This document shows positions 1-64,000 of a DNA stretch of 64,000 bases, piece by piece. The DNA comes from a bacterium. GTDB taxonomy: Bacteria > Patescibacteriota > Minisyncoccia > Phycocordibacterales > UBA12088. A program made the translations under genes and the position numbers. The notes below the pieces were generated by a model. It was not told the origin of the DNA and did not search any database. It saw nothing but the letters and a program-made list of their open reading frames with translations. Within the stretch, counting starts at the first letter, position 1, and each line of letters starts with the position of its first letter. The stretch spans positions 196-64,195 of the forward strand of contig QKEV01000002.1 of the NCBI GenBank assembly GCA_003252295.1, read 5' to 3'.

Positions 1-1347
1 TGCAGTTCTTTTTTTTCGACCTCTTTTCGATCTTTTGAATTATCAACATCAATCACAATTGCAATTTTCTTTTTTAAGCCGATAGCAATTTCAGTGAATC
101 TCTTGTATGTGTTATTCACAGAAATAACCTCTATTTTGTTCATGATGGGCAGTACACCATATTTATCTTTGTATGCCCTTTGAATTACAAGTTCATCAGC
201 ATCACCCTCAACCAATATGGCTTTTTCGCACAGTAAAATCCTCAAAGTATCATATCCAGGAAGTTTTTTGAAAAATTCTTCCGTACTTTTGTCAAGGTCA
301 TTAAAAACCACAGGGTTACCGCTTTCAGATAATAATTTTAAATTATGTAAGCCTAATTTATTGGCAACAAAACTATTATGTGAGGTGATAATTACTTGTT
401 TATGTTTTAGATTCTTTTCCACCTCAGATAATAAATGCAACAAGTTTGTATGCGATAAGTGATTTTCCGGTTCTTCTAGGAGAATTACTTTTGATTCACC
501 TGCTTTATTACTACTTATTGCTACATCAGTTTTCATCAAAGACTGTCGACCTTTCCCAACATGCTCAAAAGGTATTTCTTTGAAATACACTGAGAGGTGA
601 GAGTCCCAAGAATTTTTTGAAGAAGGATCTATCGAAGCGGTTGTGTCTTCATCAAGAATTTTACTCGAAATAAGATCGTGTATTTCATTATCTTTATATG
701 AATCTTTGATACTTCTGAAAAAACGTTTAGCTTTCAATTTTTCACCTGTTTCAAGGTCATTTTTTATTATCCTTGCAATAATGGAATTGGATACATTAAT
801 ATTACTTGACGCAGCATCAATTAACAGTGATTTAATTGGTATTTGAGTTCTTAGAATTTCTTCTCCTGAAAATAGGGTCAAACTTATTTTATAGTACTCT
901 AATGGCAACGAATCGATAAGCTCTCGACTTTTATTTAACATCTCATCATAAGACTCTCTTAAAAACTCGTTAAATGAAATTTGGTAACATATTCCCTTAT
1001 GCTTCTCAGAAGTGTAATTCTCATATCCTTCATATTGCTCAGGGAGTTCTAAATTTTCTGGAAAAAATAGTTCGATACGGATTGCAGGAGGGTCAATATT
1101 TTGCTCATCCTTAATTAGGGCAAGGTATTTTTTGACTTCTTCTTGATTAAAGAGAAAAGGATTAAGCCTTTCTTCTGTTAGAAACTGGTTGTCTAAGTAT
1201 CCAGTAAGTACAAGATTAAATGCCTCGACAACGGTGCTCTTTTTAGATTCGTTGTCTCCAACCAAAATGTTTATCTTCTCATTAAGAGTTAGATTATACT
1301 CTTTATATCCTTTGTAGTTTTCGATATGAATCTTTTCTATATACATA
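1..1347 (-). CDS. OLD-family ATP-dependent endonuclease (ABC-type ATPase + TOPRIM; GajA-like), C-terminus beyond window start
   Basis: My own reverse-strand translation from ATG at 1347: MYIEKIHIENYKGYKEYNLTLNEKINILVGDNESKKSTVVEAF... (Walker A GxNxxxKS), later VILLEEPENHLSHTNL (OLD-type Walker B EEPExHL), then AILVEGDADELVIQRAY and IAIVIDVDNSKD (TOPRIM-like E and DxD). No stop before position 1, so ORF-track absent because truncated. Confidence 0.6.
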
Positions 1348-1394
1348 TATTTCTAGACTACTCTAAAAAGGTCTGTATGCAAAACAAGGTCATT

Positions 1395-2324
1395 TTAAGT
1401 ACAGAAGCCAACACCAAGGGCAAATGGTGTACAGTGTAGGATTCGCACCTCACCCAAATCCTCAATAGACTTTACTTGTAGTAAAGAAGCACATGTTTTG
1501 TGACCAGAAAAAGAACTTGTAATTGAGGTTGTACCAAACATATTCCTTGTATTCACTTGATACTGGACTTCAAGCTTATTCTTGAAAGTTCGAACATCTA
1601 TCTCAGTGTTCATTTGGTCTTCATGAGACTTTTTAAAGTATTGGGCTTTATTTATGAAAATATATGTTCCAGGAGAAATCATTTGTTTAACAAAAGTCCG
1701 ATTCCAATAGTCTTCATTCATGTAAAGTATTTTATTATTCAGTACAAAAAAATCCACAAGATCACTATAAAAAACATGCAGTGCAATTCTCTGCTCATAA
1801 TCATAGTAATCATAAACCGTGTTTCTCACATATGAATCAGCAGGTCTAAAGTTTTCTGGCTTGATTAAAATTCCGTTACCATCTATCACACCTGAGAAGA
1901 CTAGGCGATGAAAGAGATTGGGATTCGACCTAGTTATAAAGTCTTTCGGTGTAGATTGAATTAAACGAGCATGATTAATGTAACCCCATGTCGCACTTAT
2001 ACCAAAAGAATCTTTATACTCGGAAGTACTACGTGATGTTGATGCGTTGTGTCTGTTTGTTTCAACTGTTTTGTACCATTCCTTTCTAAAAGTCTTTAAT
2101 TGCTGAGGGGTTAGATTTTTTGATAATTCTCTTTTTGTATGAGCCTCATCGTGATGTTTCTGGCACAGAAGAACGAGATTATCAAAATCATTGTTAGAAT
2201 TATTCTTATCTATATGATGTATATGGTCACCTTTACTTGAACAAACAACACAAGAAAAGGCACTACAATACATGATTTCAGACTGAACTTTTTGTGGTAA
2301 TGCTAAACGTTTGGCCATAAACAC
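1395..2324 (-). CDS. HNH endonuclease domain protein (N-terminal HNH, ~240 aa C-terminal domain of unknown function)
   Basis: CSAFSCVVCSSKGDHIHHIDKNNSNNDFDNLVLLCQKHHDEAH = CxxC...HH...N...CxxHH HNH motif; 47 bp upstream of OLD-like gene on same strand. Confidence 0.7.
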   Translation of the reverse strand: MFMAKRLALPQKVQSEIMYCSAFSCVVCSSKGDHIHHIDKNNSNNDFDNLVLLCQKHHDEAHTKRELSKNLTPQQLKTFRKEWYKTVETNRHNASTSRSTSEYKDSFGISATWGYINHARLIQSTPKDFITRSNPNLFHRLVFSGVIDGNGILIKPENFRPADSYVRNTVYDYYDYEQRIALHVFYSDLVDFFVLNNKILYMNEDYWNRTFVKQMISPGTYIFINKAQYFKKSHEDQMNTEIDVRTFKNKLEVQYQVNTRNMFGTTSITSSFSGHKTCASLLQVKSIEDLGEVRILHCTPFALGVGFCT

Positions 2325-2362
2325 ATAGATTTTATCATGTATAAAATCACTGAAAAGCGTAC

Positions 2363-2392
2363 AAAAAACAGCCTCTTTTGAGGCTGTTTTTT
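2363..2392. terminator. bidirectional rho-independent terminator hairpin between tRNA-Glu and HNH gene
   Basis: aaaaaacagcctc-tttt-gaggctgtttttt perfect stem flanked by A/T runs. Confidence 0.6.
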
Positions 2393-2418
2393 GTACGCTT
2401 CTCGTGCGCGCTGTTATT

Positions 2419-2492
2419 GGTGACCCTACCGGGAATCGAACCCGGGTTTCGACCGTGAGAGGGTCGCGTCCTAGCCGCTAGACGATAGGGCC
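2419..2492 (-). tRNA. tRNA-Glu(CUC)
   Basis: Reverse complement GGCCCTATCGTCTAGCGGCTAGGACGCGACCCTCTCACGGTCG...GGTTCGATTCCCGGTAGGGTCACCA folds as cloverleaf, anticodon loop CTCTCAC, encoded CCA. Confidence 0.8.
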
Positions 2493-2643
2493 TATTGGTT
2501 TGAGATTATACTGTAAAATAACTAAAAAGCAAAGTAAACACCACCACCTTTTTAAAATGTTTTGTTGCAAATAATTAACGCTTTGCTAAATTAACGTAAG
2601 GACACATACACAAGCATGACAACTCTTAACAGGAGGAAGCATA

Positions 2644-2952
2644 ATGCATCAAATACAGCAGAGAAAGTACCCAGTATGCCTTGTTTACTACACAGATTAT
2701 GATCAGTACGTCATTGCATTATTCGGACTCAAAGATGCAACGACCAAAAGAACCAAAAACACTAAGAAGCGGATGAGGGTAATTCACCTAGAATTTAATG
2801 ACGCTTTAGGTAAAAAATTTTTTTCTGAAGAAGAAGCTGTTGCATACATAGGAAAAATGCCTGCGTATATTTTTCTAAATTTTGTCTATGTAAAAGACAG
2901 CAGTGACAACTCATTCCCAGAAATAAAGTTCCCGTTCTTCAACCTCTTTTAG
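2644..2952 (+). CDS. hypothetical protein; N-terminal domain paralogous to that of 3098..3811
   Basis: RKYPVCLVYYTDYDQYVIALFG vs IRFPVCIIYYTDLKQYGLAIY; RBS ggagga upstream. Confidence 0.5.
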   Translation: MHQIQQRKYPVCLVYYTDYDQYVIALFGLKDATTKRTKNTKKRMRVIHLEFNDALGKKFFSEEEAVAYIGKMPAYIFLNFVYVKDSSDNSFPEIKFPFFNLF

Positions 2953-3097
2953 TTTTTTAGCACCTAGAGCACTACCTTCAAGTAGTGCTCTAACTCTATA
3001 TAAATAGCCACCTTCTTGCATATTTTCCAGTTCTTGGTTAACTTTGCACTAGAACATACAAACGCAGAAGCAATTTTTTACCAAGAAGGAGAAAATC

Positions 3098-3811
3098 ATG
3101 GAACCAAAACAAATACGGTTTCCCGTTTGCATCATTTACTACACCGACCTGAAGCAGTACGGACTTGCAATCTACTCACCAGAAAAAGTACCGGGGAACT
3201 TCACATCCAAAAGTAAAAAAGTACGGTTTACCGTATCTGAAGTACTACCGGTTCTATTTCCAACTGAAAGCGCAGTACTACTACACGCTACAGCAGAGGA
3301 AAACCAAGATCGGTACATACTTCTCAAACCGGTACAACATGTTGATTCGAGGGATAAGATGACCTCTTTCCCAGCAGTACAACACTCGGTTGCCGGTCTC
3401 TTTGAACTTCCACCACCAAAAATCACAATCCTCGTAGTACACACAAAATTTACCGAAGAGAAGGTTGTGGAAAAACTAGAGGAGGTGTATGGAGAGAGAG
3501 CCACCGTCTACACCAGTAGCAACATTCCAGATGATGTAAAAATAGACTTGTTTTTTCTCAGCGGAAAGAAGGTCTTGGACTACGAATGCAGTGCACATGC
3601 ATGTAAACTCATCAGAGGCTCAAAAAAAGCAAAAGTGATTGCCTTTTCAACGGTTGACATGTACCTGGAGGACCTCATTAAGAGAGCAAACTATTTCGGT
3701 GTTGATTTCATACTCGAAAAAAAACCACTCATAGCGCCTATGGTAAACAAGGAAAAGTATCAAGAGTTTCTGCTTCTACTCGAGACAATCCTCGCCTCGG
3801 TCAAGAAATAG
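3098..3811 (+). CDS. hypothetical protein with C-terminal receiver-like (pseudo-REC) fold lacking the phospho-acceptor Asp
   Basis: ILVVHTK...IDLFFLSGKK...AKVIAFST...FILEKKP resembles CheY-like beta1/beta3/beta4/beta5 signatures, but acceptor position is Ser. Confidence 0.5.
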   Translation: MEPKQIRFPVCIIYYTDLKQYGLAIYSPEKVPGNFTSKSKKVRFTVSEVLPVLFPTESAVLLHATAEENQDRYILLKPVQHVDSRDKMTSFPAVQHSVAGLFELPPPKITILVVHTKFTEEKVVEKLEEVYGERATVYTSSNIPDDVKIDLFFLSGKKVLDYECSAHACKLIRGSKKAKVIAFSTVDMYLEDLIKRANYFGVDFILEKKPLIAPMVNKEKYQEFLLLLETILASVKK

Positions 3812-3910
3812 CTCTTTAAACCATACGGCACTGTCATCACTGACAGTGCCGTATTTATGTAAACAAAAACAGCTGCCGTTACACGGCAGCTGTTCACCTA
3901 CAAGCTGTAG

Positions 3911-4780
3911 CTAGGCAGACAAAGTAGTTATCCCATTCTTATCTGGTGGGTTTCTGGCAATAAGGTGCCCAGGTACATACTCACGTAACATTTTAATTGC
4001 ATCCCGGTAACTTGGTGCCTTACCTTTGTGCACCCGCAACTCATCACTACCGTGACTCTGCACTGTCACCGTAAACTTTTTACCCTTGTTGCCTCTTCCT
4101 CGTTTTGAGTAGTTCCACATGTTTATCTCATACGTCGTTGCAGCGATTATCTCTTCTTCCGCAGGACTTGGAACAAATGAAAGCAAGTCATGCAGTGAAT
4201 CAATGCAATGGTGTGCACCATGCTCAAAGAGCAGGTCATCTATCTCTTCAGAAGAAATACTTTTCCCTATTGCACAGACACCAGCGTCTCGCGCATGTTG
4301 CATGTCGGAAGGAAAATCACCAACATAGGCTACTTCCGTGGGATCAAAACCATGATGTTTGCAGAACAATGACAAGTGTTCGCTCTTGTTATCAATACCA
4401 GTACACACCTCACCAAAGTAATGGTGCACGTTTACACTGGCGCAGAGCGTGTTTACCCACTGTGCACTGTTGGCACTTATGAGCCACATCGGTATCCCTC
4501 TGTCTCGCAGTGTACTGAGTACCTGGGGCACCTCAGCAAAAAAGTTTGGTTTACAGTTAGGTGCATACTCATCAAACCACTCAAGAGGGGTTTTTACCGG
4601 TGGGTACTCTTTGAAGTAGGGCTGCAGTGCTTTGGGAAGGTCTCTGTAAAACTCCACAAGCGTTGGCGGCTTCAGTTCATAAAAATCAAACACCTCACAT
4701 ATGATTTTAAAACCAAACGATGGTGTATCAACAAGAACACCATCAAAGTCAAAACAAAATCCAGATACTTGTCGTCCCAT
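3911..4780 (-). CDS. HAD-superfamily hydrolase with C-terminal extension (ORF-track start 4825; likely start MGRQV at 4780)
   Basis: FCFDFDGVLVDT (DxDG motif I), later GDFPSDMQHARDAG (motif IV-like). Confidence 0.65.
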   Translation of the reverse strand: MGRQVSGFCFDFDGVLVDTPSFGFKIICEVFDFYELKPPTLVEFYRDLPKALQPYFKEYPPVKTPLEWFDEYAPNCKPNFFAEVPQVLSTLRDRGIPMWLISANSAQWVNTLCASVNVHHYFGEVCTGIDNKSEHLSLFCKHHGFDPTEVAYVGDFPSDMQHARDAGVCAIGKSISSEEIDDLLFEHGAHHCIDSLHDLLSFVPSPAEEEIIAATTYEINMWNYSKRGRGNKGKKFTVTVQSHGSDELRVHKGKAPSYRDAIKMLREYVPGHLIARNPPDKNGITTLSA

Positions 4781-4889
4781 AGTTCCTCCATACGTTGTTT
4801 TTTGTAGCAAGTTGAAAAAGTACAAACGCTTCCTCGCTTGACTCTAGCGTACCCTCATGGAAACGTCAACGGCAACTATAACAAACCCT

Positions 4890-6179
4890 TTATGGAATCG
4901 ACTTCCAGTGTGCATCCTGACGACACAGGTAGTTTACTGCTGCATGTGACTCAAGGAGTATATCCTCAACTACCCGCTCCATGCGCATACCTTGGCTTCC
5001 CTTCACAAACACAATATCACCCTCCTCTACTATACTTCTAAGCACCTGGAGTGCATCTTCGTTTGTCTTGAATGATTCCACACGCTTACAACGAGCATGT
5101 GCAGCGAGTGCACCTTGTGCAGCAGCAAGCATACGTACACCGACCGCAATGAACACATCAGCAGTACTACCAACGAGCTGTCCTACTGCCATGTGACGCT
5201 CTACGGAGAAATCACCAAGTTCAAGCATGTCACCAAGCACCACGATCTTCTTACCCTTGTTCTGTATCGTAGCAAGTGCACTCATACCAGCCTCCACTGC
5301 AACAGGCGAGCTATTGTACGTATCATCAATGATTACCGAACCGTTCATTCCAGGTAAGAGTCGCATGCGTCCTGGTGCTGTCTGGTGGTTCTCGAATGCT
5401 TTCACCGAATCACTGAACATCTTTCCCTCAGAAACAATTACCGAAAGTGCAGCAAGTACAGGATAGAGGTGATGACGTCCAACCACACCACGCAAGTGCA
5501 CCTGTTCGACTCGTTGCTGGAACTGTACTGTACATGAAATACCCACCGGCATCTCATCCTCATACTCCACCCTGTAGTCAGTCCCCTTCACCATTGCATG
5601 CTCTTCAAAACCGTATGATATCTTGTGCTGGCGCTCACCCACTTCTTCGTTTGCCATTTTTCTGTCATCAGCATTCACAATAAGCGTTCCCTGTTCCCTC
5701 AATGTCTCCTTCAAGCTTCGCTTTTCTTTGGTCACCTCTTCGGGTGAGTCAAAGTACTCAACATGCACTGGCACATCCGGGAACTGTGTAAAGATAACTA
5801 TGTCTGGTTTCAACCAGCTCAATTTTCGTATATCACCCGGACGGTCTACCCCTACCTCAAGCACGAGCCATTCCGGATACTTCAAACCGCGCCATGGCAT
5901 AAGGAATCCTTCTCCGATATTCTCAAACCAACCCCAAAAACTACTCCAAGCATTTGGTAGACCGAGTATGGTGAGCGGCACCCCTATCTCACTATTGAAA
6001 CTCTTCTCACTCTTGCGAGCGTGAGTGTAGCTTGAAAGCACCGTGTACACTGCATCTTTTGTACCAGTCTTACCAACGCTTCCTGTTACCGCAATCACCT
6101 TTGGTTTGTACTTCTTGAGAACGCGTTTTGCCTCCCATATGAGTATTGCAACAATGATATTTTTTAATGTTCCCTTCAT
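4890..6179 (-). CDS. murF: UDP-N-acetylmuramoyl-tripeptide--D-alanyl-D-alanine ligase
   Basis: VIAVTGSVGKTGTKD Mur ligase P-loop; position downstream of ftsI in dcw cluster. Confidence 0.9.
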   Translation of the reverse strand: MKGTLKNIIVAILIWEAKRVLKKYKPKVIAVTGSVGKTGTKDAVYTVLSSYTHARKSEKSFNSEIGVPLTILGLPNAWSSFWGWFENIGEGFLMPWRGLKYPEWLVLEVGVDRPGDIRKLSWLKPDIVIFTQFPDVPVHVEYFDSPEEVTKEKRSLKETLREQGTLIVNADDRKMANEEVGERQHKISYGFEEHAMVKGTDYRVEYEDEMPVGISCTVQFQQRVEQVHLRGVVGRHHLYPVLAALSVIVSEGKMFSDSVKAFENHQTAPGRMRLLPGMNGSVIIDDTYNSSPVAVEAGMSALATIQNKGKKIVVLGDMLELGDFSVERHMAVGQLVGSTADVFIAVGVRMLAAAQGALAAHARCKRVESFKTNEDALQVLRSIVEEGDIVFVKGSQGMRMERVVEDILLESHAAVNYLCRQDAHWKSIP

Positions 6180-6209
6180 ATATTACTTAAAACCTATACC
6201 TACTAGCTG

Positions 6210-7928
6210 CTACCTGTCCGGCGGCACTTCGTAGTAGTTTATCAAAAAGTCGACGAGATCCATAAACGGTGTCGTGAGCGTCTCTGACGCATACTGCGCA
6301 CCTTGTGGCTCTACGTGGTACAGAAAGATAAGGTACTCTGGATCATACGCTGGGAAGTACCCAAAGAATGAATGCAGGTACCTGTCAGTATAGTACCCTC
6401 GTTCACCAACCTTTGCTATCTGAGCCGTACCGGTCTTTGCAGCTATCGAGTACCTATCCTTCTTCACTGTTCCATTCCTAAGTGCGGTGTCTACCACCTC
6501 AACGAGCATTCTCGTGATCTCCTCTGAGGTCTCTGGTTTTAGTACCTGCTTCCTATCGTCTGGTGCCACCTTTGCTTCATCACCATCATCGTACTCAATG
6601 GTCTCCACAAAGTGCGGTGTCACAAGGTAGCCACCGTTCCCGAGTGCTGAGAGTGCGCGTACGGTGCCAATTGGCGTAAGGGCAATACCTTGTCCAAACG
6701 CAGCTGTCGCATACTCAACTTTTCTTGGACTGTTAAGGTTGTCGATGAGTCCATGTGCCTCAAACGGCAGATCAATACCGGTCTCTTCACCAAAACCGAA
6801 CTCTTTCATACGTTCACCTAAGAGCTCACCCCCAACCTCTTCTGCCACAAACGCCATACCAACGTTGAGTGATTGCTTGAGCACTTCCTGCATATCCACA
6901 ACACCACGTGCACGTCCATCATAGTTTCGTATCGTATAGGTATCGAGCTCTATTGATCCAGTGTCATCATAGGTGGTATCAGCAGTAACCGCACCCACAT
7001 CAAGACCAATAGCCATAGCTATCGGCTTTATGATTGAACCCATTTCGTAGACATCCTCAACAAACGGGTTACTAAAGACTGACACATCCTCCTCCTTAGA
7101 GTAGTTGTTTGGATCAAATGAAGGGAGTGCTGCCATAGCATAAATAGCACCTGTCTTTGGGTTGATAATGATCCCTCCTATACTCTTTGCATGCCACTCG
7201 TCCTCTGTTTGCAGGAGTGCACGTTCAAGTGCCTGCTGTACGGACGGGTCGACACTGGTCACGAGGTTTCCCTCACGCTTACGAACATCATTCTCCAGAA
7301 AGTCACGTGCATTCGTGAACACCTCAGCAAAGAAGTTCACATGCATCTCTTCGTCTTTACGGGTAAGTACCGAATCCCAGTACCGCTCCAAACCATACTG
7401 ACCTTTCTGAAAACGGCTTTCACCACCAAAACCAACATAGCCAAGGATATGACTTGCAAGCGAGCCACCTGGGTAGTAGCGCCACTGCTCACGGAAGAGC
7501 TGCACCCCTTCGATATCCTCTTTGCGTATAGCATCAGCTACATCTGTATCGATATGGTTGAGTATCTCCTCGTATGGATCATTTTTCTTTGATGCACGTG
7601 CAAGAAATGTTTCTTTATCAAACTCAATATACTTTGAGAGCGTACTGTACACCGCTTCTGGATCATCAATCTTGTCCGGTAGTATCGCAAGCAAAAAACC
7701 GCTTCGCAGTGTCGCTGATGCAATCTTGTTGCCATCTTTTTCTGTAAAGTAAATAGACCCTCGATCAAACACATCTGATGAGGATTGTATGTACTGGTTG
7801 TTCGCCATCTCACGATAGCGATCACCATGCATTATTTGTAAGTAGTACAAGCGTCCCAGTATCACCAGTGCAACAAAAATTACCACCCCGGCAATTATTC
7901 TTACACGGATAACAAACTGGTCACGCAT
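6210..7928 (-). CDS. ftsI: penicillin-binding protein 2 / FtsI-type transpeptidase
   Basis: N-terminal TM, SIIKP (SxxK), KTGTAQ (KTG) motifs. Confidence 0.9.
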   Translation of the reverse strand: MRDQFVIRVRIIAGVVIFVALVILGRLYYLQIMHGDRYREMANNQYIQSSSDVFDRGSIYFTEKDGNKIASATLRSGFLLAILPDKIDDPEAVYSTLSKYIEFDKETFLARASKKNDPYEEILNHIDTDVADAIRKEDIEGVQLFREQWRYYPGGSLASHILGYVGFGGESRFQKGQYGLERYWDSVLTRKDEEMHVNFFAEVFTNARDFLENDVRKREGNLVTSVDPSVQQALERALLQTEDEWHAKSIGGIIINPKTGAIYAMAALPSFDPNNYSKEEDVSVFSNPFVEDVYEMGSIIKPIAMAIGLDVGAVTADTTYDDTGSIELDTYTIRNYDGRARGVVDMQEVLKQSLNVGMAFVAEEVGGELLGERMKEFGFGEETGIDLPFEAHGLIDNLNSPRKVEYATAAFGQGIALTPIGTVRALSALGNGGYLVTPHFVETIEYDDGDEAKVAPDDRKQVLKPETSEEITRMLVEVVDTALRNGTVKKDRYSIAAKTGTAQIAKVGERGYYTDRYLHSFFGYFPAYDPEYLIFLYHVEPQGAQYASETLTTPFMDLVDFLINYYEVPPDR

Positions 7929-7934
7929 ACCACT

Positions 7935-8255
7935 CTAATCCTTACGTGTAAGTCGGTCGCCCAGTGGAGCAACTTCAACATACGCAGTTGGGGAAACAGC
8001 AACAAGTCCAAACTCCTCTGCTGTTTCTTCTGAAATATCACTAGAACGTGCAAAGTACTCTGCCTCAAGACTACTGATACGTGTCTCCACTTCACCAAGG
8101 GAAACCTGCATCTCCTGACGCAGTACCACCTGCACAACAGAGGTCATAATAAAGTATCCATACAGCACCAAAGCAGCACAAAAAAGGGCACTTAAAAACC
8201 AGAGTATTATGCGCTCATAACGAAAACATGTTGTTTTGGTGGGTTTACTGTTCAT
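7935..8255 (-). CDS. ftsL: cell division protein FtsL-like (single TM + coiled coil)
   Basis: Position between rsmH and ftsI; TM helix ILWFLSALFCAALVLYGYFIM followed by coiled-coil region. Confidence 0.6.
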   Translation of the reverse strand: MNSKPTKTTCFRYERIILWFLSALFCAALVLYGYFIMTSVVQVVLRQEMQVSLGEVETRISSLEAEYFARSSDISEETAEEFGLVAVSPTAYVEVAPLGDRLTRKD

Positions 8256-8298
8256 TGTGTTTAAAAAGTAACGACTATAAGTAATTGGTCATACGTCA

Positions 8299-9219
8299 CT
8301 ACTCCATTTCGAAACATCGAAGCTTTGCGCTTCTCGCTCGCCTGTTCGCCTTGCACTCTTCTCGTGTAGGTGCGATAGGTTTTTTGGTAACCCGCTTACC
8401 TATTCCCTCCTTCTCCCATGCAGCGAACATTTGCTTGACACTCCTGTCCTCGAGACTATGGAATGAAATAACTGCTATACGCCCCTTTGGGTTGAGCAGG
8501 TCTCTACTCTTCTCAAGTACCTCATGTAGTGCTCCTAACTCATCGTTTGCAGCCATACGTATCGCTTGAAATGTCTTTGTTGCCGGATGTACCCCTTTTC
8601 TTCCAGAGCTCACCGCCTGCACAATATCAGCAAGCTGCGTGGTCGTGTCTATCGAGTGCTCTTCACGTGCGGTAACAATCGCATGTGCGATCTTCCGTGA
8701 ACGATGCTCACCTCCAAAACCGTAGATAATATCAGCAAGTGTTTCTTCACTCCACTCATTCACAATGTGCCATGCAGTAAGCTCACCCTCTTTAGGTTCA
8801 CTTGCAAAAGTCATACCGAGCGGCTCTTCCCGCTGAAAACTGAAACCTCTGCCGCCTTTCTGATCGAGTTGGTCAGATGACAAACCAAGGTCGAGTAGTA
8901 TCTTATCGACTTTTTCATACCCTGCCTCGTGAACATGGGCGTCAATGTTTCTAAAGTTACCCTGTACGTAGTAAATACGTTCATCTCCCACCAGGAGCTC
9001 CCGTACCCGCTCAAGAGCATGTTTATCTGCATCAATGCCAATGTACCTTCCTTCGTCGCCTAATAGTTCAAGTATTTTTTTTGCATGACCTCCACCGCCG
9101 AGCGTACCATCAACAACCACATCTGTAGGTGTGAGTGAAAGTGTAGTAATGACGTCTTGTAAAAGAACCGAGGTATGCACGGTAGGCGTCGGACTTTGTT
9201 TGTTGTTTTCAGTATCCAT
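8299..9219 (-). CDS. rsmH: 16S rRNA (cytosine1402-N4)-methyltransferase
   Basis: VVDGTLGGGGHAK SAM-binding motif; dcw position after mraZ. Confidence 0.9.
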   Translation of the reverse strand: MDTENNKQSPTPTVHTSVLLQDVITTLSLTPTDVVVDGTLGGGGHAKKILELLGDEGRYIGIDADKHALERVRELLVGDERIYYVQGNFRNIDAHVHEAGYEKVDKILLDLGLSSDQLDQKGGRGFSFQREEPLGMTFASEPKEGELTAWHIVNEWSEETLADIIYGFGGEHRSRKIAHAIVTAREEHSIDTTTQLADIVQAVSSGRKGVHPATKTFQAIRMAANDELGALHEVLEKSRDLLNPKGRIAVISFHSLEDRSVKQMFAAWEKEGIGKRVTKKPIAPTREECKANRRARSAKLRCFEME

Positions 9220-9225
9220 ACGACT

Positions 9226-9660
9226 TTAGAGCACACCGATCTCTCCCAATGCCTCAGCAACTCTATCTGCTTCCTTTTCAACAGAGCTACGGTACGTAGC
9301 CCATGCTGTTTCGTTCCAGATCTCGCAACGGTCGTGTACTCCTATGAGTACCACCTTGTTTTGAAGTCCGGCATGAAGCGCAAGTTCTGCTGGCACCAAG
9401 ATCCGTCCCAGTTGATCTACATCAAGTTCAGCTGCACCCGCAAAGAAGTACCGTGCAAACGCACGAGAATCAGACTGTCCCATAGACAGCTGATCTAACT
9501 TCTCGACTTTTGAGTGCCACTTTGCCTGACTAAAGATAAAGAGACAGGAATCGAGTCCGCGTGTAATGATGACTTTTTTACCCAGAGTTTTTCGAAACTT
9601 CGCTGGCAGTGCCATTCGGCGTTTCTCATCCAGTGTATGTTTGTATTCACCGATGAGCAT
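9226..9660 (-). CDS. mraZ: transcriptional regulator MraZ
   Basis: MLIGEYKHTLDEKRRMALPAKFRKTL duplicated MraZ fold start; first gene of dcw cluster. Confidence 0.9.
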   Translation of the reverse strand: MLIGEYKHTLDEKRRMALPAKFRKTLGKKVIITRGLDSCLFIFSQAKWHSKVEKLDQLSMGQSDSRAFARYFFAGAAELDVDQLGRILVPAELALHAGLQNKVVLIGVHDRCEIWNETAWATYRSSVEKEADRVAEALGEIGVL

Positions 9661-9855
9661 ACGTCACAAAGCTACTACTAAATGTTTATTCTGGATAACA
9701 AGAGGGATGTTTTTTTGATTTACCACTTCATCCCACTTAGATACCACAATACACCACTTCACCTATTTTTGCATACACGATTATCCCCAAAACCCCTATG
9801 CACCAGCAGCTTCTTGATGGAAACAAAATAATAATGCATATTGTAAAGACAACGT

Positions 9856-11433
9856 ATGGCGCAAAAGCAAAAAAATGAAGAGAAAGAATCACCTGAGGAG
9901 CTCATCAGCTACCTGAGTGACCCTTCTGAAGCAGATAAAAAACTCATTAAAGATGCATACGCTTTTGCGCAAGAAGCGCATAAAGAACACAAGAGAAACT
10001 CAGGTGAACCCTACTTTGTACACCTCTACGCAACAGCAAAAGGACTTGCAGAGATAGACATGGATGCAACAACAGTTGCTGCTGGACTCTTACATGACTC
10101 TATTGAAGACGTGGGTGTCACCGAAGAAACAATAGAGAAAAAGTTTGGTAACGAGGTACTCTTTTTAGTAAAAGGTACTACGAAGCTTGGTAAACTTAAG
10201 TACCGTGGTGCAGAACGACACATAGAAAGCTTGCGTCGTCTTTTTGTTGCCACAAGTAAGGATATTCGCGTGCTCATGATAAAACTCATGGATCGCCGAC
10301 ATAACATCAGCACCCTTCAGTACGTACCTGAGCAAAAACGAGAACGCATTGCTTCTGAAACACTCTCTATCTATGCACCGCTAGCTGATCGGTTAGGAAT
10401 GGGACGCCTCAAGCGTGAACTTGAAGATGCCTCTTTCAAATACGTACTCCCGGAAGAGTATGAAAAGATGCAGAAGATTATGAAGGAGAACCAGCAAACT
10501 CGCCAACCGCAACTCGAAGAGGTTATGAAGACGCTCAAGCGCAACCTTGCAGAACATGGCGTAAAAGGATTTCGAACTGAATCACGTATCAAAGGACTCT
10601 ATTCACTCTACAAGAAACTTGAACGAAAAGGTGGTGACATGGACAAAATATATGATCTCTATGCAATACGCATCATTGTTGGTTCGGTGGAAGATTGCTA
10701 CCGCTCACTCGGTGTGGCACACACACTATGGCACCCGCTTCCAGGAAAGATCAAAGACTACATTGCTTTTGAAAAACCAAATGGCTACCGTTCTATTCAC
10801 ACAACCGTTATGACAAATGTTGCCGGACCGGTAGAGATACAGTTTAGGACCGAACAGATGCATCGTGAGGCACAGTACGGTATCGCAAGCCACCTTTCAT
10901 ACAAGGAGACAGAGGGACCACTCGACAGAGGTGATAAGAAAAAGAATAACCTCTGGTACCACCAGCTCATACCTTCCCTCCTTAAGGGAAGTCCTTCTGT
11001 ACCGAAGAAAAAAGCAGCAAACGTGCCAAAATGGGTGGACGACCTCGCCACGGCACACAACATGGACAAGTCACCAAATAAGCACGAAAAGTATCTACAA
11101 GATATCAGTGACGACTTCTTCAGCTATCGTATTTTTGTCTTTACCCCAAAGGGAGATGTGGTTGACCTACCACTCAACTCAACTCCAATAGACTTTGCCT
11201 ACGCAATACACTCTGAAATAGGCGACCATACTTCCGGAGCAAAGATAAACGGCAAGCTCGTATCACTTGATACCACCCTCGCCAATGGTGACATTGTACA
11301 GATCGAAACAAAGAAAAACTCAAAACCATCAAGAAAATGGCTCAAGTTTGTACGTACTTCTATCGCACGTCGACACATCAACAACACACTCAGTAGAATA
11401 CGAAAAAACGATACTTCGGAGAGTAAATCCTAG
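9856..11433 (+). CDS. rel: short RelA/SpoT-homolog (p)ppGpp synthetase/hydrolase (HD + synthetase + TGS, no ACT/RRM)
   Basis: HD motif LLHDSIEDV, synthetase YRSIHTTV, TGS region FVFTPKGDVVDLPLNSTPIDFAYAIHSEIG. Confidence 0.85.
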   Translation: MAQKQKNEEKESPEELISYLSDPSEADKKLIKDAYAFAQEAHKEHKRNSGEPYFVHLYATAKGLAEIDMDATTVAAGLLHDSIEDVGVTEETIEKKFGNEVLFLVKGTTKLGKLKYRGAERHIESLRRLFVATSKDIRVLMIKLMDRRHNISTLQYVPEQKRERIASETLSIYAPLADRLGMGRLKRELEDASFKYVLPEEYEKMQKIMKENQQTRQPQLEEVMKTLKRNLAEHGVKGFRTESRIKGLYSLYKKLERKGGDMDKIYDLYAIRIIVGSVEDCYRSLGVAHTLWHPLPGKIKDYIAFEKPNGYRSIHTTVMTNVAGPVEIQFRTEQMHREAQYGIASHLSYKETEGPLDRGDKKKNNLWYHQLIPSLLKGSPSVPKKKAANVPKWVDDLATAHNMDKSPNKHEKYLQDISDDFFSYRIFVFTPKGDVVDLPLNSTPIDFAYAIHSEIGDHTSGAKINGKLVSLDTTLANGDIVQIETKKNSKPSRKWLKFVRTSIARRHINNTLSRIRKNDTSESKS

Positions 11434-11464
11434 TACCGTTTTCCTTTTTATATAACCAGTAACT

Positions 11465-12669
11465 CTAGATACTAAAGTTGCGTATTGCGTAGAGATCCGC
11501 ATCTTCTTCAGCAGGTGTCTCTTCTACTTCAGCTACAGGTGGAGTAAATGTGTCTGCGGCAGTATTGTATGACGAAACTGACTCTGGCATTGGACGTTCA
11601 GTGCTTGGTTCAACCGAGTGCATGTTTGCTGGGTTACTCAAGAGTGGATGTAATGCTGCAATGTTCTCCTCCTCTGTTACTTGTTCTGGTTCTGGTGCAA
11701 CTTCCTCCTTCATCTCTTCCACCACCTCTTCTTGAGGTACGGTCTGCTCACCGTTTCCTTCATCTTGCGTCGCTTTCACCTTTTTACCTAAATCTTCTGT
11801 TGGTGCATTTGGATTGCCGTTGAGAGCATCTGAAACACCATCCTTTTCAAGTTGCATAGCACTCAAGAGGTCAGAGAGATCCTCAGCTGAGAAGAAGCTA
11901 ATAACAAGCTTACCTCCCACTTCCTTCTGCTCTATCTGTACACGAGTACCAAGCTTTTCAGTGAGCTTACGTTCAAGACTGAGTACTTCAGGGTTGATCT
12001 TATGTTTTGCAGAAACTTTATCCTGTGCTGACCTTCGTGCCAGTGCCTCAGACTCACGTACCGTGAGCTTCTTTAAAAGAATCTCTTTTGCGAGTACTGA
12101 CTGCTCCTCTGGTTTGTCGTTCAACATGAGGAGTGGTCGTGTGTGACCCTCAGAAATACGTCCCTCAGCAAGGTAGCCAAGAATCGCCTCAGGTAGCATG
12201 AGGAGTCGAAGAGTGTTTGAGACATACTCACGACTCTTGCCCATTTTTTCTCCTATTTGGACATGGGTAAAGTTGAAATCCTTATGTAACCGCAGAAACG
12301 CTTTTGCCCGATCTACTGGGTTGAGATCCTCACGTTGCAGGTTTTCGATAATAGCAAGCTCGAGCTTCATCTGGTCAGTATCCTCCTCGCTTCGTATGAT
12401 AACCGGTACCTGAACAAGACCTGCTATTTTTGACGCACGCAGACGGCGTTCTCCAGCAATGAGTTCGTAGGAAACATCAATACCACCGTTGTCATGGGTG
12501 GTCTCATTGCGGGTAACGGTGAGCGGTTGAAGAAGACCATACATCCGAATAGACTCAGCAAGGCTATTCAGTTTGGCCTGATCGAACTCTCTGCGTGGTT
12601 GATATGGGTTTGGCTTAATACGTTCGACTTCTACCCAGAAAATCGAATCGCGGTATATTTCGCTCATGT
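11465..12669 (-). CDS. parB: ParB/Spo0J-family DNA-binding protein with long acidic C-terminal tail (ORF-track start 12784; likely start MSEIYRD)
   Basis: ERIKPNPYQPRREFDQAKLNSLAESIRMYGLLQPLTV ParB box; HTH region TQREVAEKMG-like GEKMGKSREYVSNTLRLL; no adjacent parA. Confidence 0.8.
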
Positions 12670-12819
12670 AACGTGATGGTGAAGGTGCGACGGGCAAGAT
12701 CAGCACCTGTATAAACGCCCGATAGTTACAGTATACCCCATTTGTTCTATACATAAAATCGTGTAAACTGGGGATATTCCACATTTTTACCGCCTAGTCT
12801 GTGGTCTAATAATACTCAT

Positions 12820-12901
12820 GCCGGAGTGGCGGAATTGGTAGACGCGCACGACTCAAAATCGTGTACCGCAAGGTGTGGGAGTTCGATTCTCCCCTCCGGC
12901 A
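12820..12901 (+). tRNA. tRNA-Leu(CAA), type II long variable arm
   Basis: GCCGGAG acceptor/CTCCGGC, anticodon arm CACGA-CTCAAAA-TCGTG, T-arm GGGAGTTCGATTCTCCC. Confidence 0.85.
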
Positions 12902-12944
12902 CATAATAGCGCCACTCCTCGGAGTGGCGACTAACATAATTTTG

Positions 12945-13009
12945 GGTAGACGCGCACGACTCAAAACGTGCTTCGCAAGAGAGTGGGAGTTCGATTCTCC
13001 CCTCCGGCA
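12945..13009 (+). pseudogene. partial tandem duplicate of tRNA-Leu(CAA) (D-arm to 3' end; no matching 5' acceptor strand, 8-nt anticodon loop)
   Basis: GGTAGACGCGCACGACTCAAAA-CGTGC...GGGAGTTCGATTCTCCCCTCCGGCAC repeats the 3' two-thirds of the upstream tRNA with a 1-nt deletion; 5' strand CTCGGAG cannot pair with CTCCGGC. Confidence 0.7.
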
Positions 13010-13125
13010 CAATATAATGCTACTCCTTGGAGTGGCGTTATGTCATTCACCTTGCAAGCAATGTATTCGTTGACATTTTTATTTATAATGTTTTAATGTT
13101 GAAAAATACACAGGAGGGGTGCCGA

Positions 13126-13740
13126 ATGAAGATAGAGATTGATTCGATCAATGATGCACACAGTGTGACATCATCAGATGCCAGCAGGGTTGTGAGAGAT
13201 CTATGCATCTCCTACACAAGTATTAGACGTACATTCTTAGTTACATACAACGACATACATGAAGCATTTGAAGATGGTAACATCACTAGAATTGCAAAAC
13301 TCATGGAGTCAGTATTTGGACTGCCATCTGGTTTTGTTAAAAAAGTTGGATTTTCAGCAACCATCAGTGGTGGGAAATTTGATACCGCTCTAGCAGGTAT
13401 GTTATTTTCTCATCGTCATCCAGACAATTTACCCTTGGATGGTACTCTTCTTTTTAAGGACTCAAAGGAAGTTGTGTGCAGATATTCAGAAGCACTTGTT
13501 CTGCATACTATTGCACACGAGTACTCACATGCACGTTTACGACTCGATGGACACCTGTTGCGCAATTCAGAGTTTGCCACAGACATTCTTGCTATCATTG
13601 CAACTGGTACAACAGAAAGGTACCTAGAGAACATACACAAATCTGGTACGACTGTCGGTTACATACGTGAAGCTCTCTTTGAGGTGGTATTTACAGCTCT
13701 CGCAAAACATGCAGACACAATTTACCTACCTGCAGTATAG
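13126..13740 (+). CDS. hypothetical protein with HExxH motif (possible small zinc metallopeptidase)
   Basis: HTIAHEYSHARLRLDGH; RBS aggagggg before ATG at 13126. Confidence 0.45.
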   Translation: MKIEIDSINDAHSVTSSDASRVVRDLCISYTSIRRTFLVTYNDIHEAFEDGNITRIAKLMESVFGLPSGFVKKVGFSATISGGKFDTALAGMLFSHRHPDNLPLDGTLLFKDSKEVVCRYSEALVLHTIAHEYSHARLRLDGHLLRNSEFATDILAIIATGTTERYLENIHKSGTTVGYIREALFEVVFTALAKHADTIYLPAV

Positions 13741-13906
13741 GTACATCTTAAGGCCGTCACATATAGGTAGACGGCCTTAAACTTTTTTCAATGTTCTTGC
13801 CATAAACATACAACTTGTTATTCTGCAGGATAGAAAAGATGAAAGATTAGAGCTTGCCGTTTAACGCAAGAATTTAAACCAAAAGTATAAATTGGAGGAA
13901 GAAACA

Positions 13907-14383
13907 ATGGTTGCAATAATACAACCTAAGATTACGTTTTTAACCAAACAAAACTTGGTTGCGATGGTTGAAGCGAGTATCGAAAGTACCATGTTCCGAA
14001 ACATATACACCATAGTCAATGGAGAAAAACGAGATATTTTGGAAGATGGAAATCTTTCTTGTGCATACTACGTTTCCTGCATTCTACTTATCTTCAAACT
14101 CATAAATGAGCCACATGCTAAGGTAGCTGGACTCCTCAGAGATATGCTTGAAAATACATGGTTTAAAGCAAATGGAGATCCGTTACCGGGAGATGTGCTC
14201 ACCTGGGAACCAAAGTATTTCAAAAATAGTGGAAAGATTAGAGATCATGTTGGTTTTTTTCTCAAAGATAACATTGCGGTAAGTAACAATCCGATACTGA
14301 AGACTCCAACAACACATATGTATAACCTATATGATGGACGGCCTCTGAAAGCAGTTTATCGTCATCCTCTACTTGTTGCATAG
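13907..14383 (+). CDS. NlpC/P60- or CHAP-like cysteine peptidase (putative cell-wall hydrolase)
   Basis: EDGNLSCAYYVSCIL (Cys), PLPGDVLTWEP, RDHVGFFL (His) arranged like papain-fold PG hydrolases; RBS ggagga. Confidence 0.45.
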   Translation: MVAIIQPKITFLTKQNLVAMVEASIESTMFRNIYTIVNGEKRDILEDGNLSCAYYVSCILLIFKLINEPHAKVAGLLRDMLENTWFKANGDPLPGDVLTWEPKYFKNSGKIRDHVGFFLKDNIAVSNNPILKTPTTHMYNLYDGRPLKAVYRHPLLVA

Positions 14384-14479
14384 AAACCATGTAAAAAGTG
14401 TTCAAGTAATCATTTAAAGCACCTCGTATTACCATCGAGGTGCTTTTTTGCACTATCGTACTCTCTGTTTTATATATCC

Positions 14480-15637
14480 TTACATAGACAGAGTTCCCTT
14501 AGATCCTCCAGGGTCACCCATGGCAAGATCTATTTTATTGGTGAGACCTGTTTCTTTCATTGCCTTATACTTTGCTTTTACTTGCGGGGTGTAGCGAAGT
14601 GCTTCAAGCGGTTTTCGCAAGAGTATCTTTGCTGCATGCACAACATCATCATAGGGAATCTTAATCTTGTCACCCCTGTGAATAGTACTGTTTTTTTTCA
14701 TACTATTCTCCTTCATCACTTTATACACCGGAACCTTAAAACGTCTGCATATACCATAGAGTGTCTTGTCACTTCCATCTATCGTATGCACGTAGTACCC
14801 TTTCTCTCGCACATCTTTCAACATGGTGTTCATGTACCACTCCATGTAACGATAAAAATTTTCTGGGGTTCTCTCCTCTTTTGAAACACCCCTGGTAAAA
14901 CCAAACAATCCACCTCCTGCGTTGTACGCATACAGCAACATATCTACATCATCGCCAAAACGATCTTTCTCGTTTGCAAGGTACTCAGCAGTAACTTCAC
15001 TTGCAATATACGGATCATCCACATCTTTTGGTTCATACCCCATCGCTTTCGCAGTTGCAGGCATGATGCCGGTCATCCCCCTTGCACCAGCCCACGAGGT
15101 GAGTGTGCGACCTCTCGTCTCTTGTACAGCGATCATGTACGCAAGTTCCCTATCCAAACCCCTCTCAAGGTATGGTTTTACAACCTTCTCCATATCTAGC
15201 TTTGAAACATTTTTAACAGCAAGTTCAAGGTCTTTTTTACCCTTTCCTGTATGTGTATGGTAACGATAGTGCTCATTGAACACAGCTTCAAGACCTGCTT
15301 CGAGATGTTCTACTTCCCCAAACTCTCTTATCTGAGCAATAGGTGTCTTCCCCTCTGCCAATTCCCGCCTGTATTCTTCGCGGATCTTCTCAGCTAACTC
15401 TTCACGTTTCTCTCTATTATGTTCATCCTGCAACTGCTCTGCTAATTCCTCAACCTCTGGGGAGATGGCATACTCTTCTTTTCCTATTTCCGACAGCTTC
15501 TCAAGAACCTTGTCACCTACAACAGCTGTAACACCAAGAGCAGCAGCACCTACAGCAGCTTTTTTTAGAAACGTTCTCCTGCCTGGATTTTCAGGCGCAT
15601 CTTCAGCAGGTATTGGTATACTTTCAAGATTTCTCAT
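14480..15637 (-). CDS. lytic transglycosylase (SLT domain) with Tat-type signal and C-terminal LysM-like segment
   Basis: RRTFLKKAAVGAAALGV twin-arginine; AYMIAVQETRGRTLTSWAGARGMTGIMPATAKAMGY and LLYAYNAGGG SLT motifs. Confidence 0.75.
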   Translation of the reverse strand: MRNLESIPIPAEDAPENPGRRTFLKKAAVGAAALGVTAVVGDKVLEKLSEIGKEEYAISPEVEELAEQLQDEHNREKREELAEKIREEYRRELAEGKTPIAQIREFGEVEHLEAGLEAVFNEHYRYHTHTGKGKKDLELAVKNVSKLDMEKVVKPYLERGLDRELAYMIAVQETRGRTLTSWAGARGMTGIMPATAKAMGYEPKDVDDPYIASEVTAEYLANEKDRFGDDVDMLLYAYNAGGGLFGFTRGVSKEERTPENFYRYMEWYMNTMLKDVREKGYYVHTIDGSDKTLYGICRRFKVPVYKVMKENSMKKNSTIHRGDKIKIPYDDVVHAAKILLRKPLEALRYTPQVKAKYKAMKETGLTNKIDLAMGDPGGSKGTLSM

Positions 15638-15717
15638 ACTTCACGTTATAAACTTTTACAACAAAGTCTTTACTATTCTGCTAATTGTAGCAGTATGTAC
15701 ATACATAGAGTAAGTAT

Positions 15718-16605
15718 ATGAAAAAACAGAAGTTAATAGCCATAGTAGGGCCTACTGCAAGTGGAAAAACAGGACTCTCCATAGAACTAGCGAAGCGTTA
15801 CAACGGCGAGGTTATTTCTGCTGACTCACGACAGGTGTACAAGGGACTCGATATTGGTACCGAGAAGGTGACCAAGCATGAGATGCGGGGTGTTCCACAC
15901 TACTGCATAGATGTAGCAAGTCCGAAACGAGCCTTCTCTGTAGAACAGTGGCGCAGATGTGCTTTACAAGCTCTCAAACAAATCGACAAGCATGGGGCAT
16001 TGCCTATTGTAGCGGGTGGTAGTGGTTTTTATGTTGATGCACTCGTACACAACTACTCATTCCCTGTCGTAAAACCAAACACCAAACTACGGAATGAACT
16101 CAAAAAGAAGAGTACTGAGGAACTTTTTGAAACCCTTGAACGACTTGATCCAAGACGAGCTCTCACTATAGAAGCAAAGAACCCGCGACGCCTCATACGA
16201 GCAATAGAGATAGCAATAGAGCTTGGTAAGGTGCCAAGCTTGAGCAAGAAGCAATCCAACTTTGACGTGGTATGGATTGGCATCTTTCCTGGACTTGATG
16301 TACTCACTGAGCGCATTGAGAAACGTTTCTATAATACAACTCGAAAAGGTCTCATTACAGAAACAAAGAAACTCAGAGAAGAAGTTGGACTCTCATGGAA
16401 ACGTATCAATGAACTCGGACTTGAGTACCGAATAGTAGGTGAGTACCTCAGAGGCGAGATTACCAAGGAGGAGATGCGTGAGAAAAACATCCGCGAATTA
16501 CGTAAGTATGCGAAACGTCAGATGACCTGGCTCAAGAGAAACACTAAAATACAATGGTTTAAAAACAAAGAAGAAGCGCTTGCAAAGATAACCTTACAAC
16601 CATAG
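15718..16605 (+). CDS. miaA: tRNA dimethylallyltransferase
   Basis: IVGPTASGKTGLSIELAKRYNGEVISADSRQVYKGLDIGT. Confidence 0.9.
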   Translation: MKKQKLIAIVGPTASGKTGLSIELAKRYNGEVISADSRQVYKGLDIGTEKVTKHEMRGVPHYCIDVASPKRAFSVEQWRRCALQALKQIDKHGALPIVAGGSGFYVDALVHNYSFPVVKPNTKLRNELKKKSTEELFETLERLDPRRALTIEAKNPRRLIRAIEIAIELGKVPSLSKKQSNFDVVWIGIFPGLDVLTERIEKRFYNTTRKGLITETKKLREEVGLSWKRINELGLEYRIVGEYLRGEITKEEMREKNIRELRKYAKRQMTWLKRNTKIQWFKNKEEALAKITLQP

Positions 16606-16680
16606 ACACCTTACACTACTCATGATAGTTTTTGATGAGACAGAAGCTAATTACTCATAAACAAGCAAAAGGGGGATCCT

Positions 16681-16887
16681 ATGCAATGTGAGAAATGCCA
16701 AGGTGAAATGACACAACTTCCTACTTTAAAAATGAGTCGGAAAGTAGAGTTCGCATGCATTGAATGCGGATATGTTTTAACAAAAACAATGTCGGCTATA
16801 CATCCTGATTGTGAAGTTAGTCAACGGACCACACGCAAACTTACATCTGATGACAACTTGTACATATTCCTTGGCTGTATATCATGA
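16681..16887 (+). CDS. small zinc-ribbon protein
   Basis: CEKCQ...CIECG double CxxC; followed by terminator hairpin acacccctgtga...tcacaggggtgt at ~16895-16925. Confidence 0.45.
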   Translation: MQCEKCQGEMTQLPTLKMSRKVEFACIECGYVLTKTMSAIHPDCEVSQRTTRKLTSDDNLYIFLGCIS

Positions 16888-16957
16888 AAAAATACACCCC
16901 TGTGATGTTCATTTCACAGGGGTGTCGCTTTTACTCCTCTTTTACCAGACTTGTGAC

Positions 16958-17356
16958 TCACTCTGTCTTTGTTATTTTTAATTCATCGTAACCTGTTGCC
17001 TCGTCATACTCCCTGTTAAAGACAAAACCACTTAACTCATCAAGTACAACTTCTACCGTAGTATAAACCTTGCAACCTTCTTTAAGGTGACCACCGAACA
17101 CGTTCCCCTCATGATCAGAAAATGAGATGTGCATATGCATATCCCCTTTTTCAATAGTTCCAACAAGAGAAACTATCTCATACTGCCCTTCAAATTTTTT
17201 TATAGTTTTGCCATCCGACACCCTCACAGTAACCCCATTAAGACTACCTACACATGTGACGACACACCCTGCTCTAATGAGATTTTCATGAGCATAGCGT
17301 TGCAAACTTACCTTCAAATCATCATTGGGGTGTAACCGTATCACATGTTTACTCAT
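16958..17356 (-). CDS. PPC/DUF296-domain protein
   Basis: Overall similarity to plants-and-prokaryotes-conserved DUF296 fold (VTCVGSLNGVTVRV...GDMHMHISFSDHEGNVFGGHL). Confidence 0.5.
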   Translation of the reverse strand: MSKHVIRLHPNDDLKVSLQRYAHENLIRAGCVVTCVGSLNGVTVRVSDGKTIKKFEGQYEIVSLVGTIEKGDMHMHISFSDHEGNVFGGHLKEGCKVYTTVEVVLDELSGFVFNREYDEATGYDELKITKTE

Positions 17357-17371
17357 GGTACCTTTAAAAAA

Positions 17372-17581
17372 TTACTCCTTTTCTTTTTCAATCTCTGCCT
17401 GAAGCTCATTGAACTCGTTCTCAACCTCCTTGATGCGACCCTTGAGCTTCTTTACGAGCTCAGCTCCCTCCTTCACTTTTTTGAGCCCTTCTTCAACATC
17501 GAAGTCATCCTTTTCAAACCAGCTTGCGATGGCCTCTAGCTCTTTGAGTTGTTCTTGTATGTTATCTTTTTTTTCTGTCAT
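17372..17581 (-). CDS. xseB: exodeoxyribonuclease VII small subunit
   Basis: 69-aa coiled-coil protein LKELEAIASWFEKDDFDVEEGLKKVKEGAELVKKLK directly downstream of xseA. Confidence 0.85.
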   Translation of the reverse strand: MTEKKDNIQEQLKELEAIASWFEKDDFDVEEGLKKVKEGAELVKKLKGRIKEVENEFNELQAEIEKEKE

Positions 17582-17631
17582 GTTGAATTATATAATTAGT
17601 TATGTAATTAGGTATATAATTAATTATATAC

Positions 17632-18894
17632 CTAATTTTTTGTGACCTGTGCTTCAAATGTACCATCTGATACTCTTGTGGTAATAACATCTCCCTCCTG
17701 TATATCTTTTACACTCTTCACCACCTTACCTTCTGCATTGTACACGAGTCCGTAGCCACGAGTAAGTATATGCGTTGGATCAGACATGGCAATGAGTCGC
17801 TCATAGGTTGTGAGCGTTTGCTTACTCTTCTCTAGTGCATGCGTCATTTTCTCTTGCACCCTCACGAGCATCCTGTCTACAAACTCACCGTGACTTTGTA
17901 GGAGCAGTTTTGTCTTTTCAGTAGCACGCTCAAGCGACCGCTCATACTTTTCAAACCGCACAAACAGCTGCTTCATGCCATGCTGGATGCTACGAGTTGC
18001 CAGTGCTGTTGTGTGAGAGAGTGTCTGCAACTTCCTTTCATATGACAGGAGTATCTTTGCGGTGAGTGTCGGTACACGCTGTGTGAGTGGTTCCCATGAC
18101 TCGTTTATGACATGTGCTACCGCCGTAGGCGTGCTCGCGCTCCAGTCAGCTACCATGGTCGCTATGGGCGCATCTACATCATGTCCGATACCAACAAGTA
18201 CTGGTACAGGACTTGCGTAGAGTGCACGCACTACAGCTTCATTGTTGAATCCCTGGAGCGACTCCAGAGACCCGCCACCTCGTATGAGCACCAGAACCTG
18301 TGGGGCATCTTTCTTCTTGTTGAAGTACTGTATCGCTCGTTCTATCTCAAGAGCACTATCTGCTCCCTCAACACCGGAATGCACAAAGTCGACACGTATC
18401 CCGAGTGGTTCGAGGTTTTCCATGAGGTCCTGTATCACCACACCATTACGAGAGGAAATGACACCGATATGTGAGATAAAGTCTGGAAGCTCTCGCTTAC
18501 GTTCAAAGAGTCCTTCTTTCTTGAGTTTGTCTAGGAGGAGCTCGTAAGCACGTTTGAGCGCACCCTCACCTACCGGCTCTATACTTGATACCCAGAAACC
18601 AAAGTTACCCGTCTTTGGGGAAAGCTTGCCATAGCCAGCCACCTTTACCATCATTCCTTCTTCCACTTGTACCCCGAGTCGTCGGTAGACACCTGAGTGA
18701 AGACCACACCGAAGCACTGTTCCATCTTCTGCGTCCTTGAGTGAGAAAAACACCCACTGTGGGAGAATCTTGAGGTCTATCACCTCACCCTCAACAGAGA
18801 CTCGGAGTGGTCCAAGGAGCTCATTCACGAGATCCAAGTACTCCGTAACCGAGAATATTTTATTTTCAATATGTTCTAAGAACGGATTAGACAT
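17632..18894 (-). CDS. xseA: exodeoxyribonuclease VII large subunit
   Basis: N-terminal OB fold (VSVEGEVIDLKI...), conserved central catalytic region GVISSRNGVVIQDL...LIRGGGS. Confidence 0.9.
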   Translation of the reverse strand: MSNPFLEHIENKIFSVTEYLDLVNELLGPLRVSVEGEVIDLKILPQWVFFSLKDAEDGTVLRCGLHSGVYRRLGVQVEEGMMVKVAGYGKLSPKTGNFGFWVSSIEPVGEGALKRAYELLLDKLKKEGLFERKRELPDFISHIGVISSRNGVVIQDLMENLEPLGIRVDFVHSGVEGADSALEIERAIQYFNKKKDAPQVLVLIRGGGSLESLQGFNNEAVVRALYASPVPVLVGIGHDVDAPIATMVADWSASTPTAVAHVINESWEPLTQRVPTLTAKILLSYERKLQTLSHTTALATRSIQHGMKQLFVRFEKYERSLERATEKTKLLLQSHGEFVDRMLVRVQEKMTHALEKSKQTLTTYERLIAMSDPTHILTRGYGLVYNAEGKVVKSVKDIQEGDVITTRVSDGTFEAQVTKN

Positions 18895-18979
18895 GGAGAA
18901 TAGTATACAACAGCAGGCAACTGCTTTCTAACAAAACAAACCGGTGCAGTCACCTGCACCGGTAGAGTATACCTGTTTT

Positions 18980-19273
18980 TCACTTAAACGTGAGCGGTGT
19001 CTCAGACACCAACCTGGTAGTATCATCACCGTTAAAACCTTTTTCATACTGCAACTGCTGAACAAACTCCACAAACCGCAAGCGAGGATCGTCTTCTTTC
19101 AGGTCAGTATTTGTTAAAGCATACGCAGCAAGAAAGAGAAAGTCCTTCATGCTCAAAACATAGTCACGAATCATCACAACATCCTTACCGTCACCGTCCA
19201 TGTCATGCACCTGCACATCAAGCCCTTTCGGTATTGTTCCGTTATCTAACGTCATACTCATACCACACCTCAC
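18980..19273 (-). CDS. hypothetical protein with EF-hand-like loop (DMDGDGKDVVMIRD)
   Basis: ORF with DxDxDG calcium-loop-like motif; no other similarity. Confidence 0.35.
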   Translation of the reverse strand: MRCGMSMTLDNGTIPKGLDVQVHDMDGDGKDVVMIRDYVLSMKDFLFLAAYALTNTDLKEDDPRLRFVEFVQQLQYEKGFNGDDTTRLVSETPLTFK

Positions 19274-19386
19274 ATACGTTAAGTTGTTCTATGAAAACTT
19301 CACCTACCATTTTTATACCAAATTCTATGAATCCATCAACAAAAAACATGGGTCGCGTACCAAAGCAACGCGACCCTTTGAAGATT

Positions 19387-19656
19387 TCAAGACGGAGATG
19401 CAGTGCCATCTAAAATTACCCGTACCGAACCATCAGGTGACAGAAGCATCTCCGCACCACGAAGACATTTCACAAACTCACACTCCGTGCTACCAGGTTT
19501 AAACTTATCTCCTTGCTCATAAATTTCATATGCAAGATGCAAAACTTGAGTAAAAGAAAGCATTCCCCCAGTAAGCTCTACTGTTTTGTTTTCTCTGTCG
19601 ACGTTCAAAATTTTTGCTTCCATAAAACCCCCTTTTTGAATGAGAACATGATACAA
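19387..19656 (-). CDS. hypothetical protein
   Basis: ORF only; probable start MEAKILNV. Confidence 0.3.
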   Translation of the reverse strand: MYHVLIQKGGFMEAKILNVDRENKTVELTGGMLSFTQVLHLAYEIYEQGDKFKPGSTECEFVKCLRGAEMLLSPDGSVRVILDGTASPS

Positions 19657-19763
19657 ACCTCACCTATTTCTATAGTGCCTGTAAAAAAAGAAAAATCAAG
19701 AGATGTCTACAGTAGACATAGAATGAATTAGACCGATCTAACATTGACCGGTCTAACATAAAC

Positions 19764-20093
19764 TTAAGCAGCTTTTTTTCCTAAAAGCATTTTCAATGGG
19801 ACAGGATTTAACAGTGAGTAAAGTCTTGCCGGAGGATTTGCGTCAACAAAAACGACCTTTTCACCACAAGCAGGGCAAATTATCGTCCAAGTTGGAAGTG
19901 TCGCTTTATCTCTTGAAAATGTTTTGATACCGAAAAAACCAATGTCGGTTTCTGTTGTTATGAGTAAAGAAAAACAACTACCACAGGTCTCAACCATTCC
20001 CGGTTTCGGACCTTTCATGTATTCCTTAAATCTCTCGGAATTTATTCCCTCTCTAATGATTTTTGGCACAGTAGCACCTCCTTGAATATTCAA
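19764..20093 (-). CDS. hypothetical zinc-ribbon-containing protein
   Basis: CGSC ... CPACGEK pairs. Confidence 0.35.
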   Translation of the reverse strand: MNIQGGATVPKIIREGINSERFKEYMKGPKPGMVETCGSCFSLLITTETDIGFFGIKTFSRDKATLPTWTIICPACGEKVVFVDANPPARLYSLLNPVPLKMLLGKKAA

Positions 20094-20147
20094 AGTAAAA
20101 AATCAATTTTCTTGTAATGTTATTACAAAATATTACAACAATGTCAA

Positions 20148-20179
20148 ACAACAAAACCGCCGAAAGGCGGTTTATGTTG
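20148..20179. repeat. 32-bp hairpin repeat acaacaaaaccgccgaaaggcggtttatgttg (copy 1; GNRA-loop terminator-like)
   Basis: Identical 32-mer also at 21203..21234 adjacent to tRNA-Trp. Confidence 0.8.
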
Positions 20180-20337
20180 TTTGAAGGCGGTCTTGCCCGC
20201 CATAGCTTATTTGACTAAGTAGGCGGTCTTGCCCGCTAAGCTTACTTCGGTAAGCGAAAGCGGGTAAGGAACGTGGCTTTCAGAACTCTATAAAGAACGG
20301 GCGTATATTAAGTCGAGTATACAAGCATTGCAAAAAC

Positions 20338-20892
20338 TTACAGAAGCGAGCGAGGTTTGGTGAGGATGATTATTGCAGAAACAGTCGCAAGTGCACTCAT
20401 TACTACAAACAAGGTTTCAAAACTATAGTTCGTCACAATGTAGCCACCTGCTAACGCTCCAACTGAACCACCTGCTGCTAATATGAGTTCCCATTCAGAA
20501 TATCTTTTCACTTCCTTACCTCGGTCAAGATGAGTAGCAAAGAGCGCTCTAAATGAGGGTGAGCCAAGGCCATCTCCAAAACCTAAAATGATTTGTGCCA
20601 CAAACAAAGCAGGGATAGTTTGAAAGAATAACAATCCTATCCAACCCACTGCCCTTACTATAAACCCAGCCACCAAAAGGTACTCTTTTTCAGCAAAGCC
20701 ATCTCCAAACCTCTGCAAAAATATAACTGTAGCAACTTTGGCAATCAGCAAAACGCTAGTTAGGGCACTTATAGACAATATAGTTGCTCCAATGTTTTCA
20801 GCAAAAATTGCGTAGAGTGGCACAAGCATCGCGCCCGCAAAGACAAAAATGCCGTTACTCACGTATAGAGCTTTCAAAGCAGGGTTATTCAT
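20338..20892 (-). CDS. six-TM membrane protein resembling half of an MFS transporter (possible gene fragment)
   Basis: Hydrophobic helices and MFS-like GxxxDRxGRR-type loop remnants (LQRFGDGFAEKE); bracketed by 32-bp direct repeats. Confidence 0.45.
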   Translation of the reverse strand: MNNPALKALYVSNGIFVFAGAMLVPLYAIFAENIGATILSISALTSVLLIAKVATVIFLQRFGDGFAEKEYLLVAGFIVRAVGWIGLLFFQTIPALFVAQIILGFGDGLGSPSFRALFATHLDRGKEVKRYSEWELILAAGGSVGALAGGYIVTNYSFETLFVVMSALATVSAIIILTKPRSLL

Positions 20893-21042
20893 TTCAGTAT
20901 TATATCAGTTCTTTCTTTTAAATCTTTTGTACAACCAGTGCACAAAGAGTTATCAGAACATTTAAGTATATAGACGTAGTACATGATTCTCTCCTACGCA
21001 AGCTTTATGGCGGTCTTGTCCGCCAAGCTTACTTCGGCAAGC

Positions 21043-21060
21043 GTTGTGCGGGTCCACTCC
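21043..21060 (-). repeat. partial duplicate of tRNA-Trp 3' end (att-like)
   Basis: gttgtgcgggtccactcc vs tRNA 3' end gttgcgggtccactccgactcg; diverges after the acceptor region. Confidence 0.7.
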
Positions 21061-21202
21061 TCCTAGGTCCAAGTCACTAAGTATTTTTCATATCTTCAAA
21101 ATACTAAGTGCTTGCGACCCCACCTCGCGGTTCTTCGTTCCTCAGAACATCGCTGCGGTTTTCGAGTCGGGACACTTTGTGCGCAGGCACAAAGTTTGGA
21201 CC
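21061..21202 (-). mobile_element. family-A miniature insert between tRNA-Trp and its partial 3' duplicate
   Basis: Contains imperfect IR cactaagtatttt-N10-aaaatactaagtg then cttgcgacccc; homologous inserts at 39053..39194 and 52364..52537. Confidence 0.55.
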
Positions 21203-21234
21203 ACAACAAAACCGCCGAAAGGCGGTTTATGTTG
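21203..21234. terminator. 32-bp hairpin repeat copy 2 = bidirectional terminator immediately 3' of tRNA-Trp
   Basis: aaaccgcc-gaaa-ggcggttt stem-loop followed by T-run on both strands. Confidence 0.75.
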
Positions 21235-21305
21235 CGGGTCCACTCCGACTCGAACGGAGGACGTCGGTTTTGGAGACCGAAATTTTACCACTAAACTATG
21301 GACCC
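21235..21305 (-). tRNA. tRNA-Trp(CCA)
   Basis: Reverse complement GGGTCCATAGTTTAGTGGTAAAATTTCGGTCTCCAAAACCGACGTCCTCCGTTCGAGTCGGAGTGGACCCG; anticodon loop CTCCAAA. Confidence 0.85.
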
Positions 21306-21623
21306 GTGCGTGACACTATACCAGAAAAAGCACCATTCTAAAATGGTGCCACTCACATGTGTATTGGAGAGTTATCTACTTTTTATAGCGTGCTTACGAA
21401 TTGTAGGGTCGTACTTTTTAAGCTCGAGTTTCTTTTCAACTCGTTTCTTATTTCGCACGTCATATCGGATATGATTACTTTCCGTGCTCTTTATTTTTAC
21501 TACATGATCTTGTGACATAGTGACGTATACTTTATAGAAAAATAGAATAATGTCAACCCGCCTACAAACTATTTACTTTTTTGGCTAAAAAGTGTTAGTA
21601 TTCTGTATCAAGATTATATTGAT

Positions 21624-21706
21624 GCGTCGGTGACGGAGTGGTCAAACGTACTTGGCTGTAAACCAAGCGGCTTATGCCTACGGGGGTTCGAATCCCTCCC
21701 GGCGCA
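21624..21706 (+). tRNA. tRNA-Tyr(GUA), long variable arm
   Basis: GCGTCGG acceptor/CCGGCGC, anticodon arm CTTGG-CTGTAAA-CCAAG, T-arm GGGGGTTCGAATCCCTC. Confidence 0.85.
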
Positions 21707-21912
21707 CTACGGAAAATAACACTAACTTTTTGTTAGTGTTATTTTTTGTTTTTGCATGCCGAGGAGGGATTCGAACGAGAGGTGAGGAGGGATTGAAATA
21801 CGAAAAGTGTATTTCAAAGGGTGTCCTCCCGTGTAGGAGAGCAGTGAGCGATAGCGAACGCTGAGAACCGTGGGTTCTAAGAGCGCAGCGAGGTACGAGC
21901 GAGCAGTGAGGT
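21707..21912 (+). mobile_element. family-B miniature insert downstream of tRNA-Tyr (includes terminator hairpin aacactaac-ttttt-gttagtgtt at its start)
   Basis: Core gtaggagagcagtgagcgatagcgaacgctgagaaccgtgggttctaagagcgcagcgaggtacgagcgagcagtgag also at 34835..34905 and (reverse) 51031..51110; left end gaggagggattcgaacg is an inverted T-arm-like segment. Confidence 0.55.
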
Positions 21913-21927
21913 TCCCTCCCGGCGCAC
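21910..21927 (+). repeat. partial duplicate of tRNA-Tyr 3' end (att-like)
   Basis: ggttccctcccggcgcac vs tRNA 3' end ggttcgaatccctcccggcgcac. Confidence 0.7.
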
Positions 21928-22066
21928 AAACCAAAAATAGCTTTATTCTGTAAGGCTATTTTTGATTTGGAGGAATGTAGTTAGTTCGACACACCTTGAC
22001 ATATACAATATTTGTTCTACTATAGACATCAGGAAACCTGAAACTTACAACTCTTTGGAGGACAAC

Positions 22067-23095
22067 ATGAAAGGCGTTGAACTGCGAACTCTCACTGAAA
22101 CACTACATCCCGTAGAAGCAAGGTATATAGAAAAACCTTGTCACACAATATCAAAAGAAAGGATTGCTGAATGCGTCCCTATAGCAGAATTAGAGTACTT
22201 CACACAAAACTTAGTTACTACCAACTTCTTTAAGGAGTATCATCGTTACCCGCTCCGCATGCTAGAGAAGTTCACATTTGACGAGTTGTGCAAACTCAGG
22301 TACTCGTCAAGCATTATGATGCATGACTCTGTCAGAAAACTGTTTAAAACTGATGCACAGTATGAAGTAGTACGTAAAATTTCTAGCTCCATGTGGCGCT
22401 GGGGTATGAACAGTGGTATTTGGAATGAAGTGGTCACGGCATACAATAACCTGCGTGGCTTCACCATTAATCTACCAGATTTTGAGATACGGCTTGATTA
22501 CACAACTTGGTATAACGAATGTGGTTACTCAAAGTATAGTTGCACATTCCTTGATGGCGTCTTCGCGTATCTGGTCTACTACAAACAAAAGCATGTAATG
22601 ACCATCGGCTTTTCAATCATCGGAGGTAAAGGTGTCCTTATCCAGCAAGCGCAATCTACTCAACGTAAAGGTAATCGGTTTTTGTATAAACTACCGACCA
22701 ATAGAATGGAGTTTGTTGTTGATTTGTTCATGCAACATTTCCCTGACTATAAGCTTTACATGGTTGACGGCAGCGAACTTGCGGATCAATCTCTAAACAG
22801 TTACCGTAGAGAACTTTCTCGATTAACTGAGTGGGTTAAAACCCATCGTGACTTATACAATGACCCAGACTCAAAATACTTCGATAGAGAAAGCTTGAAA
22901 AGACACCAAGACGAGCAAGAGGAATACCGTAAATGCATTAGGCATCTTGAGGGAGACAGGTCTCGACTCAAGTCTTTTTACCGAAACGTTGGTAAATACC
23001 ATCTTTCTACGACCATAAATGTAAATGGTCTGACACACTACGGCATTGTATCGCCAGAGCAAGTGTCACTACTTCAATCATTTGCCACCGTCTAG
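22067..23095 (+). CDS. hypothetical protein (island gene 1; ORF-track start 21962, RBS ggagga before ATG 22067)
   Basis: ORF + strong terminator gccaccg-N10-cggtggc TTTTGTTTT at ~23105-23140. Confidence 0.45.
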   Translation: MKGVELRTLTETLHPVEARYIEKPCHTISKERIAECVPIAELEYFTQNLVTTNFFKEYHRYPLRMLEKFTFDELCKLRYSSSIMMHDSVRKLFKTDAQYEVVRKISSSMWRWGMNSGIWNEVVTAYNNLRGFTINLPDFEIRLDYTTWYNECGYSKYSCTFLDGVFAYLVYYKQKHVMTIGFSIIGGKGVLIQQAQSTQRKGNRFLYKLPTNRMEFVVDLFMQHFPDYKLYMVDGSELADQSLNSYRRELSRLTEWVKTHRDLYNDPDSKYFDRESLKRHQDEQEEYRKCIRHLEGDRSRLKSFYRNVGKYHLSTTINVNGLTHYGIVSPEQVSLLQSFATV

Positions 23096-23149
23096 TTTTT
23101 TGATTAATTGCCACCGAAAGCCACTCCGGTGGCTTTTGTTTTACACAAT

Positions 23150-23183
23150 ACACCCTTGTCGAACCAACTCTATCTCGGCGCAC
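23150..23183 (+). repeat. degenerate tRNA-Tyr 3'-end-like repeat (att-like boundary)
   Basis: ttgtcgaaccaactctatctcggcgcaca resembles GGTTCGAATCCCTCCCGGCGCAC; second copy at 23812..23845; T-arm-only copy at ~24779. Confidence 0.5.
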
Positions 23184-23264
23184 ATCTTGACAATACCCTG
23201 TTTATAGGGTATTGTTTTGTTGAATTGTACACTGTCGTTAACATCAACCTGGAGGAATATTTAA

Positions 23265-23738
23265 ATGACAATTTCAAAATCTGATACGAAGCACCTTGAA
23301 TCCAACACCACACTATATCTTGAAGGAAAGGTTCCTAAAGATTATGTTTGTTGTGACTGTGGCGCAAAGGGTGTCAAGCTATGGCACGACTGCTACACTC
23401 ATGACAAACACCAACCTCTACGATGTCTGCCTTGTACATGCTCTGAACAAGGCAAGGTTCGTACACCCACTGAAGACGGTTGTTCACTTTACGAAGAGAA
23501 ACGTCACATGTACAGAACTGCGGGCATGGAGTCCAATCGCTGGAAGCAATATAATCCTGATGAAGGCCTGCCGTCAGATGCAGTTGAAACAAAAGTTTGG
23601 CGCAATGAGACAGATCAAATCGGCTGGTTTGTTCCCGCTGTACCGACTGAGAAAAATGATGCGTATTGGGCTTACACTGCCGTTCCAGCAGAAGCATGTG
23701 AATGGTGGTACAACTTACCATTTTCTAACACTCGATAA
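23265..23738 (+). CDS. Cys-rich hypothetical protein (island gene 2)
   Basis: CCDCG...CLPCTC; RBS ggagga; followed by hairpin gaccgc-N12-gcggtc TTTTCT. Confidence 0.4.
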   Translation: MTISKSDTKHLESNTTLYLEGKVPKDYVCCDCGAKGVKLWHDCYTHDKHQPLRCLPCTCSEQGKVRTPTEDGCSLYEEKRHMYRTAGMESNRWKQYNPDEGLPSDAVETKVWRNETDQIGWFVPAVPTEKNDAYWAYTAVPAEACEWWYNLPFSNTR

Positions 23739-23811
23739 CTCTAACTTCGAAAGTTGATGAAATTTAAGACCGCATGGTTCGCCCAGCGGTCTTTTCTATA
23801 CAAAGCATTTT

Positions 23812-23845
23812 TGTTGAACAAACTCTATCTCGGCGCACTTTTGAA
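23812..23845 (+). repeat. degenerate tRNA-Tyr 3'-end-like repeat, copy 2
   Basis: ttgttgaacaaactctatctcggcgcactt. Confidence 0.5.
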
Positions 23846-23856
23846 AATAGCAAATA

Positions 23857-24750
23857 CTACGGTATAGATATTTGACGTTTTTCTATAAACGTCAACGTAC
23901 ACTCGTCTCCATCTTCATACGAATTAGAATCATACACTCCATATTCAAGTGTATGATCATCCAACCACTCAAAGTCGTATGCCCCAGCATATGAACATGG
24001 TGACTGAACTGTCTCATGTACCCCTAAAGTCTCTTCTTTAACCACCGCATCAAGATATACATCTACAATGTATACAGTTTCAAGGTAACCATCACCACTT
24101 TCAACCTCATCTAGTTTTGCAATATACTGACCGGTAATTGATTGTACCTCACCACAAGAGGCACAGTAACCGTATTTATTTTCTTTTAGTTGCAACGTGT
24201 CGAATTCAAACCTCGCTATCCCGCAACACGCACTAGAACCAGGTATAGATGTAGTAAAAAACAAACTGTTACCATCCTTGTACATGTTGGGGTAGCTAAG
24301 CTTTTTCTTCGGATCAAACTGAGACTGGTATAAAGCCGTTAGGTCATCTATGACCATTTGCTGTTGTTGAGAATTTCCATCTACACTTCTCAACCTGTAG
24401 CAAAACTGCTCATAAGAACGCCCAAACGCATCATGGTCTGCACAAACATAGCTTTCAATGTATACATTACCAGAAGTTGAGTAAAATATTTCCCTCACCT
24501 CTCCAACAGTTCCAGTACTTACTTGTTGCTCCTCATTCAAAATAGGTTCAGGTTCAGGTTCAACCTCCACAATCTTCTCTACCTCCACCACCTTCTCAGG
24601 TGCATACGTATACCCAATCCAACCACCAATGAACGGCAGTGCAATAAACAACACCATTGCGAGAAGCTTTGATAGAAGAGTTACTTCGGTAAATACATTT
24701 GTTTTTGCAACTTGTTTAACTGCTTCAGGTTGAGGACTTCCCTGTTCCAT
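23857..24750 (-). CDS. membrane-anchored extracellular hypothetical protein (island gene 3)
   Basis: N-terminal TM LLAMVLFIALPFIGGWIGY then PEPEP linker and Cys-containing ectodomain. Confidence 0.45.
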   Translation of the reverse strand: MEQGSPQPEAVKQVAKTNVFTEVTLLSKLLAMVLFIALPFIGGWIGYTYAPEKVVEVEKIVEVEPEPEPILNEEQQVSTGTVGEVREIFYSTSGNVYIESYVCADHDAFGRSYEQFCYRLRSVDGNSQQQQMVIDDLTALYQSQFDPKKKLSYPNMYKDGNSLFFTTSIPGSSACCGIARFEFDTLQLKENKYGYCASCGEVQSITGQYIAKLDEVESGDGYLETVYIVDVYLDAVVKEETLGVHETVQSPCSYAGAYDFEWLDDHTLEYGVYDSNSYEDGDECTLTFIEKRQISIP

Positions 24751-24910
24751 AGTATGTAAATCATATCACGCCACACCATTGTCGAACCAACTCCCTTCTA
24801 GTACATAAATCACCAACCACTTTACAAACATTATTTTTATTGTATTTTAAACGGTAGTTTTTTGTACCAAACAAATACGTTCTATACAACTTGAACCAAG
24901 GAGGTTCCAA

Positions 24911-25150
24911 ATGCCTGAAACAACATTGCCTGCTATTCACAACGCACTCAAGAAAACTGTGAGCGATGGATTAGAGACTATCCTTGAAATTGAAGGATTG
25001 AGGTGGTCACCAAGAGGATTCATCACTTGGTACCACAGTGATACATCTGAAGCGGTTAGAATGTCAGTCATAAATGAAAGTGGGGAGAGAATTATCTATA
25101 CCTTCTCAGCAACCACTGTCCTCGGTGTAGGTATTGTAGATAAAAAATAG
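24911..25150 (+). CDS. hypothetical protein
   Basis: ORF with RBS aaggagg. Confidence 0.35.
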   Translation: MPETTLPAIHNALKKTVSDGLETILEIEGLRWSPRGFITWYHSDTSEAVRMSVINESGERIIYTFSATTVLGVGIVDKK

Positions 25151-25168
25151 TTACATACAACAACTATT

Positions 25169-25987
25169 TTGGAGGTTACAGCAATGATACTTTCATTAGT
25201 TTTTGCAGCTGGTTTGAGCTTTTCTGGTGTACAGTTTGAAACAGCAAAGTTACATGACGGAGAAGTTCCAGAGCCAAAAGTGAAGGATCCAATGTACTAC
25301 ATCTGCGCAGTTGAGAACATTGCCCCTCGTCATTTTCTAAAGTGGGGATACATTGAACCAGTTGAGAAAAGAGTAGAGGTTCAAGAGCACACACTCGTTA
25401 ACCCAGACAAGCAAGCAAGGGTAAAAGAGATCATCACCTCAACGCCGTACAATTACCAAAACCCCGATTACCCAAATGAGATGTATCGCACATACATTAA
25501 ATACAGGTTTGAGGTTGATGGCATGAAGTGTGGTTTTGAAGCAGTATACATACCTGCAAAGTATAATGAGTGGGCTTTTAAGGTTCATGGTGGTGGACTC
25601 ATGCCGATAAGATACCTGCCACAGAAACAAAGCGACCCTGTATACAACACATGTGTTGAGGGTAACATCCTCCCAAAAGATTTTCTACAGTGGGGAGACG
25701 TTACACCAACCCGTGATGCATCTGGAATACAAAAGCAAGTGCTCACGAACCCAGATTCAAACGCTAAAGTGGTACACATAACCACCTCAACACCTTTTGA
25801 GTATCAGCCAAACGATCTCAAACTGTGGGAGCAAGATCTGTACCTCACTCGCACTACGTATACCTTTAGTGTAAACGGTACAAAGTGCGGATTTGAAGCA
25901 ATCTACCTACCAAAGGAGTACTGTGAGTGGGACGGTGTACCATTCCGTGATGAGCTCATAAAGCTCATATACATACCTCAACAGTAA
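25169..25987 (+). CDS. secreted hypothetical protein with two ~130-aa internal repeats
   Basis: Signal peptide; repeat HFLKWGYIEPV...GMKCGFEAVYIPAKYNEW vs DFLQWGDVTPT...GTKCGFEAIYLPKEYCEW; terminator accgcccag-N7-ctgggcggt. Confidence 0.5.
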   Translation: MEVTAMILSLVFAAGLSFSGVQFETAKLHDGEVPEPKVKDPMYYICAVENIAPRHFLKWGYIEPVEKRVEVQEHTLVNPDKQARVKEIITSTPYNYQNPDYPNEMYRTYIKYRFEVDGMKCGFEAVYIPAKYNEWAFKVHGGGLMPIRYLPQKQSDPVYNTCVEGNILPKDFLQWGDVTPTRDASGIQKQVLTNPDSNAKVVHITTSTPFEYQPNDLKLWEQDLYLTRTTYTFSVNGTKCGFEAIYLPKEYCEWDGVPFRDELIKLIYIPQQ

Positions 25988-26112
25988 CTATCGTTCTTCT
26001 CGCACCTTACCGCCCAGACCAACTGGGCGGTAATTCTTTACAACACCCAACACTATGCTATCTTCGGGATAGAACACAAACCATCGTCAAAACAAGAAAC
26101 GGAGGATTGAAA

Positions 26113-26679
26113 ATGAAAAAGGATAAAATTCTGGAAAATCGTAAGGCAATTCTTGATTTACTGAAACAAGATCCTGATATAAAGCATACTGCTCTTGTTG
26201 ACGTGTTTCAGGTCTTGGTTGATGGCAATTTTTCTGAGACTGAAGATCCTCAGGAAAAAGGCGAAGAATTCCTCGCTAAAATGTCTGGTATCCACCAGGC
26301 ACTGCATACGGTAAATATGCACCTGTACAACATGAAGAAGCAACTGGAAGCTCAATGCACGGAAGAAGAGTTAATGAGTGGAAACCTGCCACCTGAAATA
26401 ATGCAAGGTATCACTAAGGCATTCAGGGCACAATTATTCATACTTGCACTTTCCGACCACCTCGTGACCGAACAACACGAACATGAATTTCTCAGTGAGC
26501 CAGGAATGAATATAGAGTACAGAAAAGGAGATGTGATTACTATTTCTATGCTCTCTCTGGCAGAGGCTTTCACCAGAGCCATCATACTTAACGAGGATGG
26601 TATCCATCAAGAGCAAGAAAATACAGTATTGGACGATCTACTCACAGGCATTAGCCTAACTAGGACAGGAAACGCATAA
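26113..26679 (+). CDS. hypothetical protein (ORF-track uses TTG at 26107)
   Basis: ORF, RBS ggagga. Confidence 0.4.
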   Translation: MKKDKILENRKAILDLLKQDPDIKHTALVDVFQVLVDGNFSETEDPQEKGEEFLAKMSGIHQALHTVNMHLYNMKKQLEAQCTEEELMSGNLPPEIMQGITKAFRAQLFILALSDHLVTEQHEHEFLSEPGMNIEYRKGDVITISMLSLAEAFTRAIILNEDGIHQEQENTVLDDLLTGISLTRTGNA

Positions 26680-26809
26680 CAGTTCGTTACAGCAAATTGA
26701 TTGCCCCATGTATCAACATGGGGCAATTTCTATTTGACCCTTCCCTTGAGACATGGTACATAGTAGTACTAGAACGTACGTAAAACATAAACTTCTTGGG
26801 GGAGATACT

Positions 26810-27310
26810 ATGGAGCTACGTGAAGCGCAAAGAATCGTTTCGTTGTTTTGGAACACATCTGAACTCGCGAAACTACTTGCTGAAAACGCAAGGTTGCGAA
26901 AAATCTTTGACCATATCTGTAACAAAGAACCATTTCTTGAAGAATCACCGCGTGGTAGCGGACGGATACCGATTTGTAGAGAACTGCAACAGTACTATGA
27001 AGAGTTTGCTGAAACGTGTATAAAAAAGTTTACTGAAAATAGAGGGGGGACAATGTATATCTCAGAAGCACGGAAACTTATCGCACCATACCTTGCTAAC
27101 CCGGCAATAATAAAAGCTATCCGCACAAACTTGCATCCTGCACTCACAAGATCCCACAATGCCATTATTGAGGAATTGGTGCAGATCTACGGAAAACCAG
27201 AAAGCAGAGACGAAAAACCAATCAGTGTAAAACTTACGAAAAACTACAACTTGTTCAAATACACTTCTGATTTGTTCCTTGATAGAGCCACTGGAGCACA
27301 CATACATTAG
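26810..27310 (+). CDS. hypothetical protein (ORF-track start 26753)
   Basis: ORF; terminator aacccgccac-tctc-gtggcgggtt ATTTGTTTTT at 27338-27372. Confidence 0.4.
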   Translation: MELREAQRIVSLFWNTSELAKLLAENARLRKIFDHICNKEPFLEESPRGSGRIPICRELQQYYEEFAETCIKKFTENRGGTMYISEARKLIAPYLANPAIIKAIRTNLHPALTRSHNAIIEELVQIYGKPESRDEKPISVKLTKNYNLFKYTSDLFLDRATGAHIH

Positions 27311-27375
27311 GAACACAGTATGTACTGCACATAAAACAACCCGCCACTCTCGTGGCGGGTTATTTGTTTTTCAAA

Positions 27376-30078
27376 CTACATGTTTGCTATTTTCTTTGGC
27401 TGGATACTACTCTTCCTTGGTCTTCCTCTTCCCTTCTTCACATCGAAAGCAACCTCATCATTCTTCATACTGACCGTTACCACACCACCCTCCTGCACAC
27501 CACTTGTGACAAGCATGGATGCAACCGGTGTGAGTATCTTGTTCTGAATGAGCCGCTTCATTGGTCGTGCTCCGTAGTGTGGATCATACCCTTCTTTTGC
27601 TAACCACTCGACAACATCATCTCCAACATTGAGCGCTATCTCCTTATGCTTGAGACGCTCCACTACGATATTTATCTGTAGTTTTGCAATCTCACGCACC
27701 ACCTCAGGGGTGAGAATGTTAAAGAGTATTATTTCATCAAGACGGTTTAAGAATTCCGGACGGAAGTGATCTTTCAAAGAATCCATCACCTTACCCTTTG
27801 CGTGTGAATAGTCACTCGTATCAGAAGTGTCAACACTGAAGCCCATACGTCCCATTCTGTCGATATGCTCAGCACCGATGTTTGAAGTGAGAATAATGAT
27901 GGAGTTCTTGAAGTTTACCTTTCGTCCTTTGGCATCCGTAAGATGACCATTGTCGAGTACCTGAAGGAGAATGTTAAACACCTCAGGGTGCGCCTTCTCA
28001 ATCTCATCAAAGAGGAGTACTGAGTATGGTCGATGTCGCACTATCTCTGTAAGGTTTCCTCCCTCCTCATGCCCCACGTATCCGGCAGGTGCACCAATAA
28101 TCTTTGAAACACTATGTCGCTCCATGTACTCACTCATATCCACTCGCACGAGCGCATTGTCATTATCGAACATAAACTCAGCAAGTGCTTTTGAGAGCTC
28201 AGTTTTACCAACTCCTGTTGGACCAAGGAGCAAGAATGAGCCAATAGGTCTGTTTGGATCTGCTATACCGGTACGACTCCTACGTACCGCATCAGCTATC
28301 TTCTGTACTGCCTCACTTTGACCTATTACTCGCTTTTCAAGTGCTTCCTCCATACGAGCTAGCTTATGTGCCTCCTCTTCTATCATTCTGGTTACAGGAA
28401 CACCGGTCCACTTAGAGACCACATCTGCTATCTCAACCTCGGTTATCTCTTCTTTCAAGATGCTGCGCTTTTTCTGCAATTTCTTCATACGCTTCACGCT
28501 CACATCAAGCTCTTTTTCTAGAGCAGGAATGGTACCGTAACGGATCTCTGCCGCCTTACTCAAGTCAGCTACTGCTTCGGCACTCTCTGCCTCAACACGC
28601 TTCTGCTCAAGCTCTTTTTTAATGCGTTTTATGTCACCGAGCGTATCTTTCTCATTGGTCCATTTAAGCTCTATTTCTCGGGTTTGTTCCTTGAGTTTTG
28701 ATATCTCACTATCTATCGTATCAATGCGTGTCTGGATCTTCTTACCCTGTGCTGTGGTTTTTGAGGTGCTGTCCAGATCCTTACTAAGTGCCTGCTTCTC
28801 TATCTCAAGACGCATCACGTTTCTATGGGTCTCCTCAAGCTCTGGTGGTTTATTCTCAAGAGAAATACGCAGTGCTGATGCTGCTTCATCTATAAGGTCA
28901 ATTGCCTTGTCTGGCAGGTACCTATCTGAAAGGTAGCGCGCTGAAAGTGTTACCGCAGCAACGATCGCATCATCTGTCACACGTACACCATGGTAGAGCT
29001 CGTAACGCTCACGTAGTCCTCGTAAAATAGCGATACCATCCTCCACAGAAGGTTCGTTCACATAAATTGGCTGGAAACGTCGTGTGAGTGCTGCATCCTT
29101 CTCAAAATGTTTCTGATACTCCTTGATGGTAGTAGCACCAATAACACGAAGCTCACCACGCGCGAGCGCCGGCTTGAGCATGTTTGCAGCATCAATGGAA
29201 CCCTCAGCTGCACCAGCTCCTACAATTGTGTGTATTTCATCGATAAAAAGAATAATATTGCCAGAAGAACGTTCTATCTCACGCATGACACCCTTTAGGC
29301 GCTCTTCAAACTCACCACGATACTTGGTACCAGCAACGAGCATACCAAGATCAAGTGAAACAAGATCCTTACCCTTCAAGCTCTCAGGAACATCCCCTGC
29401 TGCCATTCGCACAGCAAGTCCTTCTGCTATTGCTGTTTTTCCAACTCCTGCCTCACCGATGAGGATAGGATTGTTTTTTGTACGTCGGGAAATGATCTGT
29501 ATGATGCGTGTGATCTCAGTGTCTCGTCCAATAACCGGATCAAGTTTGTTTTCCTTAGCAAGAGAGGTGAGTGACCGTGTGTACTTTGCAAGTGCGCGTG
29601 AACGCTGTGGCTGTACACCCTCCGTATTCTCAGTATCTCGTGCCTCTTTGAGAGCAACAAGCACTGTTTCTCGATCAAACTGAAACTTCTGCAAGACGCC
29701 GCTCGCACCTCCTGGTGTATCAAGGATAGCTAAGAAAAGATGTTCAGTACCAACAAACTGATCATTAAGTGTATTTGCAACCTGACCAGCATTTTCTATA
29801 ACCTGTGCAAGTTCTGGAGTGAGGTACAGCTGGTATGACGGTGAAAGCACCGTTGCATTATCAGGTGACTCAAGTGCGTCAAGAATACTGTCCGTGAGGG
29901 CAATAACATCGACATTAAGTCGTTCAAGTAGTGAGAAAATAACCCCCTCCTCCTGTAGTACAAGAGCAGCAAGCAGGTGTAGCGGATTAACATGGTTCTG
30001 ACCACGTTCTACTGCTAGTTCATGTGAGCGCCGGACTGCCTCCTTTGCTTTTGGTGTGAAGTTTTGAAACGGTACCAT
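27376..30078 (-). CDS. clpB: ATP-dependent chaperone ClpB
   Basis: Clp_N repeats, two AAA+ modules ([15 protein letters not shown]; [15 protein letters not shown]), middle coiled coil. Confidence 0.95.
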
Positions 30079-30114
30079 AGTAATTGAAAATTATACCATA
30101 CTAATTGAAAATTG

Positions 30115-31326
30115 CTAGTGTGCTTCTCTGAGCCATTGCACTGTATTAACGACACATTGAGCCACTTTTTCTATTTCATCCTGTGTTGTATGTCTACTCA
30201 ATGTCATACGAAGTGTTCCCGTGGGATCTATCCCTTCCTTATGCAGAGCTTTGATAACATGACTACCTGCACTTGCATCAAATGAGCAAGCGCTGCCTGT
30301 ACTTACCGCAATACCACAAGTATCAAGTTCAATAACCAGCTGTTCTCCCTCGACACCACTGAAGGTAAAGTTTATGTTACCTGCTATCCTTGTATCATCA
30401 AGTGGACCATTTACTACTACATCAGGAATTGCCTTGCGAACGTAGTCGATACACCAATCACGCAATCTTCTACTTTCACTGACGTATGAATCACGCTCTT
30501 CTTCCACAATTCCAAGTGCTGTTGCAAAACCAACAATAAGCGGTGTTGGGGGGGTTCCTGGTCGAAGACCTTGTTCCTGGTTACCTCCGTAGAAAATAGG
30601 TTGAATAGTGTCCATGTCACGAATAAACAGTGCACCTATTCCTTTTGGACCGTACACTTTTTGACTATCAAGTGAAATGAAATCAACACCAAGCGTATCA
30701 ACATGCACCGGAACCCACGTAGGTGCCTGACATGCATCTAGATGAACAAGTGGATATATTGTGTCATGTTCCTTTCTATACTTTCGAACTATTTTCATGA
30801 CAGCTCCAACATCCTGCACCGTACCTATCTCATTGTTGACATGTATGAGAGAAAGCAGGACTGTTTGAGGTGTCATGGCACGCTCTAGTGCTTCTAGATC
30901 TACTTTTCCAATAGTATCTGTTGGTACATAAGTCGCCTGCACCCCATCACGATCTAACATTGAAAATGTATCAAGGACCGAATTGTGTTCAACAGAAGTG
31001 GTGAGTATAGAGATGTCACTCTTTCTGTTTCGAGCAAGGACACGCTCATGTACCACACCTTGGATAGCAAGGTTGTTTGACTCAGTACCTCCTGAGGTAA
31101 AAATAATATTCTCAGGAAGTGCATGTATCACCTCCGCAACTTTTGCTCGTGCCGTATCAACCACCTCTTTTGCCTCTCTCCCCTCCTCGTGTATCGAACC
31201 AGCATTTCCAATAACCTCCCTCCAGCATGGCTCCATAGCAGCAAGCGCACGCTCATCAACAGCTGTGCTGGCGCTATTATCTAAATAGATACGTTTTTCT
31301 TTTGTAGTTTTTTGCTGGGGGCTCAT
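30115..31326 (-). CDS. iscS: cysteine desulfurase (IscS/NifS family)
   Basis: PLP fold; SLDSQKVYGPKGIGALF (PLP-Lys region), GSACS active-site Cys loop. Confidence 0.9.
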   Translation of the reverse strand: MSPQQKTTKEKRIYLDNSASTAVDERALAAMEPCWREVIGNAGSIHEEGREAKEVVDTARAKVAEVIHALPENIIFTSGGTESNNLAIQGVVHERVLARNRKSDISILTTSVEHNSVLDTFSMLDRDGVQATYVPTDTIGKVDLEALERAMTPQTVLLSLIHVNNEIGTVQDVGAVMKIVRKYRKEHDTIYPLVHLDACQAPTWVPVHVDTLGVDFISLDSQKVYGPKGIGALFIRDMDTIQPIFYGGNQEQGLRPGTPPTPLIVGFATALGIVEEERDSYVSESRRLRDWCIDYVRKAIPDVVVNGPLDDTRIAGNINFTFSGVEGEQLVIELDTCGIAVSTGSACSFDASAGSHVIKALHKEGIDPTGTLRMTLSRHTTQDEIEKVAQCVVNTVQWLREAH

Positions 31327-31498
31327 ACGTACTTTCTACATGATACCGTGTTTCTTCTCACTTACACTATTTGTTTCTGTGTATTCCATGTAGGAAATAT
31401 AGACAACATAAACTTTTATTGCATAATGACCCATTCTGGGCTATACTCGGCGGTATCGTAGAAAATATAATTTACCACGATGACACCCAAAAACAAAC

Positions 31499-33013
31499 AT
31501 GCCATCCAAAGAAAACAAACGAATAGTTCGTCCACCTGTGGTTACCGTAATGGGTCATATCGATCATGGTAAATCAACACTCCTCGATTATATCCGTAAA
31601 TCAAAGGTGACCGAGACTGAAGCTGGAGGTATTACACAGCACCTCTCAGCGTATGAGGTAGAGCATACCGACTCTAGTGGTGCAAAACGTCTCATCACCT
31701 TTCTCGACACACCAGGACACGAAGCATTCCAACACCTTCGATCACGTGGTTCGAATGTTGCTGATTTGGCGATCCTTGTTGTTGCAGCAGACGATGGTGT
31801 TAAACCACAAACCCTCGAGGCACTCAAAGCTATCAATGAAGCAGGTATCCCTTTTCTTGTTGCTATCTCAAAAATAGATAAATCAAACGCAGATATCGAA
31901 AAGACAAAAAATAGTCTACTTGAACATGGTATTTACCTAGAAGGAATGGGCGGTGATGTGCCATACGTTCCGATTGACTCAAAGTCAGGTACCGGTATCT
32001 CTGACCTGCTTGACCTTCTTCTTCTCGCAGCAGACCTTGAAGAGCTTACTGGCGACATAACGATACCTGCAACGGGATCCGTGATTGAGTCCCACTGTGA
32101 TGCTAAGCGTGGTATTTCCGCTACACTCATCATTACTGATGGAAAACTCACTACAGGAGAATACATTGTTGCTGGAACAGCATACGCTCCATTACGTATT
32201 GTTGAGAACTTCCTAGGTAAAAAGATCAAAGAAGCACAGTTCTCTTCACCGATCGTAGTAGTTGGTTTTTCAGATAACCCTCCTGTTGGAGAAACATTTT
32301 CTGTGGTAAAAAATAAAAAAGAAGCTATTGAACTCACCAAGAAAAATGCAGAGCTAGCAAAAACACACAACCACATGGAAACATTTTCTGAAGATGATGG
32401 TCGTTTTTGCCTACCTGTTATTCTCAAAAGTGATGTTGTAGGTTCTATTGATGCTATCAAACATGAGCTTCGTAAAAAAGAGGGTGAGCGTACACATATA
32501 CACGTCATACACGAAGGTGTCGGAAGTATTGCAGAGGGTGATATAAAGTATGCAAGTGGAAATAAAAAGACAATTATCATTGGTTTCAATGTTGGCACTG
32601 ATGCAGCAGCAAAAGAACTTGCTGAAAGGATGGGGGTAGAAATAGCCACCTTTTCGATTATTTACGATCTTGCTGACTGGCTCGATGGTGCCATAGAGAC
32701 ACGACGACCAAAGGTGAAAAGTGAAAAAGAACTTGGTTTCGGCAAAATCCTCAAAAGCTTTAGTTTTACAAAAAAGACACAGACTGTTGGATGTCGAGTT
32801 GAACGTGGTGAGTTTACGAGTGGCGACAAAATAGTGGTACGTCACGGTGAAGAAGAAATTGGACGCGGAAAGATTGTATCTCTTAAATCTGGTGCTACTG
32901 ACGCCTCAAAAATACTGTCTGGCAACGATTGTGGGCTCGTGATGGAGGTGTCACTCGAACATGAACCGGTATACAACGACACAATCACTTCTTACATCAT
33001 AACTGAAGAGTAG
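31499..33013 (+). CDS. infB: translation initiation factor IF-2 (short form lacking N-terminal domains)
   Basis: VVTVMGHIDHGKSTLLD G1, DTPGHEAF G3, NKID G4. Confidence 0.9.
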   Translation: MPSKENKRIVRPPVVTVMGHIDHGKSTLLDYIRKSKVTETEAGGITQHLSAYEVEHTDSSGAKRLITFLDTPGHEAFQHLRSRGSNVADLAILVVAADDGVKPQTLEALKAINEAGIPFLVAISKIDKSNADIEKTKNSLLEHGIYLEGMGGDVPYVPIDSKSGTGISDLLDLLLLAADLEELTGDITIPATGSVIESHCDAKRGISATLIITDGKLTTGEYIVAGTAYAPLRIVENFLGKKIKEAQFSSPIVVVGFSDNPPVGETFSVVKNKKEAIELTKKNAELAKTHNHMETFSEDDGRFCLPVILKSDVVGSIDAIKHELRKKEGERTHIHVIHEGVGSIAEGDIKYASGNKKTIIIGFNVGTDAAAKELAERMGVEIATFSIIYDLADWLDGAIETRRPKVKSEKELGFGKILKSFSFTKKTQTVGCRVERGEFTSGDKIVVRHGEEEIGRGKIVSLKSGATDASKILSGNDCGLVMEVSLEHEPVYNDTITSYIITEE

Positions 33014-33014
33014 T

Positions 33015-33335
33015 ATGGAACGACAGAGAGACATTACTCTTGCACAACACCTACAGGAACTTGCTGCAGACTTCATAAACCTCAACTCAAATAAGACCTC
33101 TCTTATTACGATTACCAACACAAAGCTTGCAGAAAGAAACAGTAAGGTGACGTTCTATGTTTCAGTATTCCCAGAGGATGCTGAAGGTCCTGCGTTAGGT
33201 TTTCTCATGCGCAAACGCGGTGACTGCAAGCAGTACCTAAAAGAGAAATCTCGTATCAGTACTGTCCCGCATGTTGAATTTGCACTCGATGAAGGCGAGA
33301 AAAATCGACAACGTATAGACACATTGCTACGTTAA
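33015..33335 (+). CDS. rbfA: ribosome-binding factor A
   Basis: ~106 aa, immediately after infB; KH-like RbfA pattern ITITNTKLAERNSKVTFYVSV. Confidence 0.75.
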   Translation: MERQRDITLAQHLQELAADFINLNSNKTSLITITNTKLAERNSKVTFYVSVFPEDAEGPALGFLMRKRGDCKQYLKEKSRISTVPHVEFALDEGEKNRQRIDTLLR

Positions 33336-33363
33336 AACTGAGCTAAAGGAAAACTCAGTGTAA

Positions 33364-34395
33364 TCAGCTTGTTTTGATATCTCTATCCACGAGCCACTTT
33401 CCTAGTGCCACTGATAGCACAGCAAAAGGAATTGCAACCACATAATCAATAAAGTAGTGCTGGGCAAAAAATACCCCTCCAGTCAGCATCAGAACCAGCC
33501 AGGTGGACGACAGCGCCAATGTTCGTCTGTTATACATAAAGAGTATCAGTGCACAAATGTATCCCCATATGGCATGCATACTTGGAAAACAACTTATTGG
33601 CACAACAGGATCACCACTACCACAATAGTTTCTTTCAGATTTTTGAAGATCAGAAATATATTTGCCAGCAAGTGCCTCATCCTTTGGGTACTGAGAAATG
33701 GTTCCTTGTATTTCTGTAGGAATTTCATTCTGGTGGATATTGTCAAAAAAGTAGTTTCCAGGATCTAAGCAAGGAAAATTAATAAAAAAAGGAGTTGGTA
33801 GATAAAACCCAAGTATGAGTGCTATAAATAAAATTCTAAACAAATACTCCCTTGAAACAAAGAAGAAATAGAAGAAAAGAAATATGGCAACATAAAGTAA
33901 ACTTGCATACATCGTCCAAAGTATTTCTGTTGCCCAAAAGTTTCCAATAATCTCTGGTAATGTTAAAAAAGGCTGAAACCCAAGTACCGTTTGATCCATT
34001 TTCCAAAAAAGAATATCGGCTGCATTTTGCTGAAACAAAATACTAGCTTTTGTTATAAAAGCCATTGATGGTAAAAAGGTGATGCACGCTAGAATAAAAA
34101 AGTGAAGAAATACTGACGCAGTTTTACGCATTGTATCCTTGTTATACGTGATCAAGTTTCCTTTCAAAAATTTTTTTGAAAGGAAACTTGTGAGAAGAAT
34201 GAAGGTTAAAGAAAAAACAACTACACACAACAATAAAAAAATATAAAAACCTAAACTTTTAGGGAGACTAAATGAGATATACCTCAATACTGGAAAAACA
34301 GAATCAAAGAATGAAAAATTAAGACCATCCAATGCAAAAATAAAACTGCTATAAGCAAGAAATACACCTATACAGAGTATGTCCTCAATACGCAT
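33364..34395 (-). CDS. PAP2-superfamily integral membrane protein
   Basis: Multi-TM; CFPSMHA (PSGH-like) and AQHYFIDYV (SRx5Hx3D-like) motifs. Confidence 0.5.
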   Translation of the reverse strand: MRIEDILCIGVFLAYSSFIFALDGLNFSFFDSVFPVLRYISFSLPKSLGFYIFLLLCVVVFSLTFILLTSFLSKKFLKGNLITYNKDTMRKTASVFLHFFILACITFLPSMAFITKASILFQQNAADILFWKMDQTVLGFQPFLTLPEIIGNFWATEILWTMYASLLYVAIFLFFYFFFVSREYLFRILFIALILGFYLPTPFFINFPCLDPGNYFFDNIHQNEIPTEIQGTISQYPKDEALAGKYISDLQKSERNYCGSGDPVVPISCFPSMHAIWGYICALILFMYNRRTLALSSTWLVLMLTGGVFFAQHYFIDYVVAIPFAVLSVALGKWLVDRDIKTS

Positions 34396-34543
34396 ACCTA
34401 ACCATTATTACATGATTCTCTCAAACTCAATTAATCTGCTCGATAAAGTGGTGTATAAAATAGACACTTGTTATATATATGTATATTTGATACCTTGTGT
34501 ATCAATAATCCCGCAAATACGATACAATTGTACGGGTACATAC

Positions 34544-34615
34544 GGCCTGGTGGCGAAGTGGTAACGCTTCGGTCTGCAAAACCGACATGCGCGGGTTCGA
34601 TTCCCGCCCAGGCCT
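34544..34615 (+). tRNA. tRNA-Cys(GCA)
   Basis: GGCCTGG/CCAGGCC acceptor, anticodon arm TCGGT-CTGCAAA-ACCGA. Confidence 0.85.
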
Positions 34616-34664
34616 CAAAAGACTTTGAATAATTGGTGTTTTCTAGTATTCTTTGTCATAGTTT

Positions 34665-34746
34665 GCCCGGGTGGCGGAACTGGTATACGCGCACGACTTA
34701 AAATCGTGTCCCTCACGGGATGCGGGTTCGATTCCCGCCCCGGGCA
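34665..34746 (+). tRNA. tRNA-Leu(UAA), type II
   Basis: GCCCGGG/CCCGGGC acceptor, anticodon arm CACGA-CTTAAAA-TCGTG. Confidence 0.85.
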
Positions 34747-34912
34747 CAAGTTTTGAACAAAGTGAAAAACTTTGTTTGGGGTGGAAATCGAACGTTGGAA
34801 GGGGTCGGGAAACCTGTAGGTTTCCCGTATAGGAGAGCAGTGAACGACAGTGAACGCTGAGAACCGTGGGTTCTTAGAGAGCGACGTAAGGAGCGAGTGA
34901 GATAGCAAAGCG
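34747..34912 (+). mobile_element. family-B miniature insert downstream of tRNA-Leu(UAA)
   Basis: gtataggagagcagtgaacgacagtgaacgctgagaaccgtgggttcttagagagcgacgtaaggagcgagtgag; left end ggggtggaaatcgaacg. Confidence 0.55.
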
Positions 34913-34927
34913 TCCCGCCCCGGGCAC
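34913..34927 (+). repeat. partial duplicate of tRNA-Leu(UAA) 3' end (att-like)
   Basis: cccgccccgggcaca identical to tRNA 3' end. Confidence 0.7.
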
Positions 34928-34960
34928 AAACTTACGAACGAGTGCATTAAAATAACAAAA

Positions 34961-34994
34961 ATCCAGTACATTTCACATATGAAATGTACTGGAT
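34961..34994. terminator. terminator of MVP gene: 15-bp perfect hairpin
   Basis: atccagtacatttca-cat-atgaaatgtactggat followed on minus strand by TTTTGTTATTTT. Confidence 0.7.
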
Positions 34995-35028
34995 AATATA
35001 ATGAACCTCCTAGTATATAGTGTTGTAA

Positions 35029-38000
35029 CTACTCAGTTTGAGAAGTTGTTGAATGTTCAGCAATCACTTTTTGATCGCTAGGTATAAGTCGCTTGAGTGC
35101 CCTTCCAAACTTGCTATCAATACCAACAAAATCTGTTAATGCCTTGATACCACCACCGCCAAGCAGGAGACTCAGGCCACCATCATGCTGAGGAAGCTTT
35201 TCTGCAAGCACCTTCATGAGTTCAGATTCGGAAACTGCCTCCAACGCAGCAATAAGCTGCGGCTGCAATGCAGAAAGACGATCTTTGTCTGCTCCAGCCA
35301 ACGCTGTAGCAATGGCAATTTCAATCTTTGATAACGCTTCCTTTTGTTGTGCCACCTGCGCGTCACTTGCTGTAGTAATCTTAAGGGTATTTTCAGCATC
35401 TGCGGCTCGCTGCTTACGTGCTGCTTCAGCAAGTACATCTTGATGTGCTTGTTCTTTTTTAGCACGATCATGGTCAGCTTTCTGTGCATCATCGTTCAAC
35501 TTATGAGATAACTGTAACGCTGTGCTTCTTGTAACATGATCACTCTGTTCCCTCGTAAGAGCAAGTTCAGTTTTTCGAACAACTTCAGCTGTATCAAGCA
35601 TCGCTTTCTCTTCAGCAATACCTGCACGCAACTTATCTGAATCAAGTTGTGCTTGTGCTGCTACATCGCCGATCTTCAAGGTGGCAATCGTCCGGTTGGC
35701 ATCTTCTAGCTGACTTGCAATATGAACATCAGGAATTTTGTACGTAAGTACCTCAACCTCATCGATCATCATATCGTTGTCAGCAAATAGCATGCCAGGT
35801 CTGGGATTATCACCTTCTTTTGGACCTAATACAGTATCACGAATTACTTCGGTCATTGATGGATACAACTCATGCAACGTCATAGTGCGCGCTTTTGCTC
35901 GCAACACACTGCGTATATGTTGCACCATAACCGCAATATAATTTTTGTGCGTAAACCAGTTAATCTTTTGAAGATCGTTATTACCAACAAAGTGTAACCC
36001 GAAGGAAAGATCAACTACAATACTTACAAAATCCTTCGTTTCCAAGTTAACCTGATCAGTAATACGATTTCCCTTCATCCTTAAAAAACAAGTTTCCAGG
36101 TGACCATCATCTGACTTGGGACGACCGGTTGAAAGTTCCAGTCTTTCCAGCACCTCATCATGCTTGAGAAGCACTGTCTCCGGACCAACAACACAGCGTT
36201 GCCCTCTTCGTCCAGTAATAAGAATGGCCTTATTTGATGGTACAGGTATTGATACTGCCCACGGTGTCACAACACCATCTTGTAGTTGTGACACTTTTTT
36301 GTGTGGCTCATTTTCACCAACCCATAAATTCCAGTTAGCACCAGAGATTGACCTTTTATAGTGACGCTGTCTGCGCGGGTCAATCAGTACAGCTTTCGGA
36401 CCAGAGACCAACTGAACTTCACCGCTCTGCATGTCCTCTACATAAACACCTGACTTCCCGTCCACCGGTATTGCAGTAACAAAAACTGTTGTGTGATCAT
36501 TACCAATATGCGGCTTGTTTGTCGTCGGGTCGATAATGTCAAATGATGCCTGCGGTACAATATATGCCTGCACCCCATGCACAAAGAGCTCATCACCCTT
36601 CGAATACAGACTTTTTTCTTCAACACCTTTTACCCCAACAGGCAACAAGGTCTCAAGGTCATCCCTGTTGATGGAAGTAGCTGTAATACGAAGCAACAAA
36701 CCACTTTCCAAAGTCATGTGGTATGCATCGTACACTCGATTGCGAGAACCTTCCTCACGAAAACGATCATACGGACCAGGGAAAACCCTCCCTGGACCGG
36801 CAACCGGCTGTGGTTGACCTTCTTCATTCAGGAGTACACAGAATTCTGCCGGACTCAACACAACCGCCTGACGAACAACATTGATTTTTACATCTCTTGG
36901 CGGTATTTTTTTTATGGCACCGGCACGTTCAGGTTTACTTACACCATACCGGGACATAAAGAGCTCCATCTCATTACGTTTCAACACCTCAAACAGTGCT
37001 TCTCGTAGAGCTCTGGTTGTGTTTCCGTACTTATCATACTTACTTCGGTAGGTACGCATCACTTCGCTATACTTCCGATACAGGTCAGCGTTCTCCAGAG
37101 CATCATCGAGTGTACGAGATGTAATATCTTCATTGTCTATCAACCTGGTAAGTCTATCCTTGAAAAAACCATCTACATACTCCTCCTCATCTGTGGTTGA
37201 ACCATCATCACCAGAAAGTGTATCTGATGCCTCTTGCACAACCTCTGTACCAGTTGGTGGTATAAAGGTCTGGGTTTTGCTACCAGGTATAATCACCAAC
37301 TCACCGGGACGAAAATGATACGGTCCACTACTCCCAATTCCGGCACCACCCTTTTCCAAACTATCAATATCCGTTGAACCTGTACCAGCTTGACCGGGTA
37401 CATTACCTGGTCCGCCATCAGTACCGCCCTCCCCGGTTTTTTCATCAGAAGGAGGTGATTCTTGATCTCCTTCTTCTGTTTCCGTTTCGCCAGGTCCTGT
37501 TTTTTTGCCAGCATTGACATCCTTTGCATCATCAACAACAGCTGCCTTGATCTGGGCACAAGCAACGAGTAACGAGTAGTACGGTGCCTGCACATCAACA
37601 TCCTCTGGTGATACAACCTTGACCAACAAGTACTGGTTTGAACCAAGTACATGGACATCACGTACTTCGATTTCCTGATGTGGCCAAAGTGGAAAATGTC
37701 CACGGGCAACAACAGACATCTTACCAAACTTAAGATCAATAAGTTCCTGTTTCCCAGCACGCCAAGTACCATTAGGAAAGTTGTCACTCACTCCACCAGC
37801 AGCAGGGTTCTTAATTACCGCATACTGCTGTGGTCCAAGTGTAACAAACGGCTGAATAGCTGAAGATAAATCAGTTTCATCAGCAACTTCCAACCGTGTC
37901 CCATCGTCATTATTTGGCAAGAGTGGTTTATCATCACCAGTCAGCTTATCCAAGGGGTCTGGTCCAAAAAATATACCCAGTTTCCCTTGTTTCGTATCCA

Positions 38001-38043
38001 TCGTCCACAGAACTTCATTTGGTCCCAGCGCTCTTTTGCTCAT
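35029..38043 (-). CDS. major vault protein (MVP) homolog, 1004 aa
   Basis: LERLELSTGRPK...DFVSIVVDLSFGLHF matches eukaryotic MVP shoulder motif (FTVLSLSAGRPK...LQLQLAYNWHF); N-terminal MVP-repeat motif HFPLWPHQEIE (cf. PFPLYPGEVLE); C-terminal Ala/Gln/Lys-rich cap-helix coiled coil; Gly/Thr/Asp-rich disordered insertion. Confidence 0.8.
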   Translation of the reverse strand: MSKRALGPNEVLWTMDTKQGKLGIFFGPDPLDKLTGDDKPLLPNNDDGTRLEVADETDLSSAIQPFVTLGPQQYAVIKNPAAGGVSDNFPNGTWRAGKQELIDLKFGKMSVVARGHFPLWPHQEIEVRDVHVLGSNQYLLVKVVSPEDVDVQAPYYSLLVACAQIKAAVVDDAKDVNAGKKTGPGETETEEGDQESPPSDEKTGEGGTDGGPGNVPGQAGTGSTDIDSLEKGGAGIGSSGPYHFRPGELVIIPGSKTQTFIPPTGTEVVQEASDTLSGDDGSTTDEEEYVDGFFKDRLTRLIDNEDITSRTLDDALENADLYRKYSEVMRTYRSKYDKYGNTTRALREALFEVLKRNEMELFMSRYGVSKPERAGAIKKIPPRDVKINVVRQAVVLSPAEFCVLLNEEGQPQPVAGPGRVFPGPYDRFREEGSRNRVYDAYHMTLESGLLLRITATSINRDDLETLLPVGVKGVEEKSLYSKGDELFVHGVQAYIVPQASFDIIDPTTNKPHIGNDHTTVFVTAIPVDGKSGVYVEDMQSGEVQLVSGPKAVLIDPRRQRHYKRSISGANWNLWVGENEPHKKVSQLQDGVVTPWAVSIPVPSNKAILITGRRGQRCVVGPETVLLKHDEVLERLELSTGRPKSDDGHLETCFLRMKGNRITDQVNLETKDFVSIVVDLSFGLHFVGNNDLQKINWFTHKNYIAVMVQHIRSVLRAKARTMTLHELYPSMTEVIRDTVLGPKEGDNPRPGMLFADNDMMIDEVEVLTYKIPDVHIASQLEDANRTIATLKIGDVAAQAQLDSDKLRAGIAEEKAMLDTAEVVRKTELALTREQSDHVTRSTALQLSHKLNDDAQKADHDRAKKEQAHQDVLAEAARKQRAADAENTLKITTASDAQVAQQKEALSKIEIAIATALAGADKDRLSALQPQLIAALEAVSESELMKVLAEKLPQHDGGLSLLLGGGGIKALTDFVGIDSKFGRALKRLIPSDQKVIAEHSTTSQTE

Positions 38044-38299
38044 CAGTTTTTTCCTCCGCTCATTTTTTGCAACTTATTCTTTTTTCAAACATCACCTATA
38101 CCAGTAACAAGTACCTGATTAATATTACCAAGTAACATTAATCAGTACCTGTAACAAAACGAATGTAATTTACATATTTTTTCTATATTTGTCAAGGTTT
38201 GTGGCCATAATACGTAATACAGGTGGCAAGAAAAAATGTATACTTCCAATATCTATGCAAACAATATTACAAAGCAGAGGAACAAGTAATATTGGTTGT

Positions 38300-38698
38300 A
38301 TGGCACTTATTATTAAAAAAGACTCAGTTCTCATGGGTCTCAGAAATTACACGAAAGATGTTTGGAAGGATGCATCTGTTTGGACCTGTCCAGGTGGGCG
38401 ATCCGACAGTGGAGAAACACTTGAGGAAACACTACGACGAGAAGTATATGAGGAAGTTGGTATAGACGATTTAATGATAGAGGATTTTATTGCTAAATCA
38501 CCAGGTGCACAAGAAAGAGATGAAATCTACTTTTTTTATTGCACCACAGACCAAGAACCCCAACTCATGGAGCCGGAAAAGTTTTCAGAGTGGAAATGGG
38601 TACCAGTACAAGAGTACATAGAAAATGATAGCTACGGTGGCTTTAGTCCATACACAAGAAAGGAAAATATTACATACTTAACTTCCTTAAAAAAGTAA
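38300..38698 (+). CDS. NUDIX hydrolase (ORF-track start 38189)
   Basis: Nudix box GGRSDSGETLEETLRREVYEEVGI; divergent from MVP. Confidence 0.85.
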   Translation: MALIIKKDSVLMGLRNYTKDVWKDASVWTCPGGRSDSGETLEETLRREVYEEVGIDDLMIEDFIAKSPGAQERDEIYFFYCTTDQEPQLMEPEKFSEWKWVPVQEYIENDSYGGFSPYTRKENITYLTSLKK

Positions 38699-38734
38699 CC
38701 CGTAGCATATAACCATGCTACGGGCCTAAAGTGT

Positions 38735-38904
38735 TACTTCCCTGTACCAAACCTCCTCTGTTCAAGCTTTGTACTTGCATCACAAAGCATACGATCTGCC
38801 CTGCCAGAATTAAGCCATACCTTAATTATTCCTAAACCTGACTTAGATGATTTATGACGTGTTCCTTTCAATTTAAACATACGTGCAAGACTTTTATCCG
38901 CCAT
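38735..38904 (-). CDS. small basic protein (56 aa; possibly ribosomal-protein-like)
   Basis: My own translation MADKSLARMFKLKGTRHKSSKSGLGIIKVWLNSGRADRMLCDASTKLEQRRFGTGK; RBS caggagaaatact; preceded by bidirectional terminator cccgtagcat-N6-atgctacggg at 38698-38725. Confidence 0.3.
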
Positions 38905-39038
38905 AGTATTTCTCCTGAAAAATTAATATTACTGACCTAAACTCGAGAATACCAAAATATTACTAATACTCAACCTATCACAACACCAAAAGAAATAAAA
39001 ATATTCCTTGCAAAGAAAGAATGTTTTTATTTGTTTTG

Positions 39039-39052
39039 TGCCGGGGAGAGGA
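39039..39052 (-). repeat. partial duplicate of tRNA-Leu(UAG) 3' end plus 12 nt of its flank (att-like)
   Basis: tttatttgttttgtgccggggagagga at 39025-39052 vs cttatttgttttgtgccggggagaggacttgaacc at the tRNA. Confidence 0.7.
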
Positions 39053-39194
39053 ATCTTTCTCATTACATGAGCAGTATGGGTTTCCAGTATTTTGATTCGC
39101 AAAGCTCTCAAAATACTAGGCAACCCTTTCAAGTCCTCTCCTCGGTCAAAACAACAATCGCGGAATGCTCAACACATTCCGCTTATTTGTTTTG
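39053..39194 (-). mobile_element. family-A miniature insert between tRNA-Leu(UAG) and its partial duplicate
   Basis: ccagtattttga-N12-tcaaaatactagg caaccc, same architecture as Trp and Ser-GGA copies. Confidence 0.55.
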
Positions 39195-39276
39195 TGCCGG
39201 GGAGAGGACTTGAACCTCCATGCCTTGCGGCACTTGCTCCTAAGGCAAGCGTGTCTACCAATTTCACCACCCCGGC
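39195..39276 (-). tRNA. tRNA-Leu(UAG), type II
   Basis: Reverse complement GCCGGGGTGGTGAAATTGGTAGACACGCTTGCCTTAGGAGCAAG...GGAGGTTCAAGTCCTCTCCCCGGCA. Confidence 0.85.
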
Positions 39277-39353
39277 GTAAGAAGCATTCTACACTATTAT
39301 TGCATTTTATGCATTTACTTTTTCATCTTTTTGTTTTACACTACGGACCACAG

Positions 39354-39426
39354 CCGCCCATAGCTCAGCTGGTAGAGCAGTCGCCTCTTAAGCGAACGGT
39401 CCTAGGTTCGAGTCCTAGTGGGCGGA
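39354..39426 (+). tRNA. tRNA-Lys(CUU) (one G-A mismatch at top of anticodon stem)
   Basis: CCGCCCA/TGGGCGG acceptor, D-arm GCTCAGCTGGTAGAGC, anticodon loop CTCTTAA, T-arm CTAGGTTCGAGTCCTAG. Confidence 0.75.
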
Positions 39427-39564
39427 CTAAAAACACTTACGTCCCGATGCGATGAGCATTGGGGCGTTAGTGCTTTTCAGACCACTAGGGCTCGAAAGGG
39501 TTACCTGATATTTTGCAACTGAAAGGTGTAAAAATATCGGAAACCCATACTGTTCTGTAAGAAA
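39427..39564 (+). mobile_element. family-C insert between tRNA-Lys and its partial duplicate
   Basis: Unique 138-bp sequence followed by partial tRNA copy. Confidence 0.45.
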
Positions 39565-39579
39565 GAGTCCTAGTGGGTG
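39565..39579 (+). repeat. partial duplicate of tRNA-Lys 3' end (att-like)
   Basis: gagtcctagtgggtg vs tRNA cgagtcctagtgggcgg; followed by terminator aaaagcacc-ttaata-ggtgctttt. Confidence 0.65.
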
Positions 39580-39622
39580 AACAAGGAGATAAAAGCACCT
39601 ATTAAGGTGCTTTTATTATTTT

Positions 39623-39922
39623 TTAAAGATTGATTGGTGTGATCTCTTTTGGAATATCAGAGCTACTAACACCAATTGTACGCAAACCTATTTCGAGTAT
39701 TGCATATACTGATACCATAATAGTCATTCCTATGAGACCGTACATGATATGCCGCTTTCCATCGGCACGTTTAGATTCATCACCAGCATTTAAAATAAAT
39801 ACCATGAGACCATACATCATGTAAAGCAATGCACCTGCAAAGATGATTGCAATAATAGGATTTATGATCTCAGTAGTTACCTTTTCTACAAAAACCTTAA
39901 CCTCATCTGGAACTGGTTGCAT
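39623..39922 (-). CDS. TrbC/VirB2-like two-TM pilin-family mini-protein, paralog 1 (ORF-track start 40117 rejected)
   Basis: IIAIIFAGALLYMMYGLMVFILNAGDESKRADGKRHIMYGLIGMTIMVSVYAILEI shares F-x-AGD-x5-GK-x4-WG-x-IGL consensus with five upstream paralogs. Confidence 0.55.
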   Translation of the reverse strand: MQPVPDEVKVFVEKVTTEIINPIIAIIFAGALLYMMYGLMVFILNAGDESKRADGKRHIMYGLIGMTIMVSVYAILEIGLRTIGVSSSDIPKEITPINL

Positions 39923-39963
39923 GTTCTCATTACTATATAGCCATACTTTTTTTACAGCAATAG

Positions 39964-40012
39964 ACACTATACACAAAATGCGACAGATAATGTCGCATTT
40001 TGTGTATAGTGT
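39964..40012. promoter_or_regulatory. 22-bp perfect inverted repeat with 5-nt spacer between pilin paralogs 2 and 1
   Basis: acactatacacaaaatgcgaca-gataa-tgtcgcattttgtgtatagtgt. Confidence 0.7.
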
Positions 40013-40032
40013 TGTAAAAACAATTACTACGC

Positions 40033-40386
40033 CTACGGTGTTGGACCAGTTGGGAAAGTTGTTTGCGTTGATGCTGTAACACCAAATATGTTCTGCATAA
40101 CTGCAATAATTCCCCAAATAGAAACAATACAGAACAATGCAACTACACCCCAGATCATTCTCCTCTTTCCTTCATCTTTCGCACCCTCGTCTCCAGAAGC
40201 TAAGATGAACTGCGCAAGTCCCCAAATGAACACAAGCAGTGCAAGTGAGACAGCTATTGGGATCAATGCATTAACAATCTTACCAAGAGATGTAACGATA
40301 TTGGTGAACCATGCAAAATTTTGCGCAAGAGCAATCCCTGGAAGAAGAACACTTAGTGAAGGTAACACCTTTAAAGCTTTTTTCAT
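40033..40386 (-). CDS. TrbC/VirB2-like pilin-family mini-protein, paralog 2 (signal peptide)
   Basis: MKKALKVLPSLSVLLPGIALA signal; LVFIWGLAQFILASGDEGAKDEGKRRMIWGVVALF. Confidence 0.55.
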   Translation of the reverse strand: MKKALKVLPSLSVLLPGIALAQNFAWFTNIVTSLGKIVNALIPIAVSLALLVFIWGLAQFILASGDEGAKDEGKRRMIWGVVALFCIVSIWGIIAVMQNIFGVTASTQTTFPTGPTP

Positions 40387-40482
40387 ATAAACTATTTATA
40401 AATATTCTAATAATATGTTCAATATCACTACTGAAAGCATAGCACATTCGCCGCAATTTTAGCACTACACGTGTGGATAATG

Positions 40483-40848
40483 CTACCAAGTAATGATTGG
40501 TGTAGGGTGATCATTACTTGATGGTTGAGATACCCCGATTATATTCATGAGCAATCCAACAATACCCCACACGCTTATCAAAACGACTAAACCAATAAGT
40601 CCCCAAAAAATCCTCTTCTTTCCCTCCTCACGTGCTTTTGCTTGTTCAGTGTCAGTAAGCCCCATACCATAAAGCATACGAACCACTCCCCAGAGAAAGA
40701 CTAGTAGGCTTGCACTTATGAGAATACGTACCAGCATACCCATAATACTGGCACTGAAAAGACTGTCGATAATACTCCCAACAGTTTGAGCATGTGTACT
40801 GAAGGGTACCAAAAGAAAAAGGAATAATACTGTAAACCTGTATATCAT
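40483..40848 (-). CDS. TrbC/VirB2-like pilin-family mini-protein, paralog 3 (signal peptide)
   Basis: LLVFLWGVVRMLYGMGLTDTEQAKAREEGKKRIFWGLIGLVV. Confidence 0.55.
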   Translation of the reverse strand: MIYRFTVLFLFLLVPFSTHAQTVGSIIDSLFSASIMGMLVRILISASLLVFLWGVVRMLYGMGLTDTEQAKAREEGKKRIFWGLIGLVVLISVWGIVGLLMNIIGVSQPSSNDHPTPIITW

Positions 40849-41150
40849 GTAAAAAATGTATTCTTTAAGATTTCAATCAAACCCCAAATTGCAACCATCA
40901 CAAAGAGTGATATGGTTCCCCATATCATTAGTTGTTTACCCTGCTCCCTACTTTGATCATCACCTGCTGTTGTAATAAAGCGCACAAGACCAAAAAGAAA
41001 GAATATAAAGGCGAAAGCCGTAACGATATATACAAACTTATTTATCAACTCAACAACCCCTGCAGCAAAATTCTTGAAGGACTGCCCATATACAACTACT
41101 GGCAGCAACACAAGAAAAAAAAATAATGTACATTGTTTGACCTTAATCAT
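40845..41150 (-). CDS. TrbC/VirB2-like pilin-family mini-protein, paralog 4 (signal peptide)
   Basis: IFFLFGLVRFITTAGDDQSREQGKQLMIWGTISLFV; 4-bp overlap with paralog 3. Confidence 0.55.
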   Translation of the reverse strand: MIKVKQCTLFFFLVLLPVVVYGQSFKNFAAGVVELINKFVYIVTAFAFIFFLFGLVRFITTAGDDQSREQGKQLMIWGTISLFVMVAIWGLIEILKNTFFT

Positions 41151-41157
41151 ACTTGTA

Positions 41158-41439
41158 TTACGGTTTTAATGATGTAACTGTCGCACTTATCATGATTGAA
41201 AATGCTTGTGCACCAAGAATTATCAGAGCACCTATTACAGCCCATACGAGCGCTGAACGTGCTTTTTGAATTTTCTGTGGATTTCCCTGTGCAGTCACAA
41301 ACAAAAAACCTGTATAGATGATCACTAAAACCACAATGGGAAATAAAACATACACAACAACCGTAAGGATGGTCGCTAAAAGCTCCTGTAATGTTGTACC
41401 GGCAAATGGATTTAAAAATTGACTCGCTGTATTAGGCAT
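41158..41439 (-). CDS. pilin-family mini-protein, paralog 5 (subfamily with AQGNPQK loop)
   Basis: VLVIIYTGFLFVTAQGNPQKIQKARSALVWAVIGALIIL. Confidence 0.5.
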   Translation of the reverse strand: MPNTASQFLNPFAGTTLQELLATILTVVVYVLFPIVVLVIIYTGFLFVTAQGNPQKIQKARSALVWAVIGALIILGAQAFSIMISATVTSLKP

Positions 41440-41472
41440 ACGTATATATTAGCACACACCCCACTATAAATA

Positions 41473-41748
41473 TTATATTAAATTCTTAGCTGTCGAATCT
41501 ATCATTTGAGCAATTGCAAATGCAGCAAGCACTATCACTGCACCTATAGTGGTCCACAATAATGAACGTTTTGCATCATCAAGCTTCTGTGGGTTTCCTT
41601 GTGCGGCAACAAACAGGTAACCTGTATAAATCATCATGAGTACCAAAAATGGAAAAAGTATGTACGTAAGCGTAGAAAGTATCGTATAAAGAAACACTTT
41701 CAAATCAGCATACTTTATAGGATTTGTGAAAGCGTATGCAATTTTCAT
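41473..41748 (-). CDS. pilin-family mini-protein, paralog 6 (AQGNPQK subfamily)
   Basis: VLMMIYTGYLFVAAQGNPQKLDDAKRSLLWTTIGAVIVL. Confidence 0.5.
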   Translation of the reverse strand: MKIAYAFTNPIKYADLKVFLYTILSTLTYILFPFLVLMMIYTGYLFVAAQGNPQKLDDAKRSLLWTTIGAVIVLAAFAIAQMIDSTAKNLI

Positions 41749-41766
41749 AAAACTTATCTAAATTTA

Positions 41767-43089
41767 CTATTTATTATATTGCTCAAGTAAAGCGTTTAAA
41801 TCTAAATTTAACACATTTAAGCTTGCTGTTGGTGTTACTGAACCTGCAACAACATCATTGATAGCTGATTCAAATAATGTATCTACAGATGAATTTGGTG
41901 CTGGTTCCAGCCATGTATGTGACATGATAGCAGACTGTTGCTTCACTTTACTATATGGATCAACTGGATCAATAGTTGAAAGTAGGTCAAGGCGAACTGA
42001 AGGTAGTCCTGTTAACTCAGAAACCTCTGCTACTGAAGCCGCCGTTGCAAGTTTTGCAGCAATGTAATTAGCATACGACGGATGTGCACTGTTCTTAAGG
42101 ATGGCAATACCGTAAAAATTACCGTAGGTAAGACTTGTGTTTGTGTTGTTCGACTGCGGAAGTATTGCGATACTAAAATTTAAATTAGGGTTTATCTCTG
42201 TAAGAGTAGTTTCCTCACTTGCAAAACCAACATACATCGCAACCTTATCTGCAGCAAACGCCTCTCGAGAACGGTCAAACGTTTTATTCCATGAGTACAC
42301 CTTTTTAACTGGATTAGAAAATGAGGTATAGAAAGTCATCGCTGCACTAGTATTCGAGCTTTGTGAAGCAATATCAGAAACAAAATTATTATTACCAGCA
42401 TCTTGTTCAACCACATCTGCACCAGTTTGCATGAAAAGTGCACTTACTATTTCCTTAGCATGAAGTACATTATCGTACTCACCAAACGCAACAGCACTTT
42501 GTACCAACTCTGAACCTCCAGTAATTTTTGATAATCTTGGTGTCATGTCAACAAACGTATCCCAATCACTAGGTGGTTGTGCTATTGCTTCATTGGTAAA
42601 TATATTTCTGTTCCAAAACATAACAAGAGGATCCACAAGAAACGGTCGTGCATAGATACCATCAGAAAGTACAAAAACATTAGCGCCTTCTATCCACGTC
42701 TCAGAGAATGAACTCATTGGTAACGTCTCGAAACTTAATGGAAGTATTTTATTTTTAAGTGCAAGCAGATCAGTTGAACTTAAAATTACCAGATCAGGAC
42801 TATTTCCTGATGCGATCGATTCAAGAATATCGCTATACATAGTATCTGGGTGTTTCTCTACGTAGGTAATATCAAGATATGCCCCATTATCTTCTTCTTT
42901 TGCAAATGTACTAAGTACCTCATTTATTGCCCTATTTTTAAATGGTGGTCCCCAAATAACAATAGGGTATGTTTCTGTACCACCTCCATTGTCGTACTTA
43001 AAAAATGCCAAGTATAAAACTCCCCCTACGGCCATTACACCAAAAAGTATCAAGAGAAATATTTGAAAAAAGGTCTGTTGTTGTTCCAT
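41767..43089 (-). CDS. membrane-anchored extracellular solute-binding protein, family 1 (MalE-like), no adjacent permease/ATPase
   Basis: N-terminal TM; IVIWGPP, GNSPDLVILSSTDL, LVMFWNRNIF, PPSDWDTF, KVAMYVG parallel MalE landmarks. Confidence 0.65.
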   Translation of the reverse strand: MEQQQTFFQIFLLILFGVMAVGGVLYLAFFKYDNGGGTETYPIVIWGPPFKNRAINEVLSTFAKEEDNGAYLDITYVEKHPDTMYSDILESIASGNSPDLVILSSTDLLALKNKILPLSFETLPMSSFSETWIEGANVFVLSDGIYARPFLVDPLVMFWNRNIFTNEAIAQPPSDWDTFVDMTPRLSKITGGSELVQSAVAFGEYDNVLHAKEIVSALFMQTGADVVEQDAGNNNFVSDIASQSSNTSAAMTFYTSFSNPVKKVYSWNKTFDRSREAFAADKVAMYVGFASEETTLTEINPNLNFSIAILPQSNNTNTSLTYGNFYGIAILKNSAHPSYANYIAAKLATAASVAEVSELTGLPSVRLDLLSTIDPVDPYSKVKQQSAIMSHTWLEPAPNSSVDTLFESAINDVVAGSVTPTASLNVLNLDLNALLEQYNK

Positions 43090-43091
43090 AA

Positions 43092-43619
43092 CTATTTTCT
43101 AAAAATCAAACCGTAATGATACGCACCAGCATCAATGTCTTGCATATGCTCAAAGCCACAATTTTTTGCAATACTACGTACATCCTCCTCACGAAGAACA
43201 TGTTCCGGTTGTGGTCCTACACCTCCAAATGACTCTTTCCAATCAACTACAAGCAATCGTCCATCCTTTTTAAGTATCCTATGTGCTTCAAGCAAAACTG
43301 CATTTTTATCCTCCACCTGAAAGAGCATATTTGAAACCACAACAGCGTCCACACTCTCATCAGGTAACCCTGAACCATTTTCTCGTTCTAGATCTGCGTG
43401 AATAAAAGAAATAGAACCAAGATGATGTTCTTTTGCAAAATGTGTCGCTTTTGTTAATAATTCCTGTTGTATATCTATCACATACACCTTCCCATCCTTA
43501 CCAACTACTTCAGCAACCTCAACAGCAAGATATCCTGCACCAGCACCAAAGTCTGCCACCTGCATACCTGCATCTAGTCCAAACTGTTCAATATTACGCT
43601 TAGGGTTAGTGAATGACAT
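43092..43619 (-). CDS. class I SAM-dependent methyltransferase
   Basis: VADFGAGAGYLAVEVAE (motif I), KVYVIDIQQELL (motif II), VVVSNMLFQ. Confidence 0.8.
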   Translation of the reverse strand: MSFTNPKRNIEQFGLDAGMQVADFGAGAGYLAVEVAEVVGKDGKVYVIDIQQELLTKATHFAKEHHLGSISFIHADLERENGSGLPDESVDAVVVSNMLFQVEDKNAVLLEAHRILKKDGRLLVVDWKESFGGVGPQPEHVLREEDVRSIAKNCGFEHMQDIDAGAYHYGLIFRK

Positions 43620-43697
43620 TGTCCATAGTATTGTAACAATAAAACACCCATAAGGGGTGTTTTATTGTGTATATAACTAATGATATAAGTTGGTGGA

Positions 43698-46181
43698 CTA
43701 GAGACAAATGATGGCAGCTATCGAATCTCCTGAGCGCAATTTCATGATCCGTACCCCTTGCGTTGAACGTCCCATACCTGGGATCTCTTTAACATCAGTT
43801 CGTATCACCTGCCCTTTCTTTGATATAACAACCAACTCTTCACTTTCAGTATTTAAAATCCTGCTTGCCATTAACTTGCCAGTCTTTGTGGTGACATTGG
43901 TACACTTTATTCCTGAACCACCACGTTTTTGTATCTTAAATTCCTTGAGTGCTGTCTGTTTGCCATACCCCTTCTCAGAAACCACAAGGAGAGATAAGCT
44001 ACTTTCTTTGTCTGCTTTTGAACGCATACTCGCACTCACTACTACATCACCTGTGCTAAGCTTCATACCACGTACACCAACAGCTGCTCGTCCCATCTCT
44101 CGAACATCATTCTCCTTAAAGCGAATAGATTGACCCTTGAGTGTAGTAAGTAGTACCTCATCTCCCTTACTCACGAAACCAGCCTGTATAAGCTTATCTC
44201 CTGGTGCAAGCTTGATGGCGATAATGCCTGACATGCGCACATCATGGAAATCTTTTGCTTTTGTTTTTTTAATGATACCACCCTTTGTAACCATCATAAG
44301 AGAACCATCACTGTCTTTGAGATCCTTAGTGAGTGCTACCACCGACGTAATCTCTTCACCCTCAATGAGTGGAAGGAAGTTCATAATAGACTTACCTTTT
44401 GTGGCACGTCTACCTTCGGGAACCTCATACATCTTTATTTGGTACACCTTACCTTTATCACTAAAGAATAGGAGATCATCATGCGTACTTGCAGTTAAGA
44501 ACAAGCGAACAAAATCCTCGTCTTTTGTATTTAGATCAACAACACCAACACCGCCACGTTTTTGACGTTTGTATTCGCTCGGATTAGTGCGCTTTATGTA
44601 CCCACCTTTTGTGATGACGAGCACACTCTCCTCCTCAGCTATCAAATCCTCAGGGGTCATGTTCTTTACAGCACCCTTTATCACCTTAGTACGTCGTTCA
44701 TCACCATACTTTTCCTGAATCTCGACAAGTTCTTTCTTGATGAGTGTTGCCATTTTCTTTGGACTCTTAAGTATCCCTTTGAGCCATGCAATAAGTGCCT
44801 GTACCTCCTTGAGCTCATCCTCGATCTTCTTACGTTCAAGTCCTGCGAGTTTCTGCAAACGCATTTCAAGTATGGCAGTTGCCTGTATATCACTAAACTT
44901 AAACTTCTTCATCAACGCTTCCTTTGCAGATGGTACATCCTTAGATTTCTTGATGATTCGGATAATCTCATCAATATGATCAAGTGCCTTCTTAAGACCA
45001 AGAAGAATATGTTCACGTGCCTCTGCTTTCTTGAGATCATATTCACAACGTCTTCGAACAACCTCTTTTCGATATGCAACAAACTCATCAAGAACACCTT
45101 TGAGTGAAAGTGTCTGTGGTACACCATCAACAAGTGCAACAAGATTCAAATGGAAGGTATCTTCGAGTTGTGTGTGTTTGTAGAGGTAGTTCAAAACCTT
45201 TTGTGGCTGTGCAGTATTCTTGAGATCAACAACAACACGAATATCTGTTGTTGACTCATCACGAATATCTTTGATTCCATCGATCTTCTTCTGTTGATGT
45301 AGCGCGGCAACACGTTTTATGAGTTCTGCTTTATTTACACGATATGGCAATGAGGTAATGAGTATAGAAAATGCCCCCTTCTTGTTCTCAACAATCTCTG
45401 CCTCACCTCGTACGACCATTCCTCCTTTACCAGTAGCATACGCATGACGTATATCCTTTTGGTTAAAAATGACTGCTCCAGTAGGAAAATCTGGTGCTTT
45501 AATGAAATCAAATACTTCTTCCTGTGAAGCATCAGGGTTATCTATGAGATGTATTACAGCATCCACTACTTCACTGAGGTTGTGTGGTGGAATGTTTGTT
45601 GCCATACCTACCGCAATACCCAAAGTTCCATTCAAAAGCAGGTTTGGCACTGCTGCAGGAAGTACTGTCGGTTCATTTCGTGTCTCATCATAGTTTGGTC
45701 TCCAATCAACAGTCTCTTTTTCAATATCACGAAGCATTTCAGCAGAAACCTTGGTCATTTTTGCCTCTGTGTAACGCATTGCAGCAGGACTGTCACCATC
45801 AATAGAACCAAAGTTACCTTGTCCGAGTACGAGCGGATATCGGGTGGTAAACTCCTGCGCAAGCTTTACGAGAGCATCGTATACTGCTGTATCACCATGC
45901 GGATGATACTTACCAAGTACATCTCCGACAACAGCTGCTGACTTACGAAACTTTGCTCCAGAATGAAGACCCATTTTGTGCATCGTGTAGAGGATTCTCC
46001 TATGCACTGGCTTTAGACCATCGCGAACATCTGGAAGTGCACGCTGTGTAATAACTGACATGGCATAAGCGAGGTACGACTCACGCATCTCACTACTGAT
46101 CGGACATGCAATGACAGAATCAACAGCCTTTACTTCACCACTTTCTTCTTGTGGTGTTTTCTTTTTTCGCTCTTTCGCCAT
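43698..46181 (-). CDS. gyrA: DNA gyrase subunit A
   Basis: [27 protein letters not shown], active-site region AAMRYTE; C-terminal beta-pinwheel repeats. Confidence 0.95.
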
Positions 46182-46294
46182 ATGTAAACGTACTCAGAGT
46201 ATAGCATATTTTGAACATTCAAGCGAGAAAAATATATTGACGGATACAAAAAAAGTCGCTCTGTTAAGCGACACAATTACCACCCAAGAATTCC

Positions 46295-46669
46295 CTACTG
46301 TACAGATGGTGTGTACGGCACAACACTTGGAGTCGTTGTGCCTGACTGATACTCATCCTCTTCATATTGATCAAATTCAGTTACCATCCAGTTGTTCTGT
46401 TGTTGTTGAATTGTTGTTACTGGAGCATTATTTTCTAAAAACTTATTTGCAGAACGAAACTGATCAGCAAGGTTTTCCTTCTTATTTTCTTCTTCGTTCT
46501 TTAAAGCAAACTCACCTGTTCCAATACTTTTAAGAAGTAATGTTGTTCCCCACACTAGTACAATCAGTCCCGTAATAATCACAGAAAAAAGCATTGCATA
46601 CCGTTTACGCGCTTCTGGTGACTTTTTTCGTATATCTTCAAGGTGCTTTAACAGCATACAGCTGAACAA
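46295..46669 (-). CDS. hypothetical single-TM protein
   Basis: TM LFSVIITGLIVLVWGTTLLL then Gln/Glu-rich tail. Confidence 0.35.
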   Translation of the reverse strand: MFSCMLLKHLEDIRKKSPEARKRYAMLFSVIITGLIVLVWGTTLLLKSIGTGEFALKNEEENKKENLADQFRSANKFLENNAPVTTIQQQQNNWMVTEFDQYEEDEYQSGTTTPSVVPYTPSVQ

Positions 46670-46673
46670 GACA

Positions 46674-47312
46674 CTATCCTGAGACGATCATTATCTCATT
46701 CTGTAGAGACTCAATATCTCTGTTTTTTAGTGTCAGTTTATTTACTGGCTTATGATTGTTTGTTGTTGTTGCATCTTCTTTCAAAAATGCTTTGACTGCT
46801 TCCTTATCACCTACACCCTCAAAATGCATAGGAATAATAACATGTGGACTTATTGTGACTGCAAGTTCATACGCCTTTTTAGCATCAAGTACACCATTTC
46901 CTCCTATTGGAACAAAAAGTATATCAACCTTTTCCATCACCTCTTTGAGTTCCTTTGGTAACTCTGTTGTATTGATTGCCCCCAAGAACAGGATGAGCAT
47001 TTTTTCCATAGTAACAAGGTATGCAGTATTGTAGAGCTCCTCACCACCGTATTCAGACTTTGTAAGGTAACCTCGTATCAAAATATCCCGTACCTCATAC
47101 TCACCTGGACCACGAACAATAAATGGCTCTTTATCACCAAGCGTTACCTGATCTACACCATTCATGTCAGGATGTTCGACCGAAACGAGGGCAATATCAG
47201 CACCAAAGCGAGATTGCTTGAGTTTAGAGTCTTTAGAAATTGGATTAAATGCGAGCGTAGTGTCTCCAAAAGAAACCTTAAATGATTCTGCTCCTAGATG
47301 TGTGATTATCAT
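46674..47312 (-). CDS. MBL-fold metallo-hydrolase (Lactamase_B_3-like)
   Basis: MIITHLGAESFKV..., DIALVSVEHPDMNG, ILFVPIGGNGVLDAKKAYELAVTISPHVIIPMHF. Confidence 0.55.
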   Translation of the reverse strand: MIITHLGAESFKVSFGDTTLAFNPISKDSKLKQSRFGADIALVSVEHPDMNGVDQVTLGDKEPFIVRGPGEYEVRDILIRGYLTKSEYGGEELYNTAYLVTMEKMLILFLGAINTTELPKELKEVMEKVDILFVPIGGNGVLDAKKAYELAVTISPHVIIPMHFEGVGDKEAVKAFLKEDATTTNNHKPVNKLTLKNRDIESLQNEIMIVSG

Positions 47313-47526
47313 ACACGTGTGAGTATACCACGTAATCGTTAATTTGAAATTTTTAATTTACAATTTTTATTTTTAAATTTTTTATTGCAAATTCAACATA
47401 TTTGCTGTAGAGTTGTCTCATTACTAGCTGCCCTCATAAGGAGGGTTCGCTTGAAGGCTAACATTGCAATGTTGTTCGGATATGGTTGCAACACATGCAA
47501 AACCTTCGGCGATTTTTGTGTTTAAT

Positions 47527-48639
47527 ATGACAACAAATACAACAGAAGAAACAATAACGAATGAGGTAATGGCAACATTCCTTGAGCAGAGTCCACTTCC
47601 ACCACGTGAAGGTGATCTTGTTGAAGGACCAGTTGTTGCAATAGCAAAAAATAAGGTGTTTATCGAACTACATCCGTTTGGTACTGGTATCATTTACGGT
47701 CGTGAGTACATGACTGCAAGTGACATACTACGTCGAGTTCACCCAGGTGATACTATCGCCGCAAAAGTGGTAGATAATATAAACGAAGAAGGTTACATCG
47801 AGCTTTCACTTATGGAAGCACGTCAGGCTCTTATCTGGGCAGAAGCCGAGGAGGCAGTCAACAAGGGCACCGTCTTTGAAGTTGCTGTAAAAGAAGCAAA
47901 CAAGGGTGGTCTCATGATGGATTGGCAAGGTGTTACTGGTTTCTTACCAGCAAGTCAGCTCAAACCTGACCACTACCCACGTGTAGAGGATGGTGACCGA
48001 AGCAAGATCCTTGAAGAGCTCAAGCAGCTCATTGGACAGAAGCTTTCAGTTGTTATCATTACTGCAGATCCACAGGAGAACAAGCTCATCTTCTCAGAAC
48101 GAGGACCACAGGAGGAAAAGAGCGCTTCAGCAGAACGCTTTGCTGTTGGTGATGTTATTGAGGGTGAAGTAACCGGTGCAGTTGACTTTGGTATCTTCAT
48201 TAAGATTGATGAGGGACTTGAGGGACTCGTACATATCTCTGAAATAGACTGGGGTCTCGTAGAGAACCCTAAGACCATGTACAAGGTGGGTGAGAAGGTA
48301 AACGTAAAGGTTATTGAGGTAAAAGATGGAAAGGTTTCCCTCTCTATCAAGGCACTCAAGGAGAACCCATGGACCACTGCTTCTGAGAAGTACAAGAAGG
48401 GTCAGGAGGTAGAAGCTACCATCATCAAGTACAACAAACATGGTGCGCTTGCTTCTATCGAGGAAGGTGTTGCAGGACTCGTACACATCAGTGAGTTTGC
48501 GAGTGCTGAGGAGCTTCACAAGAGCCTTGAGCTCGGACGAAGCTACAAGTTCAGGATTACACTCTTTGAACCAGCAAACCAGCGTATGACACTCTCTTTC
48601 AAGCAAAAAGAAGGTGAGGATGCTAAAGAAGAAAAGTAA
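47527..48639 (+). CDS. rpsA: 30S ribosomal protein S1 (four S1 domains; ORF-track start 47464)
   Basis: Repeated S1 domains (GDLVEGPVVAIAKNKVFIEL; GDVIEGEVTGAVDFGIFIKI; GQEVEATIIKYNKHGALASI); terminator aaccgcc-gcaa-ggcggtt TTTT at 48641-48670. Confidence 0.85.
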   Translation: MTTNTTEETITNEVMATFLEQSPLPPREGDLVEGPVVAIAKNKVFIELHPFGTGIIYGREYMTASDILRRVHPGDTIAAKVVDNINEEGYIELSLMEARQALIWAEAEEAVNKGTVFEVAVKEANKGGLMMDWQGVTGFLPASQLKPDHYPRVEDGDRSKILEELKQLIGQKLSVVIITADPQENKLIFSERGPQEEKSASAERFAVGDVIEGEVTGAVDFGIFIKIDEGLEGLVHISEIDWGLVENPKTMYKVGEKVNVKVIEVKDGKVSLSIKALKENPWTTASEKYKKGQEVEATIIKYNKHGALASIEEGVAGLVHISEFASAEELHKSLELGRSYKFRITLFEPANQRMTLSFKQKEGEDAKEEK

Positions 48640-48704
48640 AACTTACAACAACCGCCGCAAGGCGGTTGTTTTAGAAAAGGTCAGGGTAACAAACACCCTG
48701 ACCT

Positions 48705-49058
48705 TTAACGTCGCCTCCCACGACCTTTCTTTTTACCTGTTGGTAAACCCTTAAACATCACCCTTACACCAAACAGCATGCAGAAAATAGTGATACCAAA
48801 GATAAAAAGTGTATTCAAGAATTCTGTTTTACCTGTTTCTACAAGATAGACTATAAGTCCTACAGCAAAAACAAGTGGTGCTACTCCAACAAACCAACGT
48901 TGGAATCTGCCCAACTGATGCACTATTGGCAAATAGATAAATGTCATCCAACACCACCGTAGTGTTGTAACAACACCTCTGCGTACATATGGCGCAGAAA
49001 AACGTGCTGCGACCATACCATTACGTAAGATTGCTTGAAAAAATCTTCTCCAGTTCAT
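48705..49058 (-). CDS. hypothetical membrane protein with Arg/Lys-rich tail
   Basis: Two TM helices; GKKKGRGRRR C-terminus. Confidence 0.35.
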   Translation of the reverse strand: MNWRRFFQAILRNGMVAARFSAPYVRRGVVTTLRWCWMTFIYLPIVHQLGRFQRWFVGVAPLVFAVGLIVYLVETGKTEFLNTLFIFGITIFCMLFGVRVMFKGLPTGKKKGRGRRR

Positions 49059-49192
49059 CTATTATTCTCCTTTGGAAAAAGACTGAAAACTACATTCATT
49101 ACCTTCCTATATTATACCATATTTAATATATTTGTCCAGTTTTATATAGTAGAAAAAGACTCGCTTTTACACGAGTCTTTTTCATATTTTTT

Positions 49193-49583
49193 CCTATATC
49201 TATAAGCCGGATTCTGTATCCCCCACCACTTTTGTTCGTGTACGAACAAAAGTGGTGGGGGACGATAGTTATTTACCTAGCTTTACAGTTACCTGTAAAG
49301 TCATGCGGCACTCCCCCCACCACTTTTACACGATATTCGTGTAAAAGTGGTGGGAGGCACGACCTTGCACGCAGGTAAGGATTTTGCCGTTTCACTCGCC
49401 ACGTTACCGTAGTGATTCATCCACTATGTGGATGTCTTTCCCTTTCGGTCTAGACGTCACTGCTCGCACCTCTATGCTTACACACGACGGGTGTTACCCG
49501 CTACCCTGCTCCCAAAAAATGGGGCGTGTCCGGACTTTCCTCACTGTATATAAAATACACAGCGCAACTATCCGATATAGACT
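49193..49583 (-). ncRNA. rnpB: RNase P RNA (bacterial type A)
   Basis: Minus strand carries GGAAAGTCCGGAC (P4 5' strand), CAGGGTAGCGGGTAACACCCG (cf. CAGGGUGCCAGGUAACGCCUGG), 3' ACAGAATCCGGCTTAT (P4 3' strand) and P1 pairing TCTATATC/GATATAGG; two near-identical long hairpins cccaccacttttgttcg...cgaacaaaagtggtggg. Confidence 0.75.
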
Positions 49584-49620
49584 GCACAATATTATGCCAT
49601 GTAAATAAAAATATGCAATA

Positions 49621-50142
49621 TTATTGCCGTATACTCGCGTTCATACCAACCTCTATTCCCTTCTCTTGCGCATACCCTGCTGGAACTTCAAGTACAAACT
49701 GTGCAGGAGCTTTTGGTGTAAACTTTTGTGGAAACGACTCAGGTGTCGCATTTCTTGTTATATCCACGACAGAAAAGTTTGTATCAAACCAAATCATATC
49801 AAGAGAAAAATGCATATCAGGCATCCAGAACTGGTAGTAATCTGGCTGATCATAAACAAAGAGCATACCTGTATTGTCTGGAAGCGTATCCCTACCTGAG
49901 AGCCCAATGGTACGTGCCTCATAAGTAACGGCAAGCTCTGTTTCTACCACAGCATTACCAATCTCAAGTATCACCCCTTGAGCAGGATTAAACTCTTGTT
50001 CCTGGGCAATATAGTCACTGAGATGAGACTCACCATCAAAAAAACAACTTCGCCAAGTATCTCCATAAAAATAGAAAATGCCGTACAGCAATAAAAAACC
50101 AAGAAACGCGATTATGAGCTTCTTCATGTAATGATTATACAC
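49621..50142 (-). CDS. DUF192-family secreted protein
   Basis: Signal/TM then TGMLFVYDQPDYYQFWMPDMHFSLDMIWFD consistent with DUF192. Confidence 0.55.
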   Translation of the reverse strand: MYNHYMKKLIIAFLGFLLLYGIFYFYGDTWRSCFFDGESHLSDYIAQEQEFNPAQGVILEIGNAVVETELAVTYEARTIGLSGRDTLPDNTGMLFVYDQPDYYQFWMPDMHFSLDMIWFDTNFSVVDITRNATPESFPQKFTPKAPAQFVLEVPAGYAQEKGIEVGMNASIRQ

Positions 50143-50244
50143 GGTACAGACACGCTGCTTGTGGAAGTTTTCGACATACAGGTTAACTATTTACTTTTTT
50201 TTAATATATGGTTACATGAAAGTAGAAATAGCACATAGTGTGCT

Positions 50245-50466
50245 ATGTATAACTCAACTGTTTTGGAGGAAATTATGGCAGAAGAATACGATTACTGTGA
50301 AAAAATGGGATGTGACATTCGCAAGAAAAATTGCAAAAAATGCTCTTGCTTCTTGGAATGTGACGAATGGGAACTCAGTACTACCGGCAAGATTATACGT
50401 GCTGGACTAATTATCACAGGCATAGTAATCGCCGCAAAAATACTTTCAGGAGGTGGTTCTGACTAG
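50245..50466 (+). CDS. tail-anchored Cys-rich mini-protein
   Basis: CEKMGCDIRKKNCKKCSCFLEC then C-terminal TM IIRAGLIITGIVIAAKIL. Confidence 0.3.
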   Translation: MYNSTVLEEIMAEEYDYCEKMGCDIRKKNCKKCSCFLECDEWELSTTGKIIRAGLIITGIVIAAKILSGGGSD

Positions 50467-50731
50467 AATGGTCATTTTGGTCTAAACAAAAAAGTAACCA
50501 GGAGTGCTTATGGATAAAAAAAAGACCAAAGATGAAAGTGTTTTCAGTATTTTCGTAAGATGGCTAACAGTGACTCTCGTTATTGTCACCGTATTTGCAG
50601 CCGCTTATATAACGATCTACTTCAACATTCAAAACCAGTAGTTTTCTTTAACAGGTAGCGCACACGGTACACATGACTGCACATCCAACCAAGTAATTGT
50701 TAACACAAAAACAATAACAAGGAGATCAGTC

Positions 50732-50875
50732 ATGAGTAAAAAAACAAGTACTACCAAAAAAGAGTGTCAAGAAAAGAAAGAAGTCTGTGTATGTCAACCA
50801 AAACCTTCTCTCGGAAAAACTGTAGCAAAAGTCGCAATTGGAATGATTATACTGAGCGCGATTTGTAAGAAGTAG
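50732..50875 (+). CDS. tail-anchored Cys-rich mini-protein (47 aa)
   Basis: My translation MSKKTSTTKKECQEKKEVCVCQPKPSLGKTVAKVAIGMIILSAICKK; RBS aaggagatcag. Confidence 0.3.
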   Translation: MSKKTSTTKKECQEKKEVCVCQPKPSLGKTVAKVAIGMIILSAICKK

Positions 50876-51030
50876 TCATACGTGTGCAGTTGTGTTGTAC
50901 CTTACAAAGAAAGAAAATTACAGGGTTATTTGATACAAGCAACATAACCCTTTTTTTATTAGGATGTGTATCCTAACTGATGATTCCAAAAGGATGAAAA
51001 AATAAAGTAATTTTTTTAATACATTTTCGT

Positions 51031-51110
51031 CTGTGGAGGAGGAGAAAATCTCACTGCTCACTCACTCCGTTCGTTGCGCTCACAAAACCCACGGTTTTAC
51101 AATATTCCTC
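51031..51110 (-). mobile_element. family-B element core (reverse orientation) ~210-290 bp downstream of tRNA-Ser(CGA), ending in partial tRNA-Ser-like ttctcctcctcc
   Basis: Minus strand reads cctgtggagga...aaaaccgtgggttttgtgagcgcaacgaacggagtgagtgagcagtgag-attttctcctcctcc, colinear with Tyr/Leu-TAA copies. Confidence 0.5.
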
Positions 51111-51320
51111 CACAGGGGTGTTGCGTCACCTCCGAGCTTTGCACTTGATTTTGTAATTTATATTTCATAACAAAAACTCTACACCCCCGACGCGTTCGGA
51201 TCCCACACTTTCAGAGTAAACAAAAAGTACTAGGAGAAACCTAGTACTTTTTGTTTATCCCGCCTTCGCTCATCTCTTGCGGACTGTGTCCGCCGGAGCC
51301 GAGCTTCTGCGAGGCGAAGG

Positions 51321-51408
51321 CGGAGGAGGAGGGATTCGAACCCTCGGTGCCTTATAAAGACACAACGCTTTTCGAGAGCGCCCCATTCGACCTCTCTGGC
51401 ACTCCTCC
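51321..51408 (-). tRNA. tRNA-Ser(CGA), type II
   Basis: Reverse complement GGAGGAGTGCCAGAGAGGTCGAATGGGGCGCTCTCGAAAAGCGT...GGGTTCGAATCCCTCCTCCTCCG. Confidence 0.85.
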
Positions 51409-51568
51409 AAATATGTCACATGATACTACATCACAACTTTTTGTTCTTGAAATTACTTACTTTCGATACTTACTTTCGATATTGCTCGTGCTGCGAATAT
51501 TATAAAACTTAAAAGAAACATCGCATGGCACTTACGCACCATGCGATACAAACTCTATATTAAAGGGG

Positions 51569-51862
51569 TTACACCCTTACCACATTCCTTGATTTAAGAT
51601 TATATGTTGGCAGCATATACCAATTTACATTATCATTACTAGTCCATTGCTGGTTACAAACTCGGCAAGTAAACACTTCACCATCATACGTTCCAGTTGC
51701 GTCACTGGGGTCAAAAAGATCACCCAAAAAACTCATACCAACAGTATTATTGCAGTACTTACACCCTCTCATAAACTCATTCATAGGGCCCCCTTTTTTA
51801 AAAGTTACACGTTTTAGCCTGAAAGAACTATACCACACATATACTGTCTGTAAATTACTCAC
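51569..51862 (-). CDS. hypothetical Cys-containing protein
   Basis: CKYCNN...CRVCNQ. Confidence 0.3.
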   Translation of the reverse strand: MSNLQTVYVWYSSFRLKRVTFKKGGPMNEFMRGCKYCNNTVGMSFLGDLFDPSDATGTYDGEVFTCRVCNQQWTSNDNVNWYMLPTYNLKSRNVVRV

Positions 51863-51887
51863 ACAATATCAATACGAAATAAAGTAA

Positions 51888-52235
51888 CTATTTTATTTTT
51901 TCTTGTGAACGTTCATACGTGCGTTGATCATTCTTTCTCTCCTTATCAAAAAATTCTTTTTCTATATCAATACCGAGCTCAATACCAACACCAAACACCA
52001 TGTTAATAACGTCTGTGATTTCTTCACCAACCTTGTATGCATTCTCTTTCACAGCATCAACATTCATCCCAGAGACTTTGCGACATGCTTTAGCAAGTTC
52101 ACCCACCTCTTCCATAAGCAGAACAAGTCTTTCATGTAGTGTCTCATCTTCAAAGCCACGTTCTTTTATTTTAGTAGCAACATGTTCCTGCAACTGTTTA
52201 ATAGTGCCAGGTTGTAGTGTTTTTGTAGTATCCAT
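51888..52235 (-). CDS. MazG-like nucleotide pyrophosphohydrolase (ORF-track start 52367 rejected)
   Basis: ERLVLLMEEVGELAKACRK EExxE motif helix typical of MazG/HisE family. Confidence 0.6.
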   Translation of the reverse strand: MDTTKTLQPGTIKQLQEHVATKIKERGFEDETLHERLVLLMEEVGELAKACRKVSGMNVDAVKENAYKVGEEITDVINMVFGVGIELGIDIEKEFFDKERKNDQRTYERSQEKIK

Positions 52236-52344
52236 ATACAACACAGGGTAACATTTTTTATCATTTCTTGTACAAAGAATTTTTGTCTTCTTGCAACATT
52301 TTGCTGACTGTGTCAGTCGAAGCCGAGCCTCTGCGAGGAAAAGG

Positions 52345-52363
52345 CGGAGAGAGGGGGATTCGG
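52345..52363 (-). repeat. partial duplicate of tRNA-Ser(GGA) 3' end plus shared downstream flank (att-like)
   Basis: cggagagagggggattcgg vs tRNA 3' end cggagagagggggattcgaaccc; flank gactgtgtc.g.cg.agccgagc.tctgcgagg also matches the Ser(CGA) 3' flank at 51270-51320. Confidence 0.7.
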
Positions 52364-52537
52364 TCACAAGTTACTAAGTATTATTCGGAGCAATACTCCT
52401 CAAATACTAAGTACTTGCTACCCCGCCTCAGTGCTTTTTCGTGCTTTGGCACGCGCACTTCCGGCTTTCGAATCCACCGTTCCAAATGGAACCACAAAAG
52501 GTGTACTACTACTGTAGCACACCTTTTGTGTCTCCTG
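52364..52537 (-). mobile_element. family-A miniature insert between tRNA-Ser(GGA) and its partial duplicate
   Basis: ttactaagtatt-N19-aaatactaagtacttgctacccc; hairpin aaaaggtgt-N14-acacctttt next to tRNA. Confidence 0.55.
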
Positions 52538-52624
52538 CGGAGAGAGGGGGATTCGAACCCCCGATACGCTTTCACGTATACATCCTTTCCAAGGATGCGC
52601 GATCGACCACTCTGCCATCTCTCC
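52538..52624 (-). tRNA. tRNA-Ser(GGA), type II
   Basis: Reverse complement GGAGAGATGGCAGAGTGGTCGATCGCGCATCCTTGGAAAGGATG...GGGGGTTCGAATCCCCCTCTCTCCG. Confidence 0.85.
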
Positions 52625-52818
52625 AAATATGTCACATGGATACTACATCACAACTTTTTGTTCTTGAAATTACATACTTTCGACATTGCTCGTGCTGGGA
52701 AGTTTTGCGAAGCTTAACGAGCAGTACATCTCTCCAATTATATAACTATCAATTCTAAACGTTGGTAACTATAGCACGCTTTGTCTGCTAGTATAAATTT
52801 TATTTGTGTGGCAAAAAC

Positions 52819-53712
52819 CTATGCATTACCAACGAGCGCACGTACACGCTCTTCAACAGGAGGATGTGTTGAGAAAAGTTTATTAATCGAGGCACCAAGC
52901 CCCTTCTCTTTTCCAAAAGGGTTGGCGATGTAAAGGTGTGCAGTGGCATGACTAGCATGCTGCAACCCCTGTCCATACTGACTGATTTTTGTAAGAGCAG
53001 AAGCAAGACCATCTGGATACCTTGTAATGAGTGCGCCTGACGCATCAGCCAGAAACTCTCGCTTTCTTGATATAGCGAGCTGTATGAGTGAGGCAGCTAT
53101 AGGTGCAAGTACAATAGCAACAAGTCCAACAATGTAGACAGCAGGGTGTACATTCCTGTCTCTGTTCCCTCCTCCATAAAAGATCATGCGGAGGAAAAAG
53201 TCTGAGAGCAATGCAATAAAACCTGCAAGCACCACAGCAACTGTTGCAACAAGAATATCACGATTGCCGATATGAGAAAGCTCATGTGCAAGCACACCCT
53301 CAAGCTCCGACCTATCTAGGATAGCTAGGATACCTGTTGTTACAGCAACAGCACTATGTTCTGGATCACGCCCAGTCGCAAACGCATTTGGTGCAGGATC
53401 ATTGATGATATACAAACGTGGTTTTGGTAACCCAGCAGCAATGGACAAATTTTCAAGTATTCTATGCAACTCACGATACTGTGTACCATCAGCTTCCACC
53501 GCATGAGCCAAACTCAATGCAAGCTTATCAGAGTTCCAGTAACTGTAGATATTAGTTAAAAAAGCTATCAGTACAGCAATATATAAAATAACCGGACTAT
53601 TGAGATACCAACTCACCGCCCAACCAATAGCTATAACGAGTACCAAAAAGAAAGACATTAGTGTCCATGTCTTCCATATATTTGAACTCTGGTGTGTATA
53701 CAACGTTGCCAT
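52819..53712 (-). CDS. htpX: zinc metalloprotease HtpX (M48)
   Basis: HELSHIGNRD HExxH; four TM segments. Confidence 0.9.
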   Translation of the reverse strand: MATLYTHQSSNIWKTWTLMSFFLVLVIAIGWAVSWYLNSPVILYIAVLIAFLTNIYSYWNSDKLALSLAHAVEADGTQYRELHRILENLSIAAGLPKPRLYIINDPAPNAFATGRDPEHSAVAVTTGILAILDRSELEGVLAHELSHIGNRDILVATVAVVLAGFIALLSDFFLRMIFYGGGNRDRNVHPAVYIVGLVAIVLAPIAASLIQLAISRKREFLADASGALITRYPDGLASALTKISQYGQGLQHASHATAHLYIANPFGKEKGLGASINKLFSTHPPVEERVRALVGNA

Positions 53713-53714
53713 AC

Positions 53715-54236
53715 CTACAGTATACCAGCTGAAGCAACATTAATGATAAGACCTACGAGAAGCACCGCAAACACCAATGCCACAAATCCGTAGGCAATAC
53801 TTTTGGTTATATGGTGTGTTACCCCAGGATCATCCTCTCTCTCAAAACTATCATCAAGAAAATGATGTAGCACCAACATACGCAGAGCAGCAAAGGTGGC
53901 AACAAAAACAGCCCCAAAGACAAAAGAGATAAACAGCTGTGTGAGTGGTACGTCAGGTCGAACGATAAAAAGTATACCGAGCACCGTCACACCAAGTGCA
54001 AAAACAAAAGAGATTGCAAAAACACCAGTATGTATTAAAGCTCGTTTCTTCCACCTCTCTTTATTTGCAATTTTTCTTTCATTTAAGCTATTTCGAACAG
54101 CACGAATACGCTCCTCATGCTGTGGATCATCATCAACCCGCATGAGCCGATGTGCATCAATACGTGTTCGTGCTTCAGCTGTCATAGTAAATGTACTACT
54201 CTTCTTCAAAAACCTCTTCTGAAACCTCATCAACAC
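53715..54236 (-). CDS. hypothetical membrane protein (htpX-lemA operon)
   Basis: Three TM helices; 41-bp overlap with upstream ORF suggests one start is misplaced. Confidence 0.35.
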   Translation of the reverse strand: MLMRFQKRFLKKSSTFTMTAEARTRIDAHRLMRVDDDPQHEERIRAVRNSLNERKIANKERWKKRALIHTGVFAISFVFALGVTVLGILFIVRPDVPLTQLFISFVFGAVFVATFAALRMLVLHHFLDDSFEREDDPGVTHHITKSIAYGFVALVFAVLLVGLIINVASAGIL

Positions 54237-54639
54237 CCTCCCTTTTTACCTTATCTGGAATAGTCAACCGCACAACCGTTTTTGCTTTTTCATTTGTTTT
54301 GTAAGAACTATCTGATGACCACACTAGGTATGATCTGTTCTCAAAACGACCTTTTTTCCGTGAATGTCGTTCAAGAGCATCTGCAAGTTCAAGTTCTGTA
54401 ATTTTTTTGATACTCTTTATGTACTCAACACATGTAACTACATCAGCAAGCTCGTCGATAAGTTCCTGTCGTGATGCAGTTTCTGGAAGCGCACTTGCTT
54501 CCTCTTCAACTTTCTTCAAAATCTCTATCTCAAACTCATCATCATCAAGTGTACGAATCTCACACTCCTTACCCTTCTCTCGAATAAGGTCAGGTACACT
54601 ATCCCAAACAAGTTTGTTGTAGTAGATTCGTTCTGACAT
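54196..54639 (-). CDS. hypothetical protein, possible MazG/HisE-like NTP pyrophosphohydrolase fold
   Basis: ELIDELADVVTCVEYIKSI...ELADALERHSRKKGRF. Confidence 0.35.
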   Translation of the reverse strand: MSERIYYNKLVWDSVPDLIREKGKECEIRTLDDDEFEIEILKKVEEEASALPETASRQELIDELADVVTCVEYIKSIKKITELELADALERHSRKKGRFENRSYLVWSSDSSYKTNEKAKTVVRLTIPDKVKREGVDEVSEEVFEEE

Positions 54640-54642
54640 GGT

Positions 54643-55230
54643 TTAAAACTGAACTTTAACAGGATCTTTTGCTGCCTGTTCATTCTCTCCAAGCTTGAAG
54701 AGTTCCATCTCAGTGATATTGAACATGTTAGCAATGATCAAGTTAGGGAACTTCTGTATGGCAACATTAAGATCCTTCACATTACCATTGTAAAAGCGTC
54801 GAGCGGCCTGGATCTTGTTCTCAGTATCAGTAAGTTCACGTTGCAATTCAAGGAAGTTTTGATTTGCCTTCAAGTCAGGATAGTTCTCAGCAACAGCCAT
54901 AAGACGACCAAGTGCAGAAGTAAGTCCTTGTTCTGCACCTTCGAAAGCAGCAACTTGTTCAGGAGTAATCTTTGATATATCGATCTGCATAGAAGTTGCC
55001 TTTGCACGTGCCTCAATAACTGCATCAAGTGTCTCTCTTTCGTGTGCAGCATATCCTTTTACTGTCTCAACTAGGTTTGGGATGAGGTCATACCGACGTT
55101 TCAGTTGCGTATCAATATCTGACCAAGCTTCCTTTGCATTGTTCACAAGTGATACAAATCGGTTGTACATGACAATACCCCAACCAAGCGCAAGCACGAC
55201 AACAGTAAGAATAAAGTAAATAACTATCAT
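54643..55230 (-). CDS. lemA: LemA-family membrane protein
   Basis: N-terminal TM then NRFVSLVNNAKEAWSDIDTQLKRRYDLIPNLVETVKGYAAHERETL. Confidence 0.85.
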   Translation of the reverse strand: MIVIYFILTVVVLALGWGIVMYNRFVSLVNNAKEAWSDIDTQLKRRYDLIPNLVETVKGYAAHERETLDAVIEARAKATSMQIDISKITPEQVAAFEGAEQGLTSALGRLMAVAENYPDLKANQNFLELQRELTDTENKIQAARRFYNGNVKDLNVAIQKFPNLIIANMFNITEMELFKLGENEQAAKDPVKVQF

Positions 55231-55505
55231 AATTGACTTAGATTATTACAAAACAACGCTTTCACGTTTCAAGTAGTATACCACACAGGCAAGTATACTC
55301 ACGGTATACATGTTGACACAGCAATTAGTCCCTATACACTAATAGACGACGAATACAGAGCAAGTAGAATAGTGCACATTGTATATGAGTCAACTCAAGG
55401 CGAGTACAAGCTCATACTGTCTCAATGTAAATACCTTGATCATTGTAAAACCAAGGTGCCTAATATTTTGACTGTAGATAGTCTTTATAAGGTAACCGTG
55501 TTTAC

Positions 55506-55799
55506 ATGGATAGATTTAACAACGATGCACCTCGAAAAATGTTTGAGGGAAACTGGACTTGTTCTGAATGTGGTGGAGCAATAACACAACTCCCATTTCA
55601 GCCAGATGAAAGTCGTGTCGGCACCCTTAAGTGTCTCGATTGTCACAAAAAGGGCCGCGAGCGTAGAAGTGAACGACATATGTTCGAAGGAAACTGGACC
55701 TGTTCTGAATGTGGCAAAGAAATAACCCAGATGCCTTTTGAGCCACGTGGAGACAAGCCAATCAAATGTTTTGATTGCTTCAAGGGCTCACGTCGCTAA
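55506..55799 (+). CDS. tandem double zinc-ribbon protein
   Basis: Two repeats MFEGNWTCSECG...ITQ.PF.P.....KC.DC.K. Confidence 0.45.
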   Translation: MDRFNNDAPRKMFEGNWTCSECGGAITQLPFQPDESRVGTLKCLDCHKKGRERRSERHMFEGNWTCSECGKEITQMPFEPRGDKPIKCFDCFKGSRR

Positions 55800-56605
55800 G
55801 CTAAACAAAACAAATTTAAAAAAAGAGTGTCGTAAGGCACTCTTTTTTGATGTGCTATAGTACTACGCAGATTCTAAAGCAGGAGGTTATGTATGGAGAA
55901 AATTTTTACCCTTATCATACCAACAACAGCATACAGGTACTTTGTGCAAGATTGGATACAAACAGTTGCTTCAACATGGAAGAACGTCAATGTAACTCAT
56001 TTTTGGGATGGTGTCGGGCAACTTTGCACCGTACGCATCACCGTACAAAACTCAAAAAAATGTAGTACCTACATACACAAAAATCTGTTTGGTTCCGAAG
56101 GTGAATTAACAAAGAAATACTGGTGTCTATACACATCACCTGATTAATCAGGTGATGTGTACTGTTGTTGACAATTTAAAAGTAAGTAGTATAAAAAGAA
56201 AAACGTGTACCCATGGGATTGTAAACAAACAACCACAAAGGAGGTCTATGATGAAAAAAGAGACCAGAAAAGTACGTTACGCACTTTCAAAAAGAGCAAA
56301 CATTGATCGTGTTCAGAATAGGTTGCACTGGTGTTTTGGACGTCACATCAAGGACTTGGATGTGAGTTACCTGACAAAAAATGGTAGCACTCGGGTAACT
56401 ATCATTATCCCAACGACGCTATTGGAATTACTGAAACTACATTTCGAACCAGGTGGAGCACTTTTTTCTTTACTTGCATAGCACCTTCCCTGCCGGCAGC
56501 CGTCATAAACATTGTGACGGCTGTTTTTTTGAACAATTATTAAATATGTGCTATGTATATATATTAGGTCAGATAGCTAGATAGCAAAACAAAACCAGTG
56601 AACCA

Positions 56606-56881
56606 GTGAGGTATACTATGGGTAACATGACGAATGTTGTGCCAGAAATAAGAGGGGTAACATACACACTTACAGTAAACAAAGCTGATGCTAAAACCTT
56701 TGTGACAAGATGGAACCAGTCAGCTTTATCTAGCTTTTCAGGTGTGCATCTAAGTCAGAACGCTGTTAGTGAAACCGAGAAAGAGATTGTGATACGAGTA
56801 GCGAACAGTAATTTTGTTATAGGACTTATTGAAAAAGATTTTTTTGGACCCGATAGTCCCTGGAAACCAAAGGTAAACTAA
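56606..56881 (+). CDS. hypothetical protein
   Basis: ORF only. Confidence 0.3.
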   Translation: MRYTMGNMTNVVPEIRGVTYTLTVNKADAKTFVTRWNQSALSSFSGVHLSQNAVSETEKEIVIRVANSNFVIGLIEKDFFGPDSPWKPKVN

Positions 56882-56957
56882 TTTTGATACACAGCACACC
56901 ATAATAAAAACCACCGGCATGTACCATATACCGGTGGTTTTTTACTCGAAATTTAAA

Positions 56958-58616
56958 TTACATCATTCCTCCCATTCCTCCCATACCTCCCATTGGAGGC
57001 ATTGCAGCCTGCTTCTCCTGCTCTTCCGGAGACTCAGCTATTGCCACCTCAGTGGTGAGGAGTATTGCAGCAGCGCTTGCTGCATTCTGCACTCCTGAGC
57101 GAGTCACCTTAACTGGGTCAATGATACCCTTGTCGAGCATGTTCACATACTCGCCGGTGGTTGCATCAAAACCGAGTGCACCCTTATCACTTGCCACCTT
57201 ATTTACTACAACCATTGCACCATCCTCACGTCCAGAGTTAAACGCTATCTGATAGAGTGGCATGAGAAGGGCTTTCAAAAGTATTTCATATCCAGCCAAA
57301 AACTCCTGATCCTCCTTCATGGAAGACATCTTTTCAGTCAAACGATTTGATATCTTTGCGAGCGTTGCACCACCTCCTGGCACTATTCCCTCCTCGATTG
57401 CTGCCTTTGTTGCATTCACCGCATCTTCGATCTTATCCTTGAGGTACTTCATCTCAGTCTCGGTCGTAGCACCAACACGGATAACAGCGACACCTCCACT
57501 CAACTTTGCAATACGCTCTTCAAGCTTCTCCCGATCAAACTTACTGTCAGTATTTTCAAGTTGCTTTTTGAGTGATGTAACACGTTTCTCAATCTCTTCT
57601 TTCGTACCCTTACCACCGATGATAAGTGTTGAATCTTTTGTTGAAACAATTCGTGACGCCTTTCCAAGATGTTCTCCAGTTGCCTTCTCAAGTGTAAGTC
57701 CAAGATCTTCAGAAACAACTTGTGCACCAACAGTAGTGGCAATATCCTGCATCATATCCTTCTTCCTGTCACCATAACCTGGTGCCTTCACTACGAGCAC
57801 ATTGAATGCTCCTCGAAGCTTATTCACTACAAATGTCGCTAGTGCCTCACCGTCACAATCATCAGCAATAATCACTAGGTCTTTACTACCCTTCTGAGCC
57901 AAACCCTCAAGAAGTGGAAGGATCTCCTTCACAGTTGAGATCTTCTTATCAGTTACAAGTACAGCAACTTCCTTGTACTCTGCCTCCATGCGCTCAGAGT
58001 TGGTTATCATGTACGGAGAAACGTAACCATTGTCAAACTCAAGCCCTTCAACCACATCACTCTCAATACCAAACGACTGACTCTCTTCAACCGTCACCAC
58101 ACCATCCTTACCAACCTTCTCAATAGTTTCAGCAATAACTTTACCAAGCTCCTCGCTTTCAGAAGAAACTGTTGCAACCTGTTTTATCTCATCATCACTC
58201 TTCACCTGCTTTGCCATTGCTTTCAGTTCAGCAACTGTATCTTTCATTGCTTCATCGATACCTCGACGGACATTCATCACGTTTGCACCAAGTGCCGTAC
58301 GCTTCATTCCTTCACGTACAATTGCCTGTGTTACCACAACTGCAGTTGAGGTACCATCACCAGCAGCATCATTTGTTTTTGAGGCAACCTCCTTAACAAT
58401 CTCAGCACCCATGTTCTCAAACTTATCCTTAAGGGTTATTTCCTTTGCTATAGATACACCATCGTTGGTAATGGTTGGAGCACCAAAACCTCTATCAAGT
58501 GCTACATTTCGACCACGTGGGCCAATAGTTGCACGCACCGCATCACTCACCGCATCTACACCACGCTTGAGCGCCTTACGTACATCTTCTCCAAATACAA
58601 TGTCTTTACTAGCCAT
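56958..58616 (-). CDS. groL: chaperonin GroEL (ORF-track start 58640; likely MASKDIVFG)
   Basis: AAKDIVFGED-like start, DGTSTAVVV...GGMGGMGGMM C-terminal GGM tail. Confidence 0.95.
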   Translation of the reverse strand: MASKDIVFGEDVRKALKRGVDAVSDAVRATIGPRGRNVALDRGFGAPTITNDGVSIAKEITLKDKFENMGAEIVKEVASKTNDAAGDGTSTAVVVTQAIVREGMKRTALGANVMNVRRGIDEAMKDTVAELKAMAKQVKSDDEIKQVATVSSESEELGKVIAETIEKVGKDGVVTVEESQSFGIESDVVEGLEFDNGYVSPYMITNSERMEAEYKEVAVLVTDKKISTVKEILPLLEGLAQKGSKDLVIIADDCDGEALATFVVNKLRGAFNVLVVKAPGYGDRKKDMMQDIATTVGAQVVSEDLGLTLEKATGEHLGKASRIVSTKDSTLIIGGKGTKEEIEKRVTSLKKQLENTDSKFDREKLEERIAKLSGGVAVIRVGATTETEMKYLKDKIEDAVNATKAAIEEGIVPGGGATLAKISNRLTEKMSSMKEDQEFLAGYEILLKALLMPLYQIAFNSGREDGAMVVVNKVASDKGALGFDATTGEYVNMLDKGIIDPVKVTRSGVQNAASAAAILLTTEVAIAESPEEQEKQAAMPPMGGMGGMGGMM

Positions 58617-58632
58617 ACTTACTTGTTTTTTA

Positions 58633-58956
58633 CTAATCAATTATTATTGCACTAATATTACTTTCCGATACGAGGTAGTACTCAACTCCTCCATACTCAA
58701 CCTTGTCACCCCACTGGAAAATAACCACATCGCCCACCTTAACACTCATAGGAATGCGTTTCTCGCCATCATCGTCCCAGCGACCAGGACCAGCAGCAAC
58801 AATCTTTCCACGATCAGCTTTTTCCCGCTCAATGGTCTCCGGAATAATAATACCTGAAGGGGAAGTAGTGCCGAGCTCCTCATCTCCGAGTGGTCGAATG
58901 AGTACCTTATCTGCGAGTGGACGTAGATTCGGCGTATTTTTTTCGTCTTTTGACAT
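58633..58956 (-). CDS. groS: co-chaperonin GroES (ORF-track start 59019 rejected)
   Basis: LRPLADKVLIRPLGDEE...SGIIIPETIEREKADRGKIVAAG...GDVVIFQWGDKVEYGG. Confidence 0.9.
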   Translation of the reverse strand: MSKDEKNTPNLRPLADKVLIRPLGDEELGTTSPSGIIIPETIEREKADRGKIVAAGPGRWDDDGEKRIPMSVKVGDVVIFQWGDKVEYGGVEYYLVSESNISAIIID

Positions 58957-59120
58957 AATACGTCTGTTGTTACTTAAAAAAATCTGGTAATAAATGTGTA
59001 GGGAAACATTTACACCCACACAATGTAATAAGAATCGGAGCCAGTATACAACACAGAAAGAATTTCACAACAGCACTGCATCTGTTGTCAGAAAACAGTA
59101 TTCGGTGTACCATTCAACCC

Positions 59121-59354
59121 ATGCAATTTATACAAACAATTCTTCCATACGCACAGGTTGTACTGTCGATATTTTTGATCGCTGCAGTACTCTTGCAGAC
59201 CCGCGGTTCATCTGTTGGTGGAGCTTTTGGCGGCAGTGACGGAGGTTCAACGTTTTACACACGTCGCGGTGCTGAAAAAACATTTTTTCAAGCTACAATT
59301 GTTATTAGTGTGCTGTTCGTTTTGACTGCGTTCCTTACGTTCTACACAAGCTAG
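59121..59354 (+). CDS. secG: preprotein translocase subunit SecG (ORF-track start 59085)
   Basis: VLSIFLIAAVLLQTRGSSVGGAFGGSDG... Confidence 0.8.
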   Translation: MQFIQTILPYAQVVLSIFLIAAVLLQTRGSSVGGAFGGSDGGSTFYTRRGAEKTFFQATIVISVLFVLTAFLTFYTS

Positions 59355-59401
59355 AAACGAAACGAACATCTACTACACAACACCCTTGAACGTATAGAAC
59401 A

Positions 59402-61321
59402 ATGGGTGTTATGCGGTGGCTAAAATATCATATGGATTCACCAGAGACGGAACAACCAATAAGTACCATTTCAAAAAAACACAAGCATTCTTTCTTCGAT
59501 ACACTCATCGAATTGGGTACTTTTGAAAAACTTTTCGTGAGCATACTCATACTGCTCATTGTGGTGAGCGGTACGCAAATCCTCTACAAGAAAAATAAAG
59601 CAACATTCATAGAAATTCCACGTGATGGTGGCACGTATGTTGAAGGTATTATTGGTACTCCTCGTTTTATCAATCCACTCCTTGCGGTATCAAATGCAGA
59701 CAAAGACCTTACTTCACTCGTATACGCTGGACTTCTTACTCGAGACGCAGATGGTAATCTCATTCCCGAACTAGCTGAGTCGTACACCATTTCCGAGGAT
59801 GGAACAGCATATACCTTTAAACTTAAAGAAGGACTTGTTTTTCATGATGGAGTTGCACTCACGGCAGACGATGTAGTCTACACCATCAACCAAGCAAGTA
59901 ATCCTTCAATGCGCAGTGCCGTCTTTTCAAACTGGGAAGGTATTACTGTTGAAAAGGTAGACAACCTCACCGTTACCTTTACCCTGCCTGAACCCTACGC
60001 ACCATTCATCGAAAATTTCACACTTGGCATACTCCCTGCACATATCTGGAGTGATCTCACCCCAGAAAACGTTACGTACAGCGAGTTTAATAAAACACCT
60101 GTTGGTGCTGGGCCATTTAAATTTGGTTCAATAGAACGTACCAAATCAGGTATACCATTACAGTACAACCTAGAACGTTTTGAAGGCTATACTCTTGGTG
60201 CACCATACATTCACACTATTGAATTTATCCTATACGACAACAATGAAGATGCTCTCACTGCATATACACAGGGAAAACTAGACGCGTTACACAACATTGC
60301 ACCTGTTAACCTTGAGGTGCTTCTCAACTCAAATACGAACATTCAAGCATCCGTTCATAGAGCCCCACTCTTACGCACATTTGGTATTTTCCTTAACCAC
60401 AACCAACAGCGCCTCTTCCTAGAAGATGAAGTACTTGAAGCACTCAAAGAAGCTACTCCTAAAAAAGCTATTGTTGGTGAAATACTGCGTGGTTACGGAA
60501 CTGTCATAGACAGCCCACTCCCTACCCACCTTTTGGCATCAGAAGATGAAATAACACTCGACACCACTACAGCAACCAACTCAGACGAAACAGAAGGAGG
60601 TATCGAAGAAGAACTCGATGAAGCAGTAACGGAAGAGACTGTCGAAGAGGCAGTTGAAGAGATCGAGGAAGAAAAGGTAAGTTCAGTGAACTCTATAGAA
60701 CGTGCTCGTGCCATTCTTGAGAACGAAGGATGGCGACGAGGTGAGGACGGTGTCTACGTTTACAAGAATGATGATTCAGAACTACGGCTCTCTATGTCAC
60801 TCAGTACAGTAAACACACCAGAACTCGTTCAAGCTGCGCAGCGTATAGCTGAGAGCTGGCGTGAGGTTGGCTTTGAAGTTGAACTCAAGGTGTTTGACCC
60901 AACAGACCTCACTCAGTCTGTGATACGCCCTCGAAAGTTTGATGCGCTTCTCTTTGGTATGGTCATTGGTCATGAACTTGACCTCTATGCTTTCTGGCAC
61001 AGCTCACAGAGAAACGACCCTGGATTGAACATCGCACAGTATGCAGATATAGACGCTGATGCACTCCTTGAGCAGATGCGTACAGAGCAAGATGCACAGA
61101 AACGTACAGAACTCTATCGTGAGTTTGTAGCACTCATCCAAAAACAAAACCCTGCCATCTTCCTCTATACTCCTGACTTTACCTACCTAGTGAACAATCG
61201 GGTCAACAATGTATCAATACACCCACTCTCAGAGGCGAGTGAACGTTTCGATACCGTACACACCTGGTACCTTGAGTCAGACAATGTCTGGCCATTCATG
61301 GAACAACTACTCAAGCGTTAG
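59402..61321 (+). CDS. membrane-anchored peptide/nickel-type solute-binding protein (SBP family 5, OppA/DppA-like) with acidic insertion
   Basis: N-terminal TM; SEDGTAYTFKLKEGLVFHDGVALTADDVVYTIN family-5 signature region; EEELDEAVTEETVEEAVEEIEEE insert. Confidence 0.8.
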   Translation: MGVMRWLKYHMDSPETEQPISTISKKHKHSFFDTLIELGTFEKLFVSILILLIVVSGTQILYKKNKATFIEIPRDGGTYVEGIIGTPRFINPLLAVSNADKDLTSLVYAGLLTRDADGNLIPELAESYTISEDGTAYTFKLKEGLVFHDGVALTADDVVYTINQASNPSMRSAVFSNWEGITVEKVDNLTVTFTLPEPYAPFIENFTLGILPAHIWSDLTPENVTYSEFNKTPVGAGPFKFGSIERTKSGIPLQYNLERFEGYTLGAPYIHTIEFILYDNNEDALTAYTQGKLDALHNIAPVNLEVLLNSNTNIQASVHRAPLLRTFGIFLNHNQQRLFLEDEVLEALKEATPKKAIVGEILRGYGTVIDSPLPTHLLASEDEITLDTTTATNSDETEGGIEEELDEAVTEETVEEAVEEIEEEKVSSVNSIERARAILENEGWRRGEDGVYVYKNDDSELRLSMSLSTVNTPELVQAAQRIAESWREVGFEVELKVFDPTDLTQSVIRPRKFDALLFGMVIGHELDLYAFWHSSQRNDPGLNIAQYADIDADALLEQMRTEQDAQKRTELYREFVALIQKQNPAIFLYTPDFTYLVNNRVNNVSIHPLSEASERFDTVHTWYLESDNVWPFMEQLLKR

Positions 61322-62137
61322 TTATAAACTCCAAGTATTCTTTTTCTTTTGCACAATCCCTTCTTTATGAAGACTATTGAGTTGTTGAGTTATATCTGCA
61401 ACATCTCTCTCAATGAAACGGGCGAGCTTACGTACAGTACAGGTATCATGTTCTCCAAGGACACGAACTATAGCCCCTCTAAGTTCCCTATTTGAGCCTT
61501 TGAATTTTGTTTGCTTGGTATAGTGAATACTCTTGCTGTTTGTTTTTACACCAGTACTTTTTAGGTATGCACCGTAGTCCATGAGTGCCCAAAGCCACTC
61601 ACGTGGTTTTTTGGTATCGAGGAGTTCCTCGGCTAGAGCAAGTAGTTCAGTATCACTCACCCTTCCCCTATCAAAAGACAAGTGATGAAAAAGTACTGTT
61701 CGTACATTGGTTTCAATAGTTGGAACAGGTGTGTTATATGCAATATTACAGACCGCTGCCGCAGTGTAAGGACCAACACCAGGAAGTACAAGTAGTCCAC
61801 CATACGTTTTTGGAAACCTTCCCCCATACTCAGCAACCACCATCTTTGCAGCCTCATGTAGACGCTTTGCTCGACTGTTGTATCCAAGCCCTTGCCAGAG
61901 GACCAAGACTTCTTTGAGTGAAGCTTGCGAAAGAACTTTAACTGTAGGAAATGCGTGCAAGAACTCTTTGTACTTTGGAGCAACACGTACAACCTGTGTC
62001 TGTTGCAGCATCATCTCAGAAACGAGTATGCGATAGGGATTTATGTTCTTTCTCCACAGTAAATCGTGCCTACCATGTTTTTTGTAGTAGTCCCATACAA
62101 CTTCTCGCACTGTATGCAACTTTCTTTTGTTCGTCAT
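61322..62137 (-). CDS. HhH-GPD family DNA glycosylase (MutY/Nth-like, no Fe-S cysteine cluster) with C-terminal winged-helix-like region
   Basis: LVSEMMLQQTQVVRVAPKYKEFL..., LPGVGPYTAAAV HhH-GPD loop; no CX6CX2CX5C. Confidence 0.7.
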   Translation of the reverse strand: MTNKRKLHTVREVVWDYYKKHGRHDLLWRKNINPYRILVSEMMLQQTQVVRVAPKYKEFLHAFPTVKVLSQASLKEVLVLWQGLGYNSRAKRLHEAAKMVVAEYGGRFPKTYGGLLVLPGVGPYTAAAVCNIAYNTPVPTIETNVRTVLFHHLSFDRGRVSDTELLALAEELLDTKKPREWLWALMDYGAYLKSTGVKTNSKSIHYTKQTKFKGSNRELRGAIVRVLGEHDTCTVRKLARFIERDVADITQQLNSLHKEGIVQKKKNTWSL

Positions 62138-62268
62138 ATTACTTAAGACTTACGAGTTTTAATGAAGTTCAAGGCATGAAGGAAACGAAAACACGAGTCG
62201 TATGTATTATACGGTGAGAGTTTGAGTGACTGAAATAACGAAGAAATTCGCAAAACTCGTAAGTCTTG

Positions 62269-62943
62269 CTAGACTCGGAAAACTTTGGCTGCTGGAGGAT
62301 ATATTTTCACAAGAGGATCAGTGCTTGTGTCATACTTCCGGGCAGGTGCAATCGTCCGTCCATACTCAATAGCCCGATAGGTGAACTCAAACCACTCCTT
62401 TTTTGGTAAAAGCTCCATGAGCTCCCGCTCTATTTTTACCGGATCATCCGCATCTACAAGACCATAACGAATACAGAAACGTTTTACATGAGTATCAACT
62501 GCTATACCCTCAACAACATCATATGCATTCCCTAGTACGACATTTGCGGTCTTTCTGGCAACCCCTGGAATCCTGAGTAGTTCATCCATAGTCTTAGGAA
62601 CCTTTCCATCGTACTCTTCTTTCAACATTCTTGCAGCAGCAAGGACATTTTTTGCTTTATTTTTATAAAACCCTGTCTGTCGAATATCCTGCTCAAACTC
62701 TGCAACATCAGCGTGCACATAGTCATCAAGTTTTTTGTACTTCTTGAAGAGTTTCTCAGTCACCTCATTCACCTTCTTGTCAGTACACTGCGCTGAAAGT
62801 ACCACAGCCACGAGAAGCTCCCAGTTGTTCCCATAGTTGAGTGCCATACCCACCTTTGGAAACAACTTCTTGAGTTTCGTATTAAGTTTTTGTATACGAG
62901 CTTTCCGTTCATTGAACAGCTCTGTTTTAGTCTTTTTTGTCAT
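62269..62943 (-). CDS. nth: endonuclease III-like HhH-GPD glycosylase/lyase (ORF-track start 63069 rejected; no Fe-S cluster cysteines)
   Basis: ELLVAVVLSAQCTDKKVNEVTEKLFKKY; LLRIPGVARKTANVVLGNAY; catalytic Lys/Asp spacing; overlaps next ORF by 17 nt. Confidence 0.75.
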   Translation of the reverse strand: MTKKTKTELFNERKARIQKLNTKLKKLFPKVGMALNYGNNWELLVAVVLSAQCTDKKVNEVTEKLFKKYKKLDDYVHADVAEFEQDIRQTGFYKNKAKNVLAAARMLKEEYDGKVPKTMDELLRIPGVARKTANVVLGNAYDVVEGIAVDTHVKRFCIRYGLVDADDPVKIERELMELLPKKEWFEFTYRAIEYGRTIAPARKYDTSTDPLVKIYPPAAKVFRV

Positions 62944-64000
62944 CGTTATGTACAGCTTCTGTTTCCTCGGTTGCTGTCTCAGTAGCAGAGGTAACAGGTA
63001 CCTCTGTGTTACCACTACGGTTTTTCCATAGCGTCGTGTAGATATACATACACACTGCGTTAAATGCAAAAAGGAAAATTAGTGTCCGTGCAAACCATCC
63101 TAACACTGGAACAAAAGCAATAACGGTAAATGTTACAGCACCGAATGATACCCACGACAGGGTGAACTCATCATCGGTTCGCTTGAGCCATCGCGCAAGT
63201 ATGACACCAGCGATCACAGGAGCAAGCGCAAGAGCAATTACGACACTGATGATGTATGCCATAAAGAGCACCATGCCTGGTAACACACCAAGAATGGTAA
63301 CCATGAGAAAGACAGATGCTATCGGCCAGAAGAAGAGTAGCAAGAGCCCCTTAAGTACCTGAATAGGCTTTTCTTCAAAGACTGTTGCGGTCATTTGTTT
63401 TGTTGCAGACGGGAAGAAGAATACGAGCACTACAGCAGACAATACTGCGATAAGAATAGAGGTGATTGCTCCCATCCAATCAAGACTACCCTGTGTTGAT
63501 GACCCGCCGCCCATAACATCATGCTGTATCTCTCCCTGCACAACCGACGTGTCAGGAATAAAAGCCTCGTGTGATGATTCGTATATGAGATTACCTGCAA
63601 TGTTTGCATTATTCATTACTGAAAGTGACTCAGAGACCTGGACCTCAACATCATTAAAGATATCGCCTTTTATCTCAATGAGTCGTCCATTTAGTACCAC
63701 CTTACCATGCACCTCTCCTCTGAAATCAATGTAGTCAGCAAACACAAAGAGGTCTCCTTCTATGACTGTACTCTCACGTATTTCAATTGAACCGCCTCCA
63801 ATGATCACATCTTCTCCCACATGTCCCTCCAAGAGAACATTTCCTCCGACAACACGTGCGTCCCCTGTAATATTTCCGGAAAGTGTTACCGTTCCACCTG
63901 CAAGGAAAGCATCTTCTTCAATGATACCGTCTGAAATCACTTCTGAACCGAGTGCAAAGACATCTCCTGTAGTGGTACCAGAAAGCTGTACGAGTTTTTC
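62927..64000 (-). CDS. polymer-forming bactofilin/DUF583-like beta-helical repeat protein fused to multi-TM C-terminal domain; N-terminus likely beyond window end
   Basis: Repeated GxVxGxV units (GNITGDARVVGGNVLLEGHVGEDVIIGGGSIEI...) then four TM helices; frame stays open to position 64000. Confidence 0.45.
   Translation of the reverse strand, partial: EKLVQLSGTTTGDVFALGSEVISDGIIEEDAFLAGGTVTLSGNITGDARVVGGNVLLEGHVGEDVIIGGGSIEIRESTVIEGDLFVFADYIDFRGEVHGKVVLNGRLIEIKGDIFNDVEVQVSESLSVMNNANIAGNLIYESSHEAFIPDTSVVQGEIQHDVMGGGSSTQGSLDWMGAITSILIAVLSAVVLVFFFPSATKQMTATVFEEKPIQVLKGLLLLFFWPIASVFLMVTILGVLPGMVLFMAYIISVVIALALAPVIAGVILARWLKRTDDEFTLSWVSFGAVTFTVIAFVPVLGWFARTLIFLFAFNAVCMYIYTTLWKNRSGNTEVPVTSATETATEETEAVHNDDKKD

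Follow-up and report, generated by a model that had tools for sequence, protein, structure and literature searches.

The window analysed here is a stretch of 64,000 nt, and the locus described below occupies its left end (positions 1–2492). The following features lie there, given by position and strand:

1..1346, minus strand: gajA by profile match, the first 448 of about 542 codons (ATG at 1346; the window edge cuts the gene)
1347..1394, minus strand: spacer of 48 nt upstream of gajA
1395..2318, minus strand: open reading frame of a predicted HNH-family nuclease, 307 aa (alternative GTG start at 2324)
1395..2347 (boundaries ±15 nt), minus strand: indel of about 950 nt, comprising the HNH open reading frame and a 30-nt leader, from alignment with the related contigs L135 and L138
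2348..2406, minus strand: long hairpin with a stem of about 27 bp, from RNA folding
2418..2492, minus strand: tRNA-Glu, anticodon CTC (ARAGORN; Rfam tRNA, 59.7 bits)

This layout agrees with the first-pass annotation of the sequence, which had described a tRNA-Glu adjoining an HNH gene and an OLD-like gene; all of these features were found, and all are on the minus strand. The spacer between the two genes, given there as 47 bp, measures 48 nt (1347–1394). The length of 309 aa given for the HNH protein holds for the reading frame opened by the GTG at 2324, but alignment with 100 homologues makes the ATG at 2318 the likelier start, and the 307-aa protein then begins with MAKR. The GC content of region 1–2300 is 32–35% vs 45–48% for the adjacent chromosome, which is consistent with acquired DNA.

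The gene that runs past the window edge had been read as encoding an OLD/GajA-like ABC-ATPase/TOPRIM protein, and the whole as a candidate anti-phage module. Both readings were borne out. The translation contains GDNESKKS (Walker A, aa 30–37) and LLEEPENHLS (Walker B, aa 289–298), followed by the TOPRIM motifs AILVEGDADE (aa 376–385) and DVD (aa 433–435). The ABC ATPase extends from aa 1 to about 345 and the TOPRIM domain begins at about aa 372 (window 3–233); the Pfam hits are AAA_15/SMC_N and, at aa 372–435, OLD-like_TOPRIM (PF20469). A PADLOC search, which had been suggested along with the first reading, calls the protein GajA (PDLC00102, E=2.2e-136, model positions 1–444 of 532). The catalytic and Walker motifs are invariant across the GajA alignment, and the window protein is 84% identical both to the full-length 542-aa GajA of a related metagenome contig (L039) and to the 543-aa P0124. 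As far as sequence comparison goes, the OLD-like gene is a Gabija gajA, its product a Class 2 OLD-family nuclease. The PDB was searched by sequence with two queries, the protein and the alignment profile. The matches include the C-terminal region of the Xanthomonas Class 2 OLD protein (6njv, E=2.6e-5) and the Class 1 TsOLD (6p74), the TOPRIM domain of the query being cut by the window edge. Neither query matched the GajA of B. cereus VD045 (PDB 8SM3) at E≤0.001.

Other systems with related components were compared. PARIS was rejected: the AriA model matches the ATPase part only (E=1e-13, far below GajA), the TOPRIM domain is fused into the GajA polypeptide, and none of the neighbours is AriB-like. 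A Class 1 OLD of the P2 Old type was likewise discarded, the PADLOC Old model matching at E=1e-11 over aa 1–50 and a helicase being present in all close relatives. Septu required closer comparison. In that system, HNH effectors are paired with ABC-type ATPases, and Septu (PtuA plus the HNH protein PtuB) is like the present locus in having an ABC/SMC-like ATPase and an HNH nuclease encoded by adjoining genes. The window itself shows two genes only, and PtuA profiles match the P-loop region of the ATPase at E=5e-13; one might thus envisage a two-gene system of HNH and OLD-TOPRIM proteins that dispenses with a helicase, in the manner of an inverted Septu. We regard this as highly improbable. The GajA profile scores 453 bits vs 47 bits for PtuA; PtuA models cover only the first 60–80 residues (aa 1–81 for the match at E=5e-13), and the ATPase here has a TOPRIM domain. 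Furthermore, the HNH protein has no match to a PtuB model at E≤0.1, its gene precedes that of the ATPase, the reverse of the Septu order, and the pairing is not conserved beyond one sub-lineage. The first-pass annotation had judged the locus not to be Septu, and we concur. The relatives of the locus, from 84% down to 62% identity, also speak against a system lacking a helicase, as gajB directly follows gajA wherever their sequence extends more than about 130 nt beyond the latter.

Twelve metagenome contigs (L039, L040 and L122–L131) contain the same element, with 75% nucleotide identity to window positions 1–2492. Eleven of these show the HNH gene, 48 nt, gajA, gajB and then a gene for a large serine recombinase, in this order; L040 ends inside gajA. 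Their GajA (542 aa) matches PDLC00102 with E=1e-158 and is 84% identical in amino acid sequence to that of the window. The GajB of L039 and L122–L131 is a short UvrD-like protein of 395 aa (PADLOC PDLC00148, E=4e-112), the gene of which overlaps gajA by 4 nt. The recombinase of the same contigs is encoded on the opposite strand and has Resolvase, Recombinase and Zn_ribbon_recom domains (PHROG integrase, E=9e-58). The HNH protein of the L039-type element is indexed in 59 blocks of the metagenome collection.

The position of gajB directly downstream of gajA is not restricted to these contigs. It was also seen in L138 (GajA 84% identical to that of the window), L135 (about 76%), L132 (64%) and L136 (62%), and thus in every relative, from 84% down to 62%, that reaches more than about 130 nt beyond gajA. 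Among 80 more distant metagenome loci with GajA (35–44% identity), GajB is present in 77 and its gene abuts gajA in 76 of the 77. As judged from this gene order, GajA and GajB are a conserved unit. By comparison with the relatives, the gene for the helicase partner, gajB, is most likely to be located immediately beyond the window edge, and the recombinase gene would likewise follow there. The one contig on which P0001, the database entry identical to the HNH protein, is placed measures 64,423 nt, and the source contig thus appears to exceed the window by no more than about 423 nt. The relatives also account for the source of the apparent HNH/OLD pair: the locus presents itself as a two-gene system because the window edge removes gajB and an optional gene adjoins gajA on its other side.

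The locus resembles characterised Gabija in its ABC-ATPase, which shows the Walker A, Walker B, signature and H-loop motifs and is followed by a C-terminal TOPRIM domain (conserved Glu, DxD), in that its best PADLOC matches are the GajA models, and in the helicase matching the GajB model that stands next in the relatives. It differs in that its subfamily has short proteins (about 542 aa for GajA and about 395 aa for GajB; PDLC00102/PDLC00148) and is remote from the B. cereus proteins, in that gajB falls outside the window, in the tRNA-Glu/serine-recombinase element that contains it, and in the extra upstream HNH gene of some copies.

On its left side, the inserted element is bounded by the 3′ end of the tRNA-Glu (TCACCA). 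DNA homology to the related elements L124–L130 starts at the tRNA, and in L122, L039 and L123 another, non-tRNA flank is joined at the equivalent of TCACCA. Homology to the tRNA-flanked and non-tRNA-flanked copies splits exactly at the tRNA 3′ end, in keeping with the tRNA integration site proposed from the sequence at first reading. The related elements measure about 5.3 kb. No terminal direct repeats that would indicate a circular form were found in the 12 related contigs, all of which end within shared sequence, and the right att junction was not located. The locus is read as a Gabija system on a small element beside tRNA-Glu, and this compact element of about 5.3 kb, with its tRNA-Glu site and serine recombinase, would bear Gabija in what is apparently a Patescibacteria-like host.

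Just inside the element lies the hairpin at 2348..2406 (−43.1 kcal/mol, z = −10.8). It is kept in L124, L122, L135 and L138, and in alignments judged by eye its arms covary (GCGTA/TACGC in the window vs GCACA/TGTGC in L135). Its probable role is that of a post-tRNA terminator or insulator, and it may serve as a recombination site.

The HNH gene is not a constant part of these elements. In L138 and L135 the tRNA/hairpin is followed by gajA and gajB without an HNH gene, the difference being a clean indel of about 950 nt that is present in the window, L039 and L122–L131 and absent from L138 and L135; a blastn comparison of L135 with the window skips window positions 1368–2363. The 48-nt spacer keeps the sequence that stands directly upstream of gajA in the elements without HNH, reading TTGCAT, 16 nt, TAGTCT in the window and TTGCAA, 16 nt, TAATAT in L138. 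It is possibly gajA's own promoter, as read by eye; a promoter scan gave no support.

Both families were also searched for the pairing elsewhere. An HNH-family gene was found by tblastn and profile HMM in none of the 80 distant GajA loci, 60 of which extend 1 kb or more upstream, and a GajA/OLD-like gene was found within 10 kb in none of 38 genomic loci of the HNH family. A literature search did not find an HNH-containing or three-gene Gabija. The co-occurrence of the two families that the first-pass annotation had thought worth looking for is thus absent from these loci, and its view of HNH plus OLD-TOPRIM as an undescribed pairing is not supported, given the GajA profile match, the GajB of the relatives and the sister elements without HNH. 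A Gabija call by profile search is what the first-pass annotation had itself named as refuting its view. By these comparisons the HNH gene is a facultative, separately inserted passenger and not a Gabija subunit.

A different reading of the same arrangement is a three-component variant of Gabija, in which the HNH protein would have been recruited as a working partner, co-expressed and acting as a second effector or backup nuclease. The two genes lie on the same strand with the 48-nt spacing kept between the window and L039/L122–L131 despite 25% nucleotide divergence; both are under purifying selection (amino acid identity of 70% for HNH and 84% for GajA vs 75% at the nucleotide level), and Septu provides a general precedent for pairing HNH with ABC-type ATPases. 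However, the association of HNH with gajA represents a single evolutionary event, L138 (84%) and L135 (about 76%) retain gajA and gajB without it, the pairing does not recur in the 80 further GajA loci or the 38 HNH-family loci, and the upstream sequence of gajA persists downstream of the HNH insertion. A three-component system is considered improbable.

The HNH protein is organised as a zinc-finger HNH domain (aa about 17–65), a helical linker and a conserved C-terminal region of alpha/beta and beta-barrel character. Its motif reads CxxC...HIHHID...NNSNN..DNL..LC..HHDEAH. Residues C23, C26, H34, H35, C52, H56 and H60 are invariant in 100 sequences, and N43, N47 and H55 are conserved in at least 90% of them. 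Pfam HNH scores 18.7 bits, under the gathering cut-off of 21.4, whereas matches were obtained to PHROG HNH families (E=5e-9) and to the IscB HNH (E=5e-4), and weakly to PADLOC HNH models. With the beta-beta-alpha-metal core, its catalytic His, Asn and His and the CxxC...CxxH zinc ligands in place, the protein is assigned to the HNH nuclease superfamily. The AlphaFold model has a pLDDT of 93.9 and a pTM of 0.90, and a fold search with it identifies the N-terminus as a Cap5-type HNH, while the C-terminus gives weak matches to OB-folds. No family of Pfam, PADLOC, NCBIfam or PHROGs accounts for the last 240 residues; this beta-rich, possibly OB-like domain has an invariant WGYINHxR motif.

The best structural match of the HNH core is thus CBASS Cap5 (probability 1.0 over about 110 columns) and its best sequence match is IscB (E=5e-4). 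In both cases, only the HNH region of about 60–100 residues is shared, and the protein lacks a SAVED, RuvC or guide-RNA part. No CBASS genes were found near the HNH gene. Free-standing HNH homing endonucleases and single-protein HNH restriction enzymes, Type IV HNH enzymes for example, are comparable in combining a zinc-finger HNH core, complete in its catalytic residues, with a larger non-catalytic domain, in having no fixed partner gene and in their ORF-sized insertion polymorphism; the present protein differs from them in its C-terminal 240 residues, which have no family match and only a weak OB-fold resemblance.

The HNH protein has 131 full-length homologues, and its family amounts to about 145 clusters at 50% identity. 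The neighbours of its genes are mutually unrelated and mostly housekeeping genes, with a few R-M, AbiE, MADS, prophage and integrase genes among them. In an all-against-all clustering of neighbours from 24 HNH loci, the only recurrent partner was UvrB, in four related alphaproteobacterial loci, and scanning 113 neighbours of HNH genes with PADLOC and Pfam gave no recurrent defence partner. PbeA and mREase_IV were each counted four times in these scans, most likely as cross-matches of UvrB-type helicases. A plasmid search found two distant (24%) Bradyrhizobium matches only, and among phage protein structures there was no full-length match. From its distribution, this family is a scattered, uncharacterised orphan gene.

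What such a gene does on its own can be framed in two ways, and the HNH protein most likely serves in defence as a restriction-like nuclease that works by itself, or else is a selfish, free-standing endonuclease of the homing type. The selfish version, with no role in defence and compatible with the Gabija assignment, is a possibility we hold only tentatively. It would explain the ORF-sized presence or absence with clean boundaries at an intergenic site, the scattering of a single gene among unrelated housekeeping genes in many phyla, and an intact catalytic HNH joined to a large conserved domain that could recognise DNA; PADLOC homing-endonuclease models match weakly (E=2e-4). Yet neither an intron nor an intein was seen around the gene, and conservation of the C-terminal domain is strong: 13 residues outside the HNH motif, from W81 on, are invariant, an unusual degree of constancy for homing enzymes that have diverse targets. 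In the four alphaproteobacterial loci the gene comes directly after uvrB, abutting or overlapping it in three, and looks stably vertical; it is also rare in plasmids and, as noted, without a full-length phage-structure match. It is conceivable, if rather doubtful, that the family as a whole constitutes undescribed autonomous nucleases spread as an ORF-sized cassette, whether restriction-like and anti-phage or chromosomal selfish genes of the homing type, which may complement Gabija here.

Window positions 1–2492 very probably represent the left end of a small mobile Gabija element at tRNA-Glu, with the HNH gene as separate cargo. According to this model, the element would have integrated at the 3′ end of the tRNA-Glu of a Patescibacteria-like chromosome, with the Gabija system as its core cargo and gajA cut by the window edge. 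The relatives suggest that gajB, for a short UvrD-like helicase, would overlap gajA by 4 nt beyond the edge, and that the divergent large serine recombinase beyond gajB would mobilise the element. The HNH gene would have been inserted as an ORF-sized cassette after the hairpin that follows the tRNA and before the upstream region of gajA; its product, a predicted active nuclease, would act alone, its conserved C-terminal region possibly binding nucleic acid. In the window-type sub-lineage the HNH gene and gajA may be co-transcribed or cooperate functionally.

The biochemical activities of the proteins encoded here we infer. Passages in published work on characterised Gabija (PMC8136825, PMC10781630, PMC10822852, PMC10568477) describe a 4:4 complex of GajA and GajB, in which GajA is a DNA-nicking endonuclease restrained by normal nucleotide levels and the GajAB complex cuts DNA during phage infection. 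By analogy, this mechanism would carry over to the window GajA across the large sequence distance from B. cereus GajA.

The main value of the analysis is corrective, in that a supposed HNH/OLD pair is resolved into an edge-cut Gabija and an optional neighbour: the locus is a known system, and the HNH family is a minor matter beside it. That family, with a confident fold and an unannotated C-terminal domain, could suit a single-gene defence or homing assay. Closely related copies that differ by the HNH cassette only offer a natural plus/minus comparison of the nuclease's role in defence. The linkage of HNH and gajA, on the same strand and 48 nt apart, is kept across two lineages at 75% nucleotide identity.

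The first-pass annotation had placed an HNH gene and an OLD-like gene, with their motifs, near a tRNA-Glu gene, and ORF calling, translation, ARAGORN and Pfam searches confirmed their presence. The spacer between the two ORFs measures 48 nt, not 47, and alignment of homologues points to ATG 2318 as the likely start of the HNH protein, which thus has 307 rather than the claimed 309 residues. The features concerned are as follows.

2492..2418, minus strand: tRNA-Glu(CTC) (ARAGORN; Rfam agrees)
2348-2406, minus strand: post-tRNA hairpin, stem ~27 bp, −43 kcal/mol, z = −10.8
2324/2318..1395, minus strand: HNH ORF, 309/307 aa, zinc-finger HNH motif CxxC...HIHHID...NNSNN..DNL..LC..HHDEAH
from 1346, minus strand: OLD-like ORF, 448 codons, running off the window edge (ORF translation)
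49187-49583, minus strand: RNase P RNA, bacterial class A, 125 bits

Translation of the OLD-like ORF revealed Walker A (GDNESKKS), Walker B (LLEEPENHLS) and TOPRIM (AILVEGDADE...DVD) motifs, and the fragment matched AAA_15, SMC_N and AAA_21 in Pfam, with OLD-like_TOPRIM (PF20469) at aa 372–435. The GC content is 32–35% in the first 2.3 kb of the window compared with 45–48% further in. Chromosomal housekeeping genes flank the locus (HAD hydrolase, MurF-like Mur ligase, penicillin-binding protein, MraW/RsmH, RelA/SpoT and ParB). The best named relatives of the RelA/SpoT protein are from Pacebacteria, Kaiserbacteria and Patescibacteria MAGs (56–59% identity); together with the RNase P RNA and the ten tRNA genes, single and dispersed in the 64-kb window, this fits a small genome of the Patescibacteria type, and the host is probably a member of the Patescibacteria/CPR. 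Two neighbouring ORFs beyond the tRNA, 2644–2952 (+) and 3098–3811 (+), encode 102 and 237 aa without any Pfam match; they have a lower GC content (35–42%) and the N-terminal motif (Y/F)PVC(L/I)(V/I)YYTD in common.

Against the PADLOC-DB GajA model PDLC00102, the OLD-like fragment aligned with model positions 1–444 of 532 (E=2.2e-136), and judging from this coverage ~90 residues are absent from it. Models of PtuA (Septu), AriA (PARIS) and P2-Old covered the P-loop or ATPase part only (E=1e-11 to 1e-13), and NCBIfam returned no specific model for the fragment. The locus agrees with Gabija in the membership features that could be tested, and does not qualify as Septu, PARIS or Class 1 OLD. By its profile matches, the OLD-like gene is gajA. 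The proposal that the HNH and OLD-TOPRIM pair lies outside the described systems is not supported: profile searches call the gene Gabija, the result that the first-pass annotation had itself named as refuting. No account of a Gabija with an HNH component turned up in literature searches.

A large protein collection contained 131 homologues of the HNH protein; a 70%-identical one (P0002/P0241) is found in many samples (59 index blocks) on contigs of ~5.2–6.1 kb. Twelve contigs with this type of HNH were fetched, of which 11 share one map; L040 stops inside gajA. The common map consists of the HNH gene (307 aa), the 48-nt spacer, a gene for a 542-aa ATPase/TOPRIM protein, a 4-nt overlapping gene for a 395-aa UvrD-like protein and, on the opposite strand, a large serine recombinase with Resolvase, Recombinase and Zn_ribbon_recom domains that matches a PHROG integrase family (E=9e-58). 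Over 442 residues, the 542-aa protein and the window fragment share 84% identity; the former matches the GajA model PDLC00102 end to end (E=1e-158), the 395-aa protein matches the GajB model PDLC00148 (E=4e-112), and DNA identity between window 1–2492 and the related contigs is 75%. Because the map of this related element contains them, we infer that gajB and the recombinase follow gajA in the window genome as well, where the source contig appears to stop within ~423 nt of the window edge.

A profile (A2) built from 24 GajA relatives returned 80 metagenome loci at 35–44% identity. GajB relatives were present in 77 of these and abutted gajA in 76 of the 77, the median projected gajA–gajB offset being −9 nt; two of the three loci devoid of GajB simply have no downstream sequence. 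Neither a tblastn search using 30 family members nor a profile HMM detected an HNH-family gene in any of the 80 loci, 60 of which have 1 kb or more of sequence upstream. In the reverse test, neither the GajA fragment nor the GajA profile had a match in 38 genomic loci encoding HNH-protein relatives (10-kb flanks where the contig allowed), which span Alpha-, Beta- and Gammaproteobacteria, Acidobacteria, Bacteroidota, Firmicutes and others. The neighbours in these loci showed no mutual clustering except for UvrB in four related alphaproteobacterial loci, and when 113 neighbours were scanned with PADLOC and Pfam, most proved to be housekeeping genes. The scan also showed one Type I R-M locus and two integrases; single neighbours matched AbiEi, MADS, Mu-like prophage genes, ArdA and HipA. 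Judged by these co-occurrence counts, GajA–GajB is a conserved unit of which HNH is not a part.

Two of the GajA loci are arranged differently: one (L064:6001-13635) has no detectable GajB in the 6 kb downstream, and in another (L079:7629-9763) ~2.1 kb are inserted between gajA and gajB.

Sister elements locate the HNH gene as a discrete cassette. In L138, whose GajA (P0124) is 84% identical to that of the window, a level equal to that of the HNH-bearing L039 type, the conserved post-tRNA hairpin is followed by ~50 nt and then the gajA start codon, the HNH gene being absent. It is likewise absent from L135 (its GajA and GajB share ~76% and 71% identity with those of L039), where the order is tRNA-Glu(TTC), the same hairpin, gajA and gajB. 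In a four-way alignment, the HNH ORF with a 30-nt leader forms a clean ~950-nt indel, bordered on one side by the hairpin and on the other by a TTGCA(A/T) motif ~40 nt ahead of gajA. This motif and its downstream spacer are still present in the window and by eye resemble a −35/−10 pair; since the pair is retained, gajA may keep its own promoter. A promoter-like site precedes the HNH gene at 2356..2329, in a scan that overall performed no better than chance. Since the HNH cassette is all that distinguishes these close sister elements, the comparison marks HNH as facultative cargo: Gabija persists without it.

In L124–L130, alignment with the window begins at the 5' end of the tRNA-Glu(CTC) gene; in L122, L039 and L123 another, non-tRNA flank is joined at the equivalent of the terminal TCACCA of the tRNA. 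When this flank of the ~5.3-kb element (L122:1-890) was compared with L124:1-145 and window 2418-2492, the last 26 nt of the flank weakly resembled the T-arm and acceptor end of the tRNA. Two left flanks meeting at the tRNA 3' end are the pattern expected for site-specific integration there, and the non-tRNA flank may represent a second kind of attachment site or a junction of the attP type. Insertion of the element at tRNA-Glu and its excision are presumably the work of the serine recombinase. The post-tRNA hairpin is kept in all related elements with both arms co-varying by eye, and could act as a terminator/insulator or a recombination-related site.

Elsewhere (L132:1-12547, also L133), a GajA–GajB pair (64% and 63% identical to its L039 counterparts) is flanked by an N6_N4 DNA methyltransferase on one side and a ResIII/RE_endonuc gene on the other, ~5 kb downstream of tRNA-Glu(CTC) and a Mur ligase gene whose product is 40% identical to that of the window. 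The likeness of the two chromosomal neighbourhoods suggests a recurrent defence hotspot.

In the Gabija literature, GajA is described as a DNA-nicking endonuclease strongly inhibited by ATP, which must form a 4:4 complex with GajB for defence (PMC10568477, PMC8136825, PMC10781630, PMC10822852). By analogy, the window system would operate in the same way; for the HNH nuclease, an independent action is predicted. The B. cereus proteins are remote from the short subfamily of the window (542 and 395 aa): PDB sequence searches with the gajA fragment and profile A2 did not recover BcGajA at E<=0.001, and recovered the C-terminal region of the Xanthomonas Class 2 OLD (E=2.6e-5). Mildly new are the compact tRNA-Glu/serine-recombinase element carrying Gabija in a Patescibacteria-like genome and the uncharacterised HNH family aboard some of its copies.

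Known-family matches of the HNH protein are confined to residues ~17–65, being sub-threshold for Pfam HNH, up to E=5e-9 for PHROG HNH families and, by sequence, best for the IscB HNH among solved structures (E=5e-4). Catalytic residues and zinc ligands are invariant in 100 homologues. The same holds for 13 positions that follow the HNH motif, from W81 on; W111, N115 and R118, which belong to a WGYINHxR motif, are among them. With E<=1e-30 as the cut-off, an exhaustive profile search gave 145 clusters (50% identity). Many are 360–400 aa long and have an N-terminal extension of ~55 aa that the window protein lacks; distant longer members are P0400-P0506 and L012-L020, including Bacteroidota (L013-L014, L018-L020). 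A single-chain AlphaFold model from a 100-sequence alignment was confident (pLDDT 93.9, pTM 0.90). Foldseek found no full-length analogue in the PDB; the HNH part resembles the nuclease domain of CBASS Cap5 (probability 1.0), and BFVD gave HNH-core matches only. Several partial OB-fold matches (~85–150 columns), placed on the C-terminal five-strand β region by secondary structure alone, were to the RecJ OB domain (E=6e-4), the anticodon-binding domains of Asp/Lys-tRNA synthetases, an RPA-related protein and a YgiW-like protein; weak as they are (TM ~0.2 on the query), they hint at nucleic-acid binding.

Just two distant relatives occur on plasmids, and the HNH gene appears as an orphan ORF-sized insertion, at times in mobile or defence contexts and at others between housekeeping genes. 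A restriction-like nuclease that stands alone and a free-standing selfish gene of the homing type are both consistent with this behaviour. In four alphaproteobacterial loci the HNH-family gene lies downstream of uvrB (L005:7812-10969, L007:7792-10936, L021:7769-10576, L011:7771-10816), which looks less like a mobile context than like a stable, possibly translationally coupled linkage with a gene for DNA repair. It directly follows an intact uvrB in L005, L007 and L021, overlapping it by 4 nt in L005 and separated from it by 1 nt in L007. L011 has a partial HNH gene, and its uvrB-related ORF, ~1.5 kb upstream, is reduced to 234 aa.

Follow-up and report, generated by a model that had tools for sequence, protein, structure and literature searches.

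The 64,000-nt stretch of DNA analyzed here (the window) contains a tRNA-Trp gene that is followed, on the minus strand, by a small hairpin, an insert of about 150 nt, and a second copy of the tRNA 3' end (Table 1). A preliminary description of the locus had recognized this order, which is present as described, although the duplicate (X2), given there as 17 nt, in fact comprises 20 nt. X2 repeats the terminal part of the gene (X1) with three mismatches, all of them in the T-loop part, and its final 14 nt (21060-21047) are exact. The window contains exactly two occurrences of this 14-mer, GGAGTGGACCCGCA, one at the tRNA 3' end (21233-21246) and one in X2, and the chance of an exact 14-mer recurring inside 200 nt is below 1e-6. 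On its other side, X2 adjoins the 3' strand of a long hairpin (...TTGGAC|C).

The spacer hairpin directly behind the gene was not called as a terminator by a simple terminator scan. Its stem is extended by the tRNA end and by the sequence beyond it into a single long imperfect palindrome. In other copies of the element, the same slot at the left holds a hairpin whose sequence differs from copy to copy, and orthologous copies differ by compensatory changes. The second arm of the palindrome, X', is an inverted copy of the tRNA end; such an inverted copy is present in each element and is the most distinctive feature of the arrangement, though it is absent from the preliminary description. X' of the Trp element is interrupted by an inserted hairpin of 22 nt, and in a sister copy (L080), where X' is a perfect complement (TGCGGGTCCA / CTCCGACTCGAA), it is interrupted by a like hairpin, an insertion that was evidently inherited by both. 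Two readings were rejected: an antisense tRNA-like gene or tmRNA-like domain has a T-loop-like TTCGAA on the opposite strand in its favor but neither an ARAGORN or Rfam match nor a T-stem, and wobble pairs favor the tRNA-sense strand; a primer-binding site of retroviral type would need a TGG to pair with CCA, which X' lacks. Beyond X' lie helix P2, flanked by conserved junction purines (GAAA, GGA, and GA), and helix P3, in which a T.T mismatch and a G.U pair are conserved and one A is bulged. P3 corresponds to the inverted repeat CACTTAGTATTTT/AAAATACTTAGTG and the accompanying GGGGTCGCAAG stretch that had been pointed out earlier, both of which are present in the sequence as stated. The Trp element as a whole folds with a z score of -5.09.

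Table 1. Coordinates of the Trp element and of related elements in the window
Feature	Coordinates	Strand	Basis or remark
tRNA-Trp(CCA)	21234/5-21305	minus	ARAGORN and Rfam tRNA, 63.2 bits; CCA not encoded
X1	21252-21233	minus	tRNA-Trp positions 56-75
Spacer hairpin after tRNA-Trp	21209..21228	minus	AAACCGCC-TTTC-GGCGGTTT; sequence; intrinsic-terminator look
X' of Trp element	21161..21205	minus	inverted (complementary) copy of tRNA positions ~54-75
X' segment TGTGGTCCA(A)	21205-21196	minus
X' inserted 22-nt hairpin	21195-21174	minus
X' segment GTCCCGACTCGAA	21173-21161	minus
Helix P2 (ACC/GGT) around small variable hairpin	21122..21159	minus	family alignment, pair counts, model alignment
Helix P3, long imperfect hairpin	21066..21119	minus	GGTCGCAAGCACTTAGTATTTT ... 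AAAATACTTAGTGACTTGGACC
X2	21047..21066	minus	direct duplicate of tRNA-Trp positions 56-75; 20 nt, 17/20 identical, model alignment
Ser-GGA sister element	52344..52533	minus	model 112.8 bits, full length; tRNA 52537-52624
Ser-GGA spacer hairpin	~52495-52529
Ser-GGA X'	52467-52497
Ser-GGA P2	52425-52465
Ser-GGA P3	52362-52423
Ser-GGA X2	52362-52344		19/19 exact
Leu-UAG short-subfamily element	39027..39193	minus	tRNA 39194-39276
Leu-UAG spacer hairpin	39160-39182
Leu-UAG X'	39128-39147		19/20 complement of tRNA positions 54-73
Leu-UAG P3-like hairpin	39078-39125
Leu-UAG X2	39027-39052		26 nt
Lys-CUU short-subfamily element	39428..39577	plus	tRNA 39354-39427
Lys-CUU X'	39482-39496
Lys-CUU X2	39565-39577

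An insert with a partial duplicate downstream was found at 8 of the 10 tRNA genes in the window. Seven of these genes (Trp, Ser-GGA, Leu-UAG, Lys-CUU, Tyr, Leu-UAA, and Ser-CGA) carry mini-elements, and the eighth, Leu-CAA, has a partial second tRNA copy behind the gene; of the remaining two, tRNA-Glu has nothing behind it and tRNA-Cys is followed directly by tRNA-Leu-UAA. The pattern had been thought to involve three tRNAs, which is too few, and Ser-GGA and Leu-UAG had been named as copies with the same arrangement as the Trp insert. The Ser-GGA element is such a copy, with an exact duplicate and a higher family-model score than the Trp element itself (76.7 bits). The Leu-UAG element likewise has a duplicate, yet it shares only the long hairpin with the other two (23.1 bits, hairpin only) and belongs to a shorter subfamily; the tRNA-Lys copy is a weak fourth family member (15.3 bits, E 0.024). 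Variable genes adjoin several of the tRNAs in the window, and relatives lack a 2.1-kb segment that lies between the Trp element and xseA.

The search for further copies that had been proposed in the preliminary description was productive: a scan of public genomes found more than 100, nearly all of them in Patescibacteria and spread over many lineages. A tRNA 3' end was located 40 to 600 nt upstream of 67 of the 118 pattern matches, always on the same strand as the core (67/67) and representing 27 anticodons. Among 26 model matches that did not carry the scan pattern, 21 had a tRNA upstream, usually with an exact 19- to 20-nt duplicate starting at C56, and the core again had the same orientation relative to the tRNA in all 21. 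At least 27 tRNA species serve as sites, and a few copies lie at the 3' ends of protein genes, including rplL. Inversion modules (pairs of pdif-like sites) were rejected as a reading since all cores have one orientation to the tRNA. When all loci were searched for direct repeats, an exact 14-nt copy of the tRNA 3' end was present within 600 nt downstream of 43 of 188 tRNAs and upstream of none in the control; likewise, an exact 11-nt inverted copy of tRNA positions 54 to 64 was present downstream of 44 of 188 tRNAs and upstream of none. In Rfam 15, only tRNA and RNase P reached thresholds, and the element was unmatched at E <= 10 in the window region and at E <= 0.1 in eight loci; group II and group I introns and ribozymes were rejected as identities on the basis that no Rfam matches to them were obtained. 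BLAST searches of phage and plasmid records returned no match to the element and no attP, and pattern scans of viral contigs returned chance matches or none. No description of these elements was found in the literature searched, in which the closest paper concerned group I introns of the anticodon loop. The elements thus appear to be an undescribed family, gene-less, tightly folded, and widespread behind the tRNA genes of Patescibacteria.

The position of the junction is highly constrained. In clean copies, the duplicate begins precisely at C56 of the T-loop and extends for 19 to 20 nt, and in 24 clean copies outside the window this start is exactly 10 nt past the hairpin motif. The junction reads ...GTGAC|CGAAT, and the TT of the T-loop is missing from the downstream copy. 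The length of the duplicate, which had been put at 13 to 19 nt, is 19 to 20 nt in most copies, with a range from ~4 nt (L047) through 42 nt up to ~51 nt (L036), a range that does not fit one fixed staggered cut; at sites at the extreme 3' end of a tRNA, the duplicate is short and diverged. X' extends 5' beyond the duplicate by 2 nt in the family of the Trp element and by 7 nt in a second family, and at the extreme tRNA end the 2 extra nucleotides vary with the local target (CG, CT, CC, and CA). The terminal inverted sequences X' and X differ with each tRNA.

The core of the family is a three-way junction closed by X', in which both P2 and P3 show strong covariation. In the family alignment, column pair 23/77 is occupied by CG in 17 copies, AU in 9, and GC in 4, and column pair 28/73 by GC in 14 and AU in 13. 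Both sides have changed in 10 of the 18 pairs of P3 and in 26 pairs over the whole fold, and 89.7% of cells are paired, versus 77.4% after shuffling and 29 to 43% when the partners are slid. A G.U pair is found at columns 85/139 in 28 of 33 copies. Together with this conserved pair, the excess of G.T over A.C mismatches in P3 (20 versus 2) indicates folding that is specific to the tRNA-sense strand; such strand-specific covariation fits single-stranded DNA and RNA alike and cannot separate them. Where X' and X2 fail to match, G.T and A.C are about equally frequent (22 versus 24), with no bias toward wobble, and this pairing looks inherited rather than selected; between X' and X1 the bias is weak (21 versus 9). 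The geometry may be compared with that of attC sites: P1 and P3 lie on one continuous strand, with a T.T mismatch, a bulged A, and a variable loop, but with P2 as an additional helix and with the joining point constantly at the P3/P1 boundary.

Comparison of related genomes revealed both empty and occupied sites, as the preliminary description had proposed to look for. Four genomes share an identical tRNA-Trp 3' end, which is empty in L132, followed by only a small hairpin in L133, and occupied in L080 and the window. The tRNA-Trp site is also empty in L002, L003, L004, L006, and L007 and occupied by another family in L005, for which L004 and L005 form a close empty/occupied pair. The proposal that the inserts originated by insertion and are bounded by an att-like repeat of the tRNA's 3' end is well supported. 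Tandem arrays are present at L021, L032, L035, and L004. L071 contains a cargo version, with tRNA-Asp, an element, X, a 361-amino-acid open reading frame together with a second complete element, and X; three pairs in the P3 apex of this second element show compensatory changes. A 3.6-kb island at L091 is bounded by a truncated element end and X. Both copies of the rplL end in L079 encode ...VTLK-stop, with two synonymous differences. Orthologous copies at tRNA-Gln share the left hairpin as well as the element, with compensatory changes, and have different flanks beyond X2. In L080, the tRNA end plus trailer forms a perfect palindrome of 24 bp, and L057 and L036 have perfect repeats of 42 to 51 nt that include the native terminator.

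The suggestion that the elements are too small to encode their own enzyme is supported. Clustering of open reading frames within 3.5 kb of 86 copies recovered housekeeping synteny only, with no recurrent integrase, transposase, or reverse transcriptase. A search for an integrase gene beside a longer copy had been suggested; none was found in these neighborhoods, and BLAST with a Patescibacteria Phage_integrase protein located no homolog near the copies or in the window. No recombinase was present among the window open reading frames tested, no TnpB-, IscB-, or IS110-type or other candidate gene near any copy, and no integrase adjoining the heads of the arrays, which begin at tRNA genes. Neither a free nor a circular form was seen in viral contigs, phages, or plasmids, and the exact junction of Trp X2 with its flank had no match in a metagenome search.

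These observations may be explained by a non-autonomous, site-specific integrative mini-cassette that carries a replacement tRNA 3' end, a terminator, and a folded attachment module, a reading of the Trp insert to which we assign about an even chance. Such a cassette would enter a tRNA gene within or beside its T-loop, or sometimes a protein gene at its 3' end, supplying its own gene 3' end and terminator-like hairpin and displacing the original 3' end downstream; because the element would bring its own copy of the 3' end, the gene would stay intact. The integrated order is the tRNA 5' part, X1 (positions 56 to 74), hairpin, X' (complement of 54 to ~70), P2, P3 (...GTGAC), X2, and old flank. 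Pairing of X' with the tRNA-end copy would rebuild a duplex image of the attachment site, predicted to stack straight onto conserved P3 and to meet it at the joining point, and the folded tRNA-sense single strand, either DNA or transcript, could be the target of a candidate recombinase supplied in trans, as in integron attC and CTX attP. We infer that the element supplied X1, that recombination acts on the fold, and that the enzyme is of this type. At the sequence level, the synonymous differences in rplL, the hairpin and flank pattern at tRNA-Gln, and the range of duplicate lengths favor a gene 3' end carried by the element. An empty Trp site would be expected to read from the tRNA-Trp T-loop into ...GGAGTGGACCCGCACAACGCTTGCC, and the junction of a circle from ...CTTGGAC into CGAGTCGGAGTGGACCCGCAACATAAACC. 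Several points stand against the mini-cassette. Its enzyme is hypothetical, given the searches in cis, among the tested window open reading frames, and near the 86 copies; no circle or phage or plasmid attP was seen; and a double-stranded circle of ~170 to 200 bp would be difficult to form. Use of one core at more than 27 targets requires joint change of X1 and X' for each new target, which the model leaves unexplained. The overhang of X' in the two families does not follow from a simple crossover at the repeat edge, the X'/X2 pairing lacks a wobble bias and that of X' with X1 has a weak one, and the covariation fits RNA as well as single-stranded DNA.

Duplicates of tRNA 3' ends are the classical footprint of genomic-island integration, and the preliminary description had considered that the inserts might be scars left by excised islands. 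Decayed attL/attR sites that are themselves unstructured and inactive would agree with that footprint, with the variable genes beside several window tRNAs, and with the Trp element-xseA segment that relatives lack, yet the same core of ~140 nt recurs at more than 100 places in many lineages as a conserved three-way junction with compensatory changes. Covariation, fixed orientation, and precise junctions are not expected of random remnants, and the reading, already contradicted by the covariation of the fold and by the further model matches, is very improbable. The duplication might instead have been made at insertion, by a transposase or by target-primed copying that nicks the T-loop and a point downstream, with the direct repeat as a target-site duplication and X' as the product of synthesis folding back across the native terminator hairpin. 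This would account for a mirrored arm that holds the locus-specific trailer too, as in the palindrome of L080, for the long perfect repeats of L057 and L036, and for one junction being fixed and the other variable. However, the hairpin insertion shared by the window and L080 implies that X' is not remade at each insertion, compensatory changes in the arms point to a maintained structure, the rplL copies differ at synonymous positions only, and neither a reverse transcriptase nor a transposase was found nearby. A survey of 95 complete Patescibacteria genomes reported no group II introns (PMC13011429). We consider this origin quite unlikely.

A structured RNA of use to the host, either a read-through transcript or a terminator-like hairpin kept to terminate or insulate tRNA genes, or a small RNA with a closing helix that mimics the acceptor/T-arm minihelix of the adjacent tRNA, is also unlikely, if less so. 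The strand-specific covariation and the conserved G.U on the tRNA-sense strand are consistent with it, as are the purine-rich junction strands, which are presumably typical of RNA junctions, the invariable hairpin between tRNA and element, and the retention of the element with compensatory changes at orthologous tRNA-Gln sites of several genomes. Yet no site resembling a promoter was found within the Trp element, which has a terminator-like hairpin upstream; X2 decays in many copies and its helix with X' shows no wobble bias; the element is absent at the same tRNA in related genomes; a tRNA-like helix is missing from the copies at protein-gene ends; and no Rfam match was obtained. A comparably small chance is given to target-guided insertion, in which X', as single-stranded DNA or RNA, would be a programmable guide that base-pairs over the joining point to the target's sense strand, with a conserved host-encoded enzyme of Patescibacteria acting in trans to join the hairpin end at the edge of the duplex. 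An element of this kind, gene-less and guided by nucleic acid, would be new among mobile DNA and would retarget itself by a change of ~12 to 20 nt in X', explaining how one core serves many targets. X' does complement whatever site is occupied, be it a tRNA, rplL, or another gene end; it overshoots the joining point by 2 nt missing from the downstream duplicate, which follow the local target where the site is at the extreme tRNA end; and the joining point is always at the P3/P1 boundary. Nevertheless, candidate genes of the TnpB, IscB, or IS110 type were not found near any copy, X' is already paired in cis in the integrated state, the direct duplicate and mirrored trailer are unexplained by a guide alone, and known guided transposons (IS110 and IS605) have short split guides and duplications of 0 to 2 nt.

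Patescibacteria have tiny genomes that are regarded as containing little mobile DNA, and most tRNA genes of this 64-kb window carry small structured inserts from shared families. Should the fold serve as a recombination substrate, as the mini-cassette supposes, integron attC and CTX-type phages would be joined by a third natural case of folded-single-strand integration, and no earlier one would have been directed at tRNA genes or have dispensed with genes altogether. A guide role for X' would make the elements a compact natural retargeting system. The elements account for tRNA-proximal assembly breaks and spurious open reading frame calls and mark hot spots of island entry in Patescibacteria genomes, and the junction ...GTGAC|C56 offers a precise sequence handle toward the enzyme.

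The elements differ from most classes of small mobile DNA. They had been likened to MITEs, which does not hold in the strict sense: X' and X vary with the target, whereas MITEs have constant terminal inverted repeats matching a parent insertion sequence (none was found here), and the duplications of ~4, 19 to 20, 42, and 51 nt contrast with a short target duplication of fixed length. Casposons, which have a 14- to 15-bp duplication, constant terminal inverted repeats, and Cas1, do not fit in duplication length or in the variable ends, and no conserved neighboring open reading frame was found. Elements of the IS200/IS605 group and PATEs are similar in their strand-specific hairpins with conserved irregularities, a joining point ~10 nt 3' of the hairpin foot, short element-target pairing that sets the site, and miniature copies that lack open reading frames. 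IS200/IS605 elements, however, have no direct repeat, in contrast to the flanking repeat of 19 to 20 nt seen here, have matching hairpins at both ends, unlike the unconserved left hairpin, and use guides of 4 to 5 nt with a fixed target motif.

Integration into tRNA genes by tyrosine integrases reportedly includes a T-loop sublocation class. Such islands and their cis-mobilizable remnants, the CIMEs, resemble the mini-elements in the identity block from the T-loop through the tRNA 3' end, the gene restored by the element, tandem accretion at one tRNA, and small, enzyme-less, att-flanked derivatives; a flanking direct repeat of the tRNA 3' part and empty and occupied sites among relatives are present here as well. 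The differences are that an integrase-bearing parent was not found (3.5 kb around 86 copies and tested window open reading frames) and that one core family is seen at at least 27 tRNA species and protein-gene ends. Moreover, att scars have neither a conserved covarying fold nor an internal complement of the target, both of which the mini-elements contain. In CTX-type phages (IMEX), which enter the chromosome as folded single-stranded DNA by means of host XerCD, two inverted target-like copies and a spacer can also fold into a mimic of the chromosomal target, and the enzyme comes from trans rather than from the element, as is inferred here. Their target is dif instead of a tRNA 3' end, and the mini-elements measure ~150 to 200 nt, contain zero genes, and have a target image that varies by copy.

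Integrons offer a further comparison. The junction of the mini-elements is GTGAC|CGAAT in the T-loop, not G|TTRRRY, and RYYYAAC / G|TTRRRY core sites are not present; arrays are headed by a tRNA gene instead of an intI/attI platform, and IntI was not found; and the outer helix is a target image of 12 to 20 bp, compared with a 7-bp core in attC, with P2 as an extra helix. As in attC, though, the putative recombination module is set by structure rather than sequence, through one-strand folding of imperfect inverted repeats with conserved unpaired bases in the inner helix (here the T.T mismatch and bulged A). The joining point lies where the outer helix meets the inner one, the outer strand of the outer helix comes from the next array unit, and, as with integron cassettes, tandem arrays combine units that lack open reading frames with units that carry them (L071).

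A gene-less, structured and orientation-specific family of elements, inserted across the Patescibacteria at the segment of tRNA genes that runs from the T-loop to the 3' end, is well supported by the comparisons made here. When each tRNA of the window was compared by script with its surroundings, a direct copy of the tRNA's own 3' end was found behind an insert of 140 to 300 nt at Trp, Tyr, Leu-UAA, Leu-UAG, Lys-CUU, Ser-CGA and Ser-GGA. The preliminary description had reported three such sites (Trp, Leu-UAG and Ser-GGA), all of which are real, but the pattern is wider, with seven window tRNAs carrying both insert and copy. tRNA-Cys is directly followed by tRNA-Leu(UAA), and tRNA-Glu is the sole window tRNA with nothing behind it in the same comparison; it is also the only one of the ten window tRNA genes that encodes CCA, which the other nine lack.

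Downstream of tRNA-Trp, in the direction of the tRNA, a hairpin is followed by the structured insert and then by the copy of the tRNA tail. The exact 14-mer GGAGTGGACCCGCA occurs twice in the whole window, at the tRNA-Trp end and at 21047-21060, so that the duplicate noted from the sequence is present, exact over 14 nt and 20 nt long on the family-model alignment; the inverted repeat noted in the same insert is likewise there. Every insert also holds the same tRNA segment in inverted, complementary form (X'), ending in the complement of the T-loop (...ATTCGAA), and the general order is the tRNA ending in its own 3' segment (X1), hairpin, X', core and direct duplicate (X2). Two core families were distinguished. 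Family A has the CTTAGTATTTT hairpin, full-length at Trp and Ser-GGA and in a shorter form at Leu-UAG and Lys, which bears out the two further copies first described at Leu-UAG and Ser-GGA; family B has the motif GAGAACCGTGGGTTCT and lies at Tyr, Leu-UAA and Ser-CGA. Family B was also seen outside the window: L117 has it behind tRNA-Arg, with perfect repeats, and L092 behind tRNA-Lys (L numbers denote loci from other public genomes).

Features at and near tRNA genes, with positions in the window unless a locus is named
Feature	Position	Strand	Basis or content
tRNA-Trp(CCA)	21234-21305	minus	ARAGORN, Rfam
Spacer hairpin 3' of tRNA-Trp, AAACCGCC-TTTC-GGCGGTTT	21228-21209	minus	sequence
X2 of the Trp element, 20 nt (tRNA positions 56-75, 3 mismatches in the T-loop part)	21066-21047	minus	family-model alignment
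Family B behind tRNA-Tyr	21708-21927	plus	core ...GGAGAGCAGTGA..GAACGCTGAGAACCGTGGGTTCT...
Family B behind tRNA-Leu(UAA)	34748-34930	plus	core ...GGAGAGCAGTGA..GAACGCTGAGAACCGTGGGTTCT...
Family B behind tRNA-Ser(CGA)	about 51020-51318	minus	core ...GGAGAGCAGTGA..GAACGCTGAGAACCGTGGGTTCT...
Trailer motif	20995-21046	minus	
Trailer motif	about 51265-51318	minus	
Trailer motif	about 52290-52343	minus	
Trailer motif, L004	5900-5938		
tRNA-Leu(CAA), then hairpin and second copy	12903-13010	plus	hairpin formed by a duplicate of the tRNA 5' end; second copy 5'-defective, D-loop to 3' end
Segment between Trp element and xseA, ~2.1 kb	18895-21046	minus	184-aa MFS-like ORF, three small ORFs without Pfam match
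ORF after tRNA-Glu	1395-2324	minus	no Pfam match; HNH-like motif (...HHIDKNNSNNDFDNLVLLCQKHHDEAH...)
tRNA-adjoining ORFs	13027-13740, 21962-23095, 23857-24750, 25169-25987		no Pfam match
RNase P RNA class A	49187-49583	minus	125 bits vs gathering score 100

Contigs of relatives were reached through homologues of ribosomal protein L33, which is encoded between tRNA-Trp and tRNA-Tyr, and a scan of 185,579 species genomes for the hairpin motif returned at least 117 stretches. Among the matches listed, most are from Patescibacteria (Kaiserbacteria, Paceibacterota/Parcubacteria, Campbellbacteria and MAGs labelled Saccharibacteria); a tRNA 3' end lies 40 to 600 nt upstream in 67 of the 118 listed, all 67 on the strand of the tRNA and with 27 anticodons among them. 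In the 24 clean copies among these matches, the duplicate starts at C56 of the T-loop, exactly 10 nt past the motif, and runs to about position 74, mostly over 19 to 20 nt. A covariance model trained on 33 copies gave 130 matches in 100 loci; 26 strong matches lack the scan motif, and the way in which the loci were gathered had no bearing on them. Of these, 21 have a same-strand tRNA just upstream, most with an exact 19- to 20-nt duplicate from C56. For 188 tRNAs from all loci collected, used as a control set and searched up to 600 nt downstream for direct copies, an exact 14-nt direct copy of the 3' end was found downstream in 43 cases and an inverted copy in 44, compared with none upstream for either.

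The search of related genomes proposed at the outset thus yielded both further copies and empty sites. The tRNA-Trp site is empty in L002, L003, L004, L006 and L007, where the next gene follows within 16 to 110 nt, whereas L005, whose L33 protein is the same as that of L004, carries a 170-nt insert of another family and a 17-nt duplicate. Four genomes (L132, L133, L080 and the window) share an identical tRNA-Trp 3' end: in L132 a gene follows directly, L133 shows no more than a small mirrored hairpin, and L080 and the window carry one sub-lineage of the Trp element, with X' split in both by a 22-nt hairpin. Empty and occupied sites both occur among relatives (L132 vs L080 and the window; for the other family, L004 vs L005). 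In L080, X' and the stretch made up of X1 and trailer are the two arms of a perfect 24-bp palindrome.

Elements also occur in tandem, as in L021, where tRNA-Gln is followed by a family-A element, a repeat of the tRNA 3' end, a second element and another repeat, and in L032, L035 and L004. The second L021 element (about 670-920) contains a copy of the tRNA-Gln D-arm/anticodon-arm region, GTAGGACAGAGGCCTTTGAAGCCTT, a pseudo-tRNA-Gln fragment. L020 (about 790-1050) carries a chimera of the 5' part of that element and the family-A hairpin, which indicates recombination between array members. Cargo was found in L071, where tRNA-Asp, an element and a repeat precede a 361-aa ORF with a second complete element and a further repeat, and in L091, where a 3.6-kb island (DUF2726, DUF4145 and others) is closed by a truncated element end and a repeat.

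The consensus fold is a three-way junction. Helix P1 pairs X' with X2; P2 is a short helix (G-N-C with G-N'-C) around a variable hairpin; and P3, a long hairpin, keeps a T.T mismatch, a bulged A and, in 28 of 33 copies, a G.U pair. Paired cells make up 89.7% of the real alignment, compared with 77.4% in shuffles and 29 to 43% when partners are slid, and 26 pairs have changed on both sides (for example, column pair 23/77: CG 17, AU 9, GC 4; 89/134: GC 16, AU 14). The Trp element folds well below shuffled controls (z = -5.09), and no Rfam family matches it. P3 wobbles, leaving out the conserved G.U, are G.T in 20 cases and A.C in 2, and these base-pair counts show that P3 folding is selected on the tRNA-sense strand. 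Mismatches in P1 are balanced (G.T 22, A.C 24), so the complementarity of X' and X2 looks inherited rather than selected; between X' and X1 the bias is weak (G.T 21, A.C 9). Two L071 copies (5233-5375 and 6811-6953) are near-identical except in the apical stem of P3, CACTTAGTATTTTAG/CTAAAATACTTAGTG vs CACTTAATATTCTAC/GTAGAATATTTAGTG, where three compensatory pair changes indicate an apex that evolves fast yet keeps pairing.

Sites are not confined to the T-loop segment. In a second class, the junction with the hairpin end lies a few nucleotides inside the tRNA 3' end and the repeat comprises the tRNA tip and terminator (a perfect 42 nt in L057). Protein genes are used as well. An element lies at the end of rplL in L079, where two synonymous positions separate the first copy (...GTTACTCTTAAGTAA) from the displaced one (...GTTACGCTTAAATAA) and each encodes VTLK-stop; elements in L085, L047 and L112 lie behind other protein genes. 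Repeat lengths range from about 4 nt (L047) through 19 to 20 nt in most copies to 42 and 51 nt. Among orthologous tRNA-Gln copies (L021, L091, L107 and L129), the left hairpin is kept with the element through compensatory changes and the sequence after X2 differs between genomes. Taken together, the conserved left hairpin, the rplL case and the range of repeat lengths speak for an element that would bring its own replacement 3' end and terminator, rather than for a duplication by a fixed staggered cut. That the duplication is instead made at insertion by fold-back copying appears improbable.

Within 3.5 kb of 86 copies the only recurring neighbors are housekeeping genes; no gene for an integrase, transposase, reverse transcriptase or guided nuclease recurs there, and none was found among the window ORFs tested. 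When a Patescibacteria Phage_integrase protein was used as a query, neither the surroundings of the copies nor the window yielded a homologue, and the element was not found in viral contigs or in phage and plasmid records. We infer that the fold serves a recombinase acting in trans as its substrate: X' would rebuild a duplex image of the attachment site, which may stack on the conserved hairpin. The joining point lies where P3 meets P1, since the 3' strand of P3 runs unbroken into the duplicate (...GTGAC|CGAAT...).

This recombinase reading leaves unexplained how one core, with matching X1 and X' at each, came to at least 27 targets, and why X' reaches past the start of the duplicate, by 2 nt in family A and, in family B, by the whole 7-nt T-loop (X' ends in ...TCGAAC, the complement from G53, and the duplicate starts at T60). 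At extreme-end sites the 2 extra nucleotides match the local sequence. For these reasons a role of X' as a guide that selects the target stays under consideration, although it is unlikely. A structured RNA useful to the host is likewise an unlikely explanation; no promoter-like site was found inside the Trp element. Inert scars, including the excised islands raised in the preliminary description, are contradicted by covariation and copy number and are very improbable.

Several other tRNA-proximal features were observed. The segment between the Trp element and xseA is missing from relatives, in which xseA comes directly after tRNA-Trp, and no further tRNA-end copy closes it. A trailer motif, (C)TTCGC(T/C)TGCCG.AG..GCT.GGCGG...A.A..CCGC, recurs after tRNA ends or their duplicates; in L004 and at Ser-CGA, the GGCGGG/GCGAAGGCGG part of it complements the final bases of the tRNA. 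The partial tRNA-Leu copy is shorter in L004, where it spans the variable arm through the 3' end; ARAGORN called neither this copy nor that in the window.

Full-text literature searches found no description of these elements. The only paper found that touches on unusual tRNA-linked features in Patescibacteria deals with group I introns at position 35/36 of the anticodon loop; it found no group II introns in the phylum (PMC13011429). Site-specific integration at tRNA 3' ends is known; the elements found here belong to that kind but have an unusual self-contained folded module and a putative mechanism. Classical integrating elements carry a replacement gene 3' end, and integron attC sites and the folded attP of CTX-type phages work by a folded-site logic, the same logic that is proposed here for the fold of the element.

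Follow-up and report, generated by a model that had tools for sequence, protein, structure and literature searches.

Genomic islands and prophages inserted into tRNA and tmRNA genes by tyrosine integrases have the intact gene on one side and, on the other, a displaced direct repeat of its 3' end beginning in the T-loop. T-loop-class integration sites, at which the repeat runs from the T-loop to the 3' end of a tRNA or tmRNA gene, were reportedly described by Williams in 2002. Such islands can accrete in tandem at one tRNA and carry cargo between the repeats. The cassettes described here were found in a 64-kb window (the whole stretch of DNA that was analysed, 64,000 nucleotides long) from a member of the Patescibacteria, and they and their relatives share all these properties, including a tmRNA gene as a target and, at one locus (L026), cargo. 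However, the cassettes are only 140-220 bp long and have no integrase in the insert or nearby. Furthermore, unlike the islands, they combine one family of core with 13 tRNA specificities, carry an inverted copy of the target and show covariation in the interior of the sense strand.

Integron attC cassettes are similar in being protein-less and in forming structured, imperfect hairpins, whose structure is partly conserved over sequence, and in building arrays that grow beside a primary site. The present cassettes, however, lack the R''/R' core-site consensus, IntI and an attI beside the array. On inspection, motifs derived from the T-loop (ATCGAAC/GTTCGAT) occupy their inner ends and depart from the attC consensus. 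Their primary site is a tRNA 3' end, their stem is copied from the host gene, and most units are without an ORF. MITEs and the small repeats REP/BIME, Correia, RUP and ERIC are likewise short intergenic sequences that code for no protein, occur in many copies, have inverted termini and can form hairpins, whereas the termini of a cassette copy the end of the adjacent gene, the duplication is long (11-48 nt or more) and variable in length, and the choice of target is strict.

Several RNA-based systems also bear comparison. tRNA-like modules (the tRNA-like domain of tmRNA, mascRNA, viral TLS, YrlA Y RNAs) assemble a helix resembling the acceptor and T-stem from the two ends of a larger RNA and have a discriminator-like 3' overhang; the position of the cassettes by tRNA genes would allow shared processing. 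In the cassettes, however, the mimicry is a predicted one, the helix reproduces the adjacent tRNA literally and varies from copy to copy, there is no T-loop, and no Rfam model of tRNA-like RNAs is matched. The guide RNAs of TnpB and IscB and the tRNA-homing guide of type V-K CRISPR-associated transposons resemble the cassettes in that a conserved scaffold is followed by 15-20 nt of flanking or attachment sequence, with the match at a tRNA 3' end, beside the conserved T-loop GGTTC. They differ in that no TnpA, TnpB, IscB, Cas12k or Tns genes and no Rfam omega-RNA match were found here, the intact target persists in the genome that carries the cassette, and there is an extra antisense arm; moreover, the cassettes carry a duplication, which IS200/IS605 elements do not make. 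Retron ncRNAs share the paired ends, but no reverse transcriptase lies downstream of the cassettes in any locus scanned. SINE-like retroposons share a tRNA-related part and a duplication of variable length, and no reverse transcriptase was found locally for the cassettes. Full-text literature searches returned no description of these elements; the group I introns reported in the anticodon loops of Patescibacteria tRNAs (PMC13011429) are a different matter. In the window, Rfam 15 at the gathering threshold identified tRNAs and RNase P RNA and nothing else, and a search of positions 21600-22000 at E values up to 10 gave nothing credible, only sub-threshold overlaps with the tRNA gene. The cassettes match no described RNA or mobile-element family in the collections and literature searched.

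In this bacterium the cassettes, all without a protein gene, follow many of the tRNA genes. Those of family B have a fixed order: first the 3' end of the upstream gene in inverted form, then a conserved core, then the 3' end again in direct orientation, and last a terminator. The first copy belongs to tRNA-Tyr(GUA) (21624..21707, forward strand; ARAGORN, with an Rfam tRNA score of 58.8 bits), a gene without an encoded CCA. A terminator-like two-way hairpin of 18 pairs and a T tract (21709..21749, forward) separates the gene from the cassette. The left arm, gccgaggagggattcgaac (21758..21776, forward), was delimited by alignment to tRNA-Tyr. It is followed by helix P2, GAGGAGGG...CCTCCC, which carries a long inserted hairpin (21784..21830, forward) and was assigned from covariation and the predicted fold, and then by the junction GTGTAGGAGAG (21831-21841, forward). 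The near-invariant hairpin P3, CUGAGAACC-GUG-GGUUCUAAG (21861..21881, forward), comes next, and the conserved 3' junction GAGCAGTGA (21901..21909, forward), recognized by alignment, lies directly 5' of the right arm. The latter, ggttccctcccggcgcac (21910..21927, forward), repeats the 3' end of tRNA-Tyr in direct orientation, with exact identity over the 15 nt at 21913-21927. Everything that the earlier note had reported between 21624 and 21927 was recovered at those positions.

The second copy (34772..34928, forward; 111 bits with the covariance model) follows tRNA-Leu(UAA) (34665..34747, forward; tRNA calling and Rfam). Its left arm (34775-34793) retains pairing through G.U pairs, P3 is at 34857-34877, and the right arm (34913-34927) is identical to the tRNA-Leu 3' end, all on the forward strand. 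The third copy, which is degenerate (51030..51177, reverse strand; 82 bits) and has a right arm ending in ttctcctcctcc, belongs to tRNA-Ser(CGA) (51319..51408, reverse; tRNA calling). It lies about 140 nt from the end of that gene, with another hairpin element in between; the distance to its conserved hairpin is 221 nt, and its core is of a different subfamily from those of the first two copies. The earlier note had placed it in reverse orientation; the copy is present, but its tRNA is also on the reverse strand, so that the relative orientation is the same and all three copies share the sense of their own tRNA. The covariance model finds exactly three B copies in the window, with scores of 82-111 bits, the first being matched at 21755-21930 on the forward strand. 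Two occurrences of the 23-mer core GAACGCTGAGAACCGTGGGTTCT were counted in the window, compared to an expectation of 0.

The left end of the element had been described as an inverted, T-arm-like segment. It is inverted, but it is more than T-arm-like, being the reverse complement of the adjacent tRNA's own 3' part, about positions 52-72. The Tyr left arm matches at 18 of 19 positions, with one extra base, and covers the T-loop and the 3' strands of the T-stem and the acceptor stem; the Leu left arm differs from the reverse complement of its tRNA by transitions. At locus L002 the match is complete (21/21) and the T-loop sequence TTCAAGT is inverted to ACTTGAA, so that a non-palindromic T-loop has been copied as a true reverse complement. 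The right arm is nearly always perfect, whereas the left arm varies from this extreme down to a match with the local tRNA in the T-loop only, as in about 40% of left arms (L005, L014, L017, L021 and L035); the closing stem is therefore not kept in every copy. The arms vary between copies and track the host tRNA, and there are no constant terminal inverted repeats. The energy of arm-arm pairing is only moderately better for cognate arms (-17.8 kcal/mol) than for non-cognate ones (-13.9 +/- 3.9 kcal/mol). At two loci (L015 and L026) the left arm runs into the T tract of the hairpin in front of it, and the C-to-T changes in these arms may serve termination and not G.U pairing. The left arm was also considered as a primer-binding site for mature tRNA, but it contains no complement of CCA or of the discriminator.

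The direct repeat always starts in the T-loop, and its end point varies from the discriminator to about 50 nt past it. Exact repeats are 9-22 nt long, with one of 48 nt, and others are imperfect and extend over about 50-75 nt. A SINE-like retro-element would give such a pattern if an RNA with a tRNA-like tag were inserted by a target-primed reaction with a reverse transcriptase supplied in trans, the first nick being made in the T-loop; if the distance of the second nick varied, so would the length of the duplication. In some cases (L004, L021, L022 and L041) the repeat spans the trailer and terminator and corresponds to the 3' part of the primary transcript, which favours this explanation, and the tRNA-like closing stem and the near-identical cores behind different hosts are also in its favour. 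However, the left arm at L002 contains the exact complement of the T-loop, and the right arm there lacks the T-loop part, which excludes simple copying back of the left arm from the right. Neither was a candidate enzyme found. A Pfam scan of the window ORFs of at least 150 amino acids (the longer ORF being used where two overlap) detected no integrase, transposase or reverse transcriptase, only housekeeping proteins and proteins of unknown function, and the outcome was the same for 10 ORFs that adjoin B copies elsewhere, in nine further loci. Patescibacteria are reported to lack group II introns (PMC13011429). A SINE-like origin is quite unlikely on this evidence.

The core of family B consists of P2, an optional hairpin, the invariant GAACC-GUG-GGUUC hairpin P3 and a variable hairpin. 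In the covariation analysis of the family, two core helices covary strongly. In these helices 95% of the alignment cells are paired, compared to 35-65% when the partner strand is slid, and 69 cells are changed on both sides, compared to 21 +/- 5 in shuffled alignments, none of 500 shuffles reaching the observed number. Compensatory changes are present in 9 of the 16 pairs. P2 has changes on both sides in six of its seven pairs; P3 is 98% paired and covaries at the base of the stem. The predicted minimum free energy is lower for the sense strand than for the antisense strand in all 24 copies. The closing stem between the arms is present in most of the minimum free energy folds, and a 12-bp acceptor/T-stem-like helix with a 3' discriminator is found in most predicted folds, although it is weak or absent in about 40% of the copies; tRNA-like three-way folds are also among the predictions. 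A small ORF behind an AGGAG motif is, on inspection, confined to two window copies and is not conserved, and a hammerhead-like reading of CUGAGA... was dismissed because the motif does not fit.

These hairpins tolerate G.T pairs and have fixed triloops, properties that would fit folded single-stranded DNA equally well as RNA. In a DNA recombination site of this type, comparable to integron attC or the attP hairpin of CTX phage, the conserved hairpins and the stem between the arms would be recognized as DNA by a HUH enzyme or a structure-specific recombinase whose gene lies elsewhere, and no RNA product would be required. DNA hairpins tolerate G.T pairs, and the fixed sequence of P3 with its GAACC/GGTTC palindrome would suit a DNA-binding dimer. 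Several copies, including that of tRNA-Tyr, lie behind a strong terminator-like hairpin, and the stretch between tRNA and element contains no promoter-like site; efficient transcription would not be expected for the many copies that are preceded by a strong terminator and no promoter. New units are added on the side of the tRNA and displace older ones outward into arrays, like cassettes at integron attI, and at L026 a cargo ORF is situated between the tRNA and the element. Nevertheless, the elements are invariably in the sense of the host transcript, and where the host is rpsI (L009 and L018) the element comes after the stop codon of rpsI and before the terminator of the operon. The orientation is not tied to one replication strand, as copies lie on both strands of a window in which 30 of 32 two-kb bins have a negative GC skew. 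The attC consensus (RYYYAAC...GTTRRRY at the outer ends) is absent, as is any integron-type or other recombinase in the window or beside 10 copies. A pure DNA site is regarded as unlikely.

The earlier note knew family B from three copies, a number that is far exceeded: there are 24 distinct copies, three in the window and 21 from database scans, and all are from Patescibacteria. A strict-pattern search of genome_contigs (185,579 genomes) matched three species, again all Patescibacteria, and 21 of 32 metagenome loci contain true B copies. Viral_contigs gave no match to family B, and a phage origin was rejected for this reason. The hosts are 17 tRNA genes with 13 amino-acid specificities, one tmRNA gene (L027) and rpsI. 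In one metagenome the cores linked to tmRNA and to tRNA-Arg are 90% identical and their arms differ. The Tyr copy of the window has its nearest relative in the Leu copy, and vice versa, and truncated remnants of B elements occur at L002 and L005.

The repeat geometry, from T-loop to 3' end, is that of the known T-loop-class sites in tRNA and tmRNA genes. The cassettes could thus be the decayed ends of integrase-borne genomic islands, the direct repeat being attR and the core a leftover of one island family; the tmRNA host agrees with this, and a partial duplicate of tRNA-Leu(CAA) at 12944-13010 looks like such a scar. On the other hand, the 13 tRNA specificities served by a single core contrast with the one or two to which an integrase is confined, and neither compensatory changes nor a sense-strand folding bias would be expected in a decaying att arm. 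No integrase remnant was found near any of the 24 copies, about 280 kb of related loci contain no full-length integrase island ending in a B core, and neither these loci nor the window contain an autonomous transposon with matching ends. Decay of islands would also have to account for three unrelated cores with a common arm layout, and is very unlikely.

These other cores define families A and C, which occur in the same window with the layout of B; nine of the ten tRNAs in the window have a downstream copy of their own 3' end. A-type elements follow tRNA-Leu(UAG) (39038..39150, reverse strand; fold z = -7.0), with B-like arms around a different core, and tRNA-Lys(CUU) (39478..39595, forward; fold z = -5.5). 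C-type elements follow tRNA-Trp (21046..21205, reverse), where the left arm has a hairpin between the acceptor complement and the T-stem complement, and tRNA-Ser(GGA) (52342..52480, reverse), with a right arm of 19 nt. In the predicted folds of some A- and C-type copies a side hairpin is positioned exactly at the branch point of a tRNA body. The 3' hairpin of family A was considered as a GNRA tetraloop, but its loop is a GUA triloop. One model does not suffice for all families, as the covariance model of B finds neither A nor C.

Syntenic relatives were located through GyrA (82-87% identical), and all close relatives are metagenome assemblies; the vault-protein-like gene was useless for synteny because its nearest homologs are at most 47% identical. 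The relatives vary at every tRNA examined, in the presence or absence of elements and in tandem arrays. Behind tRNA-Leu(UAA), locus L040 contains a 163-nt insertion relative to L038. The insertion is an A-type element that includes one copy of GGGTTCGATTCCCGCCCCGGGCAC, has a perfect 22-25-nt duplication starting in the T-loop, and retains the old trailer 3' of the repeat. Identical units stand in tandem at L037, and a 48-nt repeat is found at L041. In close relatives the same tRNA can be occupied by different core families. Empty and filled sites thus exist among syntenic relatives; the clean pair is of family A, and for family B the evidence is the absence of any copy from four syntenic relatives.

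The variation bears on the idea that the elements are vertically inherited host RNA genes, whose arms match the tRNA through concerted evolution (gene conversion between close repeats) and whose presence and absence reflect loss only. The pairing of tRNA-Glu with a B element in both L015 and L026, where the flanks are all different, would be explained in this way, as would the rpsI-linked copy, kept in two species with cores that are 95% identical; a right arm that stays perfect amid diverging flanks is what gene conversion predicts. The clean insertion in L040, with its perfect repeat, is difficult to reconcile with loss alone, and so are the exchange of core families at one tRNA, the identical tandem units and truncated remnants, and an occurrence as patchy as three species in 185,579 genomes under the strict pattern. 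Purely vertical inheritance is distinctly improbable.

On balance the evidence leans towards at least three families (A, B and C) of protein-less cassettes at the 3' ends of tRNA, tmRNA and occasionally other genes, in which the sense strand specifies a folded single-stranded structure. The earlier note had offered a mini-element associated with tRNA 3' ends and a structured small RNA as alternatives. Both ideas are supported, by the copies beyond the first three, by the covariation and by the empty sites, and they need not exclude each other: a cassette that is gained and lost and has a conserved sense-strand fold fits the data. Features that go beyond the note are the copying of the arms from the particular gene alongside, the tmRNA and rpsI hosts, the layout common to several core families, and the variable length of the repeat. 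In many copies a predicted stem closes the core, its 3' strand being copied directly from the host tRNA (3' strand of the T-stem, 3' strand of the acceptor, and discriminator) and its 5' strand being the inverted copy of the same segment. This stem would thus reproduce the 'top half' of the adjacent tRNA, its coaxial acceptor/T-stem, and the core would take the place of the T-loop.

Three suggestions, of decreasing security, can be made about how such cassettes might arise and function. The most secure is that they are mobilized in trans by recombination within the repeated tRNA segment, in a Campbell-type or homology-assisted integration that is plausibly aided by DNA uptake; the direct copy would then be both footprint and homology arm. 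Recombination between different tRNAs in the segment from T-loop to 3' end would, however, make chimeric tRNAs, which counts against this as an explanation of the change of host. Less securely, once the cassette has been inserted the adjacent tRNA may serve as the template from which the inverted copy is rewritten or corrected, through template switching at the quasi-palindrome or through gene conversion, which would explain why right arms are near perfect and left arms variable. The least secure suggestion is that the product is a putative RNA made with the tRNA transcript, which, through its tRNA-like closing stem, would be open to maturation and stabilization by RNase P, the enzymes of 3'-end processing and the CCA-adding enzyme. 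A more far-reaching reading would make the cassettes a new kind of mobile RNA gene: a tRNA 'top-half' mimic whose closing helix is re-templated from the tRNA, tmRNA or other gene end behind which it lands, and which spreads without a protein of its own by means of the tRNA-processing, recombination or DNA-uptake machinery of the host. This remains a tentative and rather doubtful proposal.

If it is true, the cassettes would correspond functionally, in bacteria, to SINEs or 'genomic tag' RNAs, and their programmable arms would be derived from the target. Should they be RNAs with an identity borrowed from the adjacent tRNA, they would constitute a new class of tRNA mimic; if they act at the DNA level, they would represent an integration system that serves many tRNA genes without a linked enzyme. 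Arms that track the host gene and new units that enter beside the tRNA are unusual under either reading. In practice, the tRNA 3'-end fragments and palindromes can mislead tRNA annotation, island finders and assemblers. The genomes of Patescibacteria are among the smallest of bacteria, and despite their small size kilobase-scale stretches beside the tRNA genes are filled with cassettes.

The elements are protein-less, structured cassettes whose gain and loss takes place at the 3' ends of tRNA and tmRNA genes; they carry arms derived from their target and build up in arrays. The window in which they were recognized comes from a small bacterial chromosome and has ten tRNA genes, RNase P RNA and housekeeping genes that include mraW, a PBP, relA/spoT, parB, clpB, infB, gyrA and groEL. 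The earlier description of positions 21624-21927, as tRNA-Tyr followed by a hairpin, a left end, a core and a copy of the tRNA end, is borne out. A strong terminator-like two-way hairpin stands behind tRNA-Tyr (21709-21749), and no promoter-like site lies between the gene and the element. The left end contains gccgaggagggattcgaac (21758-21776), the core contains the hairpin ctgagaacc-gtg-ggttctaag (21861-21881) and gagcagtga (21901-21909), and the copy is closed by ggttccctcccggcgcac, the final 15 nt of which are the tRNA-Tyr 3' end. A 23-nt string of this core, called family B, occurs twice in the window, with no occurrence expected. A covariance model constructed afterwards puts the number of B copies in the window at exactly three: 21755-21930 (+), 34772-34928 (+) and 51030-51177 (-). 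The third was earlier said to be reversed. It does lie on the minus strand, but so does tRNA-Ser(CGA), and therefore all three copies have the same orientation relative to their own tRNA.

The final 14 nt of six tRNAs in the window (Leu-CAA, Trp, Tyr, Leu-UAA, Leu-UAG and Ser-GGA) are repeated 100-220 nt downstream, and imperfect 3'-end copies lie behind Lys-CUU and Ser-CGA. Some 3'-end duplicate is present at nine of the ten tRNAs, counting a partial gene duplicate behind Leu-CAA. The layout is constant: the tRNA is followed, usually, by a hairpin, and then by the left arm, core, right arm and a terminator-like hairpin. The left arm is an inverted copy of the T-loop, the T-stem 3' strand and the acceptor 3' strand, and the right arm repeats the tRNA 3' end in direct orientation. 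The cores belong to at least three unrelated families: B (hosts Tyr, Leu-UAA and Ser-CGA), A (Leu-UAG and Lys) and C (Trp and Ser-GGA). The B covariance model does not pick up the A and C elements. The A elements in the window have far more stable folds than shuffled sequence (z = -7.0 and -5.5).

Two further arrangements were observed at these tRNAs. At tRNA-Leu(CAA), 12903-13010 (+), a second, 5'-truncated copy of the same tRNA (D-loop to 3' end, 12944-13010) precedes a second terminator that nearly repeats the first; this is a partial tandem duplication of the gene and lacks a structured core. A related sequence of ~60 nt, cctcgcaga.gctcggct.cg.c.gacacagtc.gcaa, lies behind both tRNA-Ser genes (51255-51318 and 52290-52343, both on the minus strand) and may be another trailer element. 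Behind Ser(CGA) it forms a 10-bp stem with the last 5 nt of the tRNA (z = -2.7). At Ser(GGA) it is placed after the right arm, which shows that the C-type element went in between the tRNA and the old trailer.

Among the window ORFs of at least 150 aa, Pfam shows no gene for an integrase, transposase, HUH protein, Cas protein or reverse transcriptase, and likewise none turned up beside ten other copies or among the genes tabulated for the syntenic loci. No Rfam family matches the B elements, and a full-text literature search returned no description of such elements. Group I introns are reported from tRNA anticodon loops of Patescibacteria, and group II introns are reported absent (PMC13011429). 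The window also encodes, at 35029-38043 (-), a 1004-aa protein with a major-vault-protein shoulder and repeat domains. Its homologues, at most 47% identical, are widespread in Patescibacteria and Myxococcota; a vault-protein relative is unusual for a tiny-genome bacterium.

A degenerate pattern drawn from the three window copies matched 3 species among 185,579 genomes. Two of the records are named Patescibacteria (UBA2163 and Candidatus Yonathbacteria) and the third, an unclassified MAG, was assigned by element architecture. A looser pattern run on metagenomes gave 32 loci, comprising 21 true copies (18 distinct) and 11 chance matches in high-GC coding DNA; viral contigs gave no B match. ARAGORN places a tRNA upstream on the same strand in 17 cases, with 13 specificities (Asp, Met, Ile, Glu, Thr, Phe, His, Ser, Gln, Pro, Arg, Tyr and Leu). 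The host of one metagenome copy (L027) is tmRNA, and the arms agree with its tRNA-like 3' end. Two others (L009 and L018) directly follow the rpsI stop codon. Their right arm repeats the final ~27 nt of rpsI imperfectly in direct orientation (21/27) and their left arm holds an inverted copy (10/11), matches that are weaker evidence, scoring near the top of shuffles. Since tRNA, tmRNA and rpsI all serve as hosts, the arms come from whatever is upstream; tRNA-like 3' ends are very strongly favored as hosts. The genes upstream of three more copies, L003 (~1480-1700, -), L030 (~370-520, -) and L012 (~800-950, +), are recognized by neither ARAGORN nor Rfam. Their arms resemble tRNA 3' ends, with a ~30-nt insert breaking the right arm in L030 and L012, and these genes may be intron-containing or otherwise unusual tRNA-like genes.

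Relatives of the window were found through GyrA homologues 82-87% identical to its own; five loci were fetched, of which four are distinct (L039 duplicates L038). The gene order at the tRNA cluster Leu-UAG / Lys / Leu-UAA / Cys is identical in the window and all syntenic loci, and the element occupants differ between loci at every tRNA of the cluster. Behind tRNA-Leu(UAA) there is a B element in the window, C and then A in L038, A and then C in L040, and nothing in L041. At tRNA-Cys, L037 and L038 are filled, and the window, L040 and L041 are empty. None of the four distinct relatives has a match to the B model. Alignment of L038 with L040 gives a clean filled/empty pair at tRNA-Leu(UAA): L040 has 163 extra nt directly behind the tRNA, consisting of an A-type element and one more copy of GGGTTCGATTCCCGCCCCGGGCAC, beyond which the old trailer and C-type element resume at about 90% identity to L038. 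Thus new units enter next to the tRNA and older ones are pushed outward. Entry beside the tRNA also fits two identical A-type units in tandem behind tRNA-Lys in L037, and a perfect 48-nt repeat in L041, made of 15 nt of tRNA end and 33 nt of trailer. It fits as well the metagenome locus L026, where tRNA-Glu is separated from a B element, the right arm of which is still the tRNA-Glu 3' end, by a 346-aa ORF (11967-13007, +) that has predicted membrane segments and matches no Pfam family. The related locus L015 has a hairpin alone in place of this ORF, which may be cargo of a larger cassette version.

Other features accompany these loci. A ~56-nt piece (gacacaaggttatttccatttttctaactc...aagaaaaattggtcaa; L040 ~20790-20850, -, and L038 ~19900-19990, -) sits within the C-type element of L040 as an insertion relative to L038, which has a similar piece near tRNA-Cys; it may represent a nested insertion element that is smaller still. 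Small T4SS-pilin-like genes, in arrays of four to seven, directly adjoin the cassette-collecting cluster in the window (39623-40117, -) and in L037-L041 (~14400-17300), and are kept in all syntenic relatives. A LAGLIDADG-type ORF in L037 (17447-18145, -) overlaps tRNA-Leu(UAA) (17392-17478), within the tRNA cluster, and may encode an intron or intein homing endonuclease. The L026 contig, from Patescibacteria, also carries a LOOT RNA (133-257, +; Rfam RF03000, 63 bits).

A MAFFT alignment of 24 B copies, not fitted to any structure, has two consensus helices, P2 (GGUCGGGG.../...CCCCG) and P3. Standard pairs fill 95% of the helix cells, and the value drops to 35-65% if the partner is shifted by 1-3 columns. 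Both sides have changed in 69 cells, compared to 21 +/- 5 in shuffles, and none of 500 shuffles reaches 69. In 24/24 copies the predicted fold is more stable for the sense than for the antisense strand (means of -58.2 and -50.9 kcal/mol). The arms pair in most predicted minimum-energy folds, closing a four- or five-way junction. The left arm of C-type elements, and of some A-type ones, is interrupted by a hairpin precisely at the boundary between the acceptor complement and the T-stem complement. The predicted fold then combines an acceptor-like stem and a side arm with a T-like stem that encloses the core, and its modeled geometry is that of a tRNA with an expanded T-loop. Small hairpins with a fixed triloop, GUG in B and GUA in A, have covarying stems and fit either RNA or folded single-stranded DNA.

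The right arm is an exact copy of 9-19 nt in almost all elements and begins in the T-loop, near positions 53-60. Where it ends is variable, and most right arms stop just beyond the discriminator. In L004, L021 and L022 it runs on through the trailer and terminator (about 50-70 nt, 80-90% identity), and in the last two it also extends further into the T-loop. The left arm is genuinely reverse-complementary: the T-loop TTCAAGT of L002, which is not a palindrome, becomes ACTTGAA, with 21/21 positions matching, and where the host tRNA has a G.U pair the arm is the Watson-Crick partner of the 3' strand, not the tRNA's own 5' strand. Left-arm quality is bimodal across B copies. It is near-perfect in L002, L004, L022, L023, L024, L028 and the window Tyr copy, is kept via C-to-U changes in L015/L026 and the window Leu copy, and is reduced to a T-loop match in L005, L014, L017, L021 and L035. 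A tmRNA-linked and a tRNA-Arg-linked copy from one metagenome have cores that are 90% identical, and in both the right arm is perfect and the left arm is a T-loop match only. This suggests an order, in which the right arm would be fixed at insertion and the left arm would come later.

Most likely, recombination inside the repeated part of the tRNA integrates the cassettes; this would account for the variable repeat length and the kept trailer. Template switching or gene conversion would later correct the left arm to match the nearby tRNA. The cassettes probably give rise to a sense RNA, with a closing stem that copies the acceptor/T-stem stack of its neighbor, so that tRNA-processing enzymes could handle the putative RNA. 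The RNase P RNA of the window (class A, 49187-49583, -) scores only 125 bits against a gathering score of 100 and is thus divergent, which would be relevant if the elements depend on RNase P.

The cassettes share their repeat geometry with classical tRNA-integrating islands, which also use tmRNA. They resemble integrons in that new units enter beside the primary site, MITEs in size and copy number, and tRNA-like RNA modules in the helix, which is only predicted here. Tests for a defining feature of the first three showed that the cassettes lack an integrase gene inside the insert, the integron core-site consensus and integrase, and the constant terminal inverted repeats of MITEs. The acceptor/T-stem-like helix of tRNA-like modules is predicted in most folds and is weak or absent in about 40% of B copies. 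The cassettes are placed among tRNA-site integrative elements, with a substantial chance that they are something more distinct.
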